In this document: piece by piece, positions 1-64,000 of the stretch | Layout of the letters: every line of letters starts with the position of its first letter | How positions within the stretch are numbered: position 1 is the stretch's first letter | Assembly: GCA_038885755.1 (NCBI GenBank) | Contig: JAVZZH010000002.1 | Span: 128,001 to 192,000 of the forward strand | Direction: 5' to 3' | Length of the DNA: 64,000 bases | Source of the DNA: Candidatus Caldarchaeum sp. | Lineage (GTDB): Archaea; Thermoproteota; Nitrososphaeria_A; Caldarchaeales; Caldarchaeaceae | Position numbers and translations under genes: made by a program | Notes under the pieces: model-generated | Seen by the model: only the letters and a program-made list of their open reading frames with translations | Told to the model about the DNA's origin: nothing | Database searches by the model: none

Positions 1-501
1 GTCGGGGACAGGGCTTGTGTAGACACCGTGAGCATGCTTGAGCTGGGGGAGGGGATGATGGTCGGCAGCAGAGCCTACATGTTCTTCCTCATACACAACG
101 AGTCCGTGGGCTCGAGCTTCACGTCGCCGAGACCTTTCAGAGTCAACGCCGGAGCGGTCCACAGCTATGTTCTGATGCCGGATGGATCGACACGGTACTT
201 GTCCGAGCTCGAGGCGGGGGACAGAGTTCTCATCGTGGCTAGGGACGGCAGGACACGGATAACTTCGGTCGGGCGGGTCAAGATAGAGAGGAGGCCGTTG
301 AGGCTTGTCAAGGCCTCTGCAGACGATGTTGTCGGCGTGGTCACTGTTCAGAACGCTGAGACGATAAGGTTTGTTTCGGAGGATGGACGGATTATTCCTG
401 TGACGGAGCTGAAGAAGGGCGACAAGGTTCTGTGCCACGTTTCCAAGGTTAAGGGCAGGCATTTCGGCATGGCTGTCGAAGAGACAGTTGTCGAGAAATG
501 A
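1..501 (+). CDS. aroB': 3-dehydroquinate synthase II (archaeal aroB'), C-terminal part; 5' end lies before the window
   Basis: Frame is open from base 1 (VGDRACVDT...). Motifs [41 protein letters not shown] and GRHFG. Lies at the head of the aro cluster. Confidence 0.92.
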
Positions 502-1184
502 GGAGAACGCTGGTCTGCGTCTCTGTCTACGGAAGCGATGAGGACGAGCTGGGTAGAAGGGTTTCGTATGCGTTGACTAAGGGTGGAGACTTGGTTGAGA
601 CTAGGCTTGACCTTACAAGCGTGTCAAGCTGGGACAGGGTTTACACGGTCCTGAAGCCGTTCTCCGAAAAGCTCGTCCTCACTCTCAGGCCCGTCGACGA
701 AGGCGGGAAGTCGACGCTCACTGATTCAGAGAGGCTATCGGTTCTCGCTCAGCTGTGCCGGATGCGGCCCGCTTACGTGGACGTCGAGCTTAAGACCGCT
801 AGGAACAACGACCTAGAGGCGTTGAAGCAAGGCAGCAGGCTCATCGTGTCGTGGCACGGTGGCTCAACGCCCGAGACGGAGAAGCTGGTGGAGACCGCCC
901 GAGAATGTCTGAGGTACGGCGACGTGGCGAAAATCGTGACCTTTTCAAGCGGTGTCGAAGATAACTTCAGAACAATCATGCTCTACACTCATGTACCTTC
1001 CGAGAAGCTGGTGGCCTTCTGCATGGGTGAGAAGGGATGGATTACGAGAATCGTCTCGATGGCTGCAGGAGCTCCGATAGCCTATGCATCGCTGGACGAG
1101 ATGGCTACGGCGCCGGGCCAGCTCTCGCTGACCGAGATGGTCAAGGTTAGGGACAGGGTTTGGAGAGGTGGCGGAGTGTTTTGA
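498..1184 (+). CDS. aroD: Type I 3-dehydroquinate dehydratase
   Basis: DLVETRLD, TLRP..EGG, YVDVE, IVSWH, VAKIV, FCMGEKG..TR and APGQ motifs; sits in the aro operon. Confidence 0.9.
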   Translation: MRRTLVCVSVYGSDEDELGRRVSYALTKGGDLVETRLDLTSVSSWDRVYTVLKPFSEKLVLTLRPVDEGGKSTLTDSERLSVLAQLCRMRPAYVDVELKTARNNDLEALKQGSRLIVSWHGGSTPETEKLVETARECLRYGDVAKIVTFSSGVEDNFRTIMLYTHVPSEKLVAFCMGEKGWITRIVSMAAGAPIAYASLDEMATAPGQLSLTEMVKVRDRVWRGGGVF

Positions 1185-2023
1185 GGCCCGGGCTTTTAGG
1201 GGTTATCGGCCACCCAGTAGCTCACAGCGTTTCACCCCAGATGGTCAACACAGCTCTTAAGCGTGCAGGAGTCGACAACATCCTCTACGTACCCGTGGAG
1301 GTTAAGCCAAGAGACTTGGAAGCGTTCTGTCGTTCAGCTCCCTTGATGAACTTTATCGGCTTCAACGTGACTATACCTCACAAGGTCTCGGTAATCAAGC
1401 ATCTCAGCAGGCTGGACTCGTCGGCGAAGCAGGTTGGAGCCGTCAACGTCGTCAAGGTGGTTGGCGATAAGCTCGTAGGGTTCAACACAGACGTGCTGGG
1501 CGTTATGACGGCTATTCCGTCTGAAGCCGATGGGTCTGTGTTGGTGCTGGGAGTCGGCGGAGCCGCTAGGGCCGCGGCCGTGGCTTTGAAGAGAAAAGGG
1601 TTTGAGGACGTAGTGTTTGCAGGCAGGAGGCTGAAGACTGTTAAGGAGTTTAGAAAGTTCGCTGAGAGCAGGGGTATACGATGCAGGTTTGTGAAAATGG
1701 GCTCGGCCGCGATGGCTGAGGAGTTAAGGAGGTGCAGTATTCTCATAAACGCCACACCGGTGGGCATGTACCCCAAAGTCAACGAGACACCTGTGGAAAC
1801 CAGCCTCCTGCATAGACGCATGACTGTGTTCGACATGGTCTACAACCCGCCGCAGACACGGCTCCTGAAAGCAGCTAGGGCTAAAGGGGCTAGGACGGTC
1901 GACGGCGTGAAGATGCTGGCTGCTCAGGGCGCTGAAGCTCTCAAGATATGGTTGGGTCTGGAGGCTGACAGAGAGGTCATGGAGAGGGCGGCTTTGAGGG
2001 CTTTGAAGGGTTTCAGGGGTTGA
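1181..2023 (+). CDS. aroE: Shikimate dehydrogenase
   Basis: GHPVAHSVSP, GFNVTIPHK, GAVN, GFNTD, GVGGAARA, INATPVGM and DMVYNP. TTG start overlaps the aroD stop (TTGA); the ORF track starts at 1160. Confidence 0.93.
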   Translation: MRPGLLGVIGHPVAHSVSPQMVNTALKRAGVDNILYVPVEVKPRDLEAFCRSAPLMNFIGFNVTIPHKVSVIKHLSRLDSSAKQVGAVNVVKVVGDKLVGFNTDVLGVMTAIPSEADGSVLVLGVGGAARAAAVALKRKGFEDVVFAGRRLKTVKEFRKFAESRGIRCRFVKMGSAAMAEELRRCSILINATPVGMYPKVNETPVETSLLHRRMTVFDMVYNPPQTRLLKAARAKGARTVDGVKMLAAQGAEALKIWLGLEADREVMERAALRALKGFRG

Positions 2024-2874
2024 GGGGCGTCGGAGCAGCCTACGGAGCGATCTCTATCGTTAACGCCATCTCAACAGGGTACGGTGCTGCTCTAGGCATC
2101 AAGCTCAGGACGGAGGCTGTTGTAGAGACTGTTCCAGATGAGGGGTTCAGCCTGACGATAAACGGGGAGCCCGGAGACCCTTCATTAGCCGTCGAGGTCG
2201 TAAAAACGTTCGCAAACCATTTCGGCTTGGAGGTCGGCGGGTGCCGGGTTTCAACGACCTCCGACATACCTGTGGCGGTCGGGTTGAAGAGCTCTAGCTC
2301 CGCAGCCGTTGCCATAGCATCGGCCTTCCTCAACGCTTTCAAAAAAAGCTTGGAGGCTGAGGTTTTCCTCAGCTTGGTGGCTGATGCTTCGGTTAGGTCG
2401 GGGACGTCTATAACGGGAGCCATGGACGACGCTGCTGCATGCATGTTGGGTGGGATTGTAGCAACGGACAACCCAAGGCGGAGGATTCTGATGCGTGAAA
2501 AGGTCGCCGGAGAGTTGATGACCGTCATTCATGTTCCTCCGGGCAGGATGTTCACAAAAGACTTCCCACGACTTAGGCTTGACCCCGTGAAGGAGCTGGT
2601 TGCGACGGCTTTCAGCATGGTTTTGCGGGGCGAGTACTGGAAGGCCATGACGTTGAACGGGCTGCTGCACTCGGCGGCTCTGGGTCTGCCGACGGCTCCT
2701 GCGTTGGAGGCTCTTCGGGCTGGTGCGCTGGCTGCGGGGCTTTCCGGGACAGGGCCGGCTGTTGCTGCGGTCTGTACCGAGGAGTACGTGGACTTGGTTG
2801 AGGAGTCTTTTCAAAGGTTTGAGGGTAGGGTTATCAAATGCCCTGTGAACACAGGGTCGGGGGAAGACCCATGA
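2020..2874 (+). CDS. aroK: Archaeal shikimate kinase (GHMP family)
   Basis: AISIVNAI.TG.G, SDIPVAVGLKSSSS, SITGAMDDA and GLSGTGPA. Confidence 0.93.
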   Translation: MRGVGAAYGAISIVNAISTGYGAALGIKLRTEAVVETVPDEGFSLTINGEPGDPSLAVEVVKTFANHFGLEVGGCRVSTTSDIPVAVGLKSSSSAAVAIASAFLNAFKKSLEAEVFLSLVADASVRSGTSITGAMDDAAACMLGGIVATDNPRRRILMREKVAGELMTVIHVPPGRMFTKDFPRLRLDPVKELVATAFSMVLRGEYWKAMTLNGLLHSAALGLPTAPALEALRAGALAAGLSGTGPAVAAVCTEEYVDLVEESFQRFEGRVIKCPVNTGSGEDP

Positions 2875-4154
2875 TTGTCTCGACGAAGTCCAGCAAGATA
2901 GAAGGAGTCGTCGAAGCCCCTCCCAGCAAAAGCTACACCCATAGAGCCGTGGCCCTCGCAAGCCTAGCGGACGGGAAAACAATTATCCGACGACCTCTCA
3001 TTTCACGGGATACTAAAGCATCAATAAACGCTTCACGAATGCTCGGAGTAAGAATAGTTGAGCAGCAGGACCTGCTGATGGTTGAGCCGGGTGGAAGGCT
3101 CCGGTGTCCGGACGACGTTATAAACGTCGAGAACAGCGGGACGACTCTGAGGATTTACACGGGCTTGTCGGCGCTGGCTGAGGATGGGTATACGGTGTTG
3201 ACGGGCGACGAAAGCATCAGGCGGAGGCCTGTCGGCCCGTTGCTAAAGTCGTTGAGAGACCTCGGCGTCGATTGTTGGAGCACGCGGGGGTCTGGCACAG
3301 CTCCCGTCGTAGTCAAGGGCGGTGGAGTCGCAGGCGGAGCCACGTCGATCAAGGGCTCGGAGTCCTCGCAGTACATCACCTCGCTGCTGCTGACGGGGCT
3401 GGCGGCTTCCAAGAGGGTGGACATAACTGTAGAGGGAGAGCTGGTGTCGAAGCCGTACGTCGAGGCGACCGTCAAAATGGTTGAGATGTTCGGCGGAAAG
3501 GTAGAGCGGGAGGGGTTTAACCGCTTCGCCGTCAACCCTCGAAAGCTTACCGGAGTTGACTTCACGGTGCCGGGCGACTTCAGCTCAGCGGCCTTCATCA
3601 TAGCCGCGGCACACCTCACAAAGGGATACGTAAAGATAACCAACCTAGACACGTCGATGCCTCAAGCCGACTCGACGATACTGCGTGTGGTGGAGGTTTT
3701 CGGCTCGAGGGTTGTGCGTGGAGACAGGTGGGTGGAGGTTTTTGGAGACGCTGGCGATGTTGACGTCGAGCTCCAGCTCACGGACAGCCCCGACCTTCTA
3801 CCCGTGGTTGCTGCGACGGCGGTGTTGAACAGGGGGACGACAAGGCTGTACGGGGTCGCGCACGCCCGTCTGAAGGAGAGCGACCGGATCTCAACGGTTG
3901 CGAGGGAGCTTAGGAAGCTGGGCGTAGAAGTTTTGGAGCAGCATGACGGGCTGGTTATAAAGGGGAGACGCGACGTCGACGGAGGGGTTGTGCTGGACAG
4001 CCACGGAGACCACCGCCTTTTCATGGCTTTCACGGTGCTGGGGCTGGCTGTCGGGAAAGGTCTGAAGGTTGTCGGAGCCGAGTCAGCCGACGTCTCCTAT
4101 CCAACCTTCCTCCAAGACCTGAGGAGAGCCGGAGCATCGATAGAGTTTGAATGA
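2871..4154 (+). CDS. aroA: 3-phosphoshikimate 1-carboxyvinyltransferase (EPSP synthase)
   Basis: PPSKSYTHR, NSGTTLR, SSQYITS, PGDFSSA, RLKESDR, DHR and SYP. ATG at 2871 overlaps the aroK stop. Confidence 0.95.
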   Translation: MIVSTKSSKIEGVVEAPPSKSYTHRAVALASLADGKTIIRRPLISRDTKASINASRMLGVRIVEQQDLLMVEPGGRLRCPDDVINVENSGTTLRIYTGLSALAEDGYTVLTGDESIRRRPVGPLLKSLRDLGVDCWSTRGSGTAPVVVKGGGVAGGATSIKGSESSQYITSLLLTGLAASKRVDITVEGELVSKPYVEATVKMVEMFGGKVEREGFNRFAVNPRKLTGVDFTVPGDFSSAAFIIAAAHLTKGYVKITNLDTSMPQADSTILRVVEVFGSRVVRGDRWVEVFGDAGDVDVELQLTDSPDLLPVVAATAVLNRGTTRLYGVAHARLKESDRISTVARELRKLGVEVLEQHDGLVIKGRRDVDGGVVLDSHGDHRLFMAFTVLGLAVGKGLKVVGAESADVSYPTFLQDLRRAGASIEFE

Positions 4155-4190
4155 CAGATTTTTAAACAACATTCAAAAAGACCACATGGA

Positions 4191-4415
4191 ATGAAGCTGA
4201 CCAGCTCGAGGAAATTCATCTTGGAGTCGTTCCTTCTGGCTCTACTCATGACCTCGCTTCCCATCGGTCTTCTTGTCTTTCTGAACAACAACAGGCTGAT
4301 AACTCCTTTTAACATGATCGCATGGCTTCTGGCGACGCTGGCGTGGACGGCTCTGGTCGTGGTCATCTACATGAAGAGAGGCTCGAAGGGAAAAGGATTC
4401 ATCGTGAGGAGCTAG
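4191..4415 (+). CDS. Small two-TM membrane protein, unknown function
   Basis: 74-aa ORF with two hydrophobic segments and a basic tail; fills the intergenic space. Confidence 0.6.
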   Translation: MKLTSSRKFILESFLLALLMTSLPIGLLVFLNNNRLITPFNMIAWLLATLAWTALVVVIYMKRGSKGKGFIVRS

Positions 4416-4440
4416 GCCGGCGAGCTGGACAAAAGTTTTT

Positions 4441-4956
4441 GTGCTGGACGGAGCAACATATGGCATGGGTCTGTCCTGCGCCCTAAGCTTCGAAGGCAGG
4501 CTTCGCAGGGATCGGATGGTCTTCATCCTCAAGCTCGAGATTCTGGTCATATTCTCGACAGCCCTCGCCCTTCTCTACCTTGCCGCGTACGACTTTCCGG
4601 TCATGATGTTCTTCACCGGCCTGACAGCCTTCGCCGTCTTCCTAGTTGTCAAGGACAGGGTTGAGAAGGCTGGACGGAGGTTGAGGAGGGCTGTCGTAAG
4701 GTCTGTAAAGCATAGAGGAAACGACTGGTTCTTTTTTCTGCCCATGACGCCCTCGATCACCTTCACAGTCAGCGGCTACGAGGTTGAAGCCGTGTCGGAG
4801 GACTTTACCGTGGTGCGGTTCTTCGACTGGAGGCCGTGGAAGACAGGCCAACGGCTCCTCGTGCTGTCCGACATCAAGGGCAAGGTTCTCGCCGTGCGGG
4901 ATTTTGCGTCGCCGGTGAGGATAGACGTTGTACGGAGACTGCTGTGCAAACTTTGA
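4441..4956 (+). CDS. Hypothetical protein, two TM helices plus a soluble beta-rich domain
   Basis: ORF with a hydrophobic hairpin; the true start is uncertain (possibly ATG 4516). Confidence 0.55.
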   Translation: MLDGATYGMGLSCALSFEGRLRRDRMVFILKLEILVIFSTALALLYLAAYDFPVMMFFTGLTAFAVFLVVKDRVEKAGRRLRRAVVRSVKHRGNDWFFFLPMTPSITFTVSGYEVEAVSEDFTVVRFFDWRPWKTGQRLLVLSDIKGKVLAVRDFASPVRIDVVRRLLCKL

Positions 4957-5010
4957 CTATAGAGTCTATATAGGAAAAGCCTTTACACAAGTAAACTATA
5001 GAGAAAGGAG

Positions 5011-5748
5011 ATGCCGCTGAAAAAACCCCTCGAAATAGTCCTGATAGCAGTCAACGCTTCGCTGTACGCCGGCATAGGATACCTAACCTACCTCGGCATA
5101 TTCGCGCCCGTCGTGGGAACTGTCCGGTTCTGGCCGGCGGTGGTCGTGCCGGCTGTCTTCTCCGTCGTCTACTCCCCCCGCATAGGGGCTCTCGGAGCAG
5201 GGCTCGGCATCTTCATCAGCGACATGCTCATCCACGGAGACCCCATCCTCAGCATCACCGTCGGCGTGACATCCAACACAGCGGGGTTCTACGTCTTGGG
5301 CAAGCTGGCCCAAGTCCTCGCAAGGGCGAGGCACGGCGCAGCGCTCTCAGTATCTCTCCAAGCCATACCTCTAGCAACCACGCTCATGGCCCTCTGGGCT
5401 AACATCTTCGGAGACCCTCTCACAGGCAACATCTTCCTCGGAGCAGCCGTCCTCTCCTTCGGAATAAGCGTGGTGTACAGCATATACAGGCCGGCCTACG
5501 CAGGCTTGATCGCGGCATCATCCATAGGCCTGCTGCTGGGCGCGACGATAATAGGGCTGGGCGTGTGGGCTTACAGCCAGTTTTTCTCGCTTCCAGCCGC
5601 GGCGGGCGGTGGTAGGAACCTGCCTCTTTTCACGGCGGCGATATGGTTTCTGTGGACCTACCTCACCGAGATGCCCTTCCTGATGACGCTGCTGCCTCCC
5701 CTCACGACGGCTGTCAGGAAAGCCGTTCCCGTGGCTGTAAGTGAGTAG
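5011..5748 (+). CDS. ECF transporter S-component (QueT-like)
   Basis: AVNASLYA, VRFWPAVVVPAVFS..Y.P.IGALGAGLG.FISD; multi-TM; overlaps the pantoate kinase start. Confidence 0.7.
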   Translation: MPLKKPLEIVLIAVNASLYAGIGYLTYLGIFAPVVGTVRFWPAVVVPAVFSVVYSPRIGALGAGLGIFISDMLIHGDPILSITVGVTSNTAGFYVLGKLAQVLARARHGAALSVSLQAIPLATTLMALWANIFGDPLTGNIFLGAAVLSFGISVVYSIYRPAYAGLIAASSIGLLLGATIIGLGVWAYSQFFSLPAAAGGGRNLPLFTAAIWFLWTYLTEMPFLMTLLPPLTTAVRKAVPVAVSE

Positions 5749-6679
5749 GATGCGGGCGGCTAGGATAAAGACACCCACACCGCTCTCAAGCATCTTCTCG
5801 CCCAAGGTGGTGGAAAGCGGAAGGCTGAGGGATGACCCTGACAGGGTGGGGGCTAGGGGTGGAGGCTTCTCGTTCTTCCCCGGCGTCGACACAGACGTCG
5901 AGGTTGCTGAGGACGGTGATGGGGTTGTTGTGGAGGTCAACGGCGTGGCCGCTTCCTTCCCGCCCGCCGAGAGAGCCGTGGAGCTCGCTCGAAAAGCCTA
6001 CGGATTACAGGGCCGTGTGATAGTCAGGCACAGGATTCACGTACCCATAGCAACCGGGTTCGGCACAAGCGCGGCTTCAGCCCTCAGCGTCGCCCTAGCC
6101 CTCTCCCACCTAGCGGGCAAGCCCATGACCCTGCGTCAAGCAATCAAGCTAGCCCACTACGTTGAGCTGGACTGCCGAACAGGCCTGAACAGCGAGGCCG
6201 GGTTCGGGAAAACAGGCTTGGTCTTGGTGCTGCGTGAAGGCGGGCCCGACTATTCGTTGACCGATGAGATACCGCTTCCGTCACGTTGCAAGCTGGTCGC
6301 GGTCGTGGCGGGCCAGATGCCAACTCCCGACGCATTCCCTTCAACGGAGAGGCTTGTCCAGCTAGAGATGGTTGGAGACATGTTCATCGACAAGATCGTC
6401 CAAAACCCAACGCCGGACAACTTCCTAACACAGTCAAAAGCCTTCGCAGAGAGAGCGGGATTAGTGAGTCGAGATGTTCACGAGGTTTTCACGGTGATGG
6501 AGAAGCTTCCCACGATAGGCTTCGCCCAGAACATGGTGGGCCGGGCTGTTCACGCACTAGTCTACGAAGAGGATGTGGAGAAGGTCGTCGCAACGCTGAG
6601 GAAACAGTTCCCGCACTACACCACGATCGTTGGAGACGTAGGCTCGTCGATAACCATCAATACCGTGAAAAAATATTAA
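5741..6679 (+). CDS. Pantoate kinase (GHMP family)
   Basis: P.PLSSIFSP, GARGGGF, PIATGFGTSAASAL, AHYVEL..RTGL, F.....AFA..AGL and AQNMVG match the archaeal PoK pattern. Confidence 0.8.
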   Translation: MSRMRAARIKTPTPLSSIFSPKVVESGRLRDDPDRVGARGGGFSFFPGVDTDVEVAEDGDGVVVEVNGVAASFPPAERAVELARKAYGLQGRVIVRHRIHVPIATGFGTSAASALSVALALSHLAGKPMTLRQAIKLAHYVELDCRTGLNSEAGFGKTGLVLVLREGGPDYSLTDEIPLPSRCKLVAVVAGQMPTPDAFPSTERLVQLEMVGDMFIDKIVQNPTPDNFLTQSKAFAERAGLVSRDVHEVFTVMEKLPTIGFAQNMVGRAVHALVYEEDVEKVVATLRKQFPHYTTIVGDVGSSITINTVKKY

Positions 6680-6700
6680 AACACCCGCAACGCTTCAACC

Positions 6701-7081
6701 TTGTTGATAACGTACAGAAGGGCCCTTGACTTGGACGAGAGGGTTAGAAGCTTGGTTGAGAAGGCGGGCCTGCACCACATCGACCACAGCAGGGTTAAGT
6801 GTGTAAGGAGCTACGGCTCGTCTTCACGGACGATTGCGGCCCGCATACACTCGGTCTCGAAAGCCTTCCTAACAGCCTACGGCATGAAGCCGTCCTACGT
6901 CATCGAGTTCCTGTCGGAGGTCTTCGACAAACTGACCCCCGAGCAGCAGGACGAAGTAATCATACACGAGCTTCTTCACATCCCCAAGTCTTTCAGCGGC
7001 GGCCTGATCCCTCACGGAAGAATAGACTTCAGGAGAGAAACACGAGCTGTTAAGAATATTGTTAGGAACACTACCTCTTAG
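6701..7081 (+). CDS. Putative zinc metallopeptidase (small HEXXH family)
   Basis: [26 protein letters not shown] and [16 protein letters not shown]. Confidence 0.75.
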
Positions 7082-7499
7082 GCTTCTTGACCTCGCCGGT
7101 TACCAAAAGGTTTAGCGGGGCGTCGTTGACCATGGTGACCTTGTACCTCACTCCCGGCAGGTCTCCCATCGACTTGCCCATCGAGCCGCCGATCCCCTCG
7201 ACCAAAACCTCGTCATGCTCGTCGACGACGTTCAACGCACCGTCCCCCGGCAGAAAAGCCGTCACAACCTTACTGTTCTTGATAAGCTGAACACGCACAC
7301 ACTTCCGAACAGCTGAGTTGGGCTGTCTCGACTCTATGCCGACCTTCTGGATCACTATGCCCCTAGCCATGGGAGCGCCCTCTAACGGGTCGGTCTTTTC
7401 CTTGAGACCCAGCCGTCTAATTCGATACTTCCTGATAGCCCATCGAAACTTGTTCCTAACCTTCTTCAGATGCCTAGCCGCGTGTTCTCCTCGTCCCAA
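7071..7499 (-). CDS. rps12: 30S ribosomal protein S12 (uS12)
   Basis: [40 protein letters not shown] and [10 protein letters not shown]; TTG start. Confidence 0.97.
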
Positions 7500-7538
7500 G
7501 CCCGTCTCATTTTTTCGAGCGTCCAGCTATATTAGGGT

Positions 7539-8858
7539 TCATAGCTCGGAAGGGTTCCTCCTGAGAAGCCATTTCACGACGGCGTGCGAGAAAGCCCACG
7601 TACCCAGAACCATTACGGCCATCGAGTAGGCTGGAGGCAGGAGCGAAGCAGCTGTTTCGAACGAAAGAACTGTGATGGTCCTTGAGGCTATGAAGACGAC
7701 GGTGTTGAACGAGACGAGGAGGAGGAAGGCGGCGGCAGCTAGACTTTTCCCGCCGGCGGCGGCGAGCAGAACCGCGAACGTCATCATGTTGAGGGCCCCC
7801 GCCAAAAGCACCGAATCACCCGCGGAAAAACCCAGCGAAGCAGAGACAGCTAACGCAACAGATCCAGCTGGAACACCGTAGGTCAGGCTCGCCCGCCCCT
7901 CTAACCCAGCGTCCCTCCTAGCCATCGACATCCTGCATAGAATCATCGCCAAAGCCGACAAGCCTACTAAATGTAGGACGGCTTGAACCAGCTCAGCCGA
8001 CGTGTTGAGAAGCGGTTCTCCGACGAACAGGGCTAGAAGCTTTGCAGAAGCCTGAGGAAACGAGCCTCCAACAGCAACCACGCTTACGGCCAGAACAAGC
8101 AGGGCTGCTTCGAACGGTCTCGGAGCCGAGCTGTATCCGGCTGTCGAGAAGGCTAGGAAAACAGCGGGAAGTAGTAGGATGGACTCAAACTGGACGTCGA
8201 TGGCTGGCGGTGGTTCTACGGGTGAAAACGGTGAAAGAAGAACAGCTACAGCGAGCAGGATGATAAGCGAGAGATGGACGGGTGTGAGGGCTTCTACGAG
8301 CTTCTCAAGCGTCCCATGGCTGAGCGTCCCAACCGCATACGTCGCCAGAATCAAGACGATCAACGTAATGTCTGGAGTGAAGACCGCTCTCGAGACCGTG
8401 AAGCTTGTCAAAAGGCTAGACAACGACAAGACTGACGAAGCAACTAACGCGGGAAACTTACCGAACCTGTTGACGACTGCAACGTAGCAGAAACCTGCTG
8501 CGACGAACCCCAACACGACAACGGGGCTCACCCCTGTTAGAACGAGGCTCTGGAAGACAGCCACAAACAGCATTATCAAGCTCGTCAGCTGCACGGCTGA
8601 AAACTCCAGCGACCTTGTGAAGCCCATCCTCTCAGCCCTAGACACCAGAGGCATCATCAACCCCGCCGCCCCAACAACCATTACGAGGAGGACAGGCCAT
8701 GAGCTGGCCGAGGAGACGTGGGAGGCCGCTTGAGCAGCGAGGAAGAGGACAGGCAGGCTTCCGGCGAAGCCCTTCAACTCAAGCCTTCCACCGGAGGCCA
8801 GGTAGAACCCAGCCATCGAAGCGGTGAGACCGGTGAGCAGGATGACCAACGAATACAA
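7539..8858 (-). CDS. Polytopic membrane protein (about 12-13 TM), possibly a divergent transporter
   Basis: 439-aa, highly hydrophobic ORF directly downstream of sdhB; no diagnostic motif recognised. Confidence 0.6.
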   Translation of the reverse strand: MYSLVILLTGLTASMAGFYLASGGRLELKGFAGSLPVLFLAAQAASHVSSASSWPVLLVMVVGAAGLMMPLVSRAERMGFTRSLEFSAVQLTSLIMLFVAVFQSLVLTGVSPVVVLGFVAAGFCYVAVVNRFGKFPALVASSVLSLSSLLTSFTVSRAVFTPDITLIVLILATYAVGTLSHGTLEKLVEALTPVHLSLIILLAVAVLLSPFSPVEPPPAIDVQFESILLLPAVFLAFSTAGYSSAPRPFEAALLVLAVSVVAVGGSFPQASAKLLALFVGEPLLNTSAELVQAVLHLVGLSALAMILCRMSMARRDAGLEGRASLTYGVPAGSVALAVSASLGFSAGDSVLLAGALNMMTFAVLLAAAGGKSLAAAAFLLLVSFNTVVFIASRTITVLSFETAASLLPPAYSMAVMVLGTWAFSHAVVKWLLRRNPSEL

Positions 8859-8876
8859 CGGCGGGTATTCGTCAGG

Positions 8877-9599
8877 TCATCCTCTTAAAAAGAGTTCTCT
8901 CCTAAGAAGCTGGATGGCCAGCGCTGGGTCAACTCCCTTCGGACATACTTGGCTGCAGGAAGCTGCGAAATGGCATCTCAGGAGAGAGTGTCCGTTGCCC
9001 AACGGCTGCAGCCTCTCGGCGCCCCCCTCATCCCTCGAGTCTGCCAGATACCGGTAGGCTTGTGCAAGAGCTTGAGGGCCTAGGAAACTCTTATCGGTTG
9101 CGACGACGGGGCAGGCTGCGTAGCAGAGGCCGCATTTTATACAGTAGGCGAACTGTAGGAATTTTTCCACCTCCTCCTCCGACTGTGTGTAGGATGTGTT
9201 CGACCGTTCCTGCTCGTGGGTGTCTATTCTTATGAGGTAAGGCTTGACCAGCCTGTGTTTGTTGAAGAACTCTTCGAAGTCTGCAACGAGGTCTTTGATT
9301 ACGGGGAAGTTTCTGAGAGGTTCAACCACTATCGTCCGGCTCTTCAGCTCGTCTACTAATGTGTAGCATGCAAGCCTTGGAAGGCCGTTGATCATCATCC
9401 CGCACGAGCCGCAGGTCGCCATACGGCATGAGAACCTTATCGACAGAGTCTGGTCTAGCTTCTCCTTGATGTACAGTAAACCCTGCAGGACGGTCATCCC
9501 CCTAAAAACCGGAACCATGTACGTCTGGAAGGTTCTACGTCCGTCTCCTTCCGGGTTGAACCGGAATACCTTGAATTTAGCTTCCTTCAACAGCATCAT
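8877..9599 (-). CDS. sdhB: Succinate dehydrogenase/fumarate reductase iron-sulfur subunit
   Basis: SCRMATCGSC...LAC [2Fe-2S], CIKCGLCYAACP [4Fe-4S] and RCHFAASCSQVCP [3Fe-4S]. Confidence 0.95.
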   Translation of the reverse strand: MMLLKEAKFKVFRFNPEGDGRRTFQTYMVPVFRGMTVLQGLLYIKEKLDQTLSIRFSCRMATCGSCGMMINGLPRLACYTLVDELKSRTIVVEPLRNFPVIKDLVADFEEFFNKHRLVKPYLIRIDTHEQERSNTSYTQSEEEVEKFLQFAYCIKCGLCYAACPVVATDKSFLGPQALAQAYRYLADSRDEGGAERLQPLGNGHSLLRCHFAASCSQVCPKGVDPALAIQLLRRELFLRG

Positions 9600-9603
9600 C
9601 TCC

Positions 9604-9957
9604 TCAAAGTTGATGTGCTATCAGGATTGTTCTCGTCCCGTAAACCACCAACGCAGCAGCGACGACGAACACCATGATGTTCACAGCTGTTGTGTAGGTC
9701 TTTCCTTGATAAAGCTCCTGTAGAATTACCCGCAGGCCGTTGAAGCCGTGGAAGGCCACGAGAACCAGCAGGGCCTCCAGAGAAGACGCCAGCAAAACAT
9801 TCCTGTACACGTTGAGAACTGCAAAGGGATGGTTGTCGAACTCCATGCTCTGATGGTACGGGCTCAGCAGGAATACCGTAGCCAGATGCACTCCTCCCGC
9901 TATGATTATTCCGAGGCCCGTGATGTAATGGATGAGCATTATGGTTTTTTCCTTCAT
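9604..9957 (-). CDS. sdhD: Succinate dehydrogenase membrane anchor subunit D
   Basis: Three TM helices with HYITG, VH and FHGFNGLRVIL; located in the sdh operon. Confidence 0.85.
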   Translation of the reverse strand: MKEKTIMLIHYITGLGIIIAGGVHLATVFLLSPYHQSMEFDNHPFAVLNVYRNVLLASSLEALLVLVAFHGFNGLRVILQELYQGKTYTTAVNIMVFVVAAALVVYGTRTILIAHQL

Positions 9958-10424
9958 AGCTGAAGCACCTTGAAGAAAACGTCTACAGCGTAGACCATGG
10001 CGACTACGGCTAGGATGACGCTCAGCCAGAAGAGAGCTCTCTGCGGCCTCGACATCGACGCAGCTCTGTACGGATACTCTGGCCGGCTGGGCTTGCCTAA
10101 AGTTATCCCGAAATGAGCTAGGAATAGCCTAACTCCGTTAACCGTGTGGAAGAAGATCATGAACGCCAACACTGCAAGCCCTGCGTCGAACAACGGGTTG
10201 GCGAGAAACGTCTTCGTCTCGTTCCAGACCCTCTCAGCGAACTCGTAGGGCGGAACGCTCCACACAGCCGCTCCCCCGACTACGTTGCCCGTCTCGACCA
10301 CGTGCGCCACAAAGTAAAGAGTTATCGCCACGCCTGAAACACGCTGCAGCGTGTAGCTCCACCGCTCCACCCCGTAGCGTAAGGGGACGAGCCATGTCTT
10401 CAAGGCGTTGACAAGCAAGCTCAT
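9954..10424 (-). CDS. sdhC: Succinate dehydrogenase cytochrome b subunit C
   Basis: WSYTLQRVSG, YFVAH and FHTVNGVRL. Confidence 0.88.
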   Translation of the reverse strand: MSLLVNALKTWLVPLRYGVERWSYTLQRVSGVAITLYFVAHVVETGNVVGGAAVWSVPPYEFAERVWNETKTFLANPLFDAGLAVLAFMIFFHTVNGVRLFLAHFGITLGKPSRPEYPYRAASMSRPQRALFWLSVILAVVAMVYAVDVFFKVLQL

Positions 10425-10426
10425 GG

Positions 10427-12166
10427 CTAATACTTCCTCTCAGTCGGAATGTACTCTGTTATGGTAGGACTAATATACTCTACTCTAGGACCGTCCGCCG
10501 AATAGTAGGCCAAAGTATGCTTGAGAAAGTTCACGTCATCCCTCTTCGGATAATCTATTCGTGCATGCGCTCCGCGCGACTCTCTCCGGTTGAGGGCGGA
10601 GACGAGTATTACCTCAGACACCTCCAGCATCATCTCAATCTCCAGAACGTTCATCAGGTTGGTGTTGTAGTACCTGCTGCTGTCGACGACTCCTCTAAAC
10701 ATACGCTGCTTTAGGCTTCTCAGGGCTGCGAGGCCTTCGAGCATCGTTTTCTCATCACGGTATATGTGGCATGTTCTCTCCATGGTCGACTGAAGCTCGT
10801 TCCTTATGTCGTACGGGTTTTCACGGGGAGCTTTGCCCAGCAACTCGTCGTAGATGTGCTTGCTCACCCGCTCGACTTCAGCCTTCGAGATCGTGCCGGT
10901 GTTGTGTTTCTCAGCCACGTATTCAGCGGCAGCCCTGCCGGTTATGGCTCCCCACACCAAGCACTCAGTCGTAGAGTTCGAGCCAAGCCTGTTGGCGCCG
11001 TTTATGGAGACGCAGGCCGCCTCCCCCGCAGCCCACAAACCCTTGATGACAGTAGCTCCCTCTAGGTTGGTGTCAACTCCACCCATGTAGTAGTGCGCCA
11101 CCGGCCTCACCGGAATCGGTTCGTTGACAGGGTCTATGCCTGCAAGCCTCATGCATATTTCCCTTATCCCAGCCAGCCGTGTCTTGATCTTCTCCTCACC
11201 GACCGCACGGAGGTCGAGATAGAGATGCTTCATCCCGTTTGGGCCCTCGACTCCACGGCCCTCGGCTATCTCCGTATACATGGCTCTAGAGACTATATCA
11301 CGTGGCGCAAGCTCCATCTTCTCGGGCGCATACCTCTTCATGAACCGCTCACCCTTAGCGTTGAGCAGTATTCCACCCTCTCCTCGAGAGGCTTCCGTGA
11401 TCAGTATGCCTGAGGGGACGAGCCCCGTGGGATGGAACTGCACGAACTCCATGTCTTTCAAGGGGGCTCCAGCACGGTAGGTGATGTACAGCCCGTCGGG
11501 TGTCGAGGAGTAGCCGTAGGTTGCGAAAGTGTAGAGACGCCCAGCCCCGCCCGTGGCTATGATGCCCGCCTTAGCCTCGACCGTGTGAAGCTTACCGGTC
11601 TTCAGCTCGAGAGCCACCAACCCCTTAAACTTACCGGCTTCAACGAGAAGCGAGACCACAGCCCACTCCGGAAAGAACTGAATGTTGTCATGTTTCAAAG
11701 CCGTGTCGTACAGAGTGCTCATCTCGAAAAACCCCACCTTGTCCTCGGCGAAACAAGCCCTTGGATAGCTCTGGCCTCCGAAAGACCTCTGAGCAATCTT
11801 CCCGTCAGGCCGTCGAGACCAAGGCATGCCCCATCTATCAAGCTGAAGAATCTCCTCAGGAGCCTTCCTTACAAACAGCTCCACAGCATCTTGGTCTGCT
11901 AGAAAGTCCGACCCCTTCACAGTATCGTAAACATGCGACTGGAATGAATCGCCTTCCTCGGGATAGAGAACAGCCGCCGTACCGCCCTCAGCGGAGACAG
12001 AATGGGAACGCATTACCTGAGTCTTTGTGAAGACTCCAACAGCCAGCTTGTTCCTACTCGTCCTGCTGGCCTCGATGGCTGCACGCAGCCCCGCGAGCCC
12101 GGAGCCGACGACAGCAACATCGACGCTGATATCGGCAACCATTTCGTATAAAACTTCACCGTCCAT
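10427..12166 (-). CDS. sdhA: Succinate dehydrogenase/fumarate reductase flavoprotein subunit
   Basis: GSGLAG, RSHSVSAEGG (covalent FAD His), QFHPT, ITEASRGEGG, HYYMGG, GANRLGSNS and ESRGAH. Confidence 0.96.
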   Translation of the reverse strand: MDGEVLYEMVADISVDVAVVGSGLAGLRAAIEASRTSRNKLAVGVFTKTQVMRSHSVSAEGGTAAVLYPEEGDSFQSHVYDTVKGSDFLADQDAVELFVRKAPEEILQLDRWGMPWSRRPDGKIAQRSFGGQSYPRACFAEDKVGFFEMSTLYDTALKHDNIQFFPEWAVVSLLVEAGKFKGLVALELKTGKLHTVEAKAGIIATGGAGRLYTFATYGYSSTPDGLYITYRAGAPLKDMEFVQFHPTGLVPSGILITEASRGEGGILLNAKGERFMKRYAPEKMELAPRDIVSRAMYTEIAEGRGVEGPNGMKHLYLDLRAVGEEKIKTRLAGIREICMRLAGIDPVNEPIPVRPVAHYYMGGVDTNLEGATVIKGLWAAGEAACVSINGANRLGSNSTTECLVWGAITGRAAAEYVAEKHNTGTISKAEVERVSKHIYDELLGKAPRENPYDIRNELQSTMERTCHIYRDEKTMLEGLAALRSLKQRMFRGVVDSSRYYNTNLMNVLEIEMMLEVSEVILVSALNRRESRGAHARIDYPKRDDVNFLKHTLAYYSADGPRVEYISPTITEYIPTERKY

Positions 12167-12175
12167 AATTTAATG

Positions 12176-12376
12176 CTATTTGTCTTTCTTACTCCTCTTG
12201 ACACGTGTAAGAACTATGCGTCCCTTCCCAGGTAATACGACCATCTTCAACCTCTCACCTTCGCGGAAGACGAACTGGCTGTCCGAGCTTATCTTGGACG
12301 GCACGTGAATGTAGAAATAGGTTTTGCCGCTCAAGTGTCTCTTCTTCCTTAGAAAAACCGTCGCCACCAACGGCAT
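12176..12376 (-). CDS. Small AbrB/MazE/SpoVT-like protein
   Basis: 66 aa with YIHVPSKI....QF.FREGERLKMVV, resembling the swapped-hairpin fold; 9 nt upstream of sdhA. Confidence 0.6.
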   Translation of the reverse strand: MPLVATVFLRKKRHLSGKTYFYIHVPSKISSDSQFVFREGERLKMVVLPGKGRIVLTRVKRSKKDK

Positions 12377-12472
12377 CTAGTCCTTTATAGTGGTGTTCAG
12401 TATCGTATATATGGATATCACACCCCCATCCGCATAATTCCTAAAATACACGGTTTACATCCTAAACCCGAA

Positions 12473-13396
12473 GTGCAGGCCGTTCTACAACAAACCATCT
12501 GCAGCCTCTGCAGAGACGGTAGAGCTGTCTACGCAAGAGTGTATTCAGGCGAGAAGCTTTGCAGAAAATGTTTCATCAAAACTTTCGAGAAAAGAGTTCT
12601 CCGGACAATAGCAAGGTACAGGCTTCTGAGGAGAGACGACCGCATAGCTGTGGCTGTTTCAGGAGGGAAGGACAGCTTGTCTCTCCTACAAGTGATGAAG
12701 AAGATAGAGTCGAGCTTTCCCACGGCTCAGCTATTCGCGGTGACGGTTGACGAGGGGATAGACGGGTACAGGGATGAGGCCCTTACGTTGGTCGAGCAGG
12801 CTGCCGTCAAGCTGGGCGTACCACTGGTCAGGACATCCTTCAAGGAGGTTTACGGCGTGTCGTTGTCCGAGATAATGTCCAGCACGGCTTTCCAGAGAAG
12901 CGGTCTCGCAGCGTGCAGCGTTTGCGGGCCTCTCCGCAGGAAAGCAATCAACGTTGCGGCGAAGAAGGCCGGAGCCACGGTCGTAGCCACAGCCCATACC
13001 TTGGATGACATAGTCCAGACATACATGCTGAAGGCTTTGAGAGGAGAGCTCGGAAGCTCCGAGGTCGGCCTCCGCTCCGACGGCCCCGCCCTGCCCAGAG
13101 TGGCGCCGTTCCGACTAACTCCTGAGAGGGAGGTGGTCTTCTACGCCTACTTGACCGGCGTACCGTTCCAGTCAATCGTGTGTCCTAACGCGTCCAACAC
13201 CATGCGGAGCGCAGTCAGAAAATTCCTCACAGAGTTCGAGGAGAAACATCCCGGCTCGCTGTTCGCGGCGCTCAAAAGCTTCGAACGAGCGCATGCAGCA
13301 GGAGGCAAAAACCTCCAGCTCTGCAAAGTCTGCGGAGAGCCAACGAGCCGTGAAACATGCCGGGTCTGCGAACTCCTCAAAACTATAAAGCCCTAG
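12473..13396 (+). CDS. tRNA 2-thiolation protein (TtuA/NcsA/Ctu1 family)
   Basis: N-terminal CSLC/CRKC, PP-loop SGGKDS, CSVCG..RR, TAH.LDD, CP and C-terminal CKVC/CRVC. Confidence 0.88.
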   Translation: MQAVLQQTICSLCRDGRAVYARVYSGEKLCRKCFIKTFEKRVLRTIARYRLLRRDDRIAVAVSGGKDSLSLLQVMKKIESSFPTAQLFAVTVDEGIDGYRDEALTLVEQAAVKLGVPLVRTSFKEVYGVSLSEIMSSTAFQRSGLAACSVCGPLRRKAINVAAKKAGATVVATAHTLDDIVQTYMLKALRGELGSSEVGLRSDGPALPRVAPFRLTPEREVVFYAYLTGVPFQSIVCPNASNTMRSAVRKFLTEFEEKHPGSLFAALKSFERAHAAGGKNLQLCKVCGEPTSRETCRVCELLKTIKP

Positions 13397-13865
13397 CCTT
13401 GACCAGACGCCAGCCCTAGGAACGCCTCTAGTTGAAGATTAATCGGTAGGGGCTGGGCAGGGGTTCCGTGGCATTCTTGGCTGACACCCAGCCACTTACT
13501 CAGCTCTGCCTCAAGAGGTGTTTTCCCAAAACTCGTTCGCCGCTGGAGTTGTTTAACAACCATCTAGAGCATGCTTCTCCGCCGTCGCTGAATTTAACGA
13601 GCAAAACATGGAGATGGCTACCATGCTTGAAGCATGGGTATCGTCCAGATACACGCCACAAGGCTGCTGTGTTGAGGCTGGCGGGGATGCCGACAGCTAC
13701 ACGGAAGTGTTGATCTTGGCTGAGCCGGGTCTCTGGACAAGAAACTGAGCTAAAGATGGAGGTTGATGAGCTGAGGCCTTTCCAGACCTGTGCAGTGCCG
13801 CCGGATTTGTTCGAAGACCAGCATAGAGCGGTGCTTAGGTCTAGACCTAGTGGGGGGTCTTTGTG

Positions 13866-15038
13866 TCATATTTGGAAGAAGCCGAAGAAGCTGTAGGTCA
13901 TGGCGATGTTTGATATGAGCAGGGTAATGCAGAGGACGGCGGCCGAGTTCGCTAGCGCGAACACTCTCTTCGGGTCTTTAACGTATTTCTCTAGCACGGC
14001 TTTCAGAACTATGCTTCCGTCGAGCATGTATATGGGGAGCATGTTGAAGACCGCCACGCCTATAGATACAAGCTGCAGCCAGAAAAGAGTTCTGTAGAGC
14101 ATGTAGGCTGAAGTGGGAGGTATTCCCTGAAGCCTCGGCTGGAGGTATGTGTCCACCTGCGAAACTCCTAGCCCCCTTATCACGGAGCCCAGCGGAAGCT
14201 CCCTACCCCTCACCTCCGGGTTTGTCTCAAAAACGTACTCTCTCTCCAACGTCCTCACCTTCAGAACGTCGGTGATCGTTATGATTGACGCTCTAGCCGT
14301 GTAGCTGTTTACGGGAACGTCGTCGATGCTCACCAAAACCTCGTTGACGTTTATTCTCGAACCCTCCTCAACCTGAACAGCGATCAGACCAGCTTCCTGC
14401 GGCACAAAAAACAAGAACAAAGCCAAAACAGCCAGAAGACCGACGACCAAGTTGGCGAAAGAGCCGACGGCCGCCACACGTATCCTGACGCCGGGCGCAG
14501 AGGACTTGAAAGCCTGCTCATCAGGCTCCACGAACCCTCCGGGCACCACGAAGATGAAGAAAACACCGGCGGACCTGACTGGAAGCCCTTCACGTCGGGC
14601 GATTATGCCGTGCAGACCCTCGTGAGTTATCAATACGATGGCGAAGGCTATGAAGAGGTACGGCAGGTTTTCAAGCCTGATCGTGACGCCTATGATTAGC
14701 GGGATCACTATGTTCTGCCCACCGACCTGCTCGGGTCTGAAGAGATAGGTTGAGAGGTTTGTGCTTAGGATGTAGATGGCGAAAGCCATGAGGCCGAAGC
14801 CTGTTGCTACGGCCGCCCGTGAAACAGCATCCCAGAGACGGGGTGATTTCTCCATGATGACGTCCAGAGGCCTGGCTATCCGACGACTCCGGATGATGAG
14901 CAGAAGAGGGTAGAGTGAGACTGAAAGCTTCTCGTTAGTTTCGTCTCCGGCTGCAGGCTTCCTCCTGACGACCGTGTGTATGAGGTACGCCGCCACCCAA
15001 ACCACTGCAAGGGCGGCGATTGCGATAACTAGATCCAC
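13866..15038 (-). CDS. Site-2 protease (peptidase M50) with a PDZ-like insert
   Basis: HEGLH, GFVEPDE and FNMLP..MLDG. Confidence 0.9.
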   Translation of the reverse strand: MDLVIAIAALAVVWVAAYLIHTVVRRKPAAGDETNEKLSVSLYPLLLIIRSRRIARPLDVIMEKSPRLWDAVSRAAVATGFGLMAFAIYILSTNLSTYLFRPEQVGGQNIVIPLIIGVTIRLENLPYLFIAFAIVLITHEGLHGIIARREGLPVRSAGVFFIFVVPGGFVEPDEQAFKSSAPGVRIRVAAVGSFANLVVGLLAVLALFLFFVPQEAGLIAVQVEEGSRINVNEVLVSIDDVPVNSYTARASIITITDVLKVRTLEREYVFETNPEVRGRELPLGSVIRGLGVSQVDTYLQPRLQGIPPTSAYMLYRTLFWLQLVSIGVAVFNMLPIYMLDGSIVLKAVLEKYVKDPKRVFALANSAAVLCITLLISNIAMTYSFFGFFQI

Positions 15039-15133
15039 TGTGTTGTTGTTTTCAGGGTTCCATATATATACTTGTGCGTGTAAGCAGTCTGAGAAGATAA
15101 GGATAAAGAGAGGGTTTAGGCTGAAAAGTTGAC

Positions 15134-15730
15134 GTGGAAGACCGTGGCTCGCCTAGGACGGGTGTAAAACTCGTATCGTACATAGCCCTTTACGTAATCG
15201 CCTCAGCCCTCGTCCAGTGGCTTCTCTTATCTCTGCTGCCGGCCCTCGGCCTCAACCTAGCCGACTACCTTGTCTACGCCCAGATACTCTTGGCTCTCGC
15301 TTTCGGCTACTTGATAGTCAGCTCCTTGAGCGAGCTGTTTTACTGGACTACTAAAATCAAGTACGGCCGTCCCACGGCTATGGCGGTCAGAAACCTCGTA
15401 AGAATTGTGGGGCTCGGAGCTCTCGCCGCATCGATAGCTGGTGGCGCGGCAGGCGGGGGAGCCGGCGTGGCTTTGGGAGGATTCATAGGTATAGTCATAG
15501 GATTTGCTTCGCAGCAGGTGTTGGGTCAGGCGGTCTCGGGCCTGTTTCTGCTTATCTCGAGGCCTTTCAAGGTGGGCGACCAAGTTGTGCTGGGCGGCGA
15601 CGAAGGAGTGGTGGAGGACGTGGCCACTTTGTTCACCGTAGTGCGGAAAAACGATGGAACGAAGGTCCTCATCCCCAACAACACGATAATAGGAGGCAAA
15701 ATCTACATTAAATCCGGGCAGCAGCAGTAA
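15134..15730 (+). CDS. Small-conductance mechanosensitive channel (MscS family)
   Basis: IGFASQQVLGQAVSGLFLLISRPFKVGD and G.KVLIPN. Confidence 0.9.
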   Translation: MEDRGSPRTGVKLVSYIALYVIASALVQWLLLSLLPALGLNLADYLVYAQILLALAFGYLIVSSLSELFYWTTKIKYGRPTAMAVRNLVRIVGLGALAASIAGGAAGGGAGVALGGFIGIVIGFASQQVLGQAVSGLFLLISRPFKVGDQVVLGGDEGVVEDVATLFTVVRKNDGTKVLIPNNTIIGGKIYIKSGQQQ

Positions 15731-15738
15731 AGCCAAGC

Positions 15739-16164
15739 TTGCCCCATTACGTCCGCTGCATGGAGGAGGAGACGTGGCTCACCGAGTCGAGGCCCATCAC
15801 CACGTGGAGAGCTTTGGAGCAGCTTGCTAAACAGCTTCTGACTAACGACAGCCTTGTAAGGCTTCCCGTGAAGAGGAAGGTTTATTCACGCGACGAGGTC
15901 AAGGCGTGGACAGACTTCTTTTTCAAGGTGAGAGATTATAAGCCGGCGGTTAAGCTGGAGCTGTCGAAGTTCCACCTCGGGCACGGCGTGATGGATTTTG
16001 AAAGGCTTGCGGCTGAGATGGGTGTGGGGACTGAGGAGGCCGCTTTGTATGTGAAAACACTTGACAAGCCTTTGATGATGGCGGCGGCTGAGGAGATGCT
16101 GCAGGCCGTTATGCACAGCCACAAGTTCACCCACCACGTAGAGCTTGTCAAGGGAAGGGTTTAG
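15739..16164 (+). CDS. Hypothetical protein
   Basis: 141-aa ORF with host-like codon usage, tightly packed after mscS. Confidence 0.6.
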   Translation: MPHYVRCMEEETWLTESRPITTWRALEQLAKQLLTNDSLVRLPVKRKVYSRDEVKAWTDFFFKVRDYKPAVKLELSKFHLGHGVMDFERLAAEMGVGTEEAALYVKTLDKPLMMAAAEEMLQAVMHSHKFTHHVELVKGRV

Positions 16165-16228
16165 ACGGACTGCGCGGGTACTCATTGGCCTGTTCATAAC
16201 TTAAATGCTCGTTAGCCGACTTTGCGGC

Positions 16229-17761
16229 ATGGAGCCTATACGAATACAGCTCAGCAGAATATTCTCCGACCTTTATGAAGAAGACCGTGATGGTTATCCG
16301 GTCTTCGGCACGTTCATCAACGGAGTCTGGTCCATCTCCCCGGAACAACCCACGTTCAACGTCCACTCCCCTATAGACGGGTCTGTCCTGATGAGGGTTC
16401 AGAAATGCGGCGTGGCTGAGGTGGACAGAGCTGTTTCATCCGCTAGGGATAATCAGCATAAGATAAGGTCTCTTGCGGCTATCGACAGGATCGAGATAAT
16501 GGATGAAGCTTCTAGGATAATCAAGCAGCATGCAGAGGATTTCGCCAGAGTCATCACGTATGAGATGGGGAGGCCGATCGTGGACTCCCCGGGAGAGGTC
16601 AACGCTCTCGTGGAGAGGCTGAGGCTCAGCATGGAGGACGCTCGCACGGTGAGCGGCGAATACATTCCCGGCGACTGGTCGCCTGACACCGTTGGAAAAA
16701 TAGCCATAGTTTTGAGGGAGCCTGTGGGGGTTGTCGGCGCCATAGGCCCGTTCAACTACCCTTTGTTCATACCTGCGGCTAAGGTAATCCCGGCTCTATT
16801 AGGGGCAAACTCGGTCGTGGCGAAGCCTTCCAGCAGCGCACCCCTCTCCTTGATGATGCTGGCTAGAGTTCTGCAGATTGCAGGCTTGCCTGACGGAGTT
16901 CTCAACGTCTTATGCGGTCCGGGAGAGCTAGGTATAGCCATAGCAAGCCATCCAGACGTCGGAATGGTTTCCTTTACGGGAAGCACTGAGGCTGGGAGGG
17001 ACGTGGCTAGAAACGCCGTCAACAAGCGACTACACCTCGAGCTCGGCGGCAAAGGCTACGCTCTCGTCTTGAGCGATGCAGACCTAGAGCTGGCTGCGAA
17101 AAAATGCGTCGAGGGAGCGTTGAAAAACGCAGGACAGCGCTGCGACGCCGTGAGCATGGTTTTGGTGGATAAATCGGTGGCAGAACAGTTCACCGACCTA
17201 GTGCTGCGGTTTGTTGAGGAGTGGAGGCTGGGCGACCCACGAGACCTGTCTACTAGGGTCGGCCCTCTTGTCAACGAGCAAGCCGCCAAGCGGGTGAACT
17301 CCATGGTCATGGACGCTGTTGAAAAAGGCGCTGAGCTGAAGTTCGGCGGGTCCTTCCACTCAGCATACCATCAGCCGACCGTGCTAACCCATGTTCCCGA
17401 GAACGCCGTCATAGTCTGGGAGGAGACTTTCGGCCCGGTGATCCCGATAATGGAGGTGGAGAGCGACAGCCACGCCCTATCTATCGCCACGAGGTCCAAG
17501 TACGGATTGGACGCAGCCGTCTTCACGAATGACTTCTACCGGATGTGGAAAGTAGTCAAAGCGTTGAGGGTGGGAGAGGTGACGATAAACGACTTCCCAC
17601 GGCACGGAGTTGGTTTCTTCCCGTTCGGAGGAGTGAAGGAGTCAGGCATAGGCAGGGAGGGAATAGGGTACTCGATAGAGGAGATGATGGTTTTGAAGAC
17701 TGTTGTGTTCAACCTCGAGCCGGCTGGTCTAGGTAAGCTTAGACGGCCTAAGATAGACTGA
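16229..17761 (+). CDS. gapN: Non-phosphorylating glyceraldehyde-3-phosphate dehydrogenase (ALDH family)
   Basis: ALDH motifs PFNYP, FTGS, ELGG, GQRC and ETFGP, plus archaeal GAPN-like GEYIPGDW..DT and DFPRHGVGFFPFGG. ATG 16229 follows a TTAAAT box. Confidence 0.8.
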   Translation: MEPIRIQLSRIFSDLYEEDRDGYPVFGTFINGVWSISPEQPTFNVHSPIDGSVLMRVQKCGVAEVDRAVSSARDNQHKIRSLAAIDRIEIMDEASRIIKQHAEDFARVITYEMGRPIVDSPGEVNALVERLRLSMEDARTVSGEYIPGDWSPDTVGKIAIVLREPVGVVGAIGPFNYPLFIPAAKVIPALLGANSVVAKPSSSAPLSLMMLARVLQIAGLPDGVLNVLCGPGELGIAIASHPDVGMVSFTGSTEAGRDVARNAVNKRLHLELGGKGYALVLSDADLELAAKKCVEGALKNAGQRCDAVSMVLVDKSVAEQFTDLVLRFVEEWRLGDPRDLSTRVGPLVNEQAAKRVNSMVMDAVEKGAELKFGGSFHSAYHQPTVLTHVPENAVIVWEETFGPVIPIMEVESDSHALSIATRSKYGLDAAVFTNDFYRMWKVVKALRVGEVTINDFPRHGVGFFPFGGVKESGIGREGIGYSIEEMMVLKTVVFNLEPAGLGKLRRPKID

Positions 17762-17772
17762 AAACCGCACCC

Positions 17773-18309
17773 TTAGCGACTGCTGAAAACAGGCGTTAAA
17801 TCAACCAGCAAAATTACACCGTTCTCCGACGGAAAGGGAGAGCCACGGCCCAGCTCCTCTATCACGTCCTCCACACGTGCGGTAAGCTCGTCAAAGTCCA
17901 TCCTCTCAACAGGAACTATCACCACGGCGAACCTAGGCTCCTTACTTATCTCCTTAAGGTCAGCTTCGGTCACCGGGAAAACAATCCAAGTGACACGACG
18001 AATTTCATGCATGGGTACGGCTATCACCCACAGGTCGTAGTCCTCGCTGACCAACGGAGTAAGGAGAATGAAGGACGCTGACCCTTTGAACCCGCTCCAC
18101 AGCTGCTGGAAATAAGTGTCTTGGACGCCGACCAGCAGGATGTTCTTGCTTGGAAGCGTCTTGACCTCCTCAGGGTCTACCTCGCCGAGGGCTGTTATAG
18201 TCCCGGGGAGAACCCTGTTCTCGTATCCAGAGTAGGTTTTGAAGACATGCTGGTAGGACTCTATTCTAGCGAGCGACTCCAGAAGCTGTTTTTCCTCCGA
18301 CGTTTTCAA
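17773..18309 (-). CDS. Hypothetical protein
   Basis: 178-aa ORF 4 nt downstream of the aspartate kinase gene. Confidence 0.6.
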   Translation of the reverse strand: MKTSEEKQLLESLARIESYQHVFKTYSGYENRVLPGTITALGEVDPEEVKTLPSKNILLVGVQDTYFQQLWSGFKGSASFILLTPLVSEDYDLWVIAVPMHEIRRVTWIVFPVTEADLKEISKEPRFAVVIVPVERMDFDELTARVEDVIEELGRGSPFPSENGVILLVDLTPVFSSR

Positions 18310-18313
18310 CTAA

Positions 18314-19726
18314 TCATCTCCGGGTCTCACCGTTCTTCCCCAGCCCGTACTCGCTGTGTATGGTTTTGACGGCCTCCACTCCGTCGGATTCTTTAACCAC
18401 GAAGCTGATGTTGAGCTCCGAACTTCCCTGAGCAATCATCCTGATGTTTATACCCTTAGAGGCCACGGCTCCGAAGACACGGCTCGCAACGCCGGGAGTC
18501 CCCTTCATACCCTCCCCCACCACAGCCACGACCACCACATCTTCCTCAGGCTCGACAGAGGCCACGATCCTAGTACCGAGAAGGGCTTTCTCAATCGATG
18601 TAACTGCTTTGTTGAGATGGCTCCGCTTGATGATTAGCGATATGCTGGATTCTGAGATGCTTTGAGAGATCATCATGACGCTCACGCCAGCCTTGTAGAG
18701 CGTGTCGAGTATCCGGGCCGCTGTGCCCGGCTCCCCCACCATGCTCGGGCCCTTGACGGTGAGCATCGCCGTGTTGTTGACCAGCAGAACGGCTTTGACA
18801 GGCTTGCTTGACTTCTCCGAGACGTCGGTTATCAAGGTGCCTTCAGCATCGGGGTTGAAAGTGTTCTTTATCTTGACAGGTATTTTGGCCAGCATCGCAG
18901 GCTCCAGAGCCCTCGGATGAAGGCCTTTGGCGCCGAACAAAGCCATCTCGATAGCTTCGTTGTAGGAGATCATTCTCAAAACCCTGCTGTCGGGAACAAT
19001 CCTAGGGTTGGCGGTCATCAACCCGTCGACATCGGTCCAAAGCCAAACCTCGTCAGCTGGAAGACTGCTGGCGAGAATAGTAGCCGTGTAGTCCGACCCT
19101 CCCCTGCCCAAAGTAGTCGTCACACCCTCCTCGTTCGTCGCTATGAACCCTGTCACAACAGGTATGATTCCCTCGTCGAGCATCCTTCCCACCCTCCGCT
19201 TGACGTTGAGCCTCGTCACCTCCGTCAAAGGCGCTGCCTCACCGAAGTTGGAGTCCGTGACTATGCCCGCCTCACCCCCGTCTAGGTATTGTGCTTTGAG
19301 GCCCATCGAGTTTAGGGCTCCAGCCATAACAAGCGTCGAAAGCCTCTCCCCGAAGGAGAGAACATAGTCCGTGCTACGAGGCGTCGCCTCACGCAGGTAA
19401 AGTATTCCGAGCGTAGCTCTCCTCAGCTCCCGAAGCCACTGCTTCAGAGTTTCACCGGTCTCCTCCCTCACCCTGTCGTCCGCAACAGCGGCGAGAAGGT
19501 TTAGATGATGCTGCTCAAGCTGGGAGAGTCTCCGCTCAACATCCTCCGAACGACCTCGACGCGCCGTCTCGACGAGCGCCAGCAAGTCATCCGTAGTGTC
19601 GCCGGAGGCCGAGCAGACAACTATTATCTCATGCTCGGAGGCATGACCAGCGACTATTGACGCTGCTTTCCTTATCAAATCGGCTGAGGCGAGGGATGAG
19701 CCTCCGAACTTCATCACTATCTTCAA
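18314..19726 (-). CDS. lysC: Aspartate kinase with two ACT domains
   Basis: MKFGGSS, SFGERLS, TLGRGGSDYTA, WTDVDG, GAKGLHP and QGSSE. Confidence 0.93.
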   Translation of the reverse strand: MKIVMKFGGSSLASADLIRKAASIVAGHASEHEIIVVCSASGDTTDDLLALVETARRGRSEDVERRLSQLEQHHLNLLAAVADDRVREETGETLKQWLRELRRATLGILYLREATPRSTDYVLSFGERLSTLVMAGALNSMGLKAQYLDGGEAGIVTDSNFGEAAPLTEVTRLNVKRRVGRMLDEGIIPVVTGFIATNEEGVTTTLGRGGSDYTATILASSLPADEVWLWTDVDGLMTANPRIVPDSRVLRMISYNEAIEMALFGAKGLHPRALEPAMLAKIPVKIKNTFNPDAEGTLITDVSEKSSKPVKAVLLVNNTAMLTVKGPSMVGEPGTAARILDTLYKAGVSVMMISQSISESSISLIIKRSHLNKAVTSIEKALLGTRIVASVEPEEDVVVVAVVGEGMKGTPGVASRVFGAVASKGINIRMIAQGSSELNISFVVKESDGVEAVKTIHSEYGLGKNGETRR

Positions 19727-20763
19727 GCTTTTTCCCCGGCCTCCGTTCTCAGGATCTTGATCGAGACAAGGTCCCTGACGATTGCCGTGGCTGTTTCAAC
19801 CCCTCCAGCGCCTTTGCCCGATATGACGTGGCTGCCTGAGAAGGTTGTTTTGAAACGTACGGCGTTCATGGCTAGCTTGACAGCTAACGGGTCTCTGGCG
19901 TCAAGCGTCCTAGGACCTACATCCAGCTTACCGCCGCCGGCCACTGCCACAAGCCTCACCACCTTTCCCGCCGACCGGGCTCTATTTACCTCTTCCACAG
20001 AAACCCCGTCAACACCTTCAACCCTGACGTCATGGACAGTAGCCCTCATCCCTAGAACCTCGTTGGCTAGGATCGTGATTTTACAGGCTGTGTCGAGGCC
20101 TTTCACGTCGAGCGTAGGGTCTGCCTCAGCATAGCCCAGCCTCTGAGCCTCGGCCAGCGCTCGGCGAAAGTCGAGCCCGTCCTCCTCCATGCGTGTGAGG
20201 ATGTAGTTGGTTGTACCGTTTAAGATGCCTTCAATCGCCTCAACCCTGTCAGCCCTGCTGCACTCTCTTGCGAAAGCAAGGACCGGCATTCCTCCTCCGA
20301 CCGTTCCGCTGAACTTCAAGTAGACGTCTCGGTGGGATGCGCTCTCCTTCAACGCAGGCATGTAAAGAGCCAGCGCCCCCTTACTCACCGTGACGACGTC
20401 CATCCTGTTCAAGACAGCGGCTCTAATCAAGCTGTAGCTGGGCTCTCCGTCAACGATGTTCGTCGGCGTCGCATCAACCAACACATCCACCTCAGCCTCC
20501 TCGAAAGCATCCAGCATGCTGCTGAAGAAGGCCGAGCCTGCCAGCGACCGTATCCCAGCCCTCCGCTTGGCTTCAAGAAGCTCGTCGGGGTTGATTCCAG
20601 AAGGCTTGTAGACAGCTCCAGACCGGTCGGCCGCGAGCACCAGACGTAGACCAAGGCCGTAGCGGCTCACAAGCTCGCTCCGGTTCCTCGAGATAAGCTC
20701 TAAAAAGCTCTGGCCGACCACGCCGAGACCAGCTAAAGCCACCCTCAAGCCACCGGCCTTCAT
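19723..20763 (-). CDS. hom: Homoserine dehydrogenase
   Basis: GLGVVG, TVGGGMP, GILNGTTNYIL, AQRLGYAEADPTLDV.G.D and GAGG.ETA. Confidence 0.93.
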   Translation of the reverse strand: MKAGGLRVALAGLGVVGQSFLELISRNRSELVSRYGLGLRLVLAADRSGAVYKPSGINPDELLEAKRRAGIRSLAGSAFFSSMLDAFEEAEVDVLVDATPTNIVDGEPSYSLIRAAVLNRMDVVTVSKGALALYMPALKESASHRDVYLKFSGTVGGGMPVLAFARECSRADRVEAIEGILNGTTNYILTRMEEDGLDFRRALAEAQRLGYAEADPTLDVKGLDTACKITILANEVLGMRATVHDVRVEGVDGVSVEEVNRARSAGKVVRLVAVAGGGKLDVGPRTLDARDPLAVKLAMNAVRFKTTFSGSHVISGKGAGGVETATAIVRDLVSIKILRTEAGEKA

Positions 20764-20802
20764 CCAAGGAGGTTAAAATACTTCAGGAAACACCTTCTAG
20801 AC

Positions 20803-21405
20803 GTGGAGGCTGTCTTTCTCAGACGCATGCTTGAAGCAAAAACGCTGCCTTCGGCAGCTGCATCTGCTTTCGCCGTCATCTACGTCCTCGCCGTAGGCAT
20901 AGTCTTCCCCCTGCCCTACGACCTCCCGCCAACGTTCCCAACCCCGTCGGCCGACGTGGTGCTCGACGGCCCCCTAGGCCAAGCTCCATGGATCACAGTA
21001 TACCTCAACAGCCGATGGGTTGTGTCGGTCAACCCAGAAGCCCTCACAGCCTTAGTTGTTTTGACAACGCTTGTCTGGCTCAACACAGCGGCATTAACCT
21101 ACTTAAGCAGGCACGCCGCATGCAGGCCTGCGAAAAACATTCATCTGTCGTGGATGGCTGTTGTCCCGGCTTTCTTTTCCTTCTTCTCCTGCTGCGGAAC
21201 CGGAGTGGTTTCCGGCCTTATCCTAGCTTCCGGCGCGAGCCTTTCGATGTTGGCCTTCCTCCAAGACTACGGAAGACTGTTCACTGCTCTTTCAGCCTTC
21301 ACGCTGACGGCTAACCTCTACATGCTGTACAGAAAGACTCTGCTCATCAAAACCAGCAGGGTGGAGGCTTCTGGTCTAAAGCTTTCTCAACTGGTCGATG
21401 AGTAG
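20803..21405 (+). CDS. Membrane protein with an intramembrane Cys pair (SCCG)
   Basis: About four TM segments with ACRP and FSCCGTG motifs. Confidence 0.6.
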   Translation: MEAVFLRRMLEAKTLPSAAASAFAVIYVLAVGIVFPLPYDLPPTFPTPSADVVLDGPLGQAPWITVYLNSRWVVSVNPEALTALVVLTTLVWLNTAALTYLSRHAACRPAKNIHLSWMAVVPAFFSFFSCCGTGVVSGLILASGASLSMLAFLQDYGRLFTALSAFTLTANLYMLYRKTLLIKTSRVEASGLKLSQLVDE

Positions 21406-21786
21406 AAACAGGCCTATGGCTGCGATGACCAATCCCGCTAGGCTGGCTATGGCTAGTGAGAACCCCGCCAAAGGCCACGAAACTACGGCCCATGGAAAAC
21501 TGCCCATCAGGGCGAGGCCAACGACGAACAGCACAAGCCCCGCTATTAAGGGGCCGGCTTTCGACATGTCGAGCGAAGGCGACACGTACGACACTCCTCC
21601 TTTTCTAGGGACTAGTAGAGCTGCAAAAGTGTAGATTACGGTCATCGGAGTGGGTGCAAGCAGTAGGAGGATGACTCCGACAAGCCTGAGGAGGTTTGGG
21701 TCTACGTTGAGATACTCCCCTAAACCACCGAAAACACCTGCCAGAACTCTGTTTCGCTCCGACCTCTCCAAAACACGGGTGGACAT
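21376..21786 (-). CDS. PspC domain-containing membrane protein
   Basis: LERSERNRVLAGVFGGLGEYLNVDPNLLRL is the PspC signature. Confidence 0.88.
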   Translation of the reverse strand: MSTRVLERSERNRVLAGVFGGLGEYLNVDPNLLRLVGVILLLLAPTPMTVIYTFAALLVPRKGGVSYVSPSLDMSKAGPLIAGLVLFVVGLALMGSFPWAVVSWPLAGFSLAIASLAGLVIAAIGLFLLIDQLRKL

Positions 21787-22021
21787 TTCATTATTACCTT
21801 CACGCCGGGTAATAAATACGTGTTGACGCAGCGTTGTTCCATGCGTTTATGAAGCGCCAAGCTTCGTGCGTGGGGCGTCTTGCATGGAGCGTTCCGTCGA
21901 GATGACGGGCTGTGAACGATTGATTCTCTGCATTCCACCCTAAACGGATCCATACACGGTTTTTTATTTCGAGCCCGGCTGAGTTAAAACGATCCACAAC
22001 CCCCAGCCGATACGCAGCACA

Positions 22022-22489
22022 CTATGAGGTCATCCAAGGGCTTATCTTTTCACCTGTTTTTGCGAGTATTTCGAGAGGTTTTGTTTTGACGCCGCCCATG
22101 CCGGGCGAGCCGGGAGGCATTCCCGGAAGAGCTATGCCGTCTATTGCTGGTTTTTCGATGAAAAGCTTCTTGATTGCCTCCACAGGCACGTGGCCTTCTA
22201 TGAAGTATTGAGCCGCCTGCGCAGTGTGGCAGCTTTGAAGCTCCGCCGGTATTTCGAGCTTCTTCCTGACTCTGTCCAGCTCAAAACTGTCCACCAGAAC
22301 GGTGCGGAAAGCGACGCCCTGTCTTCGGAGGTATGTTTCGTATTCTTTGCAGCATGGGCACTGCTCTGTTCGGTAGATGGTTAACTCGGGTATGGTCTCG
22401 CCTGTTTCGGCTGTGTCCCTCGTCATGGAGCCCTGCAGCAGGACTACCATCGACGCTGCTGCTACTACCAGCAGAATGAAGAAAAGCAT
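22022..22489 (-). CDS. DUF411 (CopG-like) exported metal-binding protein
   Basis: N-terminal TM, CPCC, SCHTA, IEGHVP and GIALPGMPPGSPGM; probable ATG at 22489. Confidence 0.88.
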   Translation of the reverse strand: MLFFILLVVAAASMVVLLQGSMTRDTAETGETIPELTIYRTEQCPCCKEYETYLRRQGVAFRTVLVDSFELDRVRKKLEIPAELQSCHTAQAAQYFIEGHVPVEAIKKLFIEKPAIDGIALPGMPPGSPGMGGVKTKPLEILAKTGEKISPWMTS

Positions 22490-22514
22490 GTTTTTCGTCG
22501 TCTGCTGACGTTTC

Positions 22515-22901
22515 TTAGGATGGTTTCCACGTGAGCGCAAGGACCCCACCCAGTATGGCCAGCAGAGCACCTATTAAAAACCCACCCATTCCAAACAAGC
22601 TGACGGTTGAGGAGGCGAGTATTACTGCTCCCCATGTCTGGGCTTGGTTGGGACGGTTTTGAAGCATCAGTGCGCTGGCTATTACTATGAGTCCTGAGAC
22701 GAGGCCTATCGTCGAGAAGGCTGACCACGCCCATGGCATCATCCAGCCCATCATCCACGGCCCCATTACACCACCCCATCCACCCATCATGCCGCCCCAC
22801 ATCATCCAAACAGCTACGCCGAGCAACCCTCCGGCCAGTATGAACACGCCTCCGACAAGGGATAGGATGATGGCGGCTGTCGGTTTTTCCCCTACCGTCA
22901 A
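22515..22901 (-). CDS. Met/Trp/Gly-rich small membrane protein
   Basis: Four TM segments with the loop MMWGGMMGGWGGVMGPWMMGWMMPW. Confidence 0.7.
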   Translation of the reverse strand: MTVGEKPTAAIILSLVGGVFILAGGLLGVAVWMMWGGMMGGWGGVMGPWMMGWMMPWAWSAFSTIGLVSGLIVIASALMLQNRPNQAQTWGAVILASSTVSLFGMGGFLIGALLAILGGVLALTWKPS

Positions 22902-23630
22902 CTACTCATCCTCCAGTTCTATCTCCTGTATGAACCGGCCATGCCAGCCATGGTACCAGACCATGCCGTTGAACCCGTTTACGCTCAGCATCCCGTGAAT
23001 ACTTCCGTCGAGCCTGTAGTCTATCGTGTAGTAGCCGTAGAAACGGGTTGGATGCTCAACTTCCACGACACCGGTAAACCTGTTCCTGAGATAGTTTAAC
23101 GCTATTTGCTCTGCTTGCTCGCTACTTATGGATAGGTCGGCGGTTGGTGCTGTGTAAGGTCCCGTCATGCGGTGGTGCATGCCGTACTTTGTGTTCCACA
23201 TCATGTTGGGCCCGGGTTCTGGATGTATGGATCCTGTGTACGGGTCGACTAGGAGTTCGAAAGCCCCCACGCCTGTGTCTTGTTCTACTACTACGGCGTA
23301 AAAGTTGTACTGAAACTCCATCACCTCATGCAGCTTAGGGTTTCCTCCAAGCCGTGATACGTAGGTCTGCAGTAAATCGGTGGCCTGTTGTATGGTGAGT
23401 CTTTGTCCCGTGGGCGTCGAAGACCCTCCAATCCAGCTGAAGCATGGACACTGGTTCATCATCCATCCATGCATCCCCATCATGTTGGGGGAAAAGGAGG
23501 GCTGTTGAGGGAACATTCTCCAAGCCGTCTGAACACCCCACCAGTAAGGCTGCAGGAAGGCCGTAGCCAAACCAACGGCTAAGACGGCTGCCGTCAAGGC
23601 TAACAAAACAACAACCACCGTTGTTTTCAC
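22902..23630 (-). CDS. Exported Met/His-rich protein with PepSY-like repeats
   Basis: Signal/TM segment, MMGMHGWMMNQCPC, FELLVDPYTG, PEPGPNMMWNTKYGMHH, SVNG..G and WYHGWHG; GAGGAG-type RBS upstream. Confidence 0.7.
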   Translation of the reverse strand: MKTTVVVVLLALTAAVLAVGLATAFLQPYWWGVQTAWRMFPQQPSFSPNMMGMHGWMMNQCPCFSWIGGSSTPTGQRLTIQQATDLLQTYVSRLGGNPKLHEVMEFQYNFYAVVVEQDTGVGAFELLVDPYTGSIHPEPGPNMMWNTKYGMHHRMTGPYTAPTADLSISSEQAEQIALNYLRNRFTGVVEVEHPTRFYGYYTIDYRLDGSIHGMLSVNGFNGMVWYHGWHGRFIQEIELEDE

Positions 23631-23679
23631 GTCTTCTCCTCACCGTTATAGCGGTGTTAGGTGATAATTAGGGTTTGTC

Positions 23680-23696
23680 GAAACGGTCGTGAAACA
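23680..23696. promoter_or_regulatory. Direct-repeat operator GAAACGGTCGTGAAACA upstream of BRE/TATA of the 23630 operon
   Basis: On the minus strand TGTTTCACGACCGTTTC is followed after 9 nt by TAATTAT; 15/17 identical to the copy at 24315. Confidence 0.6.
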
Positions 23697-23706
23697 GTCC
23701 GGGTTT

Positions 23707-24279
23707 TTATTGTTCGACGATTATGCTGCCGTACATTCCCCGGTCTGCATGAGTCTTGGGGAAGGTCAGTTCGAGCTCGGCGCAGACATAGTGGTAGGTT
23801 CCGGGTTTGTCGAATTTTAGGGTGAAGGGTTTTGTCTCCCCGGGCTTTACGTTGACGTCGGCGACAGGTTTCCCGTTAACCGACAGCATGACCGCCGAGG
23901 AATGGTGATGTATCTCCTCGAGCTCTTCAGAGTTGATGATCGACCTTTCATCCATCCCCCTTGCCTGCAGCTCCTCCAGCTTGTCGTGGAACTCCTTCAG
24001 AAAAGCACTCCTATCCTTAACTACCATAAACTCGTGTTCAGCGCCTCCTTTATTCGTGAGCACTATCCTGAGGGGTTCGCCGGTCTTGATGCGTATCGTG
24101 GGCCCTCCAGACACACCGTTGAATCCGAACTCATACGCCTCCAGCTTAACCTCCTTCACACCCGTCGTCGTCATAAGAAAAGCCAACAGCACTCCCGCAA
24201 CTCCTACGAATGCCGCGAAAATTAACAGGGATTTCAGCCGCCCAACCCCAGCAACACCGTTCCTGTCGCGTCTCATCAA
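23707..24279 (-). CDS. Membrane-anchored cupredoxin (CopI-like blue copper protein)
   Basis: N.GGAEHEFMV, His-rich helical insert (EEIHHHSS) and PGTYHYVC...THADRGMYG with H/C/H/M T1 ligands. Confidence 0.85.
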   Translation of the reverse strand: MMRRDRNGVAGVGRLKSLLIFAAFVGVAGVLLAFLMTTTGVKEVKLEAYEFGFNGVSGGPTIRIKTGEPLRIVLTNKGGAEHEFMVVKDRSAFLKEFHDKLEELQARGMDERSIINSEELEEIHHHSSAVMLSVNGKPVADVNVKPGETKPFTLKFDKPGTYHYVCAELELTFPKTHADRGMYGSIIVEQ

Positions 24280-24314
24280 CCCCGACCTCGAGACAAACTA
24301 TTTAAAAATTCGCT

Positions 24315-24331
24315 GAAACGGCTGTGAAACA
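24315..24331. promoter_or_regulatory. Direct-repeat operator GAAACGGCTGTGAAACA upstream of TATA of the cupredoxin gene
   Basis: On the minus strand TGTTTCACAGCCGTTTC is followed after 8-9 nt by TTTAAATA; same geometry as the copy at 23680. Confidence 0.6.
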
Positions 24332-24441
24332 AAACACGTGAACCGGTTCAGCGAACAGCGACAGCGGGAAACATATTAACTGAGCGCTCAACTATCGCTT
24401 ACGGAAGATAAGTTTATCTTGGTTGATGAAAAAGCATAACC

Positions 24442-25839
24442 GTGGTGGAGTCTGGTTTTGGGCTCGCGCTGGTTTTAGGCGACTTGTGGATAGGTTCTAG
24501 CATGGTTTTGGCGTTCCTTTCCGTGATGCTGTTTGTAAGGAAGTTTGGGTCGAGGCTGGGATTTGGTTTTCTCAGATGGCTGGTTCTGGTTTGTTTGGCC
24601 GGCATATTCGCCAGCATGACCTCCAGCATTCTACTTTGGCTTGAACTTGTTGAACCGGGTGTTCCCTACCTGTATCTAAACCTTGTCTTCCGGATGTTCT
24701 TTTCAATATCCATCGCAGTACTAACTTCGTACATCGCTTACCAGTTCAACAAAGCCTCAATCAAAAACCTGAGACTGTATCTAATCGCTACCGCAGCTCT
24801 GCCGGCAATCACCGTACTATATCACCAGTTTAACCAGCACAAGGCCGTGGCACAACTGTTCACAGCGACGGAAATCCTATTGTTTGGGACCGTTTTCTGG
24901 CTCTTTTTATCATACGCATCAAGCCAAGTTTACTACATCGTAAAAGGTCTGGGCGACGGGTCTAAGTATTTTTTAGTTGCATCTTCTCTTTTCGCAGCCG
25001 TCGTAGCGCCATTTTTCAACTATGTGGTAGGAAATTATCTGTTCGGTGTTATTAGCTTTGAAGAGAATCTTGTTTGGCGTGCTGCCGTGCCGTTTGTCGG
25101 CTCTGTGAGCGCTGTCCTCCTGTTTATCGGGTCATGGTCGATGTGGCAGTTCATCAGACCAATCCACAAAAAATCAGAAACACGAATACTGACCGGTGTC
25201 GAAGGGCTTGACTCCGTTCTAGGCGGAGGAATACCGTACCCGGTTGCCATGCTAATTACAGGACCAGCTGGAGTCGGCAAAACAACTCTTGTAAACATTT
25301 TCGTCAAGACTAGGCTATCTGAGGGCGACACCGTCATAGTCATTTGCTATGACTGCGATGCCCAAACAGTAAGACAACATCTCAGCATTCAAGGTTTAAA
25401 CATCCTAGAGTTGGAAAAGCAGGGCAAACTTGTTCTGGTCGAGACTTTTATACAGTTATCAGGTAAACAACCCACGGAACGATACTCTTCGTCGAGGGAT
25501 TTGGGAGAACTAAGCTTGGTGATAACGAAGGTTCTCGAAGCCACGCCGACTGGTAGAAAATGGCTCGTAATGGATTCCCTGAACGGAATGGCTGAGAGCG
25601 GAGAGGAACGACTGCTGAAATTCGTTAGGATAACACTCGCAAAATGCAGAGCAGCCAACGCTGGAATAGTGGCGACGTTAAACAAGCAAGCTATTCAGCC
25701 AATATATGCAGCCATGCTGGAGGAATTGTTCGAGGGCATCATCGATGTTGAGATAAGGAGCGGAAGAAAAATTGAAAGAAGAGTTAGGGTTGTTAAGATG
25801 CCGTTTCAAGCCGATGTGCATCGATGGATTGATATATAG
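24442..25839 (+). CDS. 7TM membrane domain fused to a KaiC/RAD55-like RecA-superfamily ATPase
   Basis: Seven hydrophobic segments in the first ~240 aa, then TGVEGLDSVLGGGIP, Walker A GPAGVGKT, Walker B LVMDS and RRVRVVKM. Confidence 0.85.
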   Translation: MVESGFGLALVLGDLWIGSSMVLAFLSVMLFVRKFGSRLGFGFLRWLVLVCLAGIFASMTSSILLWLELVEPGVPYLYLNLVFRMFFSISIAVLTSYIAYQFNKASIKNLRLYLIATAALPAITVLYHQFNQHKAVAQLFTATEILLFGTVFWLFLSYASSQVYYIVKGLGDGSKYFLVASSLFAAVVAPFFNYVVGNYLFGVISFEENLVWRAAVPFVGSVSAVLLFIGSWSMWQFIRPIHKKSETRILTGVEGLDSVLGGGIPYPVAMLITGPAGVGKTTLVNIFVKTRLSEGDTVIVICYDCDAQTVRQHLSIQGLNILELEKQGKLVLVETFIQLSGKQPTERYSSSRDLGELSLVITKVLEATPTGRKWLVMDSLNGMAESGEERLLKFVRITLAKCRAANAGIVATLNKQAIQPIYAAMLEELFEGIIDVEIRSGRKIERRVRVVKMPFQADVHRWIDI

Positions 25840-25886
25840 GCGGGTTGGCAAGGTTTAAATCACAAAACACGAACCGTTAAACAGAC

Positions 25887-26342
25887 TTGACCTCTTACAG
25901 GTGGGCAGATTTACTGAAGCCCGTTCCACCCATAATAGGTGTGGTTTTACTCGCCACAGTCATCATCGCTTTCTGGCAGCATGAAGCTTCGATGGATGAC
26001 GTGATGCGGCATATGAATGGGTGGTCGATGCTCACCATGATGTTGTGGATGTATTTGCCGGTTATCGTCGTGTCAATCGCTCTCATCGCCTTCCCGCTAA
26101 TCCTCTACCTCTATCCAACGAGAGTTAGGGCCGAGGTGATGGGTTTGACCGAAGAGGAGAGGAAAGTGGTTGAGTTTCTCGTGGCTAGGGGAGGAGGAGC
26201 TGAGCAGAGGGAGATCGCCAAATCCCTCGGCCTATCCCGTCTCAAAACCCACCGCATAGTATCATCGCTCAAGAGACGTGAAGTCGTGGAGGTCAAGCCC
26301 CGAGGCAGGACAAACATCGTCACGTTGAAAAACATCAACTAG
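25887..26342 (+). CDS. Membrane-anchored winged-helix transcriptional regulator
   Basis: TM1, Met/His loop, TM2, then LTEEERKVVEFL..RGG.AEQREIAKSLGLSRLKTHRIVSSLKRREVVEV.PRGRTN. Confidence 0.82.
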   Translation: MTSYRWADLLKPVPPIIGVVLLATVIIAFWQHEASMDDVMRHMNGWSMLTMMLWMYLPVIVVSIALIAFPLILYLYPTRVRAEVMGLTEEERKVVEFLVARGGGAEQREIAKSLGLSRLKTHRIVSSLKRREVVEVKPRGRTNIVTLKNIN

Positions 26343-27021
26343 TCAAACAACCTCATTAAAGTGAGCGATTCATCGGAAGCATAGCTCCTCTGGAATAACC
26401 AGAAATACCCTCATACCCTTACAGAAATCATTAGATGTTTATAGCTTCTCATGGCCTGATATATAAGCTGGAAAGGGTTAGGTCGTTTAGACATGTCTAT
26501 TGGTTAACGTTATATATAAATGAGGTGGAGACCGGCAAAACCTGAAGCAACACAGTCCAAATGTGTCAGAAAGCATTACCAATTTTCACATTATGAAGGG
26601 AAAAATAGGGGAGGGTTTGGCTGGAGGCCACCAGCAAGAACATCAGAGAACCCCTGAAGAGAGAGGCCGGTACGTTGAACACGGTGTCATATATGGTAGT
26701 GGTAGACTACCATTAGCCTACCATACACGTTATAAACCGTCATACTAGCTTGGGGTTTTTCCCTGCTGTCTAAGCCGGTATGACTTCCAGCCCCTCTCTT
26801 TCGATGGTTCTTTTGTTTTTTGGATTGTTTGTAGCTGGTCTTTGGCTGTTGTTTTTGTTACTCTTTTGGAGATGATGGTAAGCCTCTGGAGCGCTTTGTG
26901 CCGGTCTCCGCTGAATCCCGTTTCATGCTTTTTCCCCTCCTCTTGTCGACTTTATATAGTCCAAGATAGTCTTTGATTTTCCTCATTCCTTTGTTGAAAT
27001 CTACGTATAGCATAATTTCTG

Positions 27022-27525
27022 TCAGAGCCTCTCTTGCAGACAGATAGTTCTGACACGCTGTAGGTAGCTCAGTCTCTCGAGGCTACGAAGAACCCTGCTC
27101 GACTGAGCGTTAGTCACGGTTCTGCCCAACTCGTCCATTGGACTCGTCCTGACCTCACTCCAGCTTTTACCACCGGTAGAGAAGCTTTTGAGGACGGCTA
27201 CGTATAGCTTAGACATGGATTTCAGCTTGAGCAGCTCCTGCCTCACGGTTTCCACGGCTTCGTCGACGATTGTGTTCAAAACTTCCTCACTGATTCTGTT
27301 GACGCTTCTCGTTCTATCAGCTACCTCGGCGCCGTAGAATGTAAGCCAGCCCATCACCCCCGTCGAAAACCTCCAAAGCCTTGTCAACCACCCAACCACC
27401 GACAACGACACCTTCCTGCTTAAAGCCCTCCACGAGAAAGCCTCTTGCCAAATTGTGGGAGAATATCTCGAGCTGGATGACCTTCCTTTATCTTCCGTAG
27501 ACGGATGAGCGCGCGTCGTCTAAGA
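27022..27525 (-). pseudogene. Archaeal ATPase (COG1672/ATPase_2-like), C-terminal remnant
   Basis: Joined reading gives LDDARSSVYGR*RKVIQLEIFS...FLVEGFKQEG...EVFDG/VMGWLTFYG...WSEV. In-frame stop near 27488, frameshift in a G run near 27360, N-terminus absent. Confidence 0.7.
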
Positions 27526-27526
27526 A

Positions 27527-28648
27527 TCATTTAAGCTTATTTTGTTCATGTAATAACTCTTGAATTTTTGTTAGATGAATTGAACCATATTTTTGCACAA
27601 CTTCGTAAAACTGTAGCTCATGTTCGTCAAGGTAAGGTATAATGTTGTGGACTGCCTCTCTATATTTCCTACTTATGTTGTTTATGCTTTCTTCCAACGT
27701 GTTTAACAAAAGGTCAATAGCTCCTCGAATTTGCTCTTCGTTTATAGCAAGAATGCTGGCGATTTGTTCTGCGTGGGCTGTATTGTGAGGAATTATTGGT
27801 TCTAACTCGAATGGGTGGAAAGGCAAAGTGTTTAAATGTTGTGTTTCATATTCCATTCTCTCGATGATTTCTGTGGTGAGTTTCTTGCCGGGCAATTGCC
27901 ATAATAGTGATATGGTTTGATAATAGCACAAAACTAGGTTTATGTAAGCTTCATATAATTGCCCAAGGGTCGTGTTTGATATGATATTTTGTGCTTGTCG
28001 TAATACGTGATAAATAAGTCTCAAATGGTCCCGCAAATAACGAGCGGCTTCAGATTTGACATACTGATTATAGATAATCTCGATTGAACGTTTAACTTCA
28101 TTTATGTAATATTTGTCTGAGTTCCCTAAACGGTATTTTGGTCTCGGGTGTTGGCACTGAAATTCTTCATAGTTTCCAACCCTTAGAGCACTATGTGAAA
28201 GCCCCGCTGAAGTTAAATTGGTAGACCCATAATACTTCCCATAATGGAAAATTCTTTCCGATGAACAAGCATGGTAAAATATAACGAACTTAGCATGGTT
28301 AAGAAACTGCCCACGAGGGTCGAATGCAACCACATAACAGCTACTACGAAGAGAATTAAGGGCACGCTGTTGCAAGCCTCTTACATTGCCCGTAAAGTAG
28401 TTAGGCACGTTCGTTCTTATTAGGCATATTACATTACGGGGTGATAAATGAACAGTGTTTGTAAGTTGGTTTATCAAATTTGTATTGTTATGAACTATTG
28501 ATGGTGAAATAATGAGACTCGATATATAGAAAATTGCAGTGAAATCATGTCTTTCGCTATGACATACATTTATTCTTGTTTCTGCTACATGAAGCATGTT
28601 CCATAAATTTTCCAAAGCGTTATTGCTTTGAGGCTGCTTGATGAGCAT
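27527..28648 (-). CDS. PLD/HKD-superfamily nuclease-like protein, AT-rich
   Basis: HAKF followed by YYGSTNLTSAGL...NYEE, then a helical C-terminus. ATG 28648 lies about 25 nt below a TATATATA box. Composition is clearly more AT-rich than its neighbours. Confidence 0.65.
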   Translation of the reverse strand: MLIKQPQSNNALENLWNMLHVAETRINVCHSERHDFTAIFYISSLIISPSIVHNNTNLINQLTNTVHLSPRNVICLIRTNVPNYFTGNVRGLQQRALNSLRSSCYVVAFDPRGQFLNHAKFVIFYHACSSERIFHYGKYYGSTNLTSAGLSHSALRVGNYEEFQCQHPRPKYRLGNSDKYYINEVKRSIEIIYNQYVKSEAARYLRDHLRLIYHVLRQAQNIISNTTLGQLYEAYINLVLCYYQTISLLWQLPGKKLTTEIIERMEYETQHLNTLPFHPFELEPIIPHNTAHAEQIASILAINEEQIRGAIDLLLNTLEESINNISRKYREAVHNIIPYLDEHELQFYEVVQKYGSIHLTKIQELLHEQNKLK

Positions 28649-28669
28649 GATTGTGACTAACGGAGGAAA

Positions 28670-28683
28670 GTTATATATATAAC
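28670..28683 (-). promoter_or_regulatory. TATA box (GTTATATATATAAC) of the PLD-like gene
   Basis: Spacing to ATG 28648 fits a leaderless archaeal transcript. Confidence 0.5.
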
Positions 28684-28772
28684 ACTTTCTATACGGATTA
28701 AACAGCAGTTTCCATGTCGTTTGTTTCCTAGGAGGCCGTGCCTCCAGCCACCTCATGTGTCTGTGGTGGGTT

Positions 28773-29225
28773 ATGGAGTGTTTTGTTGGGGCTTCAGGCT
28801 GGTTTTATTCGTGGAACCCTGACGGTAGCCTCGACTGGTTTGTCAGAAACCCGGGGCTCAAAGCCGTCGAGCTTAACATGAGTTTCTACCGTTTTCCCTT
28901 CCCAAACATGCTTCGTTCGTGGGTTGTGAAGGTCGGTGGGCTGAGGTAGAGCATTAAGGTGGCCCGGCTGATAACCCACAACTACAAGTTCGGCGAGAAA
29001 GCTGAAAAGCTTTGGGAAAAAATTCAGAAAACTTTTCACACCACTGGTGCAGCAGATAGATTTTTATCTCTTTCAGCTCCCACCCACCATGACGCAAAAA
29101 CACCTACCAGTCATCATAGCTTTCATCGAGAAAAAGGGCTAGGCCGCAGGTTCGCCCTCGGGCCGCGAAACATCAAATGGTTTGACAAAACCGTCGTCGA
29201 GAAAATCGCCATGCATCAGCCTTGA
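28773..29225 (+). pseudogene. DUF72 (YecE-like) pseudogene
   Basis: VGASGWFY.WN, AVELNMSFYRFP, TAG stop, SIKVARLITH, then FQLPP and PRN..WF in shifted frames. Confidence 0.8.
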
Positions 29226-29329
29226 GCTGATAGACACTATCACCTTGGACAGGTGATAGTCGGCTGCAAACCTGAACTTCTGCAACTGCTGCAGAAGTGC
29301 TAAGACGCAACCCACGCCATCTCCTACCG

Positions 29330-30274
29330 TCAAGACTCCGTCATCAAACCGACAATCCTAAGCCAGTCGTCCTCGGTCAGAGTTCCGAACCTTTTCTCGT
29401 AAACAACCTCGCCATCCGTGTTTATGGCGATGATGGTCTCCTGCACGACTACACGAAGCGCAACTATCAGCTCAAGGCTGGGCTGTGAGACTATCCAGTC
29501 TCTCGGCGCGTTGTGTTGTTCGAGGAATCGCTGTATTTTAGCCGGTGTGTCGGCGGGGTCGAAGCCTGTGAGCAGAACCGTGGCCTTGCCGCGGAACCGA
29601 GGATACGCGTTGCCGAGTGTCGTGATGTTGCGGCTGCATGTAGGGCACCATGTTGCAAAGAAGACGAGTAGAACAGGCTTCCCCATCCCCAACACCTGCG
29701 ACACCGATGTAGGCTTTCCGTCGAGAAGCTTCAGCTCGATGCTGAAAGCAGACGAGTACTCGTCAGCGTGTCTATGCACGTCCACTCTTTCGACGGGTTT
29801 CAAGAATGCTTCGACTGCTTTGTCCCATCCGAAAACCTCTCCTCCATGACTCTTCGCAAACTCGATAGCGGAAGTCATAGACTTGAAGGCGATGTAGCCA
29901 TGCCTCATGGGTGTGTTTACGTCCGAGCCTTTGACAAACCATGCGGAGGATGCTTCAACAGCTTGGTCCACGTCGTAGCAGTTTACCAACACCTTCTCAA
30001 CCCTCGCCGCAGGCCACGTACCCTTGACGGGTTCGATCCTCCCTGTGAAGGAAAGGTAGTGTATAAGCATGCAGCCGACGTCGTCGTAGAAAAGCTGTTT
30101 ACCGTCCACGGTTAGTTGGGCCGCGAACTGTGTTCGCTCGATTTTCATGCCGCAGTAGCTGCATACACGAGCGTCAAGCCAAGGCGGCGTTCGTGGCAGC
30201 GATGTGTAGACGATGTAGGCGGCTCCTGCCGCTGCAGTGGCCAGCGCCGTGGATAGGAGGAGCCGTCTCTTCAT
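29330..30274 (-). CDS. NosL-like copper chaperone fused to a TlpA-like thioredoxin domain
   Basis: Twin-Arg-like N-terminus MKRRLLL; CSYCGM, FYDDVGCM, GSDV.TPM..GYIAF and A.EFAK.HGG; then FFATWCPTC. Confidence 0.82.
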   Translation of the reverse strand: MKRRLLLSTALATAAAGAAYIVYTSLPRTPPWLDARVCSYCGMKIERTQFAAQLTVDGKQLFYDDVGCMLIHYLSFTGRIEPVKGTWPAARVEKVLVNCYDVDQAVEASSAWFVKGSDVNTPMRHGYIAFKSMTSAIEFAKSHGGEVFGWDKAVEAFLKPVERVDVHRHADEYSSAFSIELKLLDGKPTSVSQVLGMGKPVLLVFFATWCPTCSRNITTLGNAYPRFRGKATVLLTGFDPADTPAKIQRFLEQHNAPRDWIVSQPSLELIVALRVVVQETIIAINTDGEVVYEKRFGTLTEDDWLRIVGLMTES

Positions 30275-30493
30275 GGCTGGACTAACCGTGTGGACCTACG
30301 CGTCTTCTTATAACCATTCCACCGCTCCACACCTCTTTACGACGGCTCTCTCCGGCTGAAAGACCACGCTCTGGTTTAGTGTCGTGGCCACCGATGTTGT
30401 TCCAACGGTTTTCTCGGAGCGTCGAGCTGGAAAGATGAAAAACTTAGGCGCTGAAGCCGCAACCGCTGGCAGGCCGGCGACAAGCTTTCTCAA
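30275..30493 (-). pseudogene. Remnant of a plastocyanin-like cupredoxin
   Basis: One frame reads VVFQPERAVVKRCGAVEWL*EDA*VHTVS, matching the cupredoxin F.P....V..G..V.W.N.D...HTV pattern. Two stops and no C-terminal Cys loop. Confidence 0.55.
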
Positions 30494-30495
30494 GG

Positions 30496-31509
30496 CTATT
30501 CGAGGATAAACAGCCCTATCATGCCGGCGTCGGCGTGGCTGACGACGTGGCAGTGGAAGAGGTAGACTCCTGGCTGGTTGAGGACGTAGATTATGGTGTC
30601 GGCTGCGCCGGGAACGAGTGGAACTATTTGTGCGGGCCAGCTTCTTCCGCCGAGGACGTATTGGCTTCGGAGGTCTCCGACGTGAGCGTGGAAGCTGTGG
30701 TAGAGGTCTCCGATGTTTATGATGTGCAGCCTTATTCTTTCGCCTGCTTTCGCCTTGAAGACCGGCATGGATGTGTTGAACAGCTGCGACACGCCCTGCA
30801 GTCCTTTCAACTGTGGAAAGATCTTGCTCTGGCCTAGAAACACCAGCTCGAGCTCGTGCTCGCCGCCGGGAACACCCATGCCGTTCATGATGTAGAACGG
30901 CCGCTGGCCTGTACCTTCGATCGCACCCTTAACAGCAGGCGTCTCCGCCATAAAGATTACGAAGTTGCGGGACGGAGGCTCGTCGATTTCATCGACTATG
31001 ATGGCGCCGTAAAGCCCCATCAGCATGTGGTCAACTATTCTCAAACCGCCGTCGGCTGAGTGGCAGTGGTAATACCATATTCCAGGTTTAGAGGCGGGCC
31101 ATTCGTAGACCCATTCCCCGCCTGGCGGAATCATCGACCCGGCTCCGACGCCTGTGAGGATGTTGACCTGGCTGCCGTCGTGCTTAAGGTCGTAGTATGG
31201 GAGGTGTGGGTGGAGGCTGTGGGTCAGGTTGAGCTTGTTGATGGCCCTAATCCGGATGAGGTCGCCGACTTTGGCGTAGAGTGTAGGGCCTGGAATCGTT
31301 CCGTTATAAGTCCATGCGTTCCAGAAAACTCCCGGAGCTATCTCGATCCTCGCAGGCTCTATGAAGATCGTGTACTCGTGTACGTTGGCTTGCTGAGCTC
31401 TAGCTCCGAACAGGTTTGGGAAAACAGTCGGCGTCCAGAAAATAGCTGTGGCGTATCCTAGCAGGAATCCTGCGGATATCAGTCCAGCTAGAATGTAAGC
31501 GGTCTTCAT
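30496..31509 (-). CDS. Two-domain multicopper oxidase
   Basis: N-terminal TM, YNGTIPGPTL, HSLHPH, WYYHCH...DHMLMGLYG, HSFHAH and YLFHCHVVSHADAGM. Confidence 0.9.
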   Translation of the reverse strand: MKTAYILAGLISAGFLLGYATAIFWTPTVFPNLFGARAQQANVHEYTIFIEPARIEIAPGVFWNAWTYNGTIPGPTLYAKVGDLIRIRAINKLNLTHSLHPHLPYYDLKHDGSQVNILTGVGAGSMIPPGGEWVYEWPASKPGIWYYHCHSADGGLRIVDHMLMGLYGAIIVDEIDEPPSRNFVIFMAETPAVKGAIEGTGQRPFYIMNGMGVPGGEHELELVFLGQSKIFPQLKGLQGVSQLFNTSMPVFKAKAGERIRLHIINIGDLYHSFHAHVGDLRSQYVLGGRSWPAQIVPLVPGAADTIIYVLNQPGVYLFHCHVVSHADAGMIGLFILE

Positions 31510-31575
31510 GTAGAGAGGCGGGGTCTGGCTGGAATATTACCTTGAGCGTCCCGGCTAGACAAATTCATTAGAAAC

Positions 31576-31591
31576 CCCTAACATATTAGGG
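31576..31591. promoter_or_regulatory. Palindrome CCCTAACATATTAGGG in the divergent MCO/regulator promoter
   Basis: 6-bp perfect arms ending 5 nt before the regulator ATG. Confidence 0.4.
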
Positions 31592-31596
31592 ATGTA

Positions 31597-32208
31597 ATGC
31601 TGGAGGCTGTGCTTAAGGTCAGGATAACATGTCCCTGGATGTCAGAGTTGAGTAAACACGCGCCGTCCTTCAAAATTCTAAGCTGCAGGCCCTGCTTCAA
31701 GCAAGACGGTGCTAGCGCAGTCATCACTTTGAAAAGCAGCGAAGACCCAAAAACTCTCCAGTCCATAGTCAAGAGAGTGCCCAACGTCGTGGAGGCGTCT
31801 TTCAGCAAAGTCGGTAAAAGCCGTGGAGTCGGGTTCGTAAAATCCCTCCAGTGTCCGTGCAGCAAGCTAGGGATAAATTACAGCCATGTTCTGAAGATTT
31901 CAGTCGAAGACTGGGGAATGACGTTCCACCTACTCGTGCACAACAAGCAGGAACTCAACGAGTTCCTCACCAGAATCAAAAACACAGGCACAGCCTTCAG
32001 TCTTGTGAAAGTTAAGCAGTTCAGGCCGGACTATTCCCTCACACCACGTCAAGAACAGGCATTGCTTCATGCTTTCCTAAAAGGCTACTTCGAAAGCCCC
32101 CGGCCGGCGTCGGTCAACAAGTTCGCGGAAGACTTCGGAGTCTCAACCCCCACATACACAGAGCTCCTACGCAAGGCTTTGGCTAAGCTTGTCGTTGCCC
32201 ACATGTGA
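31597..32208 (+). CDS. HTH_10 (Bat-like) transcriptional regulator, Cys-rich
   Basis: LTPRQEQAL..AF.KGYFESPR......A..FGVS..T..E.LRKA; CPW, CRPC and CPC in the N-terminal domain. Confidence 0.88.
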   Translation: MLEAVLKVRITCPWMSELSKHAPSFKILSCRPCFKQDGASAVITLKSSEDPKTLQSIVKRVPNVVEASFSKVGKSRGVGFVKSLQCPCSKLGINYSHVLKISVEDWGMTFHLLVHNKQELNEFLTRIKNTGTAFSLVKVKQFRPDYSLTPRQEQALLHAFLKGYFESPRPASVNKFAEDFGVSTPTYTELLRKALAKLVVAHM

Positions 32209-33167
32209 GGATTGAGTTGGAGACGGTGGCGTGCGAAAACCTCGTCAAAACCTTCACCGCGTCGGAGAAGAAGGGGTTTTTCAAGGGCTCGAGAAGAACC
32301 GTGAAAGCTGTTGACGACGTCTCGCTGAGAATACAAAGGGGGGAGGTGTTCGGCCTAGTGGGGCCTAACGGCGCCGGCAAAACCACAACCATCAAGATCC
32401 TCTCAACCCTGCTCATACCCGACAGCGGGAGGGCTTGGGTCAACGGGTTCGATGTTTTGACCGAAGCGGACAAGGTCCGTGAAGTCCTAGGCTTGGTTTT
32501 ATCGCCTGACAAAGGGTTCTACGCGCGGCTGACAGGTGTTGAGAACTTGTCCTACTACGGCAGGCTGTACGGCTTGGATAGAAAAAGCTCACTGGACAGA
32601 GCCAAGGAGCTTGTTGAACTAGTCGGCTTGGGTGAAGACGGTTTTAGAATGTATGACGAGTACAGCCTAGGGATGAAGGCGAAGCTGAGCATAGCCAAGT
32701 CGCTGATACACGACCCTCCGGTAATCTTTCTCGACGAGCCGACCATCGGCCTAGACCCTCTGTCAGCACGTAAGATAAGACAGTTGATAAGCACTCTAGC
32801 TAGGCGGGGAAAAACGATACTTCTCACATCGCATAACATGTGGGAAGTGGAGAGCCTCTCCTCCACCGTGGCTGTGATAAACAACGGCCGGGTGGCTGCA
32901 GTTGGAGCGCCCAACGAGCTTAAGCAAATTCTCGGACTCACGTACACGATCGAGGTGGAGGTTTTGGGCAACGCCGGGCTTGAATCGGAGTGGCGTGTCG
33001 AGATGGGTGAGAGGGGCTATCCTGTCGTAAGGGTGGAGAGCCAGAGACCCAGCGAGGACCTAGTGATGATCGTTGACAAAGTCCGTTCTCAAGGTCTTCA
33101 GGTCGGTTTTGTGAAAGTCCACGAACCGAGCATGGAGGAAGTGTTTACGAAAGTGGTCTCCGGATGA
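32205..33167 (+). CDS. ABC-2 type exporter ATP-binding subunit
   Basis: GPNGAGKTT, YSLGM signature variant, FLDEPT.GLDP and TSH. Confidence 0.93.
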   Translation: MRIELETVACENLVKTFTASEKKGFFKGSRRTVKAVDDVSLRIQRGEVFGLVGPNGAGKTTTIKILSTLLIPDSGRAWVNGFDVLTEADKVREVLGLVLSPDKGFYARLTGVENLSYYGRLYGLDRKSSLDRAKELVELVGLGEDGFRMYDEYSLGMKAKLSIAKSLIHDPPVIFLDEPTIGLDPLSARKIRQLISTLARRGKTILLTSHNMWEVESLSSTVAVINNGRVAAVGAPNELKQILGLTYTIEVEVLGNAGLESEWRVEMGERGYPVVRVESQRPSEDLVMIVDKVRSQGLQVGFVKVHEPSMEEVFTKVVSG

Positions 33168-33940
33168 AGCTGCTTAACAAGTTTCTCGCAGTGCTTGAGG
33201 CCGAGCTGAAAGCCTACGTGCGAGAGGCAGGGCCTCTGGTGTTCATGTCTTCCTTCCCCTTCTTCTTCTCATCCATCACATTCAGCGTCGGCTCTGTTTT
33301 AAGCGAGGGGAAAGCGACACCGCAAGACTGGTTTTACCAGCTAATCGGGTTCTCTGTAATGACCATATCGATAACGATGACCAGCGCATCGGCTTGGTAC
33401 TTCAGGCGAGGAGTTTTGACTGGAAGACTTGAATACCTCATGGCGGCGCCCGTAAACCCGATCAACACGGTGATGGCGGCTTCTCTCGCTCATGTAATCG
33501 TCGGGTTGCTAAGCTTCATGGTTGTAGGGTTCATAGGCGTAATCATGGTTTACGGAGCAGCGCGTCTGGTAAACCTAGCGGCAGCCCTCCTGCTGATCTT
33601 CCTAGCCTTGCTTCCCGTGGTCGGGATAAACTTAATCGTGGGAACACTTACGATAATCTTCAAGGAACCTGAACCTGTATCGGGTACGGTGAACGCGGTC
33701 GTAGCGGCCACGTCAGGCTTCGTTTACCCCATCACGCTTCTACCAGCCGTTCTACAGTTAATCGGGAAAACACTACCATACTTCCACGTGGTTGAAGCCG
33801 CAAGGTCCATGATAACACACCACGTTGAAGCAGCACAGCTAACCAACATACTCCTACTCCTGACCTACCTAGCTCTCGGTCTAGCCGTTTACAGGCTAGG
33901 TGAAAACCATTATGCTAGAAAAGTCGGCATACATCAGTAA
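33164..33940 (+). CDS. ABC-2 type exporter permease
   Basis: Six TM, GRLEYLMAAP and SGFVYPITLLP; start overlaps the ATPase stop. Confidence 0.85.
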   Translation: MKLLNKFLAVLEAELKAYVREAGPLVFMSSFPFFFSSITFSVGSVLSEGKATPQDWFYQLIGFSVMTISITMTSASAWYFRRGVLTGRLEYLMAAPVNPINTVMAASLAHVIVGLLSFMVVGFIGVIMVYGAARLVNLAAALLLIFLALLPVVGINLIVGTLTIIFKEPEPVSGTVNAVVAATSGFVYPITLLPAVLQLIGKTLPYFHVVEAARSMITHHVEAAQLTNILLLLTYLALGLAVYRLGENHYARKVGIHQ

Positions 33941-34712
33941 GATAGCTGCAGAGGTTGAAAGAGGGCTGAAAACCTATGCAAGGTACGGTGCGTGGCTTGC
34001 ATCAGACGTCATACAGTGGCCTTTCTGGACAGTTTTCTTCTTCCTATCGATTATGATGTATTCACCGGACCTGCTGTCGTCGAAACCGTTGATAAACATC
34101 CTTTCATGGAGCTTTTTCGCATTCGTGTTCGTCTCGTCGTTCCTGTGGGCTGCAAGCTCCGTCGTCATGGAAGTCCAGCAAGGTATAATTGAGCAGCTTA
34201 TACTCGCGAAGACATCCCTGCGTCTCCACCTCGTGGGAAGAACCGTGATAACAGTCCTAGACATCCTCGTGGGCGGCGTCATTCTACTGCTGTTGTCATC
34301 CCTCATCTTCGGGGCGGAGCTAACGATAATTCATCCCACGCTCTTCATAGCTTCGACAGCCATAGCCTTCATCTTCTTTCTCTCATTCACCTCCGTTTTA
34401 ACAGCCTTACTCATCGCAGTGAGGTCTCCTTGGATCGTCGTGTCCATCATGCAGTTCATAATCCCCTTCTCCAGCGGCGGAATCCCTGTACAGCTACTCC
34501 CACGGGAAGCCGCCAGAATAGTCCTACTCTCCCCCTTCTTCTACGTCATACATCCAATAGTAGCTTCAGCGACAAACTCCTTCTACATCCCGGCCGAGAA
34601 CTTAATCGCTGCATCGGCGGTCCTCACAGCCATCATGTTCTTTGCAAGCATCTACATCGAAAGAACACTGATAAACAGAACCCTTAAAAAAGGAAAGTTC
34701 ACAGTGTTCTGA
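33900..34712 (+). CDS. ABC-2 type exporter permease (second subunit)
   Basis: Six TM, E.QQGIIEQL and SGGIPVQLLP; probable start ATG 33912. Confidence 0.85.
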   Translation: MKTIMLEKSAYISKIAAEVERGLKTYARYGAWLASDVIQWPFWTVFFFLSIMMYSPDLLSSKPLINILSWSFFAFVFVSSFLWAASSVVMEVQQGIIEQLILAKTSLRLHLVGRTVITVLDILVGGVILLLLSSLIFGAELTIIHPTLFIASTAIAFIFFLSFTSVLTALLIAVRSPWIVVSIMQFIIPFSSGGIPVQLLPREAARIVLLSPFFYVIHPIVASATNSFYIPAENLIAASAVLTAIMFFASIYIERTLINRTLKKGKFTVF

Positions 34713-34846
34713 ATCTTTCGTTCAAGAGCTAAAAGCTTACATCAGGAATGATTGAGTAGGTCGAGCTTGAAGCCGCAGGAAAGCAGTCTGTTGAAAATAA
34801 TTGCTCTTGAAGGTGGATGCTGGGATGCCGGTATGTCTGATAGGCG

Positions 34847-35155
34847 ACCACGCTGCTCAACGGGTTCAACAAGCCCGACGAGGGCCGGATAAAGCTCAAC
34901 TCCCTGCTGCTGAACAAAACACCGCCTTTCAAGAGAGCTAAACACATATGACGAGTTTTTCAGCTACTCTGCACGCATGACCGTCGCGGAAAACCTCATG
35001 GTCGTCGAGATGAACGAGGGCAAGGCCCGGGAACTGCTCGAACCCGTGCAGCTCAGCCACTTAATATGCCTCAACCTTTCGGGCGGGCAGCAAAAACTTC
35101 TTGAATTCGCCCGAAACCTGATGATGAGCCCTTAGATAGCCTTGATGGACGAAGG
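34847..35155 (+). pseudogene. Branched-chain amino acid ABC ATPase (LivG-like) remnant
   Basis: TTLLNGFNKPDEGRIKLN ... MTVAENLMV ... NLSGGQQKLLEFARNLMMSP*IALMDE, with internal deletions and a stop. Confidence 0.7.
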
Positions 35156-35705
35156 CGCCCAAGGATGCAAGAAAATCAGCTACGAAGTTGTTGAACAGCT
35201 TGGTTGGAGGACTGCATCATCCAGCTCACCGCCTACGGCGAGTGGCGAGGCATCAACGAATTCCATACGCTGGGTCTGGTTGAAAGCCTTCCCGTGATGG
35301 TTGCCGCAGAGCCTGAGGCGGGAGGGCCTCTTTACCGCTCGATGATGCAGCCTAGGGAAACCCTAGTAGGGACAGAGACCGAGAAATGTGTCGCTTTCTC
35401 GATAGCGGGAAGCATCACAGGCCCTCAGAGCTGTGAAGGCTTCTCGTCTCCGAGGAGTATGTTCTTCAGGCTCAGAGCCTCACCGCCACCTCGGGAGGAA
35501 TACTGGCGGAAGCATCCTCAGCCGCAGGCGTCGCTGCCGTCAAGAAGCTCAGGGAGGAGGGAAGGACGACATCGTGGTGTGTGTTCTGACCTCGACGGGG
35601 CTGAAGGGCCTCGGAAACAGGAAACGACAGTTGGCTGAAATCCCGACCATAGAGCCTGTCTGGAGCGAGCTACAACGTGTCCTGAAACATACGTATGGAG
35701 GCTAG
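35156..35705 (+). pseudogene. Threonine synthase-like PLP enzyme, C-terminal remnant
   Basis: QGCKKISYEVVEQLGW, GINEFHTLGLVESLPVMVA, GILAEASSAAGVAAVKKL and IVVCVLTSTGLK are spread over different frames. Confidence 0.7.
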
Positions 35706-35708
35706 GGT

Positions 35709-36755
35709 TTATTCGACAACGTCCTTAAAAACCCATGAAAGGTCTGGCCTGCGCGCTCTTTCGCTGACCCTCTCGTTCAAAGCATGCACAAGCACGGGAA
35801 GAGCTATCGTGGCGTCGCAGAAACACTGAACAGCATATCCTTCGGATGACTCCTTACCCCAGCTCTTACCCTCCTCCAACGTAGCTCCAGACAACCCACC
35901 CCATTGAGGGCTGTCGGTCGTTATCTGGACAGCGAAACGGTGAGGCCTCGTCCTGAAGGCGTCGCCACTCTCGAGGATGTCCACAGCCACTGCGGACAGC
36001 TGTATAAAATCTTTAGGGACGCCGCCGCCTATGAAGACCGCAGCACTGTTCCTGAAAGCCTCCTTTATCCTAACCAGCTGCTCATAGTCCTTAAAATGGT
36101 CTAAAACCAGCCTGAAACTAGGCCTTCTATGCTTGTTGATTAAGTAAGCCACGCCGTATCCGCTGTCTTCTATCGCAGGGCTGAAGACCGGGACACGCGA
36201 CCTGTAGGCCGCCTGCACTATGCCCTTGATGTTTCTGTCGTCAAGCCATTTGCCGAAGAGGTGGAGAAACTCCGCTGAAGACATAGGATCCCGACCGTCA
36301 AGCGTAAGCATAAAGTCGGCAATCAGTTCCTCCATCTTGATGTATTCTTTCTCCTTCACGAAAACGTCGTGAAACCTGTATATTCCGTTCCGACGCAGAA
36401 AGTCGTCGTCTATGAACTGCGTGCCCACGTAGTAGTTGAAACCCATGGCTGCGATAAGGTCCTCGGATATGTTGGCCCCGGTCGAGACAACCACGTCGAC
36501 AAACCTGTTCTCGATAAGCCATTTCACAAGCTTCCACTGACCCGTCGTGCTGAGCGAGCCGGCGTAGCCGAGCATGATTACTGTGTCGTCAGTCTTCAGA
36601 GCAGCCTCCCACACATCGGCAGCGAGGCCGAGGTTGCGTCCTTGAAAACCAGTATCCCTCATATCCTTCAAAAGCTGTGAGATAGTTTTCTCACCGATCT
36701 CAACAGCCTTTAACGGGTCCTTCAGCAAGTTCTCAACACTTCTCTCCACAATCAT
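35709..36755 (-). CDS. dys: Deoxyhypusine synthase family protein
   Basis: GFQG..LG, VSTGANI, PAIEDS, GGGVPKDF, GGLSGATLEE..SWGK (catalytic Lys) and DATIALP. Confidence 0.88.
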   Translation of the reverse strand: MIVERSVENLLKDPLKAVEIGEKTISQLLKDMRDTGFQGRNLGLAADVWEAALKTDDTVIMLGYAGSLSTTGQWKLVKWLIENRFVDVVVSTGANISEDLIAAMGFNYYVGTQFIDDDFLRRNGIYRFHDVFVKEKEYIKMEELIADFMLTLDGRDPMSSAEFLHLFGKWLDDRNIKGIVQAAYRSRVPVFSPAIEDSGYGVAYLINKHRRPSFRLVLDHFKDYEQLVRIKEAFRNSAAVFIGGGVPKDFIQLSAVAVDILESGDAFRTRPHRFAVQITTDSPQWGGLSGATLEEGKSWGKESSEGYAVQCFCDATIALPVLVHALNERVSERARRPDLSWVFKDVVE

Positions 36756-36795
36756 GCTAGTTTTAGTTGATTAGATTCTTTATAATTGTATCTTT

Positions 36796-37347
36796 TTAGC
36801 GGCGGCGACGCTGCTTGGCAAGCATGATTGCTTTCTCAGCGGCTTCAGCAGGGTCTTCGACGTAGACTGCGGCGATGTGCTTCCGGTGGTCGAGGTATCC
36901 GTCGGGATGCGTCTGCTTGAGAAGGTCTGATGGATAACCCGTCCCCGTAAGGATTACTAAAGGTATACGATATACGTATGCCAGATGCGCTTCGACTATA
37001 GTGCCCGACCCTCCGCCGAGGACGACGAAGCTGTCGCTGCTTCTCACGAGCCCGATGCTCCGTGCTTGGAAGGTCTGACCGCTGCGGTAGACTATTGTGT
37101 TGTAAGGGTTGTAGCGCGGGTTCGACTCGTCTATCTGCTCGTCCTCGTATGGGATGACGCCGACGGTTATGCCGCCGCGTTTGAAAAACTCCTCGCATAC
37201 AACACGCATCAAGCCGCCGTCTCCGCCCGTCAGCAAAACAACATCATCACGGTAGTCGGCGAGCCTGACAGCAAACCTCCTCGCCTTCTCAACGGCCTGA
37301 GTATGAGGGTTCTTGTCGCTCGAGCAGCCGACGCCTATCTGAAGCAT
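36796..37347 (-). CDS. LOG/SLOG family protein (TIGR00725-like)
   Basis: LTGGDGGLM, GGITVGVIP, R...LVRSSD and GGGSGTIVE. Confidence 0.85.
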   Translation of the reverse strand: MLQIGVGCSSDKNPHTQAVEKARRFAVRLADYRDDVVLLTGGDGGLMRVVCEEFFKRGGITVGVIPYEDEQIDESNPRYNPYNTIVYRSGQTFQARSIGLVRSSDSFVVLGGGSGTIVEAHLAYVYRIPLVILTGTGYPSDLLKQTHPDGYLDHRKHIAAVYVEDPAEAAEKAIMLAKQRRRR

Positions 37348-37790
37348 GTAGGTTAAGCGTTAACCCGTTTATATAAGGGAGCGCCCTCCGAGCAACACGC
37401 CGGAACAACCTCAACGTTGTTCTCCACGAATTCTCGGCCTTGGGAGACTATTGACCGGCCTTCAAGCTTCGAGCATTCTCAGCCGCCTCAGCCATACATA
37501 AGAACAGAAACGGTTGAGACCGCTAAACGTCATTCGTAAACTATAATCTGCCAAAACTCGGGCTTAAGGCGAGAATACTGGGATGGCGCGGTTTTGCGGG
37601 AACGGTCAAACAAGTGGGATTCATAGATTTGGCGGGAATAAGCCTATTGGAAGACGTAAAAGCTGGAGTGATGGCGGGGCTCAACGACAGGTGCGAAAGG
37701 CATTCGAGTATGGCCGACGGGATGCTTTGGGATAGCATAATGTGCTTACGCTTGTTTTCAGCTCCACGGTTTGTTTTACACATGTTTTAA

Positions 37791-38465
37791 TTGGTGCTAG
37801 GAGTGTGGTTCGGCGTGGTTTCTGTGTTCCTGGGCGTTGACTTGGCTGGCAGCCCTAAGAGGCCTTCTGGGATGGCTTTGCTGGATGAGGGGTTGGGTTG
37901 CAGGACGTGGGTTTGTTTCACTGACGACGAGATAGTCGCTGATGTTGATTCGGTGAAGCCTGTTGTGGTGGCTGTTGATGCTCCGCTCGGCCTTCCCCGT
38001 GGGAGGGAGAGTTTGGAGAAGCGGGGGCCGCCGCACTTCAGGGTGTGCGACATAGAGCTTCGACGCAGGGGGATAAAGTTCTTCCCGATAACCATCGGCC
38101 CCATGCGTATGCTGACAGCACGGGGGATGAAGCTTGCAGCAGCTTTGAGGCAGAAGGGGGTGAAGGTCTATGAATCGTATCCCGGCGGTGTGCAGGACGT
38201 TCTCAGGCTGCCGAGGAAGCAGCGGGGTGTCTCCAAGCTCGTGAAAGGCCTGAGGAGGCTTGGGGTGAAAGGCTTGTCCACAGACATCTCTGGCGATGAA
38301 GCGGACGCGGCGACGTGCGCTCTGGCAGCATATCTTTGGTGGAGAGGGGTGTGCGAGGAGCTTGGAGACCCGGACGAGGGTGTGATAATACTGCCGAAGC
38401 CTACGGTGGTTCGGGAGGTTCTGGCGCCTCGCTGTAAACGGGCGGCCAAGAAGAACTCTTCCTAG
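37791..38465 (+). CDS. DUF429 (RNase H-like) protein
   Basis: GVDLAG...PSG.A, VAVDAPL, R.CD.EL, ESYPG and DEADA..CAL; the start is probably a few codons further in. Confidence 0.8.
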   Translation: MVLGVWFGVVSVFLGVDLAGSPKRPSGMALLDEGLGCRTWVCFTDDEIVADVDSVKPVVVAVDAPLGLPRGRESLEKRGPPHFRVCDIELRRRGIKFFPITIGPMRMLTARGMKLAAALRQKGVKVYESYPGGVQDVLRLPRKQRGVSKLVKGLRRLGVKGLSTDISGDEADAATCALAAYLWWRGVCEELGDPDEGVIILPKPTVVREVLAPRCKRAAKKNSS

Positions 38466-39432
38466 CATCCTGCTCCGCTATCCGTCTCTCAACCTCGTTT
38501 CTCACGGGTTCGAGCCAAGGCGGGAGGACAAGCCTGCTTCCAAGGGTTTCACGCGGCTCGTCGACATCGTATCCGGGCCCTACGGTGGCGACCTCCATCA
38601 AGTTTCCGAACGGGTCTCTGAAGTAGAGAGAGCGGAACCAAAACCTGTCAACTATGCCCGAGTTCCTGACGTGAGCCATGTTTAGCCTCCGCTGAATTGT
38701 TTTCTGCTCTTCCTCGGACATGACTGACAGGGCTATGTGATGAATTGAGCCACGGCCCACGTAGCCGTATTCGGCTGAAGAGTCTACAACATAGCGGAGG
38801 AAAACGTCATCATCGTTTTTCACCGTGAGCCAGACGCGTCCGTCAACATCCTTAACCACCTTCATCTCCCTCAGCTGAAGAAATTTCTCGAGAAACCTTT
38901 GTAAAACACCTGCGTCGATAGCCAGCGGAGTGCAGTGGTCAAACCACATAATCCTCATCTCTGCGTCAACCGCTCCAACCATGTCGGAATCACGGAAAAC
39001 CTCTTCAACGTATTCCATGTCTAAGCCTTCGTCAACCGCTGTGAGCTCGAGCAGAGTGTTGTCAGGGTCGCGGAAGTATATCGAGACACGGCCGCCGTAA
39101 ACGCGGGGTCCTATTGTTTTTACACCGTTCCCCCTAAGCCATCCAAACCATCTGGCAAGCGTTTCAACGGATTTAACCCGGTAAGCCAGATGATGCGGTG
39201 AACCCAGCCCCGGATAACCGTAGGGCGCGTCAGTCCATTCGAAAAAGGTTATCGCGCTTCCCGTAGGCTTGTCCGGGTTTGCGTAGAAAGCATGCCTATG
39301 ATAGATGTCGTCTTGGTTGACGGAAAGCTTGACCTGCCTTAAGCCGAGAACCTCTGTGTAAAACCTGTAGTTTACATGGTAGTTGGAGGCGACTAGGGTG
39401 ATGTGGTGAAGGCCTTGGACAAGACTCTCCAT
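38401..39432 (-). CDS. VOC/glyoxalase-family ring-cleaving dioxygenase (MhqA/MhqO-like)
   Basis: GLHHIT, VKLSVNQDD, TFFEW, IYFRDPD, GSIHHIA, DRFWFRSLYFRDP and LVLPPWLE. Confidence 0.88.
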   Translation of the reverse strand: MESLVQGLHHITLVASNYHVNYRFYTEVLGLRQVKLSVNQDDIYHRHAFYANPDKPTGSAITFFEWTDAPYGYPGLGSPHHLAYRVKSVETLARWFGWLRGNGVKTIGPRVYGGRVSIYFRDPDNTLLELTAVDEGLDMEYVEEVFRDSDMVGAVDAEMRIMWFDHCTPLAIDAGVLQRFLEKFLQLREMKVVKDVDGRVWLTVKNDDDVFLRYVVDSSAEYGYVGRGSIHHIALSVMSEEEQKTIQRRLNMAHVRNSGIVDRFWFRSLYFRDPFGNLMEVATVGPGYDVDEPRETLGSRLVLPPWLEPVRNEVERRIAEQDARKSSSWPPVYSEAPEPPEPP

Positions 39433-39487
39433 GCCCGAGGCCAGCTAACAGCTGTAATTTATGTCGTGCAGCCCTACAACAAGCCGT

Positions 39488-40786
39488 TTACCCCGATATT
39501 TTCCCCGCAGCCGGCTTAACAATCCGCTTCGCTAGCTGATGGATGGCCACCGACACAGCGACGGAGACTGCGAAAGACGGGATGGATGCCCCGGTTGATG
39601 GGGCCAGCTGGACTATGGCCACGTAGACAGCTATTCCTGAAACCCAAGCTATCATGCTTCCGGCTTTCAAGCCGCTTCTTCTGTAGAACTCCTCAATCGA
39701 CGGCGGGTTGGCTCTCCTGTTTATGAAGAACTCGGAAGCCATGACGCCGAGAAGCGGGACGAAGAGGGAGCCGATTAACAGCAGGAACCACTCATACTGC
39801 ATCAGCGGGACGGCGAGAGCTAGGACAGCTCCTGCAGCGGCTGTGAAAGCGGCGAAAACCCACTGAGGCGTCTTGGTGAAAATGTTCTGGAAGGAGACAG
39901 CCGATGAGTAGATGTCCGCGAAGCCGTTATCCGTCTCGTCAACCAGTATCAGCAGCAGGGCTGCGTTTCCGAGGAATAGAGCACCTACTGCCGAGATTAT
40001 GTCGTTGATTCCCAGCACTGCTACGAGAGCTGCTCCGAGGAAGTAGAACCAAGTGTTTGATACGGTGTATCCTGTGAGCGTTCCGAGGAAGCTTCCCGAC
40101 TGCTTCGCGGAGAACCTGTTGTAGTCTGAGACGAGAGGCCACCATGATATCGGCATGGCTACGACGAGGTCGAGGGCGAGTAGTATTGGGATTGCTTCGG
40201 GGCTACGTGCTGTAAACCATGCACCGAAGCCGGGCGAGCTGACCACCATGTATGTTATCCAGATGGATGAGGCGTAGACAAGCCATATAGCAACCTTTTC
40301 AAGCCATTTCCTCACGACGACGAGAGGCCCTCCAATGGCGAGAAACATACACCACAGGCTGAACAAAATCACCCAGATTGGGAAGCTGAGGCTGCCGAAA
40401 AGCCAGCCGGTCAAAACCGAGGCAGCCTGAGCCATGATCATTATCTCGAACCCAGTCCATCCAATCAGCTGGACTATGTTGAGAACGGTCGGGATGTAGC
40501 TTCCCCTCAACCCTAGCACAGGCCTTAGGCTGACCATGGTTGGGACGCCGTACCTGCTGCCTACGGCGCCGGCGACGGCCAGCATCAGGCTGCCGATGAC
40601 AGAGCCTGCTACAGCCACGGCCAACACCTCAACCAAGCTGAGCGATGACAGGAAAGAACCCGCAACCATAACCAGTAATCCTACGCCAAGGCTTGACCAT
40701 AGGACGAAATAGTCGACGAACCTGAGCTGACGCGCCTCCTGCGGAACAGGATCAGGGCCCCACTCGGGCGGAAGCCTTATCTTCAT
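39488..40786 (-). CDS. NCS1-family nucleobase/HMP transporter (CytX-like)
   Basis: PPEWG..PVP, G.P.MVSLR..LG.RGS, N..QL.GW..FE and MPISW.PL.SDY.RF; probable ATG at 40786. Confidence 0.85.
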   Translation of the reverse strand: MKIRLPPEWGPDPVPQEARQLRFVDYFVLWSSLGVGLLVMVAGSFLSSLSLVEVLAVAVAGSVIGSLMLAVAGAVGSRYGVPTMVSLRPVLGLRGSYIPTVLNIVQLIGWTGFEIMIMAQAASVLTGWLFGSLSFPIWVILFSLWCMFLAIGGPLVVVRKWLEKVAIWLVYASSIWITYMVVSSPGFGAWFTARSPEAIPILLALDLVVAMPISWWPLVSDYNRFSAKQSGSFLGTLTGYTVSNTWFYFLGAALVAVLGINDIISAVGALFLGNAALLLILVDETDNGFADIYSSAVSFQNIFTKTPQWVFAAFTAAAGAVLALAVPLMQYEWFLLLIGSLFVPLLGVMASEFFINRRANPPSIEEFYRRSGLKAGSMIAWVSGIAVYVAIVQLAPSTGASIPSFAVSVAVSVAIHQLAKRIVKPAAGKISG

Positions 40787-41113
40787 GAGACTGACGGTAT
40801 CCGCATCCACAATATAAACCACTATATAACCAAGTTATATTCTCAGAAACAATACACCTGAAGAAAACCAAACCTCAACCATCTAGAAAGCCTAGGATGG
40901 ATAAACTTGTCGTCAAGCAGGAAACAACCGCTTACCGAGCATGCGAGAGATTTTCTACTTCTCGACGGAGCTATCACCACGGCGGCGGACCTCCCGATTC
41001 TCTATCAAACGGGTAAAAAGTCGCGGGCTGTTTCTATGAGGCTACAGCACAACCCCATCCACCATAGAGGCTTGCCTTTTCCTGAAACAGGGTCTGGAAA
41101 GGATCTTAACGAG

Positions 41114-41548
41114 TTATGACTTTTTGTTCTCGTTTAAATTGATTACAGCGAGTCCTTTTTCAGTCAAGCTGTATTTATAGGGTTTGCCGGACCGGGATAC
41201 GAGACCCATTTCGTAAAGATTCTTCATAACACGAGCTGAATGCTCCCGGCTCAGGTTCAGGCTTCGGCTGATATCACTTGATATCACACTCCCCTTCTCC
41301 CTTATAAGCCGCAGGGCCGCCAAAGCCGATTCGTGCAGCACCGGCATCTCGTCGCTTTTCCCAGTGTTGTCGGGGTTTGATGGAGGCGGCTGGGTTCGAC
41401 GGGGTTGCTGTGATGCAGCGTGATTTTCTTTTCCATGTGTGATATCACGGTTTGCCACAGCCCGTCTGTAGAGGAAGATGAAAACCGCTGTCTGCGTCAT
41501 GAAAAGAATGGTGAAAACAGCCGTTAAAGCCTCCAAACCACCCTTCAA
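41114..41548 (-). CDS. Membrane-anchored winged-helix protein
   Basis: N-terminal TM, low-complexity linker, then SSDISRSLNLSREHSARVMKNLYEMGLVSR.GKPY.YSLTEKG. TTG start overlaps the upstream stop. Confidence 0.75.
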   Translation of the reverse strand: MKGGLEALTAVFTILFMTQTAVFIFLYRRAVANRDITHGKENHAASQQPRRTQPPPSNPDNTGKSDEMPVLHESALAALRLIREKGSVISSDISRSLNLSREHSARVMKNLYEMGLVSRSGKPYKYSLTEKGLAVINLNENKKS

Positions 41549-41982
41549 CCCTCCAGAGAGACTAGAAACTCCTTCACAGCTTCCCAGTCTCTGTCCTCGA
41601 AGGCTTCGCTGAGCCTGAAAAACCACTGGTATTCGGGGAGCTTGACAACTCCCAGATAGCTTAGGAGAATAAGCGTGAACAAGGCTTTTGAGACGTTGCG
41701 CAACGCCTGCTTCTTGGTCCTCACGAACGATCCTTTCGTGACGCCGCGTAGCGCGGCTCGCTGTTCGGCTGTTAGCATCACGCCATCACGTTGCGACATC
41801 ACGTCGAATACAAGGGTTTCCGCCTGTTTCTTGGTTAGGCTGGATTTCTTAACTAGTTCTTGGAAGACCTTGTCTTCGGCTATTTTACGTATTGTCTCGG
41901 CGATTTTTTCGCCGTCGGGGATTTTCCTGTCCAACTCCTTCCACGGAATACAGTTTTGTAAACCGCGGTATATTTGCATCAC
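41545..41982 (-). CDS. Hypothetical HTH-like protein (Tfx-like pattern)
   Basis: SSLTKKQAETL...RAALRGVTKGSFVRTKKQALRNV; the true start is probably TTG near 41934. Confidence 0.6.
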   Translation of the reverse strand: MMQIYRGLQNCIPWKELDRKIPDGEKIAETIRKIAEDKVFQELVKKSSLTKKQAETLVFDVMSQRDGVMLTAEQRAALRGVTKGSFVRTKKQALRNVSKALFTLILLSYLGVVKLPEYQWFFRLSEAFEDRDWEAVKEFLVSLEG

Positions 41983-42066
41983 GCCGCATCACGCCGGGAA
42001 CACCTACAGCAGAGATCTCTAAGTAATACGCCAACTATTAATAACGAGCTGATCTCTTCCTGTGTC

Positions 42067-42447
42067 ATGGCTGTGGTTAAAAACGCCAGCAGCGTGGGTT
42101 CACAAGAGGTTGAGAAGGCCAAGCTCGCGTTCATCCAGTGGCTTATTGACTCGCGCGACGGCTCCAGCAACATTTACCTGAGAAAGTTCACGGTCAAGCC
42201 CGGCGGGGAGATTCCTTCTCACAGCCATCCGGACATGGAGCACGTTCAGTATGTGTTGCGGGGCGAGTATGAGGTTTCTCTGGATGGCGTGGTTCACAGA
42301 GTTAAGGCGGGCGATGTTCTCTTCATCCCAGCCAACACCGTCCACAGCTACAGGAACACAGGCGGCGAGGATGCGGAGTTTCTCTGCATAATAACAAGCA
42401 AGCCATACAGCACGATTTGGGGAGAAAAACCAGCTCCACGCTGTTGA
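42067..42447 (+). CDS. Cupin domain protein
   Basis: PGGEIPSHSHPDMEHVQYVL.G and GDVLFIPANTVHSY.N. Confidence 0.9.
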   Translation: MAVVKNASSVGSQEVEKAKLAFIQWLIDSRDGSSNIYLRKFTVKPGGEIPSHSHPDMEHVQYVLRGEYEVSLDGVVHRVKAGDVLFIPANTVHSYRNTGGEDAEFLCIITSKPYSTIWGEKPAPRC

Positions 42448-42504
42448 GCAGCCGCCGTCTACCGGCGCTAATTATAAAAACACGCAGTCAACAATTGACT
42501 CAAA

Positions 42505-43869
42505 ATGGCTAGCGGAAAGGCCCTTTCAGCGACCATCATCTTTTTGCTGTTGATGTCGGTTCAAGCTCAGGAGACAGGTGTTCAGGTGGTTAGAGAGGCC
42601 TTGAGAAGCGACCTAGCTTACGCCCGAGGCCTCGTGGAAGACGACGGTAGGGTTTCTCGTGTCTTCGACCCCTCCGGTTCTCTGAGGGGGCACGTTCTTG
42701 TCGGCTCCATGGTTGCGATGATACACGTCGGCATGGGCGACCCCGAGTCTCTTGCCCTGCTCAACAGGCTGGCTGACAGCATTAACAGCAGAGTTGAGTC
42801 GGAGGACGGGTTGGACCTAGGTTTTGAAGCGGGGACTCTGCCGGACGCCGACAACTACCTCACTCATGTTCTGACGGCTGATTTTCTGTCGGCGCATTAT
42901 GGCCTTACAAGGAATGCGAGGAGCAGGGAAAACATGCTTAAGGTTGCCGAAAGCCTAGAGCAGCGGTTTGGCTGGACGCCGGCGTTGTCTAAAGCCGCAT
43001 ACCTCACGCTGTCCTCACGCGTCTCTTATCTCTCCGGCAGCAAGCCGCAGGCTGCAGACATGGAGACCGCTCTAAACGAATTCTCTACACACTTTATGGA
43101 CGTGATTAGTTTCTCGGCAAGAGGGTTCGAAGGTCTGACGACATCGCTTTACCAGCTCTCGCTGCTTTTGGATGCCGCTGCCAAGGCTGGGTTGACGGCT
43201 CCGGAGGAGCTTGCGGCGCTATGGGCTGTTCATGTAGACTATGTCGTCAACGCCTCCGAATCCGTTCCAATCACTCCTGAAAACTATCCGAGGCTTTTAG
43301 GGGCTTTGACCTCTTTGACGTATGCTTCGGAGGTCCGTGGATTTGCGAACTCGAGTCTTGCTGCGGAGCATGCTCTCCGGCTGGCCGGGCGTGTTTCGGC
43401 GATGTGGCGTTCAGGCGGTAGAATTCTTCTGTTGCCCGTGAATGTTTTCGATGTTTACCAGTTCGACCCTGTCGTGCCGGTGAGCGAGATGGTTGCCGAG
43501 GTTCAGAGGGGGGTTAGGCCTGTTATGGCTGACCTGAGGTTTCCGACGCTTCTGCTTGTTCTCGAAAGGTCTGCAGGGCTTACGTCTGAGCTTAAGGAGG
43601 TTGTGTCGTTGGCGGTCGGGAAAGTAGCTGTCGTGGACGGTTATTTTCCTCTGTTTGACAAGGGCGTGGTGAAGTCTGAGGAGTTCGTGAACAGGTGGTG
43701 GCGTGTCAGCCTGCTGTCGACTTACTTGGCTTTCATGCGCGCCCCAGCAGCCCTTCAACGAAACGCCACGGCGGAAATCTTCTTCGACTTACATCCCAGC
43801 TTCCTCGCCTTCCTGACCATACTGCTGGCAGCTGCCTTTCTCCGCAGAACGGGCATGCTGAGGTGGTAG
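42505..43869 (+). CDS. Exported helical protein with a C-terminal membrane anchor
   Basis: N-terminal signal peptide (SVQA cleavage-like) and C-terminal PSF-TM-RR. Confidence 0.65.
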   Translation: MASGKALSATIIFLLLMSVQAQETGVQVVREALRSDLAYARGLVEDDGRVSRVFDPSGSLRGHVLVGSMVAMIHVGMGDPESLALLNRLADSINSRVESEDGLDLGFEAGTLPDADNYLTHVLTADFLSAHYGLTRNARSRENMLKVAESLEQRFGWTPALSKAAYLTLSSRVSYLSGSKPQAADMETALNEFSTHFMDVISFSARGFEGLTTSLYQLSLLLDAAAKAGLTAPEELAALWAVHVDYVVNASESVPITPENYPRLLGALTSLTYASEVRGFANSSLAAEHALRLAGRVSAMWRSGGRILLLPVNVFDVYQFDPVVPVSEMVAEVQRGVRPVMADLRFPTLLLVLERSAGLTSELKEVVSLAVGKVAVVDGYFPLFDKGVVKSEEFVNRWWRVSLLSTYLAFMRAPAALQRNATAEIFFDLHPSFLAFLTILLAAAFLRRTGMLRW

Positions 43870-45053
43870 GGGTGGCTGAGCCGTCGCCGAAAACAGGGGT
43901 CGCCGTCCTCTTCGCTGGAGCCTTGTTGTCCTCAGCTGGTTTTCTGATGGATTATGGTGCTTTGAGCGGCTGGTTCACGTTTCTCTCAGGCTGGTTCGCC
44001 AAGCTCGCCAACATTCTGCAGTTCGACATAGGGCCCGCCGCCATGGGTTTTGGTTTGGGCTGGCTTGTCAGCGGAATGAATCCCATGAGAAAATGGTATC
44101 TCTACGCTGTTGTTGCGGGTCTTCTGGTTTCCACCACTTCGTTCACGGCCTCGGTTTTTCTGCCTCTTGATGTTTACATCGTGTCCGCGTTGATTCTTTC
44201 CCTCACTTGGGCCGTGGGGCCCGCTCTCCTGACCTCAGGTGTTCTCGCCGCTATCGTTGTAAACAAACGCGTTTCGAAGCATGGTGTGAAGCCGTTGCCC
44301 AACCCGCATGAGGACCGGCTGGACGTAGTGGTCCTCCTCGGCCTCTACATCCCCCTGCTGCCCATAATGACTTCCCAAGCCTTCTACCTCAGATATCTCC
44401 TTCCAGCGGTTGTCGCGTGGGTTTTATGGCACTTCCTCGCAGACCGGTTGACGGTTTACCTTCTCGCCCGCCGGGCGAGGGGCAGCGTTCAGCTGGTCGC
44501 CGTAGAGCCTCCGTCGCCCGAGGAGACGACGCTCATGAACGTTGTTTCACGGTCATACTACCCCATGGCCTTCGGCATCGGAGTTACGACAACCGTCTCC
44601 AGCATCCTCGACCTCCTCAACATCCAGCTGTTCGGCGGAGACCCCTTCGCAGCAACAGCAGGAGCCGCGCTGGCCTCTATAGCAGCAATAGCCGCGGGCG
44701 CTCTCTACGTGGGCCCCGTCCTCTGGCTCTTCGAAGACCTCGGAATCAGAGAATTTGACAGAGCCAAGCGTGTAATGAAGCTTCCCGGAATCCACAGTCT
44801 GGCCGATGAGATGGTTGAGATATACACCTTCATCTTCTCGCCCATCGGGTTCACGTTCGCCGTGGCTGACGGAGACTTGCTTCTAGCCTTCGTCCTGCTC
44901 GGGCTTGTCTTCCACCTTCTCCTAACAATCTCCATGACAGCCACCTACCTCTACCTAAAGTTCTCAGCCAAATCTCATCTGCACAGCGTCTTGACTAGGC
45001 TGGCTGGTAAAGGCCTCATAAACACACCTCCTCCAAACGTGATGGGGGCTTGA
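43863..45053 (+). CDS. Polytopic membrane protein, unknown function
   Basis: About 9-10 TM; GTG start overlaps the end of the upstream gene (the ORF track extends it to 43695). Confidence 0.65.
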   Translation: MVGVAEPSPKTGVAVLFAGALLSSAGFLMDYGALSGWFTFLSGWFAKLANILQFDIGPAAMGFGLGWLVSGMNPMRKWYLYAVVAGLLVSTTSFTASVFLPLDVYIVSALILSLTWAVGPALLTSGVLAAIVVNKRVSKHGVKPLPNPHEDRLDVVVLLGLYIPLLPIMTSQAFYLRYLLPAVVAWVLWHFLADRLTVYLLARRARGSVQLVAVEPPSPEETTLMNVVSRSYYPMAFGIGVTTTVSSILDLLNIQLFGGDPFAATAGAALASIAAIAAGALYVGPVLWLFEDLGIREFDRAKRVMKLPGIHSLADEMVEIYTFIFSPIGFTFAVADGDLLLAFVLLGLVFHLLLTISMTATYLYLKFSAKSHLHSVLTRLAGKGLINTPPPNVMGA

Positions 45054-45973
45054 CGCAGCTTCTATTCGAGGGCTGCTACGTGGTTGACGCGTTCGGCGAC
45101 ATTTACGCCGTCAAGGGCCTCGTCCACCCGCCTGGAAGGGTTTACGGTATTCCGAGGATTGTTGAGGGGGTCAAGGTCAAGGATTTCAGCCGGGCGTTTG
45201 ACTACGTTGTGCGGAAGAGGCCTGAGTATCTCTTCGACGACCCTTACACGGGAAGGGTTGTTGTGGCTGTTCCCGAAAGCATGATATCACGCAGGCTCCT
45301 TCCCTCGAGAACAATTAAGGGCCCTTCAAAGCATGTCGAGGCGGCGATGAAGCTGGCGGACCAGCTTGCCGGCTGCGGCGTCGAGTTCGGGTTCACAGGC
45401 TCCCTCCTGACAGGATACGTGGACGAAAAATCCGACGTCGACATGGTTGTTTACAGGGAGGGGAGAAAGGCCTACGAAGTGTTTAAGAAGCTGAGGTGTG
45501 AAGGTGCTACGAGGCCAGCGGCTGGCGAAAGCTTGGACAGGCTGCTGGAAAGCCGGAGGGACTCGGCGAGGGCTCTGGACATGATGGAGGCGGAGAGACG
45601 TAAAGTTTTGACAGGGGTGTTCGACGACCTCCTTTACACCGTTAAGATTGTTCCCGAAAGCTTCTGGGAGACATGGCAGGACACTAGGTGTGAACCGGTC
45701 CAGCAGTATGAATGCGTGGTTGAGGTTGTTGACGACTCGAATGCTTTCTATACGCCGGGCAGGTATGGAGTAAGGGTTGTTGACGGGGACGACGTCGGAC
45801 GCGACGTAAGGGAGATGATTTTCTTCAGAAGCAGGTTCGCCGAAATGGCTGCAGCCGGCGACGTTTTAAAAGTCAGGGCTTTGCTCGAAAAAGTCTCAAC
45901 AAACACAGGTTCTTATCTAAGGCTTAACGTCGGAGTCAACCGGGAGGACTACATTCTCAGGTGGCAGGTCTGA
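45050..45973 (+). CDS. Predicted nucleotidyltransferase (COG1665-like)
   Basis: AVKG..HPPGR and pol-beta-type GFTGSLL.G....SDVDMVVY; C-terminal OB-like G..LKVRALLE. Confidence 0.75.
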   Translation: MTQLLFEGCYVVDAFGDIYAVKGLVHPPGRVYGIPRIVEGVKVKDFSRAFDYVVRKRPEYLFDDPYTGRVVVAVPESMISRRLLPSRTIKGPSKHVEAAMKLADQLAGCGVEFGFTGSLLTGYVDEKSDVDMVVYREGRKAYEVFKKLRCEGATRPAAGESLDRLLESRRDSARALDMMEAERRKVLTGVFDDLLYTVKIVPESFWETWQDTRCEPVQQYECVVEVVDDSNAFYTPGRYGVRVVDGDDVGRDVREMIFFRSRFAEMAAAGDVLKVRALLEKVSTNTGSYLRLNVGVNREDYILRWQV

Positions 45974-47001
45974 AGAAGCTGAGGGATGAGAGACACGTGT
46001 ACAGGGACCATGACTTCGTCGAGACCGTTGACGGCTGGTTGTTTGGAGTGGTCTCCGACATACATCCACCCGGCCGCATTCTCTCCTACCTCAAATACGT
46101 ACCGGGTGAAGGTGTGTGGTCCCGTGGAGGTGTTGCCTACAGGAGGGTTTTAACCAGCTACACAACCCGTGAGCTGGCTCAGGTTCTTGACATGGTTCGC
46201 CGAGCAAGGCCCCAGTACATCTACCACGACCCTATGACAGGAGAGGACTTCACCTACGTGCCGGCCGAACTGGTCAAAAAACACTACCGATGCGAGGAAA
46301 AGCTGCAGCAGATTCTACGCAGCCCGTCGACGACGCTCGAGGGGACGTGTGCAAAGCTGGTCGGGAAGCTTTCCGCGAGGTCGGGTGTTGAGACATGTTT
46401 CTTCGGTGTTTCAGGCTCTTTACTCCTCGGGCTGCACAACCCGGCAGCCGACATAGACTTGGTTGTTTACGGTGGACGGAACTTCAGAAGAGTTGTCGAC
46501 GCCGCCCAACACACACAGACTGCTCAGCACGTAAGCGAGATGAGAAAAATGCTCGTGCGAAACTTCCTGAAAAAGTATCCGCTTGCTGTGGATGATGCGG
46601 AAAGGCTTGCGGCGAGATGTTTGACTCGCGGGTTTTTCGACGGAGTTCCTTTCTCCCTGCATGCGGTACGGCTTCTCGAAGAGATAACGTCGGGGTATGG
46701 CGCGCTTCGGTATAGCGATGCTGGAATCAGGAGGACAACCATGAGGGTTGTGAACGCTTCGGAGGGGGTTTTCACGCCAGCTGTTTACAGAGTTGAAGAC
46801 TTGGGCGGCGTGGGGGTGGAGAGGCTTCTCTGCTACGACACGACTTTCGCAGGCCTCTTCATGGAGGGAGACTTGGTCGAGGCCGTAGGCAAGCTGGAGA
46901 AAGTCCAAGACATCGCCGGCGGAGTAGATTACTACAGCCTTCTCGTTGGGTCTGTCAAGACAGCCGGAGTCGAGTACGTCAGGCTCTTAAAAACAGCTTA
47001 A
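45961..47001 (+). CDS. Predicted nucleotidyltransferase (COG1665-like), tandem paralog
   Basis: RDHDFVET.DG..F.V....HPPGR...YLKY.P, GVSGSLLLG.H...ADIDLVVYG and G.LVEAVGKLE. Confidence 0.78.
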   Translation: MAGLKKLRDERHVYRDHDFVETVDGWLFGVVSDIHPPGRILSYLKYVPGEGVWSRGGVAYRRVLTSYTTRELAQVLDMVRRARPQYIYHDPMTGEDFTYVPAELVKKHYRCEEKLQQILRSPSTTLEGTCAKLVGKLSARSGVETCFFGVSGSLLLGLHNPAADIDLVVYGGRNFRRVVDAAQHTQTAQHVSEMRKMLVRNFLKKYPLAVDDAERLAARCLTRGFFDGVPFSLHAVRLLEEITSGYGALRYSDAGIRRTTMRVVNASEGVFTPAVYRVEDLGGVGVERLLCYDTTFAGLFMEGDLVEAVGKLEKVQDIAGGVDYYSLLVGSVKTAGVEYVRLLKTA

Positions 47002-48532
47002 CCCTGTCGCTGACCGCCTTCTGCACCCACGGAGGCGTCCAAAGCGCCATGGTCCGGACGTATCCGGGTTTGAGAGACCTCCTCACGGTCTCTAAGCTGC
47101 CTGCTCTAGCGTAGCCCTCCACGACGTCCGCCGCCAGCAAGCCTGCCTCCTCAGCGTCCAAGTAGTGGCCGGGGTAGAAGACGAGCTCCATTAAATCCCA
47201 AGCCGGGTCTCCGTCCGTGGAAGCCTGCTCGACATCCGTGACGAAAATCTCTCCCTCACTGGATTTTATGAACGACTCTGGCTTGCAGTCGCCCAGCCTC
47301 ACGCCTCTGCCGTGGATCTGGGCGAGGGTTTCGCCGACCTGCCTTGCGAAGAACCTCCGGTCCGGGCTTTTGCTGAGCCAAGCCGCGATGAGGTTCTGGC
47401 CTTCTACGTATGAAGTGTATAGGATTTTGCCGTTCCAGTTGACGTGGATTATCTCGGGAGTTCTGAACCCTAGGTTGCGTAGGTGGTTGAGGTAGTAGAT
47501 TTCCTTGGCCATGCGCGTGGAGGGGTTTATCGAGAAGTCTTTGACCCAGGCCGTCCAAAGCCTAGCGGCGACCCATTTCACGTCTGTCCAGCTCAGGTAG
47601 CGTTTGGCGAAGAGCTTGACGGAGTCGGCCTCTATGACGTAGGTGGAGTTGAAAAGTCCTCCAACCCGCCTAACCTTGGCCTCGACACCTCCATAAAACT
47701 CCCTCACAAAATCCAGCATGTCGAGCTGTTTCGACAGCGGCTGAAGCCCACGGGCCGTGGCTAGGTAGACGTACTGCTCAGGGTCGGGTAGGTGATGCGG
47801 ATGTGCTGGAAGACCTACGTCGAAGACGAGGAACGAGAAAGCCTTCGAGAGTTTGAGTATGTTGATCTTCTTCAACTGCTCCAGCCCGGTCAGGATGGGG
47901 ATGGTTCCGAAGTTTCGCACCGCATCCATGCTCAGCGCGTAGTATCCGTTCCTCCTAGCCAAAACGCCCTCGCCCACAAGCTTCTCAGCAGCCTCCTCAA
48001 ACCCCCTAACAGCATCGGTGCAGTTTCCGAGGACTTCGACGAGCTCGGCTCTCATCAACGGAAACACTTCAACGAGCCTCCTGAGCTTCTCGTACAGGAA
48101 GTACCGGACGTCGATTAAAAAGTTGGCGGCAGCAAGCTTATGCTCAGAGACGAGGTCTTTCAGCAGCTGCGTGATGACCTCCTTCTTGTAGGTTATTTCG
48201 AGGCTTCGGAGGAAGCTCTCTCCCCGGATGGGCTGGTACGGGGTTAGGAGCCTGTGGGCCAGCGTCTCTGCGTACGCTGCTTTGAGCACGTCGTCCTCGA
48301 AGGCTTTGGCGTCAACCATGTAGACCCTGTGGCCGTTGCTCCGCAGCACCCTGACACCCTGCCTAAGCCTTCTGAGAACCACGTGGAGCTCGGAGGTCTT
48401 CCCTAAATGGATGTAGAAGGCGGCCTCAACACCTTCAGCGGCTCCTCGGCCGGTCAAAACATCGTCAAGCCTTGGCAGCGACACCGCCTCTCGATACAGC
48501 AAGCCGTGGAAAAAGTGTTTCTCCCACGCCAA
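46979..48532 (-). CDS. Atypical protein-kinase-fold (Bud32/Kdo/APH-like) protein with a large N-terminal domain
   Basis: LFAKRY, R..KE, G..TPEI, LA.IH..G..LGDCKPES, TDVEQA and WDL. Confidence 0.7.
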   Translation of the reverse strand: MAWEKHFFHGLLYREAVSLPRLDDVLTGRGAAEGVEAAFYIHLGKTSELHVVLRRLRQGVRVLRSNGHRVYMVDAKAFEDDVLKAAYAETLAHRLLTPYQPIRGESFLRSLEITYKKEVITQLLKDLVSEHKLAAANFLIDVRYFLYEKLRRLVEVFPLMRAELVEVLGNCTDAVRGFEEAAEKLVGEGVLARRNGYYALSMDAVRNFGTIPILTGLEQLKKINILKLSKAFSFLVFDVGLPAHPHHLPDPEQYVYLATARGLQPLSKQLDMLDFVREFYGGVEAKVRRVGGLFNSTYVIEADSVKLFAKRYLSWTDVKWVAARLWTAWVKDFSINPSTRMAKEIYYLNHLRNLGFRTPEIIHVNWNGKILYTSYVEGQNLIAAWLSKSPDRRFFARQVGETLAQIHGRGVRLGDCKPESFIKSSEGEIFVTDVEQASTDGDPAWDLMELVFYPGHYLDAEEAGLLAADVVEGYARAGSLETVRRSLKPGYVRTMALWTPPWVQKAVSDRVKLFLRA

Positions 48533-48568
48533 TACATTAAATTATCGCCCGTGAAATGTTGAAACAGT

Positions 48569-49903
48569 TTGAAGCCGGACGCCAGACTTCACACAAGGCT
48601 TGTTAGGCTTGCCCTGAGGCTAGGGGCTACGGACGCCGCCTTGTCGACTTACGAGACTTCCCGACAAATGATAAGGTTCGCGAACAACCGGATAACGGTT
48701 TCTAAGAGCGGGCTGGTCGAGACCGCTGAGATATACGTCAGCGTGAAAGGCAGGAGGGCGGTGCGTTCGACGACGGAGGTTTCGGAGAAGGCGTTGACGG
48801 AGATGGTTAAGCAGGCTGTCGCGACCGCTAAGGCTTCGCCCGAGCCTGATGTCTACGCACCTCTCCCCGAAGGGCCTTTCAAGTACGACAGGAGGCTTCT
48901 CAAGCCTTCGGCTGAGGCTCTGGCTCCCGAGAAGCTTGTCGAGTTTGTCGAGGCGGCTGTCAACGGTGGGCTTGAGAACGGCTGTCAACGGGTCGCCGGC
49001 AGCCTTGTCTACAGCCGCGGGAGAGTTAGGCTGACTACGAGCGGCGGGGTTGAGGCTGTGGCCTCGAGCACGGGACTGGAGGTTTCGGTGAGAGTTTTTG
49101 CAGCGGACGACGCCACGGGCCACTTCGTCTCGGTGGCGGCTGACAGCAGGGATTTCAAGCCGTACGAGGCGGGCTTGAGGGCGGGTGAGGTTGCGAAGAT
49201 GGCTCTCAACCCGGTTGAAGGCGAGGCGGGTGTTTACGAGGGGCTGCTTGGCCCGATGACCTTCGCCCACATCCTCGAGCAGGTTGGCACGTGGGCCTCG
49301 GCGTTCTACGTAGACGGAGAGATGTCCTTCCTCACAGGCTTGCTGGGCCAGAAAGCTGCCTCAGACATTTTGAGCCTGTGGGACGACCCTACGCTCGCGG
49401 GCAGCTATGGAGCAACGCCCTTCGACGCCGAAGGAGTTCCGACGAAGCGGAACACCATAATCGAGGACGGTGTTCTCAAGACCTATCTGCACAACAGCAC
49501 GACGGCGAAAAAGTTCAACACGTCAACCACCGCAAACGCAGGCCTCATAACCCCCCATCCGTTCAACCTCGTCTGCAAGACAGGAGACAAGCCGCTCGAC
49601 AAACTCGTCTCATCAATCGACAACGGTATATGGATAACCAACGACTGGTACCTCAGGTATCAAAACTACAGGACTGGAGAGTTTTCGACGATACCGAGGG
49701 ATGGGCTGTTCCTAGTCAGGAACGGGGGTGTTGAGGGGTCTTTGAAGGGCTTGAGGCTCAGCGACAACATCCTCAGCATCTTGAGAGGTGTTAGGGCCTT
49801 GGGGCGCGAAGGCTATTGGATTAAGTGGTGGGAGGTCGAGGTTCCTACATACTCTCCCGCAGCAGTGGTTGAGAAGCTCAACTTCACCAAGTCAGCGTTC
49901 TAA
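48569..49903 (+). CDS. TldD/PmbA family protein (PmbA/TldE-like)
   Basis: IRFANN, DDPT....G..PFDAEGVPT, GVLKTYLHN and G.FSTIPRDG. Confidence 0.88.
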   Translation: MKPDARLHTRLVRLALRLGATDAALSTYETSRQMIRFANNRITVSKSGLVETAEIYVSVKGRRAVRSTTEVSEKALTEMVKQAVATAKASPEPDVYAPLPEGPFKYDRRLLKPSAEALAPEKLVEFVEAAVNGGLENGCQRVAGSLVYSRGRVRLTTSGGVEAVASSTGLEVSVRVFAADDATGHFVSVAADSRDFKPYEAGLRAGEVAKMALNPVEGEAGVYEGLLGPMTFAHILEQVGTWASAFYVDGEMSFLTGLLGQKAASDILSLWDDPTLAGSYGATPFDAEGVPTKRNTIIEDGVLKTYLHNSTTAKKFNTSTTANAGLITPHPFNLVCKTGDKPLDKLVSSIDNGIWITNDWYLRYQNYRTGEFSTIPRDGLFLVRNGGVEGSLKGLRLSDNILSILRGVRALGREGYWIKWWEVEVPTYSPAAVVEKLNFTKSAF

Positions 49904-50133
49904 ACCCCAATCCTCCCCACAGCCCTTCACGTTCTCTCTAGAAAACCCCACGTCGATGACGGCTGGCAAAAGCTAGCTGTCAACACCGACGTACACAATC
50001 ATCTCATCGCGTCTAAAGCTGAAGACACCTATCTTCAAGACCTTTAGCCGTGTTTGCCTGTTCGAGAACAACCGAGGCCGTTGACTCCTTCAACCTCGCA
50101 TGCAGAAGCGGTGTTTTCCCGACCCGCTTACCC

Positions 50134-51492
50134 TTAACTCGTCTGGATTCTAATTTTGTTGATTAGGTAGGTTGTTTTTTCCTCAGCGGCTTCTATGTAC
50201 TGGTTTGTCGGGTCTTGGATGATGGATGGGTCTCTCCCCCGTTGCTTCAGTTGTTGACGGAGCCATTCGAGGCCTTTCTCCGCCGCTTCCGCAGCCAGTC
50301 TGTAGCCGTCCTCTACGCCGTGTTTTCGCAGCGTTAGCTGGATGGCTTCCAGCGATGCCTGCTTGTTTGCTTCTACTTCTTTCCTCATGGCTGCGGCGTC
50401 GACGTACAGCTCTTCAAGGCCTTTGTGTGTGTTTTTTACGCCGAGGAGGCTGAGAGCCAGCGCTGCTCCGTAGAACCTCTTTATTATCGAGTCGGAGAGG
50501 TCTCGGTGGAGTCTCGAGGACAGAAGCCTTGTGGACATGTAGTTTAGCATGGCCGTTGAGAGGTCGAGCGCTCCCTCAGCGTTCTCGAGCGTGAGCGGGT
50601 TTCTTTTCTGCGGCATGGTTGACGAATGTATTTGTTCGACGTGTTTGGAGAAGGCGAGGAGGCCTAGGCTTCCGAGCATCCAGAGGTCTCTGCAGAGGTT
50701 TGAGATTATCGAGCTCGTAAGCGCCACGGTGCCGAGTATCTCGGACATCCTCTCGTGAGGCAGTGTCTGTGTTGGGGCGGGGTTGTGTTCAAGGCCTAGG
50801 CTGTTGATGAATTCCTCCGAAAAACTCGTCCAGTCGACTTCCGGGTATGTGGTCTTCAAGGCTGAGAGGTCTCCGACAGCTCCGCCGAGCTTGGCCTGAG
50901 GTTTGAGGTTCTTGAGCTTTTTTGTCAGGGAGGCGAGCCTGTAGGCGTAGTTGGCCAAGTAGCTTCCGAAGGTTGTTGGAACGGCTGGCTGGCCGTGTGT
51001 TCTGGCGAGGAAGGGCGTCGACTTGTGTGTCTCCGCTAGGGTTGTTAGTTTCTCCACGAGCTTCAGCAGTTCTGGGATGTATGTTTGAGCGATGAAGCTG
51101 CCTACTGCGAGCGAGTATGCGATGTTGTTCACGTCTTCCGATGTTAGGCCGAAGTGTATGAACGGCTTCAACTCGGCAAGCCCAAGCTGTTCAAGCTTTT
51201 TCTCAAGGTATGCAGCAGCTGCCACAACGTCGTGGCCGAGCCTCTTCTCGAGATGCTTGACCTCCGCCGCCTCCTCCAACGATAGCCCCTGTACGTCATG
51301 CTCCAGCCGCTCCAGACCGGACAACACTCCTCTCCAACCCACCGCTTTGAGGAAAGACCGCAGATACCTCACCTCAACATACAGCCTGTTTCTGATGAGG
51401 GCGTATTCGCTGAAGTAGCTGCTGCACTCGCCTACAATCTCCCTGTAGCGTCCGTCTATCGGGGTTAACGCTTCAAGCGGGTCAAAACCCAT
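50134..51492 (-). CDS. purB: Adenylosuccinate lyase
   Basis: ALTPIDGRY, HDV, HFGLTSEDVNN, RTHGQPA.PTT and SSTMPQKRNP. Confidence 0.93.
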   Translation of the reverse strand: MGFDPLEALTPIDGRYREIVGECSSYFSEYALIRNRLYVEVRYLRSFLKAVGWRGVLSGLERLEHDVQGLSLEEAAEVKHLEKRLGHDVVAAAAYLEKKLEQLGLAELKPFIHFGLTSEDVNNIAYSLAVGSFIAQTYIPELLKLVEKLTTLAETHKSTPFLARTHGQPAVPTTFGSYLANYAYRLASLTKKLKNLKPQAKLGGAVGDLSALKTTYPEVDWTSFSEEFINSLGLEHNPAPTQTLPHERMSEILGTVALTSSIISNLCRDLWMLGSLGLLAFSKHVEQIHSSTMPQKRNPLTLENAEGALDLSTAMLNYMSTRLLSSRLHRDLSDSIIKRFYGAALALSLLGVKNTHKGLEELYVDAAAMRKEVEANKQASLEAIQLTLRKHGVEDGYRLAAEAAEKGLEWLRQQLKQRGRDPSIIQDPTNQYIEAAEEKTTYLINKIRIQTS

Positions 51493-51498
51493 CCATCT

Positions 51499-52746
51499 TC
51501 AACCCCTTACTACAACCATGCTGTTTTCCTCGCCAACCGATGCAAGGGATATCTTCACCGAAAGCGTCTTCTCCAGCCAGCCGAGGTATTCTCGGACGGG
51601 AGAAGGAAGCTCCTCCCATCCTTTCCTGACAGCCTCAACCCAGCCGTCTCTACCCACGCTCCAGCCCTTGAACTCGGCGTACACAGGCTCCACCCTGTTT
51701 AGAAGATGCTTGGACTCTGCGAAGCTCTCGCTCTCCACGCCGTCGACCCTGTATCCTACGCAGGCCTTGACCGTTGGAAGACCGTCTAGAACGTCCAGTT
51801 TGGTCACGGCTATTTCGGAGACGTCGTTCAGCATGCATGCATACTTGAGAGCCGGGATGTCGAGCCAGCCGACTCTGCGTGGCCTTCCAGTCGTCGTCCC
51901 GTACTCGCCGCCAGCCTCCCGTATCCACTCTGCCAGCTCGCCAATGATCTCGCTGGGGAACGGGCCTGCGCCAACCCTTGTCGTATAAGCCTTGATCACG
52001 CCTATTATCTTTCCGACTCTTGAGAGCGGGATTCCGGAGCTCACGCAGCCGGCTGCCGCAACCGTGTTCGAAGACGTGACATATGGGTAGGTGCCGTGGT
52101 CGATGTCGAGCAGCACTCCCTGAGCACCCTCAAGCACAACCCTTCCGCCTGAAGCGACGACTTCGTTGAGGTATGTCTCCGCGTCTCCCACGTAAGGCAA
52201 TAGTCTTTCCCGTAGGCGTGCAGCATCAACCTCGACCTCAACTCTATGGAGTTGTTTGAGGAACTGGAGCTTGCGAGCCAGCAGCTCTTCATCCATCACG
52301 TCGCCGGCCCTAACCCCCACCCTCAGCATCTTGTCGGCGTAGGCCGGGCCTATGCCGCGGAGGGTTGTGCCGATGGCTGCGCCTCCCCTGTTTTCCTCCA
52401 AGCGTTTGTCGAGCTCTCTGTGGATGGGTAGGATGATTTGGCACGCCCGGCTGACCAGCGGCTTTGCGGAGTGGCCGAGCTGGTTGAGCAGCTTTGTCTC
52501 CCTCTCGAAGGCGTCTGGGTCGAGGACGCAGCCCGCCGATACGACGGGTTTAGCTCCAGCCAGACATCCTGCGGGAAGCATGTTGAACTTGTATCGCTGT
52601 CCTCCGACCACTACGGTGTGCCCGGCGTTCGCCCCTCCCTGAAACCTGACGACGGCGTCAGCCCCCTTCGATAAAATGTGCGAAACCTTTCCCTTGCCCT
52701 CGTCGCCCCACTGGAGGCCTATGATAATGTCCGCCCTGCCGGTCAT
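51499..52746 (-). CDS. purA: Adenylosuccinate synthetase
   Basis: QWGDEGKGK, GGANAGHT, IGTT.RGIGP.Y.DK, EGAQG and EYGTTTGRPRRVGW. Confidence 0.96.
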   Translation of the reverse strand: MTGRADIIIGLQWGDEGKGKVSHILSKGADAVVRFQGGANAGHTVVVGGQRYKFNMLPAGCLAGAKPVVSAGCVLDPDAFERETKLLNQLGHSAKPLVSRACQIILPIHRELDKRLEENRGGAAIGTTLRGIGPAYADKMLRVGVRAGDVMDEELLARKLQFLKQLHRVEVEVDAARLRERLLPYVGDAETYLNEVVASGGRVVLEGAQGVLLDIDHGTYPYVTSSNTVAAAGCVSSGIPLSRVGKIIGVIKAYTTRVGAGPFPSEIIGELAEWIREAGGEYGTTTGRPRRVGWLDIPALKYACMLNDVSEIAVTKLDVLDGLPTVKACVGYRVDGVESESFAESKHLLNRVEPVYAEFKGWSVGRDGWVEAVRKGWEELPSPVREYLGWLEKTLSVKISLASVGEENSMVVVRG

Positions 52747-54194
52747 ATTGCTTCGACGTCGTGCGGCAGGCTTTCCCTGAGGCCTGCCTCGGTCATGCGG
52801 ATGAAGACGGCGTTGCGTTGAAGCTCCTTGATGCTGTAGGCTCCTAGATAGCTTAGGCCTGACCTGAGGCCTGCGACGAGCTGGCGTATGACGTCTGAGG
52901 CGGACCCTTTGTAGGGAACGTAGGCTTCCACGCCTTCCGCCATGAAGCTGTAATCTGACGCGTCTTGAAGTATGTCGTCCTCTCCAGCACGGCTGTCTTT
53001 CGCAAGCATGGCGTAGAAAGAAGCCATCCCACGGTAAATCTTCATCTTCCGGCCGTTTCTGACAACCACCGCTCCCGGGCTCTCGTCCGTTCCAGCCAAC
53101 AACCTCCCAATCATCACCGTAGAAGCCCCTGCAGCCAAAGCCTTCACCACGTCGGCGCTAGACCTAATTCCTCCGTCCGCTATCACGGGAACACCCATGG
53201 CTTCAGCGGCCTCGGCACAGTCCATCACAGCCGTGAGCTGCGGAACGCCGACCCCTGCGACGATGCGTGTAGTGCAGACCGAGCCGGGCCCGACCCCGAC
53301 TTTCACCGCTGAAGCCCCTGCAGCCGCCAAGTCCTCAACTCCTTCAGCCGTGGCGACGTTGCCCGCAACCACCTCAACGTCACCGCCTAAGGACTGGTGG
53401 ATTTTTCGGAGAGTTCGTATGACCATCTCGGTGTGGCCGTGGGCCACGTCTATAACCAGAACATCGGCTCCAGCCGCCGTGAGCGCTTCAGCCCTGTCCA
53501 CAGCATCCTCCTTCACTCCGACGGCCGCGGCGACCATCAACCTTCCCTTCGAATCCCTTGACGCATGCGGGTACATCAGCTTCTTCACGATGTCGGCGCT
53601 CGTCACGAGGCCTTTGACATGGTTTTCGGAATCGACCAGTGGAAGCTTCTCAACCTTATGCCTCATGAAGATCTGCTTGGCTTCTTCGAGCGTTATGTCC
53701 GGCCTAGCTGTTACGACTCTGTCGGCGGGCGTCATGCATTCAGCCACCTTTGCTTCCCTAGGCCTGAACAGGAGGTCTCGCCTCGTCAGCATTCCAAGAA
53801 GCTTCCTCGACTGGTTGACGACTATCAAGCCGCTGACGTTCCTGAGCCTCATCAGCTCCTCGGCCTCGGCGACGGTTGCTTCAGGCCCTATCGTGTAGGG
53901 CTCTTCTATGGCTATGTTCTCGGCACGCTTGACGGCTTTGACCAGCTGAACCTGCTGCTCCACCGTGTTGAACCGGTGTAATACGCCTATCCCGCCCTCA
54001 CGAGCCATCGCAATAGCCATCTCAGCCTCCGTCACCGTGTCCATCGCAGCCGAAACAACAGGAATCTCGAGCTCGATCCTCTTCGTGAAAAACGTCCTCG
54101 TAGAAACCTCTCTGCGGGAGCGTATCGCAGACCTTTTAGGGACGAGCAGAACATCGTCGAAGGTCAAACCCACACGGTCCAATACCTTGGGCAA
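52743..54194 (-). CDS. guaB: IMP dehydrogenase with a CBS pair
   Basis: [38 protein letters not shown] and YRGMAS. Confidence 0.96.
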
Positions 54195-54311
54195 AAAATC
54201 CCAATTGGTAATGAAGATTATTATTTCTTATTAAACATTTCGAGACAGGCTTGCGGCATGATAAAACTTAAAGCCCGAGCGCCGTCTTTATATTGCTGGG
54301 GTTAGCCGAGA

Positions 54312-54440
54312 ATGTCTAAGGGGCCTTTCAAGTGTCCCTACTGCGATTCCGTCTTCAAGACCGAGGCGGAGCTTTCCAAGCACATAGACCGGATACACAT
54401 AGGGAGCGGCTTGCTGGAAGGCGACAGGACGAAGTGGTGA
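54312..54440 (+). CDS. Stand-alone C2H2 zinc-finger microprotein (42 aa; not in the ORF track)
   Basis: MSKGPFKCPYCDSVFKTEAELSKHIDRIHIGSGLLEGDRTKW* fits F-x-C-x2-C-x3-F-x5-L-x2-H-x4-H. AT-rich promoter upstream; ends 4 nt before the next ATG. Confidence 0.85.
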   Translation: MSKGPFKCPYCDSVFKTEAELSKHIDRIHIGSGLLEGDRTKW

Positions 54441-54444
54441 TCGG

Positions 54445-55791
54445 ATGGAGAGGTACGTCGAGCTCTTCGATTACATCGAGAGGAATAAGTCTAAGTATCT
54501 TGACTGGGCCGCTCAGCTGATAAGCCATCCAAGCGTCTCAGCCCACCGGAGCGGGTTGAAGGAATGCGCTGAAGCCGTCGCCGGGCTCATGGATGATGCA
54601 GGGCTGAGGCCAAGCGTTCACGAGCTTGAGAACAGCGGCCCCGTCGTTCTCGGCACCCTGAACTCCGAAGCCCATGCAACGCTGCTTCTCTATAACCACT
54701 ACGACGTCCAGCCGGCCGACCCTGTTGAAAAATGGACTACTCCACCTTTCTCCCCAACAGTCAGGAACGGTAAGCTGTACGGCCGCGGGTCCGCAGACAA
54801 CAAGGGAAACATAGCTGCGAGGCTTGCGGCCGTCGACGCCTTGCTCGGCGTCTTGGGAGAAGTGCCCGTGAACCTGAAGATGCTTGTGGAGGGCGGTGAG
54901 GAGGTGGGGAGCCCGGGTCTCGAGGACTTTGTCGCTAGGGAGAGGGACAGGCTGTTCGCCGACGGCTGCGTCTGGGAGTACGGCTACAGGAACAAGAGAG
55001 GAGCTCCCGTCGTCTACTTAGGGGTGAAGGGTATGCTGTACGTCGAGCTGGAGGCTGCGGGAAGCGGTAAAGAGGTTCACTCGTCGTGGGGAGCTGTGGT
55101 GGAAAACCCTGCATGGAGGCTCGTCCAAGCACTAAACACGGTCAGGGCGCCCGACGGCACGGTGCTCATCGAAGGCTTCTACCAAGACGTCGACTACAGC
55201 GGCGAGGAGCTGCTAAACAACCTCAGCCTAGAAGACTTCGACCCACCCAGCAGCCTCCTCCAGCGGAAGGAGGGAAAGCTCTTGAAAACACTCCTCCTAG
55301 AGCCTACGGTCAACATAAACGGGCTGTCGTCAGGCTATCAGGGCCCTGGAAGCAAGACTATAATCCCCGCCACGGCGTCTGCGAAGCTCGACTTCAGGCT
55401 CGTTCCCAGGCAGGACCCGGTTGTGGTCAGCCGACGTCTCGTTGAACACTTGCGCAGGAACGGCTATGGAGACCTGAGGATAAAGGTGCTGCAGTCGTAT
55501 CCAGCGGCTAGGACAAGCCCCGACAGCTTCATGGCTAGGCTCGTCGCAGACACGGCCCGTGATGCTTACGGCGTCGATCCCGTTGTGATACCTTCAGGCG
55601 CTGCGTCGGGCCCGATGTACGTCGTGACAGACGTCTTGGGCATACCTTGCGTGTCGACGGGAGTAGGGTACCACGGCTCGTCTGTCCACGGCCCCGACGA
55701 AAACATCCGAGTCGACGACTTTGTCGCAGGCGTCAAGCACATGGCGCTAGTGATGCTCAGCTTCCACCGCTACCTGCATCTAAGCGAGTAG
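54445..55791 (+). CDS. M20/M25/M40 family metallopeptidase (dipeptidase-like)
   Basis: YNHYDVQP, YGRGSADNKG, EGGEEVGS, HSS and HGPDEN. Confidence 0.9.
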   Translation: MERYVELFDYIERNKSKYLDWAAQLISHPSVSAHRSGLKECAEAVAGLMDDAGLRPSVHELENSGPVVLGTLNSEAHATLLLYNHYDVQPADPVEKWTTPPFSPTVRNGKLYGRGSADNKGNIAARLAAVDALLGVLGEVPVNLKMLVEGGEEVGSPGLEDFVARERDRLFADGCVWEYGYRNKRGAPVVYLGVKGMLYVELEAAGSGKEVHSSWGAVVENPAWRLVQALNTVRAPDGTVLIEGFYQDVDYSGEELLNNLSLEDFDPPSSLLQRKEGKLLKTLLLEPTVNINGLSSGYQGPGSKTIIPATASAKLDFRLVPRQDPVVVSRRLVEHLRRNGYGDLRIKVLQSYPAARTSPDSFMARLVADTARDAYGVDPVVIPSGAASGPMYVVTDVLGIPCVSTGVGYHGSSVHGPDENIRVDDFVAGVKHMALVMLSFHRYLHLSE

Positions 55792-56904
55792 AAGCTCCAC
55801 AGCCCTTCTGTAAACCTGAGCGGCTTTGACGAGCTCCGAAACAGACACCTTCTCCCCGAAGGTGTGGGCCAGCGAAAGAGGGCCGGGCCCGAGGATTACT
55901 CCCTCAACCTTCCTAACCCGAGCCATTCTGTTCAAGTCGGCCACCGCTCTGAACCCCGTCAAAACCGGCTTGAACCCAGCCTCCCTCACGGCCTTCTTAC
56001 AGGCTTCGACCACACGGCTCCGTTCGTCAACCACATACTCGGGGATGAAAGCCGTCAAGCTGGCTCGGGAGGGGTTCAGCCGTTTCTTGAAAAACTCCAG
56101 AACCCGGTCAGGCCGTTGCCCGACAGTCCTGACGTCTATTGTTATTTTCGCGGTTTCGGGTATCACGTTGGGCTTCAGCCCGCCCATGAACATGGTAGCC
56201 GCAGCCGTCGCCCTGCCGACATAACGGCGCACCGGCCCGAAGCCTTTCTCCATCTCAGCGACCTTCAACACAGCCCTCGCTGCTCTATCAACCGCGTTGA
56301 CTCCTTTCTCGGGCAGGGCTGCATGAGAGGGCTTGCCGTGGAACTCGGCGGTTATCTCGACTCTTCCGCGGCTTGCCACGCATATCTCCATGGACGTCGG
56401 CTCCCCGACGACGACGTAGTCGACTTTCTCCAGCTCTTTCATCGTCGACAGGGTTCCGAGGCCGCCGACCTCCTCATCGGCCACAGCCATCAAAACAACA
56501 CGACCCGACAGCCGCTCAGACCTCGTCAGAGAAGCCAAGGCGGCGAGCATCGAGGCCAAGCACCCCTTCGCGTCAACCGAGCCCCTGCCGCAGAGAAAAC
56601 CATCCCTCACACCCGTCTCGAAAGGATGGAAAGGCCATCTCTCCGGAGAGCCTGCTGGAACCGTGTCGAGATGGGAGTTGAGGACGACGGTTGGGCCGTC
56701 GCCCCAGTCTGCTTCCACGACAGCAGAAGCTCTGGAGGATGAATGGACCACCAGCCGGGCCTTCAGACCCTGCTCCGCAGCCCTCTCAGCGAAAAAGCTG
56801 GCCGCCTCCCTCTCCCTCCCCGGAGGGTTCTCCGTGTTAATCGCCACTAGCTTGGCTCCAAGGCCTTCGATAAAGCCTCTGCACCAAGACTCGGCCACAA
56901 ACAC
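55780..56904 (-). CDS. M20 ArgE/DapE-family deacylase
   Basis: NSHLDTVP, GRGSVDAKG, DEEVGG.G, GEPT, SHA, NVIP and AH..GE. Start is GTG 56904 or 56898; the ORF-track extension overlaps another gene. Confidence 0.88.
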   Translation of the reverse strand: MFVAESWCRGFIEGLGAKLVAINTENPPGREREAASFFAERAAEQGLKARLVVHSSSRASAVVEADWGDGPTVVLNSHLDTVPAGSPERWPFHPFETGVRDGFLCGRGSVDAKGCLASMLAALASLTRSERLSGRVVLMAVADEEVGGLGTLSTMKELEKVDYVVVGEPTSMEICVASRGRVEITAEFHGKPSHAALPEKGVNAVDRAARAVLKVAEMEKGFGPVRRYVGRATAAATMFMGGLKPNVIPETAKITIDVRTVGQRPDRVLEFFKKRLNPSRASLTAFIPEYVVDERSRVVEACKKAVREAGFKPVLTGFRAVADLNRMARVRKVEGVILGPGPLSLAHTFGEKVSVSELVKAAQVYRRAVELLLA

Positions 56905-56924
56905 CGCGGCTGCAGGGGCTGTAA

Positions 56925-57131
56925 TTAAACCTCTATCCTGACGTATCTGCTCGTGGCTGTCGGCTTCTTCTTCCTCGGGCTGTTCCTGAGGAGGATGCCG
57001 CAGTAGGGGCATCGGACTCCGTCGGTAAGGTGGTAGACCCTGCAGCGGGAGCAGTACTTGTAGCCGTTGGCGTAGCTTCTGCGAGCCGAAGTCTTCTGAA
57101 CGACGAGGGTTTTCTGCACCATTTTCACCAT
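56925..57131 (-). CDS. Small basic zinc-ribbon protein
   Basis: Y..GYKYCSRC.......RCPYCG..LRNSPR; TATA-rich region upstream. Confidence 0.7.
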   Translation of the reverse strand: MVKMVQKTLVVQKTSARRSYANGYKYCSRCRVYHLTDGVRCPYCGILLRNSPRKKKPTATSRYVRIEV

Positions 57132-57235
57132 TTTCCAACCTCCAGTTTTACATTTAATAGTTCCGTAAGTTGTTTATATATATTAAAGCTTGGACTTGGA
57201 ATCATATATAAATTTTAGACAGTATTTGATAAACC

Positions 57236-58276
57236 ATGCCCTACGCAAGAAGAGTACAGCGAGTAGGGTCCGGAACCCTAACAGTCTCACTCCCCCGACG
57301 ATGGGTGGAGAAGACCGGCCTGAAGCCGGGCGACGTAGTCTCGATAGTCGAGCTCTCCGACAGCGTGCTCAAGCTGGAGACCAAGCCGACGAGGACGCCT
57401 CAACACACAGTCTTCACGCTTGACGTCAGCAAGATAAAGGACAGCAAGCTTCTCAGCAGGCTTTTGATAGGAGCCTATCTCCAAGGCTTCGAGGAGATGA
57501 ACATCATAGGAGGAGACGGTATATCGGAGGAGATGCAGGCAGCGGTTTCGTCAACCGTAGACCTCCTGCCGGGCGTCGAGATAGTGGAGCAGTCGTTCAG
57601 GAAGATAGTAATCCAGTCGTTCCTAGACCCGAGCAAATTCCCAGTATCCGGCATAATCAAACGGATGCAGGTGATGCTCACGATAGGGATCAACAACTTG
57701 GCCGAGGCTTTGAAGGAGGGACGGCCGGAGGTTCTGGCGGAGGTGGAGAAGATGGAGACCAAGGTCGACGAGCTCTACTTCCTCTGCATCAGGCAGATAT
57801 TCTTCAGCGTGAAGAGAGAGGTTTGGGGGGAGGAGGCTTCAGACCCCTACATAGGCGCGATAGGCGACAGGCTTGTCGTAAGGGCTTTGGAGGAGATAGC
57901 GGACTCGTTGAAGCTGGCTGCTGACGAGGTGAACACCCTCATCGCTAAGGAGCTTCCGAAATCAGGCGTCAACAAGCTTGTCAAGCTCCTCGAATCGATC
58001 CAAGTCGTTTTCGGCAAAACCATGAAAGCCTTCCTCTCACTCGACATCCAGCTCGCCAACGAGATAATCGAGATAACTACGCAGGAGTATGGTGAGGAGA
58101 TGTCGTTGAACGAAGTGTTCCCGCAGAACATCCACAACGTCGACCAGATGATAAGCCTGAGGAACTTTGTCTACAACGTAGTAAACATCGCCAGGAACTG
58201 TAAGATAATCGCCGAGGTCACGCTCAACAGGTTTGTCAGAACGCCTTCAAAGCTGATAACGATGGAGAAGGTTTAG
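57236..58276 (+). CDS. phoU: Phosphate uptake regulator (AbrB-PhoU fusion)
   Basis: RRVQRVGSGTLTVSLP..W....GLKPGD, AYLQG, E.KVDELY and LEEIAD. Confidence 0.88.
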   Translation: MPYARRVQRVGSGTLTVSLPRRWVEKTGLKPGDVVSIVELSDSVLKLETKPTRTPQHTVFTLDVSKIKDSKLLSRLLIGAYLQGFEEMNIIGGDGISEEMQAAVSSTVDLLPGVEIVEQSFRKIVIQSFLDPSKFPVSGIIKRMQVMLTIGINNLAEALKEGRPEVLAEVEKMETKVDELYFLCIRQIFFSVKREVWGEEASDPYIGAIGDRLVVRALEEIADSLKLAADEVNTLIAKELPKSGVNKLVKLLESIQVVFGKTMKAFLSLDIQLANEIIEITTQEYGEEMSLNEVFPQNIHNVDQMISLRNFVYNVVNIARNCKIIAEVTLNRFVRTPSKLITMEKV

Positions 58277-59362
58277 CGCTACTGCTAGGGCCACGGCTGC
58301 CGCGAGGGCTTGAAGCGTGATGGACATCCCGTAAGCGTCCAGCAAGAACCCGGCCAGAGGCGGGCCTACTATGAACGAGACTCCTATGAAGGTTTCGAAA
58401 ACCCCGATGAGGAAGATGCTTCGGGGCCCGCCTCTCTTTGAAACGGCTTGAAGCGTCGCGATGTAGGATACTGAGACCGACAGCCCTAGGAAGACCAGAA
58501 AGAGCAGGTAGGCTGTGAAGCTGGCCGGGTGGATAGATGCGAGCAGGCATGAAACGCCTAGGATGACGCTCGACCCGATGAGAAGCTGCTTTGCGATTCC
58601 TGACCCGGCCTTACTCAAGAAGTAGGAGATGGACATCCTCGAAAGCATGTGGAAGAAAAACAGGACGCCTACTTCGAACTCTGTAAACCCGTTCAGCACG
58701 AGAAACCCCGGCAGCACCGAGTAAGCTGAGGAGAGCACGAAGTAGTAGGGTATGGCGAGCACTATGGGTTTTGCGAGAGTCTTGAGGCTGATGTTCTTCT
58801 CCTCCTCGAACGTGTTGTTGGCTATTTTCAACCTTGTGAAGACTAGGCTTGCCATGATTGAGACGACGACCATGGATGCGAACAAGAGCTTCAACCCAGC
58901 CAAGAACGCTACTATGCCGGCTAGGAGGCTGCCCAGAAGAAAACCGCCGGTGATTGCTGAAACAAAGACGCTGAAGGCCCTGAACCTGTGTGTTTTCTCG
59001 TACGAGGTTGCGATTATCGACTCGCCGCATGGGAAAAAGAAGAACATCGCCGCTCCCATGACGAGCTGTGCAGCCATAACCATCAGAAGGTTGTCGGCCA
59101 GCCACATGAGCGTGTGTGATACAGCCAACAGCACGGCTGAAAGCGGCAGGGGCTTGTTCCAGTTAATCCTCAAAATTATCACAGCGGTCATGGGTGAGAG
59201 GAAAACGTAGACGATGTTCCTAGCGAAGCCTGTTAGAAGACCTGTGTCTGTGTAGGAAGCCTGCAGCATTACAGCTTGGACGGGCGACATCTGCATCATG
59301 GCGGAGATCGAGGCGCCTGTCAGCAGCGTCCCAGCCAGAAGCACTTTTAGGTTCCGGTCCAC
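58247..59362 (-). CDS. MFS transporter
   Basis: About 12 TM with GFLLGSLLAG and IVGPPLAGFLLD.YG. Confidence 0.8.
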   Translation of the reverse strand: MDRNLKVLLAGTLLTGASISAMMQMSPVQAVMLQASYTDTGLLTGFARNIVYVFLSPMTAVIILRINWNKPLPLSAVLLAVSHTLMWLADNLLMVMAAQLVMGAAMFFFFPCGESIIATSYEKTHRFRAFSVFVSAITGGFLLGSLLAGIVAFLAGLKLLFASMVVVSIMASLVFTRLKIANNTFEEEKNISLKTLAKPIVLAIPYYFVLSSAYSVLPGFLVLNGFTEFEVGVLFFFHMLSRMSISYFLSKAGSGIAKQLLIGSSVILGVSCLLASIHPASFTAYLLFLVFLGLSVSVSYIATLQAVSKRGGPRSIFLIGVFETFIGVSFIVGPPLAGFLLDAYGMSITLQALAAAVALAVALNLLHRYQL

Positions 59363-60484
59363 CTACTCCACCAGCTGCATGTGCTGCATGGCCTTACATC
59401 CAAAGCCTGTGACGATTACCAAGACTTTCTCACCCGAGTAAAGTAGTTCGTCAATCCTGTTGCGTATGGCTGCGTAAGCGACTGCTGCTGAAGGCTCTGC
59501 GTAGACTCCCGACAGCCCCAGCTGCTTCAAAGCCTTCCGTATGTCTTCGTCCGACACGACGTCGACGTCGCCGCCCACGGCCTTGAGCTCTTCAACCATC
59601 TGGCGGAGCCTCGGAGGGTTTTCGAGCGTCAACGCATCGGCTATGGATGGTTTTTCACCCCGTTTGCCTAGCTTTACTCCCTTGAACGCTTCGTAGAGAG
59701 GTGGGCGGTAGGTTGTCTGGACAGCGGTCAGCTTAGGTATTCTGTCGATCAGGCCTGCTTCCAGCAGGTCCCTAAAACCCTTAACCAACCCCAGCAGCAG
59801 GGTTCCAGCAGACACGGGAAGATAAACCCTGTCAGGCAGATCCCATCTAGACTGTTCAGCTATCTCGTAGGCAACGGTCTTCATCCCCTCTATGAAGTAA
59901 GGGCTCCAAGCATGGCCGACGTAGACAAGCCCGCGCTCGACGGCATCCCTCTGAGCAGCCTCAGACACATCCTCCCTAGAGCCCTTGACGACGAAAAGCT
60001 CCGCGCCGTAAGCCCTTACTTGAAGAGCCTTCTCAACGGCTATGTTTTCGCCGCAGTAAACCCTGCAGACGAGTCCTGCGGCTGCGGAGTAGGCCGCTAT
60101 CGATGCTCCTGCGTTGCCTGAAGAGTCTTCACAGACTCCTTTAACGTCTTTGACGAGGTTTCTGAGGCTTGTGAAAAGCGCCGCCGAGCCTCTGTCTTTG
60201 AAAGACCCTGTGGGGGCTTTATACTCGAGCTTCATGAGGATGTTGGGTGAGATGGTCCGGCACACGGGGGTGAGGCCCTCGCCCAGAGTTAGGATGCTGG
60301 ACCTCATGCTGGGCGGCAGCATTTCCCGGTATCGCCACATGCTGTGGATGGTTTTCCTTATCTTGGACGGCTTGAACTCTGTCTCGTGGACGAGTTCTCC
60401 AGGTCCTCCGCAGCTGGGGCATCGCCATTCGACGAAGGGCTGCAGAAGCCTTCCGCAGAAGTAGCAGACTACCTCCTCCCTCAA
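59363..60484 (-). CDS. thrC: Threonine synthase family PLP enzyme
   Basis: N-terminal CxxC/CxxC, MWRY, LGEG.TP, PTGSFKDRG, SSGNAG, EGMKTVAYE and EPSAA. Confidence 0.82.
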   Translation of the reverse strand: MREEVVCYFCGRLLQPFVEWRCPSCGGPGELVHETEFKPSKIRKTIHSMWRYREMLPPSMRSSILTLGEGLTPVCRTISPNILMKLEYKAPTGSFKDRGSAALFTSLRNLVKDVKGVCEDSSGNAGASIAAYSAAAGLVCRVYCGENIAVEKALQVRAYGAELFVVKGSREDVSEAAQRDAVERGLVYVGHAWSPYFIEGMKTVAYEIAEQSRWDLPDRVYLPVSAGTLLLGLVKGFRDLLEAGLIDRIPKLTAVQTTYRPPLYEAFKGVKLGKRGEKPSIADALTLENPPRLRQMVEELKAVGGDVDVVSDEDIRKALKQLGLSGVYAEPSAAVAYAAIRNRIDELLYSGEKVLVIVTGFGCKAMQHMQLVE

Positions 60485-60563
60485 CGAAGCTCCACAACAA
60501 CTGTCAACAGCTATTATTTTCCCTTTCTACCTGATACAACAACCAAACATATTAAATCGAGGG

Positions 60564-61664
60564 GTGGTGGTTGTTGTCGTGAAAAAGCCCTCGACGATAC
60601 AGCTCGTGCTGGCGGCGGCGGTTGTTTCGTGGGGGTTGAGCGTCTACCTCCACCACCCCGGCGTGGAGGGAAACGTCTACAGCGACGTGGCTTCTTTTTG
60701 GTGGCGTGAATCATACCTCAGGGATGGCTTGATTCCGTGCATCCAGTACTTCTTCGAATATCCACCCGCATCCTGTTTCATACTCTACGCCGCTCGGCTG
60801 GCAGGCGGGCCTTCTCTAGAGTCATACTACATGGCTTTCTCGGCGCTCAGCCTTCCCGCCTACCTGCTGCTATCATGGGCTTTGACTCGTTTAGCAGGAC
60901 GCGTCGGAGCCTTCTTCACCCTGATGCCCAGCATGGTTGTCTACGGTGTATACAACTTCGACCACTTCTTCACAGCGCTTCTGGCGGCATCGCTGGTCGT
61001 GTTCATGGAAGGCAGGCACAGGCTTGCCTACTTTCTGCTGGGAATGGCTTTCTCGGTAAAGCTCTTCACCGTCCTACTGCTTCCGGTCTATCTCATGGAG
61101 CGTGGAGGAAGGATGAGGAACTTCTTGGAGGGTTTAGGTTTCTTCGCCGTCGGAGCTTTGCCAGCCACGGCGCCGGTGCTGGCAACAAACCCTGCGTGGG
61201 TTGCTGAGTTCCTGAACTACCACATGAGTTGGGGGCTTGAGAACGCCTGGACTGTCTGGCTCTCCGCAGACCCGTTCTCGCCGTCGGCCAAAGTCGTGGG
61301 CTACATGACGGCAGCCATGCTTCTCCTCAGGTCCTACATCTCGCAAGCAGGCTTGACTATGAAGAGTTTCCTAGTCTTCTCGGCATGGCTGCTAGGCAGC
61401 CCAACCTTCACGCCTCAAATGGCTATCTGGCTTATACCCTTCGCAGCCGCAACCCCTAGGCTTTGGGTCTGGGTTCCGTTCTTCGAGACGGTCAACGCAG
61501 CGATCATCTACACATGGTTCACGACCAGCACGCCGACCTATCCATGGACCTTGCCGCAAACCATGTCGCTCCTCAGAGCCTCCGCGCTGGCCGCTATGTG
61601 GTTTACGGCCTACCGTAATCAGACAAGCCTACGTGCTTTTGCCGTGCTGGGTCGGGAAACATGA
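60564..61664 (+). CDS. GT-C-type (GT87-like) membrane glycosyltransferase
   Basis: YSD, P....FEYPP, YNFD, G..FSVKLF and FTPQ..IW; multi-TM. Confidence 0.7.
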   Translation: MVVVVVKKPSTIQLVLAAAVVSWGLSVYLHHPGVEGNVYSDVASFWWRESYLRDGLIPCIQYFFEYPPASCFILYAARLAGGPSLESYYMAFSALSLPAYLLLSWALTRLAGRVGAFFTLMPSMVVYGVYNFDHFFTALLAASLVVFMEGRHRLAYFLLGMAFSVKLFTVLLLPVYLMERGGRMRNFLEGLGFFAVGALPATAPVLATNPAWVAEFLNYHMSWGLENAWTVWLSADPFSPSAKVVGYMTAAMLLLRSYISQAGLTMKSFLVFSAWLLGSPTFTPQMAIWLIPFAAATPRLWVWVPFFETVNAAIIYTWFTTSTPTYPWTLPQTMSLLRASALAAMWFTAYRNQTSLRAFAVLGRET

Positions 61665-62779
61665 ACAAAAAAGTTCTAGTCTACTTGTCGCTGCTGTCTG
61701 TGTTGCTGGCCGGCCATATGACAATCCCCCTCATAGGCCTTTATGCTGCAGTGGTTCTCGGCGCAGCACCATTCGTGATCGGATTCATCTACGGCGCGAC
61801 CACGATAACGGCCTTCGCTTACAGGCTGCCCTCAGCATGGATTGCCGGCAAAATAGGCGTGCGTAGAACCATGGCTGTGGGAATTTTTTCAACCACGTTG
61901 GCGTGCGTCGTGTACGGATTTTCCACATCACCATTTCACATGCTGGTGGGCAGCTTTTTGAGAGGTGTTGGTTCAGCCTTATTCTTCCCCACAGCTCTCT
62001 CAACCGTTTACGAGGAGGCGGGCGGTGATGGCCGGGATGCCAAAAACCTAGGATACATGCTGACGGCTCCTGCGACGGGGATGACGTTGGGGCCGGTCGT
62101 GGGAGCGGCGGTCTTGTCGGTCTCAAACCATCAAACCACCTTCTTCACAGCAGCCGCAATCTCTTCGGCCGGTCTGGTCGGCATGCTGTCGGCAAGAGAC
62201 TATGAACAGACGAGGGCAGGCATCAGGTCGTCATCCGTCTTGGAGAGAAAGTTCTTGCTCCTGCTGGCCTCGAGGTTCTTCATAAACTACATAACTGGAA
62301 CTGTGGCGGCTTTCGCTCCCTTGATGGCTAACATGGTGCTGGGCTACGCCGAGCCGGTGGTCATGCTGCTTTTCACAGCCGGAGCCGTGGCAAACCTCTC
62401 TTCCCGCATACTCATGGGTGCTTTTTCCAGCAGGCTCGGGGCCCACAACTATCTGCTAGTTGGCTCGCTCACTCTGTCCGTGTCCGCCTTGATTCTCAGC
62501 CTTCTGAACGAAGGATTGACGTGGGTTGGTATGGTTGCCTACGGCTTCGGTATGGGCGGCTTTGTGCTGGGAAGCGTCTACATGACTGGAAGGCTGCTGC
62601 CGCCGGAGGCTAGGACGATGGGCTTCGCCATGCTTACGTTAGCGATCGACGTTGGAAGCTCAGCAGGCAACTTCTTCTCCGGAATGATCCTGACGCTGGC
62701 CGGGTTCAGGGAGGTCTTCTTGGTCGCAGCTCTCTCCGGGTTTACGGGTGCTGCGGTCGACTTGGCCAGCCGACGATGA
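61661..62779 (+). CDS. MFS transporter
   Basis: Motif-A-like AWIAGKIGVRR, LRGVG and LGPVVG; about 12 TM. Confidence 0.85.
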   Translation: MNKKVLVYLSLLSVLLAGHMTIPLIGLYAAVVLGAAPFVIGFIYGATTITAFAYRLPSAWIAGKIGVRRTMAVGIFSTTLACVVYGFSTSPFHMLVGSFLRGVGSALFFPTALSTVYEEAGGDGRDAKNLGYMLTAPATGMTLGPVVGAAVLSVSNHQTTFFTAAAISSAGLVGMLSARDYEQTRAGIRSSSVLERKFLLLLASRFFINYITGTVAAFAPLMANMVLGYAEPVVMLLFTAGAVANLSSRILMGAFSSRLGAHNYLLVGSLTLSVSALILSLLNEGLTWVGMVAYGFGMGGFVLGSVYMTGRLLPPEARTMGFAMLTLAIDVGSSAGNFFSGMILTLAGFREVFLVAALSGFTGAAVDLASRR

Positions 62780-63458
62780 CCCTCGCCTTTAGAAAGACAT
62801 GGTCAAGCATTCTCTGCGTAAGCCTCCCCGTGCTGGTGTTCTGCCGGGACGGGTGGTAGGATGCGATTAGGAAGGGCAGAGCCCTTCCATACAGAAGGCC
62901 TTCAAGCCTGTAAACAACTCCATGCCTGAAAAGCAGCCGTTTTTTAGGCTTAAAATTCTCCCGCCTCAGCAGCCGGAGATACGTCGTGAAGGCCAGCCGG
63001 CCCAGCGCAACGCAGACCTTGACGTTCTGCAGGAGCCTAAGCTCCTCAGCCAAGTACTGGATGCAGTTGTTTATCTCGGCTGCCGTGGGCTTGTTGCGTG
63101 GCGGGGCGCATCTAACTACTGCTGTGATGTAGGCGTCTTTCAACACAAGGCCGTCGTCTCGGCTCAGGCTCCGGTCCTTGTTCGCGAACCCGGCTCGGTA
63201 GAGCGACTTGATTAAAGTGTCGCCGCTGGAGTCGCCTGTGAACATCCTACCGGTCCTGTTCCCGCCGTGAGCCGCTGGAGCAAGCCCTACAACCAGAAGC
63301 CTAGCATTAACATCACCGAACCCGGGCAGAGGCCTAGCCCAGTATCTCTCCGACCTATATCTTGGGGGAGGGTTTTCAGCAACTCTCTCACGGTTCTCCA
63401 CAAGCCTCGGGCAGAGCCTGCAGGAGATTATTCGGTTGTTCAGCTCCTCCAGAGTCAT
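62742..63458 (-). CDS. Uracil-DNA glycosylase, family 5 (Fe-S)
   Basis: CRLCPRL, GLAPAAHGGNRTGRMFTGD.SG, RCAPP.NKP and SYHPSRQNT; ATG 63458 overlaps the upstream stop. Confidence 0.92.
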   Translation of the reverse strand: MTLEELNNRIISCRLCPRLVENRERVAENPPPRYRSERYWARPLPGFGDVNARLLVVGLAPAAHGGNRTGRMFTGDSSGDTLIKSLYRAGFANKDRSLSRDDGLVLKDAYITAVVRCAPPRNKPTAAEINNCIQYLAEELRLLQNVKVCVALGRLAFTTYLRLLRRENFKPKKRLLFRHGVVYRLEGLLYGRALPFLIASYHPSRQNTSTGRLTQRMLDHVFLKARVIVGWPSRPQHP

Positions 63459-64000
63459 GTTCTCCGTAGAATTCCTCCCTCGCCGACGAACGGGTTGCTT
63501 CTCTTCTCCCAGCCCAGGGTTGTCGGAGGCCCGTGGCCGGGCAGGACTTGGACGTCGTCGGGTAGGGTGAAGAGCTTGTTGACGATGGAGTCGACTATCT
63601 TTGCTGTGTCTCCGCCGAAGGCGTCCGTCCTGCCTATCGAGCCTTGGAAGAGGGTGTCGCCGCTGAACAAGATGCCGTCCGTGTAGTAGCAGACGCTCCC
63701 CGGCGAGTGGCCCGGCGTGTGGATGACTTTCAGCCGGCATCCACCCACCTCGATAACCTGCCCTTCGACGACGTAGCCGTCAGGCTCCGCGGGCTCGGGT
63801 ATATCAATCCCTAGAAAACCCCTCGTCAACTCCCTGCTCCTCGCCAACAACTCCCTGTCGTCTGGATGAATGTAGAAGGGAACGCCCAAGCTCTGCTTCA
63901 AGTCCTCCACAGCCATCACGTGGTCGAAGTGGCAGTGGGTTGCGTAGACCGCCACGGGGTTAAGCCTGTATGCGTGAATGGTTTCGAGGATCTTCCAAGC
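63455..64000 (-). CDS. MBL-fold metallo-hydrolase (glyoxalase II-like); 5' end lies beyond the window
   Basis: THCHFDH, HTPGHSPG, FSGDTLF..SIGRTD and PGHG. Confidence 0.9.
   Translation of the reverse strand, partial: AWKILETIHAYRLNPVAVYATHCHFDHVMAVEDLKQSLGVPFYIHPDDRELLARSRELTRGFLGIDIPEPAEPDGYVVEGQVIEVGGCRLKVIHTPGHSPGSVCYYTDGILFSGDTLFQGSIGRTDAFGGDTAKIVDSIVNKLFTLPDDVQVLPGHGPPTTLGWEKRSNPFVGEGGILRRT

Follow-up and report, generated by a model that had tools for sequence, protein, structure and literature searches.

A seven-helix membrane protein with a divergent KaiC-like domain in a copper gene cluster of Candidatus Caldarchaeum

The gene and its copper-related neighbours

The window, by which we mean the whole stretch of 64,000 nucleotides of Candidatus Caldarchaeum DNA that was analysed, carries in the ORF list a gene for a protein of 465 aa at 24442..25839 on the forward strand, with a GTG start and a TAG stop. 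This gene is referred to here as TM-KaiC. Its start is supported by a full-length protein of 466 aa from a Caldarchaeum MAG (P0001; 86% identical), which begins with identical residues. On the basis of AF2 models, a charge count, and profile and fold searches, residues 1-238 (24442..25155) form a seven-transmembrane (7-TM) domain. This is followed on the same strand by a basic linker of low AF2 confidence (residues 239-250, 25156..25191; pLDDT <50 at 240-245) and by a single KaiC/RecA-like domain (residues 251-465, 25192..25836), assigned with PF06745 and Foldseek. The AF2 model of the full-length protein has a pLDDT of 82.4. Judged from the sequences, the architecture and the motif pattern are not products of chance, because both are found again in relatives with as little as 23-36% identity. 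The GC3 of the gene is 0.506, compared to 0.60-0.68 in the neighbouring genes, and it is lower than that of the neighbours in every family member checked. We considered a low GC3 as a sign of recent transfer and rejected this explanation, because in members from other genomes GC3 falls short of that of the adjacent genes to the same degree.

The surroundings are rich in copper-related genes. A cupredoxin gene (190 aa; 23707..24279, reverse strand) is transcribed divergently from TM-KaiC; its Pfam and NCBIfam matches, Cu-oxidase_3 excepted, are below the curated cut-offs. Next to it, an operon on the reverse strand (22022..23630; Pfam and synteny) runs from a Met-rich PepSY-like gene through a DUF6114 gene to a DUF411(+glutaredoxin) gene. 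On the other side, a gene for a Pfam-assigned protein of 151 aa with two TM segments and a winged helix-turn-helix (wHTH; DUF7343/TrmB) lies at 25887..26342, 47 nt downstream of TM-KaiC and on the same strand. A TATA-like TTTAAA can be read in the 47-nt gap. The tandem of both genes is kept in a related genome (G002), which lacks the insertion of about 3 kb (orf129 and orf409; 26343..29329) that separates the wHTH gene in the window from a NosL-thioredoxin fusion and a two-domain multicopper oxidase (29330..31509, reverse strand; Pfam). No Pfam or PADLOC family was found for orf129 or orf409, and orf409 has a GC content of 0.374. The gene order given by the sequence-only reading, with TM-KaiC divergent from the cupredoxin and directly upstream of the membrane wHTH gene, was thus confirmed by the ORF list and Pfam.

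Contigs from RNA libraries of a strain about 92% identical cover TM-KaiC and bridge its junction with the wHTH gene; these are assembled contigs, from which a single transcript is not provable and in which DNA carry-over is possible. The lack of contig cover over 24442-25064 in X8 and X9 carries no weight. A scan of the locus for sigma-70 promoters and terminators, with a model unsuited to archaea, gave no more sites than shuffled sequence.

When searching the genomes of the same archaeal family, the wHTH gene was found in 17 of 18, with or without TM-KaiC being present. It lies in a copper cluster without an adjacent TM-KaiC in G003, G005, G009, G011, G012 and G014, and NosL-thioredoxin is located at most 1.2 kb from it in G002, G003, G005, G006, G007, G009, G011 and G012. 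In sister genomes the PepSY operon is divergent from the wHTH gene (synteny in G003, G005, G009, G012 and G014), and in the same five genomes no gene occupies the position of the cupredoxin. Only in G000, G002 and G004 are TM-KaiC and the cupredoxin inserted between the PepSY operon and the wHTH gene, and the cupredoxin gene of G002 and of G004 is divided between two frames. In G011 this site holds an unrelated ECF/ABC cassette, so the adjacency of TM-KaiC and the wHTH gene may be accidental. The membrane wHTH protein, which is not tied specifically to TM-KaiC, is a conserved core component of the copper cluster and a candidate for its regulator. Its outer loop contains invariant W30-Q31-H32, M36, M40, M43, M51, M52 and W54; a Met/His-rich loop of this kind makes the protein a candidate transmembrane copper sensor-regulator of the one-component type.

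The membrane domain and the KaiC-like domain

The AF2 model places seven TM helices at residues 2-38, 41-66, 74-101, 107-130, 139-170, 175-200 and 206-238, and a model of the TM domain by itself reached a pLDDT of 84.7 and a pTM of 0.83. The predicted cytoplasmic loops contain 11 Lys and Arg residues and the outer loops only one, which argues for an N-out/C-in topology. The outer loops are short (5-9 residues). Over 16 aligned rows, Tyr158 is the sole invariant residue of the TM domain, with Gly149, Leu200 and Gly202 nearly invariant. No ligand site could be recognised in the 7-TM domain, which could therefore be a mere anchor, and TM7 (residues 206-238) contains no retinal-binding Lys.

In Pfam (E <= 0.01) the membrane domain belongs to no known family, 7-TM sensor families and rhodopsins included. 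An assignment to DUF7103 was rejected, as the scores of 16.4-19 bits are under the cut-off of 27 and the match was absent from all 14 control genomes. GPCR-like and rhodopsin folds ranked at the top in Foldseek, with TM-scores of 0.45-0.54 at an rmsd of about 7 Å; the best E-value was 0.02 and nothing matched at E <= 0.001. In VIA, Z-scores did not exceed 9.5, under the value of about 13 expected by chance for helical bundles. The matches of both searches are generic seven-helix bundles only, with no transporter fold among them, and this absence of a fold match does not prove a new fold. Protein Atlas gave archaeal clusters of about 240 aa as leads at the 0.90 level and, at 0.87, a cluster with HisKA_7TM in 10% of its members. 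On sequence grounds, the domain appears to be a new, lineage-restricted family that matches no known Pfam family. The sequence-only reading had called it receptor-like and had suggested a fold search against HisKA_7TM and rhodopsin-like folds. The topology agrees with a receptor; its identity as one found no backing, since neither a sensor family nor a fold was matched significantly.

For the C-terminal part, the assignment was clear. PF06745 (KaiC) covers residues 251-453 (E 7.8e-24; 84.8 bits against a cut-off of 26.6), and the KaiC CII profile matches residues 240-459 with E of about 1e-22 to 1e-29. When the AF2 model was compared with the PDB in Foldseek, a RecA-like alpha/beta fold was found (KaiC 7s65, E 1.3e-10), with PH0284 (2dr3, TMt 0.82), PH0186 (0.79), SSO2452 (0.79) and FlaH (4yds, 0.73) as structural neighbours. 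The protein is not a circadian KaiC proper: it has one domain and scores 54.7 against 408 for NF006799 and 39.1 against 546 for TIGR02655. At E <= 0.01 Pfam reported 13 families, and MEDS (PF14417) was not one of them. A match to the MADS defence component mad8 in PADLOC was rejected (the window protein scores 20.8 bits and its relatives reach 32.3 at best), as it is confined to the P-loop/RecA core; a PADLOC scan of the neighbours gave no match and no other MADS component.

As already read from the sequence, both Walker motifs are intact: Walker A (GxxxxGK[ST]) is GPAGVGKT (274-281, 25261..25284), and Walker B (hhhhD[ST]) is LVMDS (375-379; VMDS, 376-379, at 25567..25578), all motifs lying on the forward strand. 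The divergence from KaiC lies in the catalytic residues. YDCD (303-306, 25348..25359) aligns to F-E-E-S of KaiC CI and Y-E-E-S of CII, which puts Asp304 in place of the catalytic Glu (E318 in CII) and Cys305 in place of the second Glu; the Glu pairs of KaiC (E77/E78 in CI, E318/E319 in CII) thus have no counterpart here. Over 13 distinct family sequences, the catalytic position is Asp in 11, Glu in one and His in one. KMPF (452-455, 25795..25806) aligns to K-M-R-G of KaiC CII with Pro454 at the trans-acting Arg. The Arg of this C-terminal K-x-R-G motif is presumably the arginine finger of KaiC. In 12 distinct family sequences the position holds Pro (5), Glu (3), Arg (2), Lys (1) or Ala (1), and Walker B is Asp-Ser in 10 and Glu-Ser in two. 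Within LEELFEG (426-432, 25717..25737; profile alignment with CII), Glu427 and Glu428 occupy the positions of KaiC S431 and T432, where KaiC CI also has E-E, and none of the 12 sequences has a Ser or Thr at either clock phosphosite position. The earlier claims that the catalytic Glu pair, the Arg finger and the phosphosite had all been substituted were therefore borne out by the alignments.

Distribution of the family and its genomic contexts

Profiles built from the TM domain only were used to search for relatives. Among 1.84 billion proteins, the TM-domain profile retrieved 16 representatives, and all 11 distinct matches long enough to judge were fused to a KaiC-like domain. Of the 401 genomes that were sampled over the phylum, 11 contained TM-KaiC, and none of these lies outside one archaeal family, that of a Caldarchaeum relative. 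The tree shows two deep clades (support 100/99) with long branches. All 8 distinct sequences of clade I have the Lys of the P-loop, and each of the 10 distinct sequences examined from clade II has an Arg in its place. Across sequences that are 23-36% identical, the nucleotide pocket thus seems to be conserved without the hydrolysis apparatus.

Genomes with TM-KaiC carry a single copy of it, at no fewer than five different locations in all. Within one genus its sub-types are 26-31% identical, compared to 85-97% for neighbouring genes. Two copies look broken (G002 and G003), the one in G002 consisting of two ORFs that are separated at an A-run within the linker. TM-KaiC was not found in G011, G013 and G016, genomes that are 93-95% complete. 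The gene is therefore dispensable.

The members of G005, G007, G008, G009, G012, G014 and G017 are located away from the copper cluster, and at least four contexts exist besides that of the window. In one of these (type B; G008, G009 and G012), TM-KaiC forms an operon with QueT and TrmB, with a 33-nt gap and then a 41-nt overlap. TM-KaiC has TrmB-type neighbours in the window, in G002 and in the type B operon, and TrmB-family matches number only 9-12 per genome in these genomes. In contrast, there is no nearby wHTH gene in three of the five assessable independent contexts (G017:C14, G014:C11 and type C, which comprises G005/G007/G003). The G014 member has a copper chaperone gene (PpoB2) at a distance of about 1 kb. 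HEPN-nucleotidyltransferase pairs, a LAGLIDADG gene and a low-GC insertion are found near TM-KaiC members as well.

A possible nucleotide switch and its alternatives

Several known proteins resemble TM-KaiC in part. ArlH (FlaH) shares the single KaiC/RecA-like domain (4yds, TMt 0.73), Walker A and a RecA-type Walker B with Asp-Ser/Thr. In a study of ArlH (10.1101/2021.03.19.436134), it is described as an ATP-binding protein that shows no ATPase activity when assayed in the standard way and interacts with its partner in a nucleotide-dependent manner, and its catalytic Glu is described as naturally Gln in Euryarchaeota. However, ArlH is soluble and works with ArlI/ArlJ, whereas TM-KaiC is fused to seven TM helices; ArlH also autophosphorylates, whereas the clock-site positions of TM-KaiC are Glu-Glu. 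TM-KaiC is not an ArlH by NCBIfam (NF052589, 33.1 against 215), and no arl genes were found among the neighbours scanned. It shares with cyanobacterial KaiC the fold, the P-loop core and, in its 427/428 pair, the E-E of CI, but has a single domain and lacks S431/T432, the catalytic Glu pair and the K-M-R-G Arg. Neither kaiA nor kaiB was found among the neighbours scanned. Inactivated KaiC domains and narrow-lineage fusions of KaiC with signalling domains (KaiC-REC, HalOD1-iKaiC) are described in a section of PMC5847659. Compared with what that section covers, TM-KaiC is similar to the iKaiC/MEDS and lineage-specific fusions in its divergent KaiC-like domain, its impaired catalytic residues and its narrow range; it differs in that its fusion partner is not a soluble signalling domain but a polytopic 7-TM domain outside the known families. 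With HisKA_7TM, 7TMR-DISM and microbial rhodopsins it shares seven helices, the N-out/C-in topology and a cytoplasmic output after TM7, in contrast to which it has no Pfam match to any of them and no TM7 retinal Lys. GvpD, a soluble KaiC-like protein of haloarchaea, regulates the gas-vesicle activator GvpE. This P-loop protein of the KaiC family thus has a transcription factor as its target and does not work as a motor, which is the kind of output proposed here for TM-KaiC. Among the literature matches listed, a set that does not extend to the survey of Makarova et al. 2017, no membrane-bound or 7-TM-fused KaiC was found.

We put the chance at about one half that TM-KaiC is a membrane-embedded KaiC-type switch, which binds ATP, hydrolyses it slowly or not at all and works with a cytoplasmic partner. 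The seven-helix domain, with its N-terminus outside, would hold, on the cytoplasmic side of the membrane, one KaiC/RecA domain that resembles CI. By analogy with ArlH, this domain would bind ATP with slow or no hydrolysis. RecA mutants analogous to the substitutions in TM-KaiC bind ATP and barely hydrolyse it. The nucleotide and the oligomeric state, influenced by the membrane domain, would control the binding of the cytoplasmic partner, possibly a TrmB-type wHTH protein: the membrane-tethered one at this locus and the co-operonic TrmB in another sub-type. In the copper cluster, TM-KaiC would provide at most an accessory input to a regulon whose sensor-regulator may be the Met/His-rich membrane wHTH protein. 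The proposal, made before from the window alone, of a switch that binds nucleotide and hydrolyses it poorly or not at all gains support from the change of the catalytic Glu to Asp, the loss of the Arg finger in most members and the Arg P-loop of clade II, all of which are sequence features; hydrolysis could still proceed with an Asp in the catalytic position.

The earlier proposal went further and made TM-KaiC the dedicated sensor partner of the downstream wHTH protein, relaying a copper-related signal without a histidine kinase. The 47-nt gap on the same strand, the tandem kept in G002, the RNA-library contigs across the junction, a locus dense in copper genes and PpoB2 near the G014 member all fit such a pair. 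We nevertheless regard it as unlikely. Regardless of TM-KaiC, 17 of 18 genomes have the wHTH gene, which also occurs in the six copper clusters named above that lack TM-KaiC, and TM-KaiC lies at another locus in G009, G012, G005 and G014. The wHTH protein could sense copper alone because of its own invariant Met/His-rich outer loop, TTTAAA in the gap could be its own promoter, and the site takes other cassettes. Linkage to the wHTH and copper genes, on which the pair had been staked, is absent for every member outside the G000/G002/G004 lineage, as the wHTH gene lies in copper clusters that lack an adjacent TM-KaiC and TM-KaiC members lie elsewhere. Co-folding of both proteins with two alignments gave a score of 0.00 against a mark of 0.32, without controls, which speaks neither for nor against binding. 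A residual hint of a regulator link is that one sub-type lies in an operon with a TrmB-family regulator, and that RNA contigs bridge the junction in the window.

A fast-evolving accessory or conflict membrane NTPase, abortive-infection-like or of another defence type and unrelated to copper or transcription factors, would account for a single copy at five or more locations that is 26-31% identical next to neighbours at 85-97%, for long branches, low GC3 and broken copies, for the HEPN-nucleotidyltransferase pairs, LAGLIDADG gene and low-GC insertion nearby, and for the weak mad8 matches (20-32 bits). Yet those matches are limited to the P-loop/RecA core with no other MADS component in the neighbours scanned, the protein has no nuclease or other effector domain, and no conserved system is visible because the neighbours differ between contexts, so that this explanation is doubtful too. 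Coupling proteins and FtsK are examples of RecA-fold hexamers with N-terminal TM segments as an anchor, and an active hexameric motor of this kind, either a translocase or the energiser of a partner such as the type B QueT, would suit the intact P-loop and Walker B of the window protein and the QueT gene directly downstream in G008, G009 and G012. Such a motor is hard to reconcile with a residue at the Arg position lost in 9 of 12 distinct sequences, a catalytic Glu kept in one of 13, the change of the P-loop Lys to Arg throughout the QueT-carrying clade and a TM domain that matches no transporter fold, and appears quite improbable. Least credible of all is a functionless, decaying remnant in this genome. 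Broken copies in G002 and G003, a cupredoxin disrupted in G002 and G004 and several well-assembled genomes in which the gene was not found point in that direction; against it, the window copy is a full, uninterrupted ORF with confident AF2 models, its motifs and architecture are kept at 23-36% identity, and RNA-library contigs cover the gene.

In archaea, KaiC-like ATPases have been proposed to be the equivalent of two-component signalling, and Makarova, Galperin and Koonin are said to have proposed KaiC-like proteins in 2017 as archaeal signalling hubs. To our knowledge, how signals enter this proposed network is largely unknown. A bolder form of the switch, which we hold to be rather improbable, would be a one-protein membrane receptor of a new archaeal class, in which the 7-TM sensor directly sets both the nucleotide state and the oligomeric state of a hydrolysis-dead KaiC-like domain that captures or releases a TrmB-type wHTH protein at the membrane, the copper wHTH here and the co-operonic TrmB in sisters. 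If true, a receptor would for the first time be seen to feed directly into the signalling hub that has been proposed for archaeal KaiC. The importance of the finding is tempered by the narrow family, by a dispensable gene and by comparative genomics, which removed the link to the neighbouring regulator; the side result on the wHTH protein as a copper sensor-regulator may match the main result in usefulness. With its KaiC-like domain hard-wired to a polytopic membrane domain, and with the catalytic Glu and the P-loop Lys substituted, the family would allow the idea of KaiC as a nucleotide switch to be tested in a simple case.

Architecture of TM-KaiC and its membrane domain

The ORF at 24442-25839 (+), here called TM-KaiC, is genuine; it has a GTG start and encodes 465 aa in the ORF list. 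A protein from a Candidatus Caldarchaeum MAG (466 aa) is 86% identical over its full length, has the same starting residues and carries "RAD55 family ATPase" as its sole annotation. When searched against Pfam, residues 251-453 matched PF06745 (KaiC; E 7.8e-24), and residues 1-250 gave no match above threshold (DUF7103 reached 16-19 bits, its cut-off being 27). The KaiC, archaeal KaiC-like and ArlH models of NCBIfam were all sub-threshold. AlphaFold2 models of the full-length protein (pLDDT 82.4) and of the membrane part alone (pLDDT 84.7, pTM 0.83) are confident, and both show seven long helices, then a RecA-like alpha/beta domain. As the predicted cytoplasmic loops hold 11 Lys/Arg and the outer loops one, the topology is N-out, C-in. 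The Pfam match and the models bear out the proposal of seven TM segments joined to a KaiC domain.

The sequence-only reading had further described the membrane domain as a 7TM receptor-like domain. The seven-helix topology stood, and no receptor fold was matched convincingly: Foldseek of the membrane-domain model against the PDB returned nothing at E <= 0.001, its top rows being a designed GPCR-like fold and microbial rhodopsins (TM-scores 0.45-0.54, rmsd about 7 A), and an independent all-against-all aligner scored various helical bundles at Z <= 9.5, under the chance level for helical models. TM7 of the window protein lacks Lys. "Receptor-like" thus refers to topology only. In the family alignment, which comprises the window protein and 15 rows (12 profile matches and three locus-derived sequences), conserved residues cluster in TM5 and TM6 (Gly149, Phe152, Trp153, Tyr158, Tyr194, Tyr199-Leu200, Gly202) and, with Gly171, in the loop that joins these two helices on the cytoplasmic side; no invariant charged intramembrane residue was found.

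The nucleotide pocket and the family

The KaiC-like domain matches KaiC (E 1.3e-10), PH0284 (TMt 0.82), FlaH (TMt 0.73), PH0186 and SSO2452 in structure. Its residues were mapped onto solved KaiC chains by alignment, both pairwise and profile-based. Walker A, the P-loop (GPAGVGKT, 274-281), and Walker B (VMDS, 376-379) are intact. The catalytic Glu pair (E318 and E319 in CII, an E-E pair in CI) is replaced by Asp304 and Cys305, the Arg of the K-M-R-G motif (R459 in CII) by Pro454, and the phosphosites S431 and T432 by Glu427 and Glu428. These alignments confirm all the motif readings noted earlier, including the missing Ser/Thr phosphosite. The equivalent positions of KaiC CI are likewise E-E, so the domain is CI-like here and not a CII phosphomimic.

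Run against 1.84 billion representative proteins, a profile built from just the membrane domain gave 16 matches at E <= 0.001, 13 of them at E <= 1e-10. A KaiC-like domain follows the membrane domain in every one of the 11 distinct relatives whose length (344-468 aa) allows a verdict, and the membrane domain is thus known solely in this fusion; the remaining three, P0043, P0045 and P0047, are truncated or frameshifted. The distribution is very narrow. TM-KaiC occurs in 9 of the 76 genomes of the order, all nine in one family (f1), and in a phylum-wide sample of 401 genomes a deeper profile detected it in 11 (10 of 16 f1 genomes, 0 of 384 others). It was not found in G011, G013 and G016, genomes 93-95% complete, and is therefore dispensable. 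The window's own genome (1.33 Mb, 86.5% complete) has eight KaiC-family matches; three lie in ORFs of 325-356 aa with only partial profile coverage, which may carry further unusual domains.

The maximum-likelihood tree (n=18 sequences) has two deep clades (support 100/99). All eight distinct sequences of clade I, which includes the window protein, have the P-loop Lys, and all ten of clade II have Arg there. At the catalytic-Glu position 13 distinct sequences have Asp (11), Glu (1) or His (1), and at the K-M-R-G Arg 12 have Pro (5), Glu (3), Arg (2), Lys (1) or Ala (1); Ser/Thr at the clock sites is absent from every member aligned. At the level of sequence, the pattern is one of a nucleotide pocket kept and a hydrolysis apparatus eroded.

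The copper cluster and the wHTH gene

The domain content of the locus confirmed that it is rich in copper genes: DUF411 with a glutaredoxin domain, Met-rich DUF6114, a Met/His-rich PepSY-like protein, a cupredoxin, a NosL-thioredoxin fusion (NosL-Trx) and a two-domain multicopper oxidase. Three co-oriented genes at 22022-23630 (-) are kept as a unit across the family, encoding DUF411 with a glutaredoxin-like N-terminus, DUF6114, a membrane protein largely of Met/Gly/Trp repeats, and the PepSY-like protein with its Met/His-rich stretches; they probably form a periplasmic-side copper-handling operon. The cupredoxin gene at 23707-24279 (-) is intact in the window and split over two frames in G002 and G004 (L012 9110-9479; L002 1296-1662). 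In DNA runs X1 and X5 a variant has 35 nt in place of the 130 nt at 23816-23945.

The 2-TM winged-helix gene (wHTH, DUF7343/TrmB) at 25887-26342 (+) is shared by 17 of the family's 18 genomes. In G003, G005, G009, G012 and G014 it diverges from DUF411-DUF6114-PepSY, with NosL-Trx and the oxidase nearby, and the PepSY-wHTH interval contains neither TM-KaiC nor cupredoxin. NosL-Trx lies <=1.2 kb from wHTH in eight genomes other than that of the window. The cupredoxin and TM-KaiC are found between PepSY and wHTH in G000 (the window's genome), G002 and G004 only, the G004 contig ending inside TM-KaiC so that its wHTH side is not visible. The predicted outer loop of wHTH has invariant W30-Q31-H32, M36, M40, M43, M51, M52 and W54 in seven orthologues, so that wHTH could plausibly sense copper by itself and is a candidate one-component transmembrane copper sensor-regulator. 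One literature search turned up no archaeal regulator of this kind among the papers it listed.

The PepSY-wHTH interval is a hot spot where accessory cassettes differ between genomes. In G011 (L054 5079-9312) it lacks cupredoxin and TM-KaiC, and their place is taken by an alcohol dehydrogenase gene together with CbiQ and a fused double ABC ATPase (an ECF-type transporter module). Between wHTH and NosL-Trx, G003 (L056 6684-7422) and G005 (L059 2450-3188) have a HEPN and nucleotidyltransferase pair, and the window has an insertion of ~3 kb (26343-29329), absent from G002, with orf409 (27527-28756; GC 0.374), which matches no family in Pfam or PADLOC, and orf129 (27022-27411), which has a weak wHTH match of MCM_C type. 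In a related strain, DNA contigs and RNA-library contigs both part from the window sequence at 26334.

Linkage to wHTH and the possible role of TM-KaiC

TM-KaiC and wHTH had been proposed as a dedicated pair. This was not supported, since wHTH often occurs without an adjoining TM-KaiC, and linkage to wHTH and the copper genes is absent outside one shallow lineage (G000/G002/G004); sister genomes with the wHTH cluster often have TM-KaiC at another locus. In G008, G009 and G012 it forms a tight operon with QueT and TrmB (type B, clade II; L025 7529-10234 in G009, also L024 and L026), with a gap of 33 nt to the QueT-family membrane protein gene and an overlap of 41 nt between QueT and full-length TrmB. 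Upstream of this operon lies a HEPN/nucleotidyltransferase pair in G009 and a nucleotidyltransferase gene in G012. In G005, G007 and G003 TM-KaiC has a beta-CASP nuclease gene on one side and the gene of an unknown protein of 448 aa on the other, the G003 copy (L073 1888-3217) being in three or more pieces. The G014 copy adjoins MarC, with a PpoB2 copper chaperone about 1 kb away, and of the two G017 copies one adjoins UbiD and one is at a contig end. G002 has separate TM and KaiC ORFs (L012 9690-11095), broken at an A-run in the linker; the break may be genuine or come from misassembly.

Of the five independent contexts that could be assessed, two (type B and that of the window lineage) have a TrmB-family wHTH gene just downstream on the same strand, and genomes with such adjacency have only 9-12 TrmB-family matches each. 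Two assembled RNA-library contigs of a ~92%-identical strain, from two libraries of one study, run from the end of TM-KaiC across the junction into wHTH (1500 nt covering 25136-26334; 283 nt covering 25787-26065); such contigs are no proof of one shared transcript, and they may stem from carried-over DNA. The gap of 47 nt between the two genes reads as containing a TATA-like TTTAAA, so wHTH may keep its own promoter.

The main alternative is that TM-KaiC is a fast-evolving accessory or conflict gene. Its location varies, its sub-types are only 26-31% identical inside a single genus, GC3 is low in the whole family, and there are broken copies and HEPN-nucleotidyltransferase neighbours, all of which point this way; PADLOC gave weak mad8 matches only. 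At about even odds (0.5), we read TM-KaiC as a membrane-embedded, ATP-binding, slow- or non-hydrolysing KaiC-type switch. The RecA mutants E96D and K72R bind ATP and barely hydrolyse it, and we take the natural Asp-for-Glu and Arg-for-Lys changes in the family to be of the same kinds. Of the receptor-NTPase switch relaying to wHTH that had been envisaged, the motif pattern favours the nucleotide switch, and the dedicated pairing with wHTH was not supported.

The closest studied analogue of such a switch is ArlH, which binds ATP, has no ATPase activity in standard assays, needs nucleotide for partner binding and in Euryarchaeota naturally has Gln at the catalytic Glu (10.1101/2021.03.19.436134). 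Inactivated KaiC-like domains, and fusions that join KaiC to signalling domains in narrow lineages, are well established (PMC5847659). TM-KaiC is a signalling domain of this known kind fused to a novel 7-TM domain. Its KaiC-like domain would bind ATP and hydrolyse it slowly or never, and a TrmB-type regulator is the best lead for what the switch would control.
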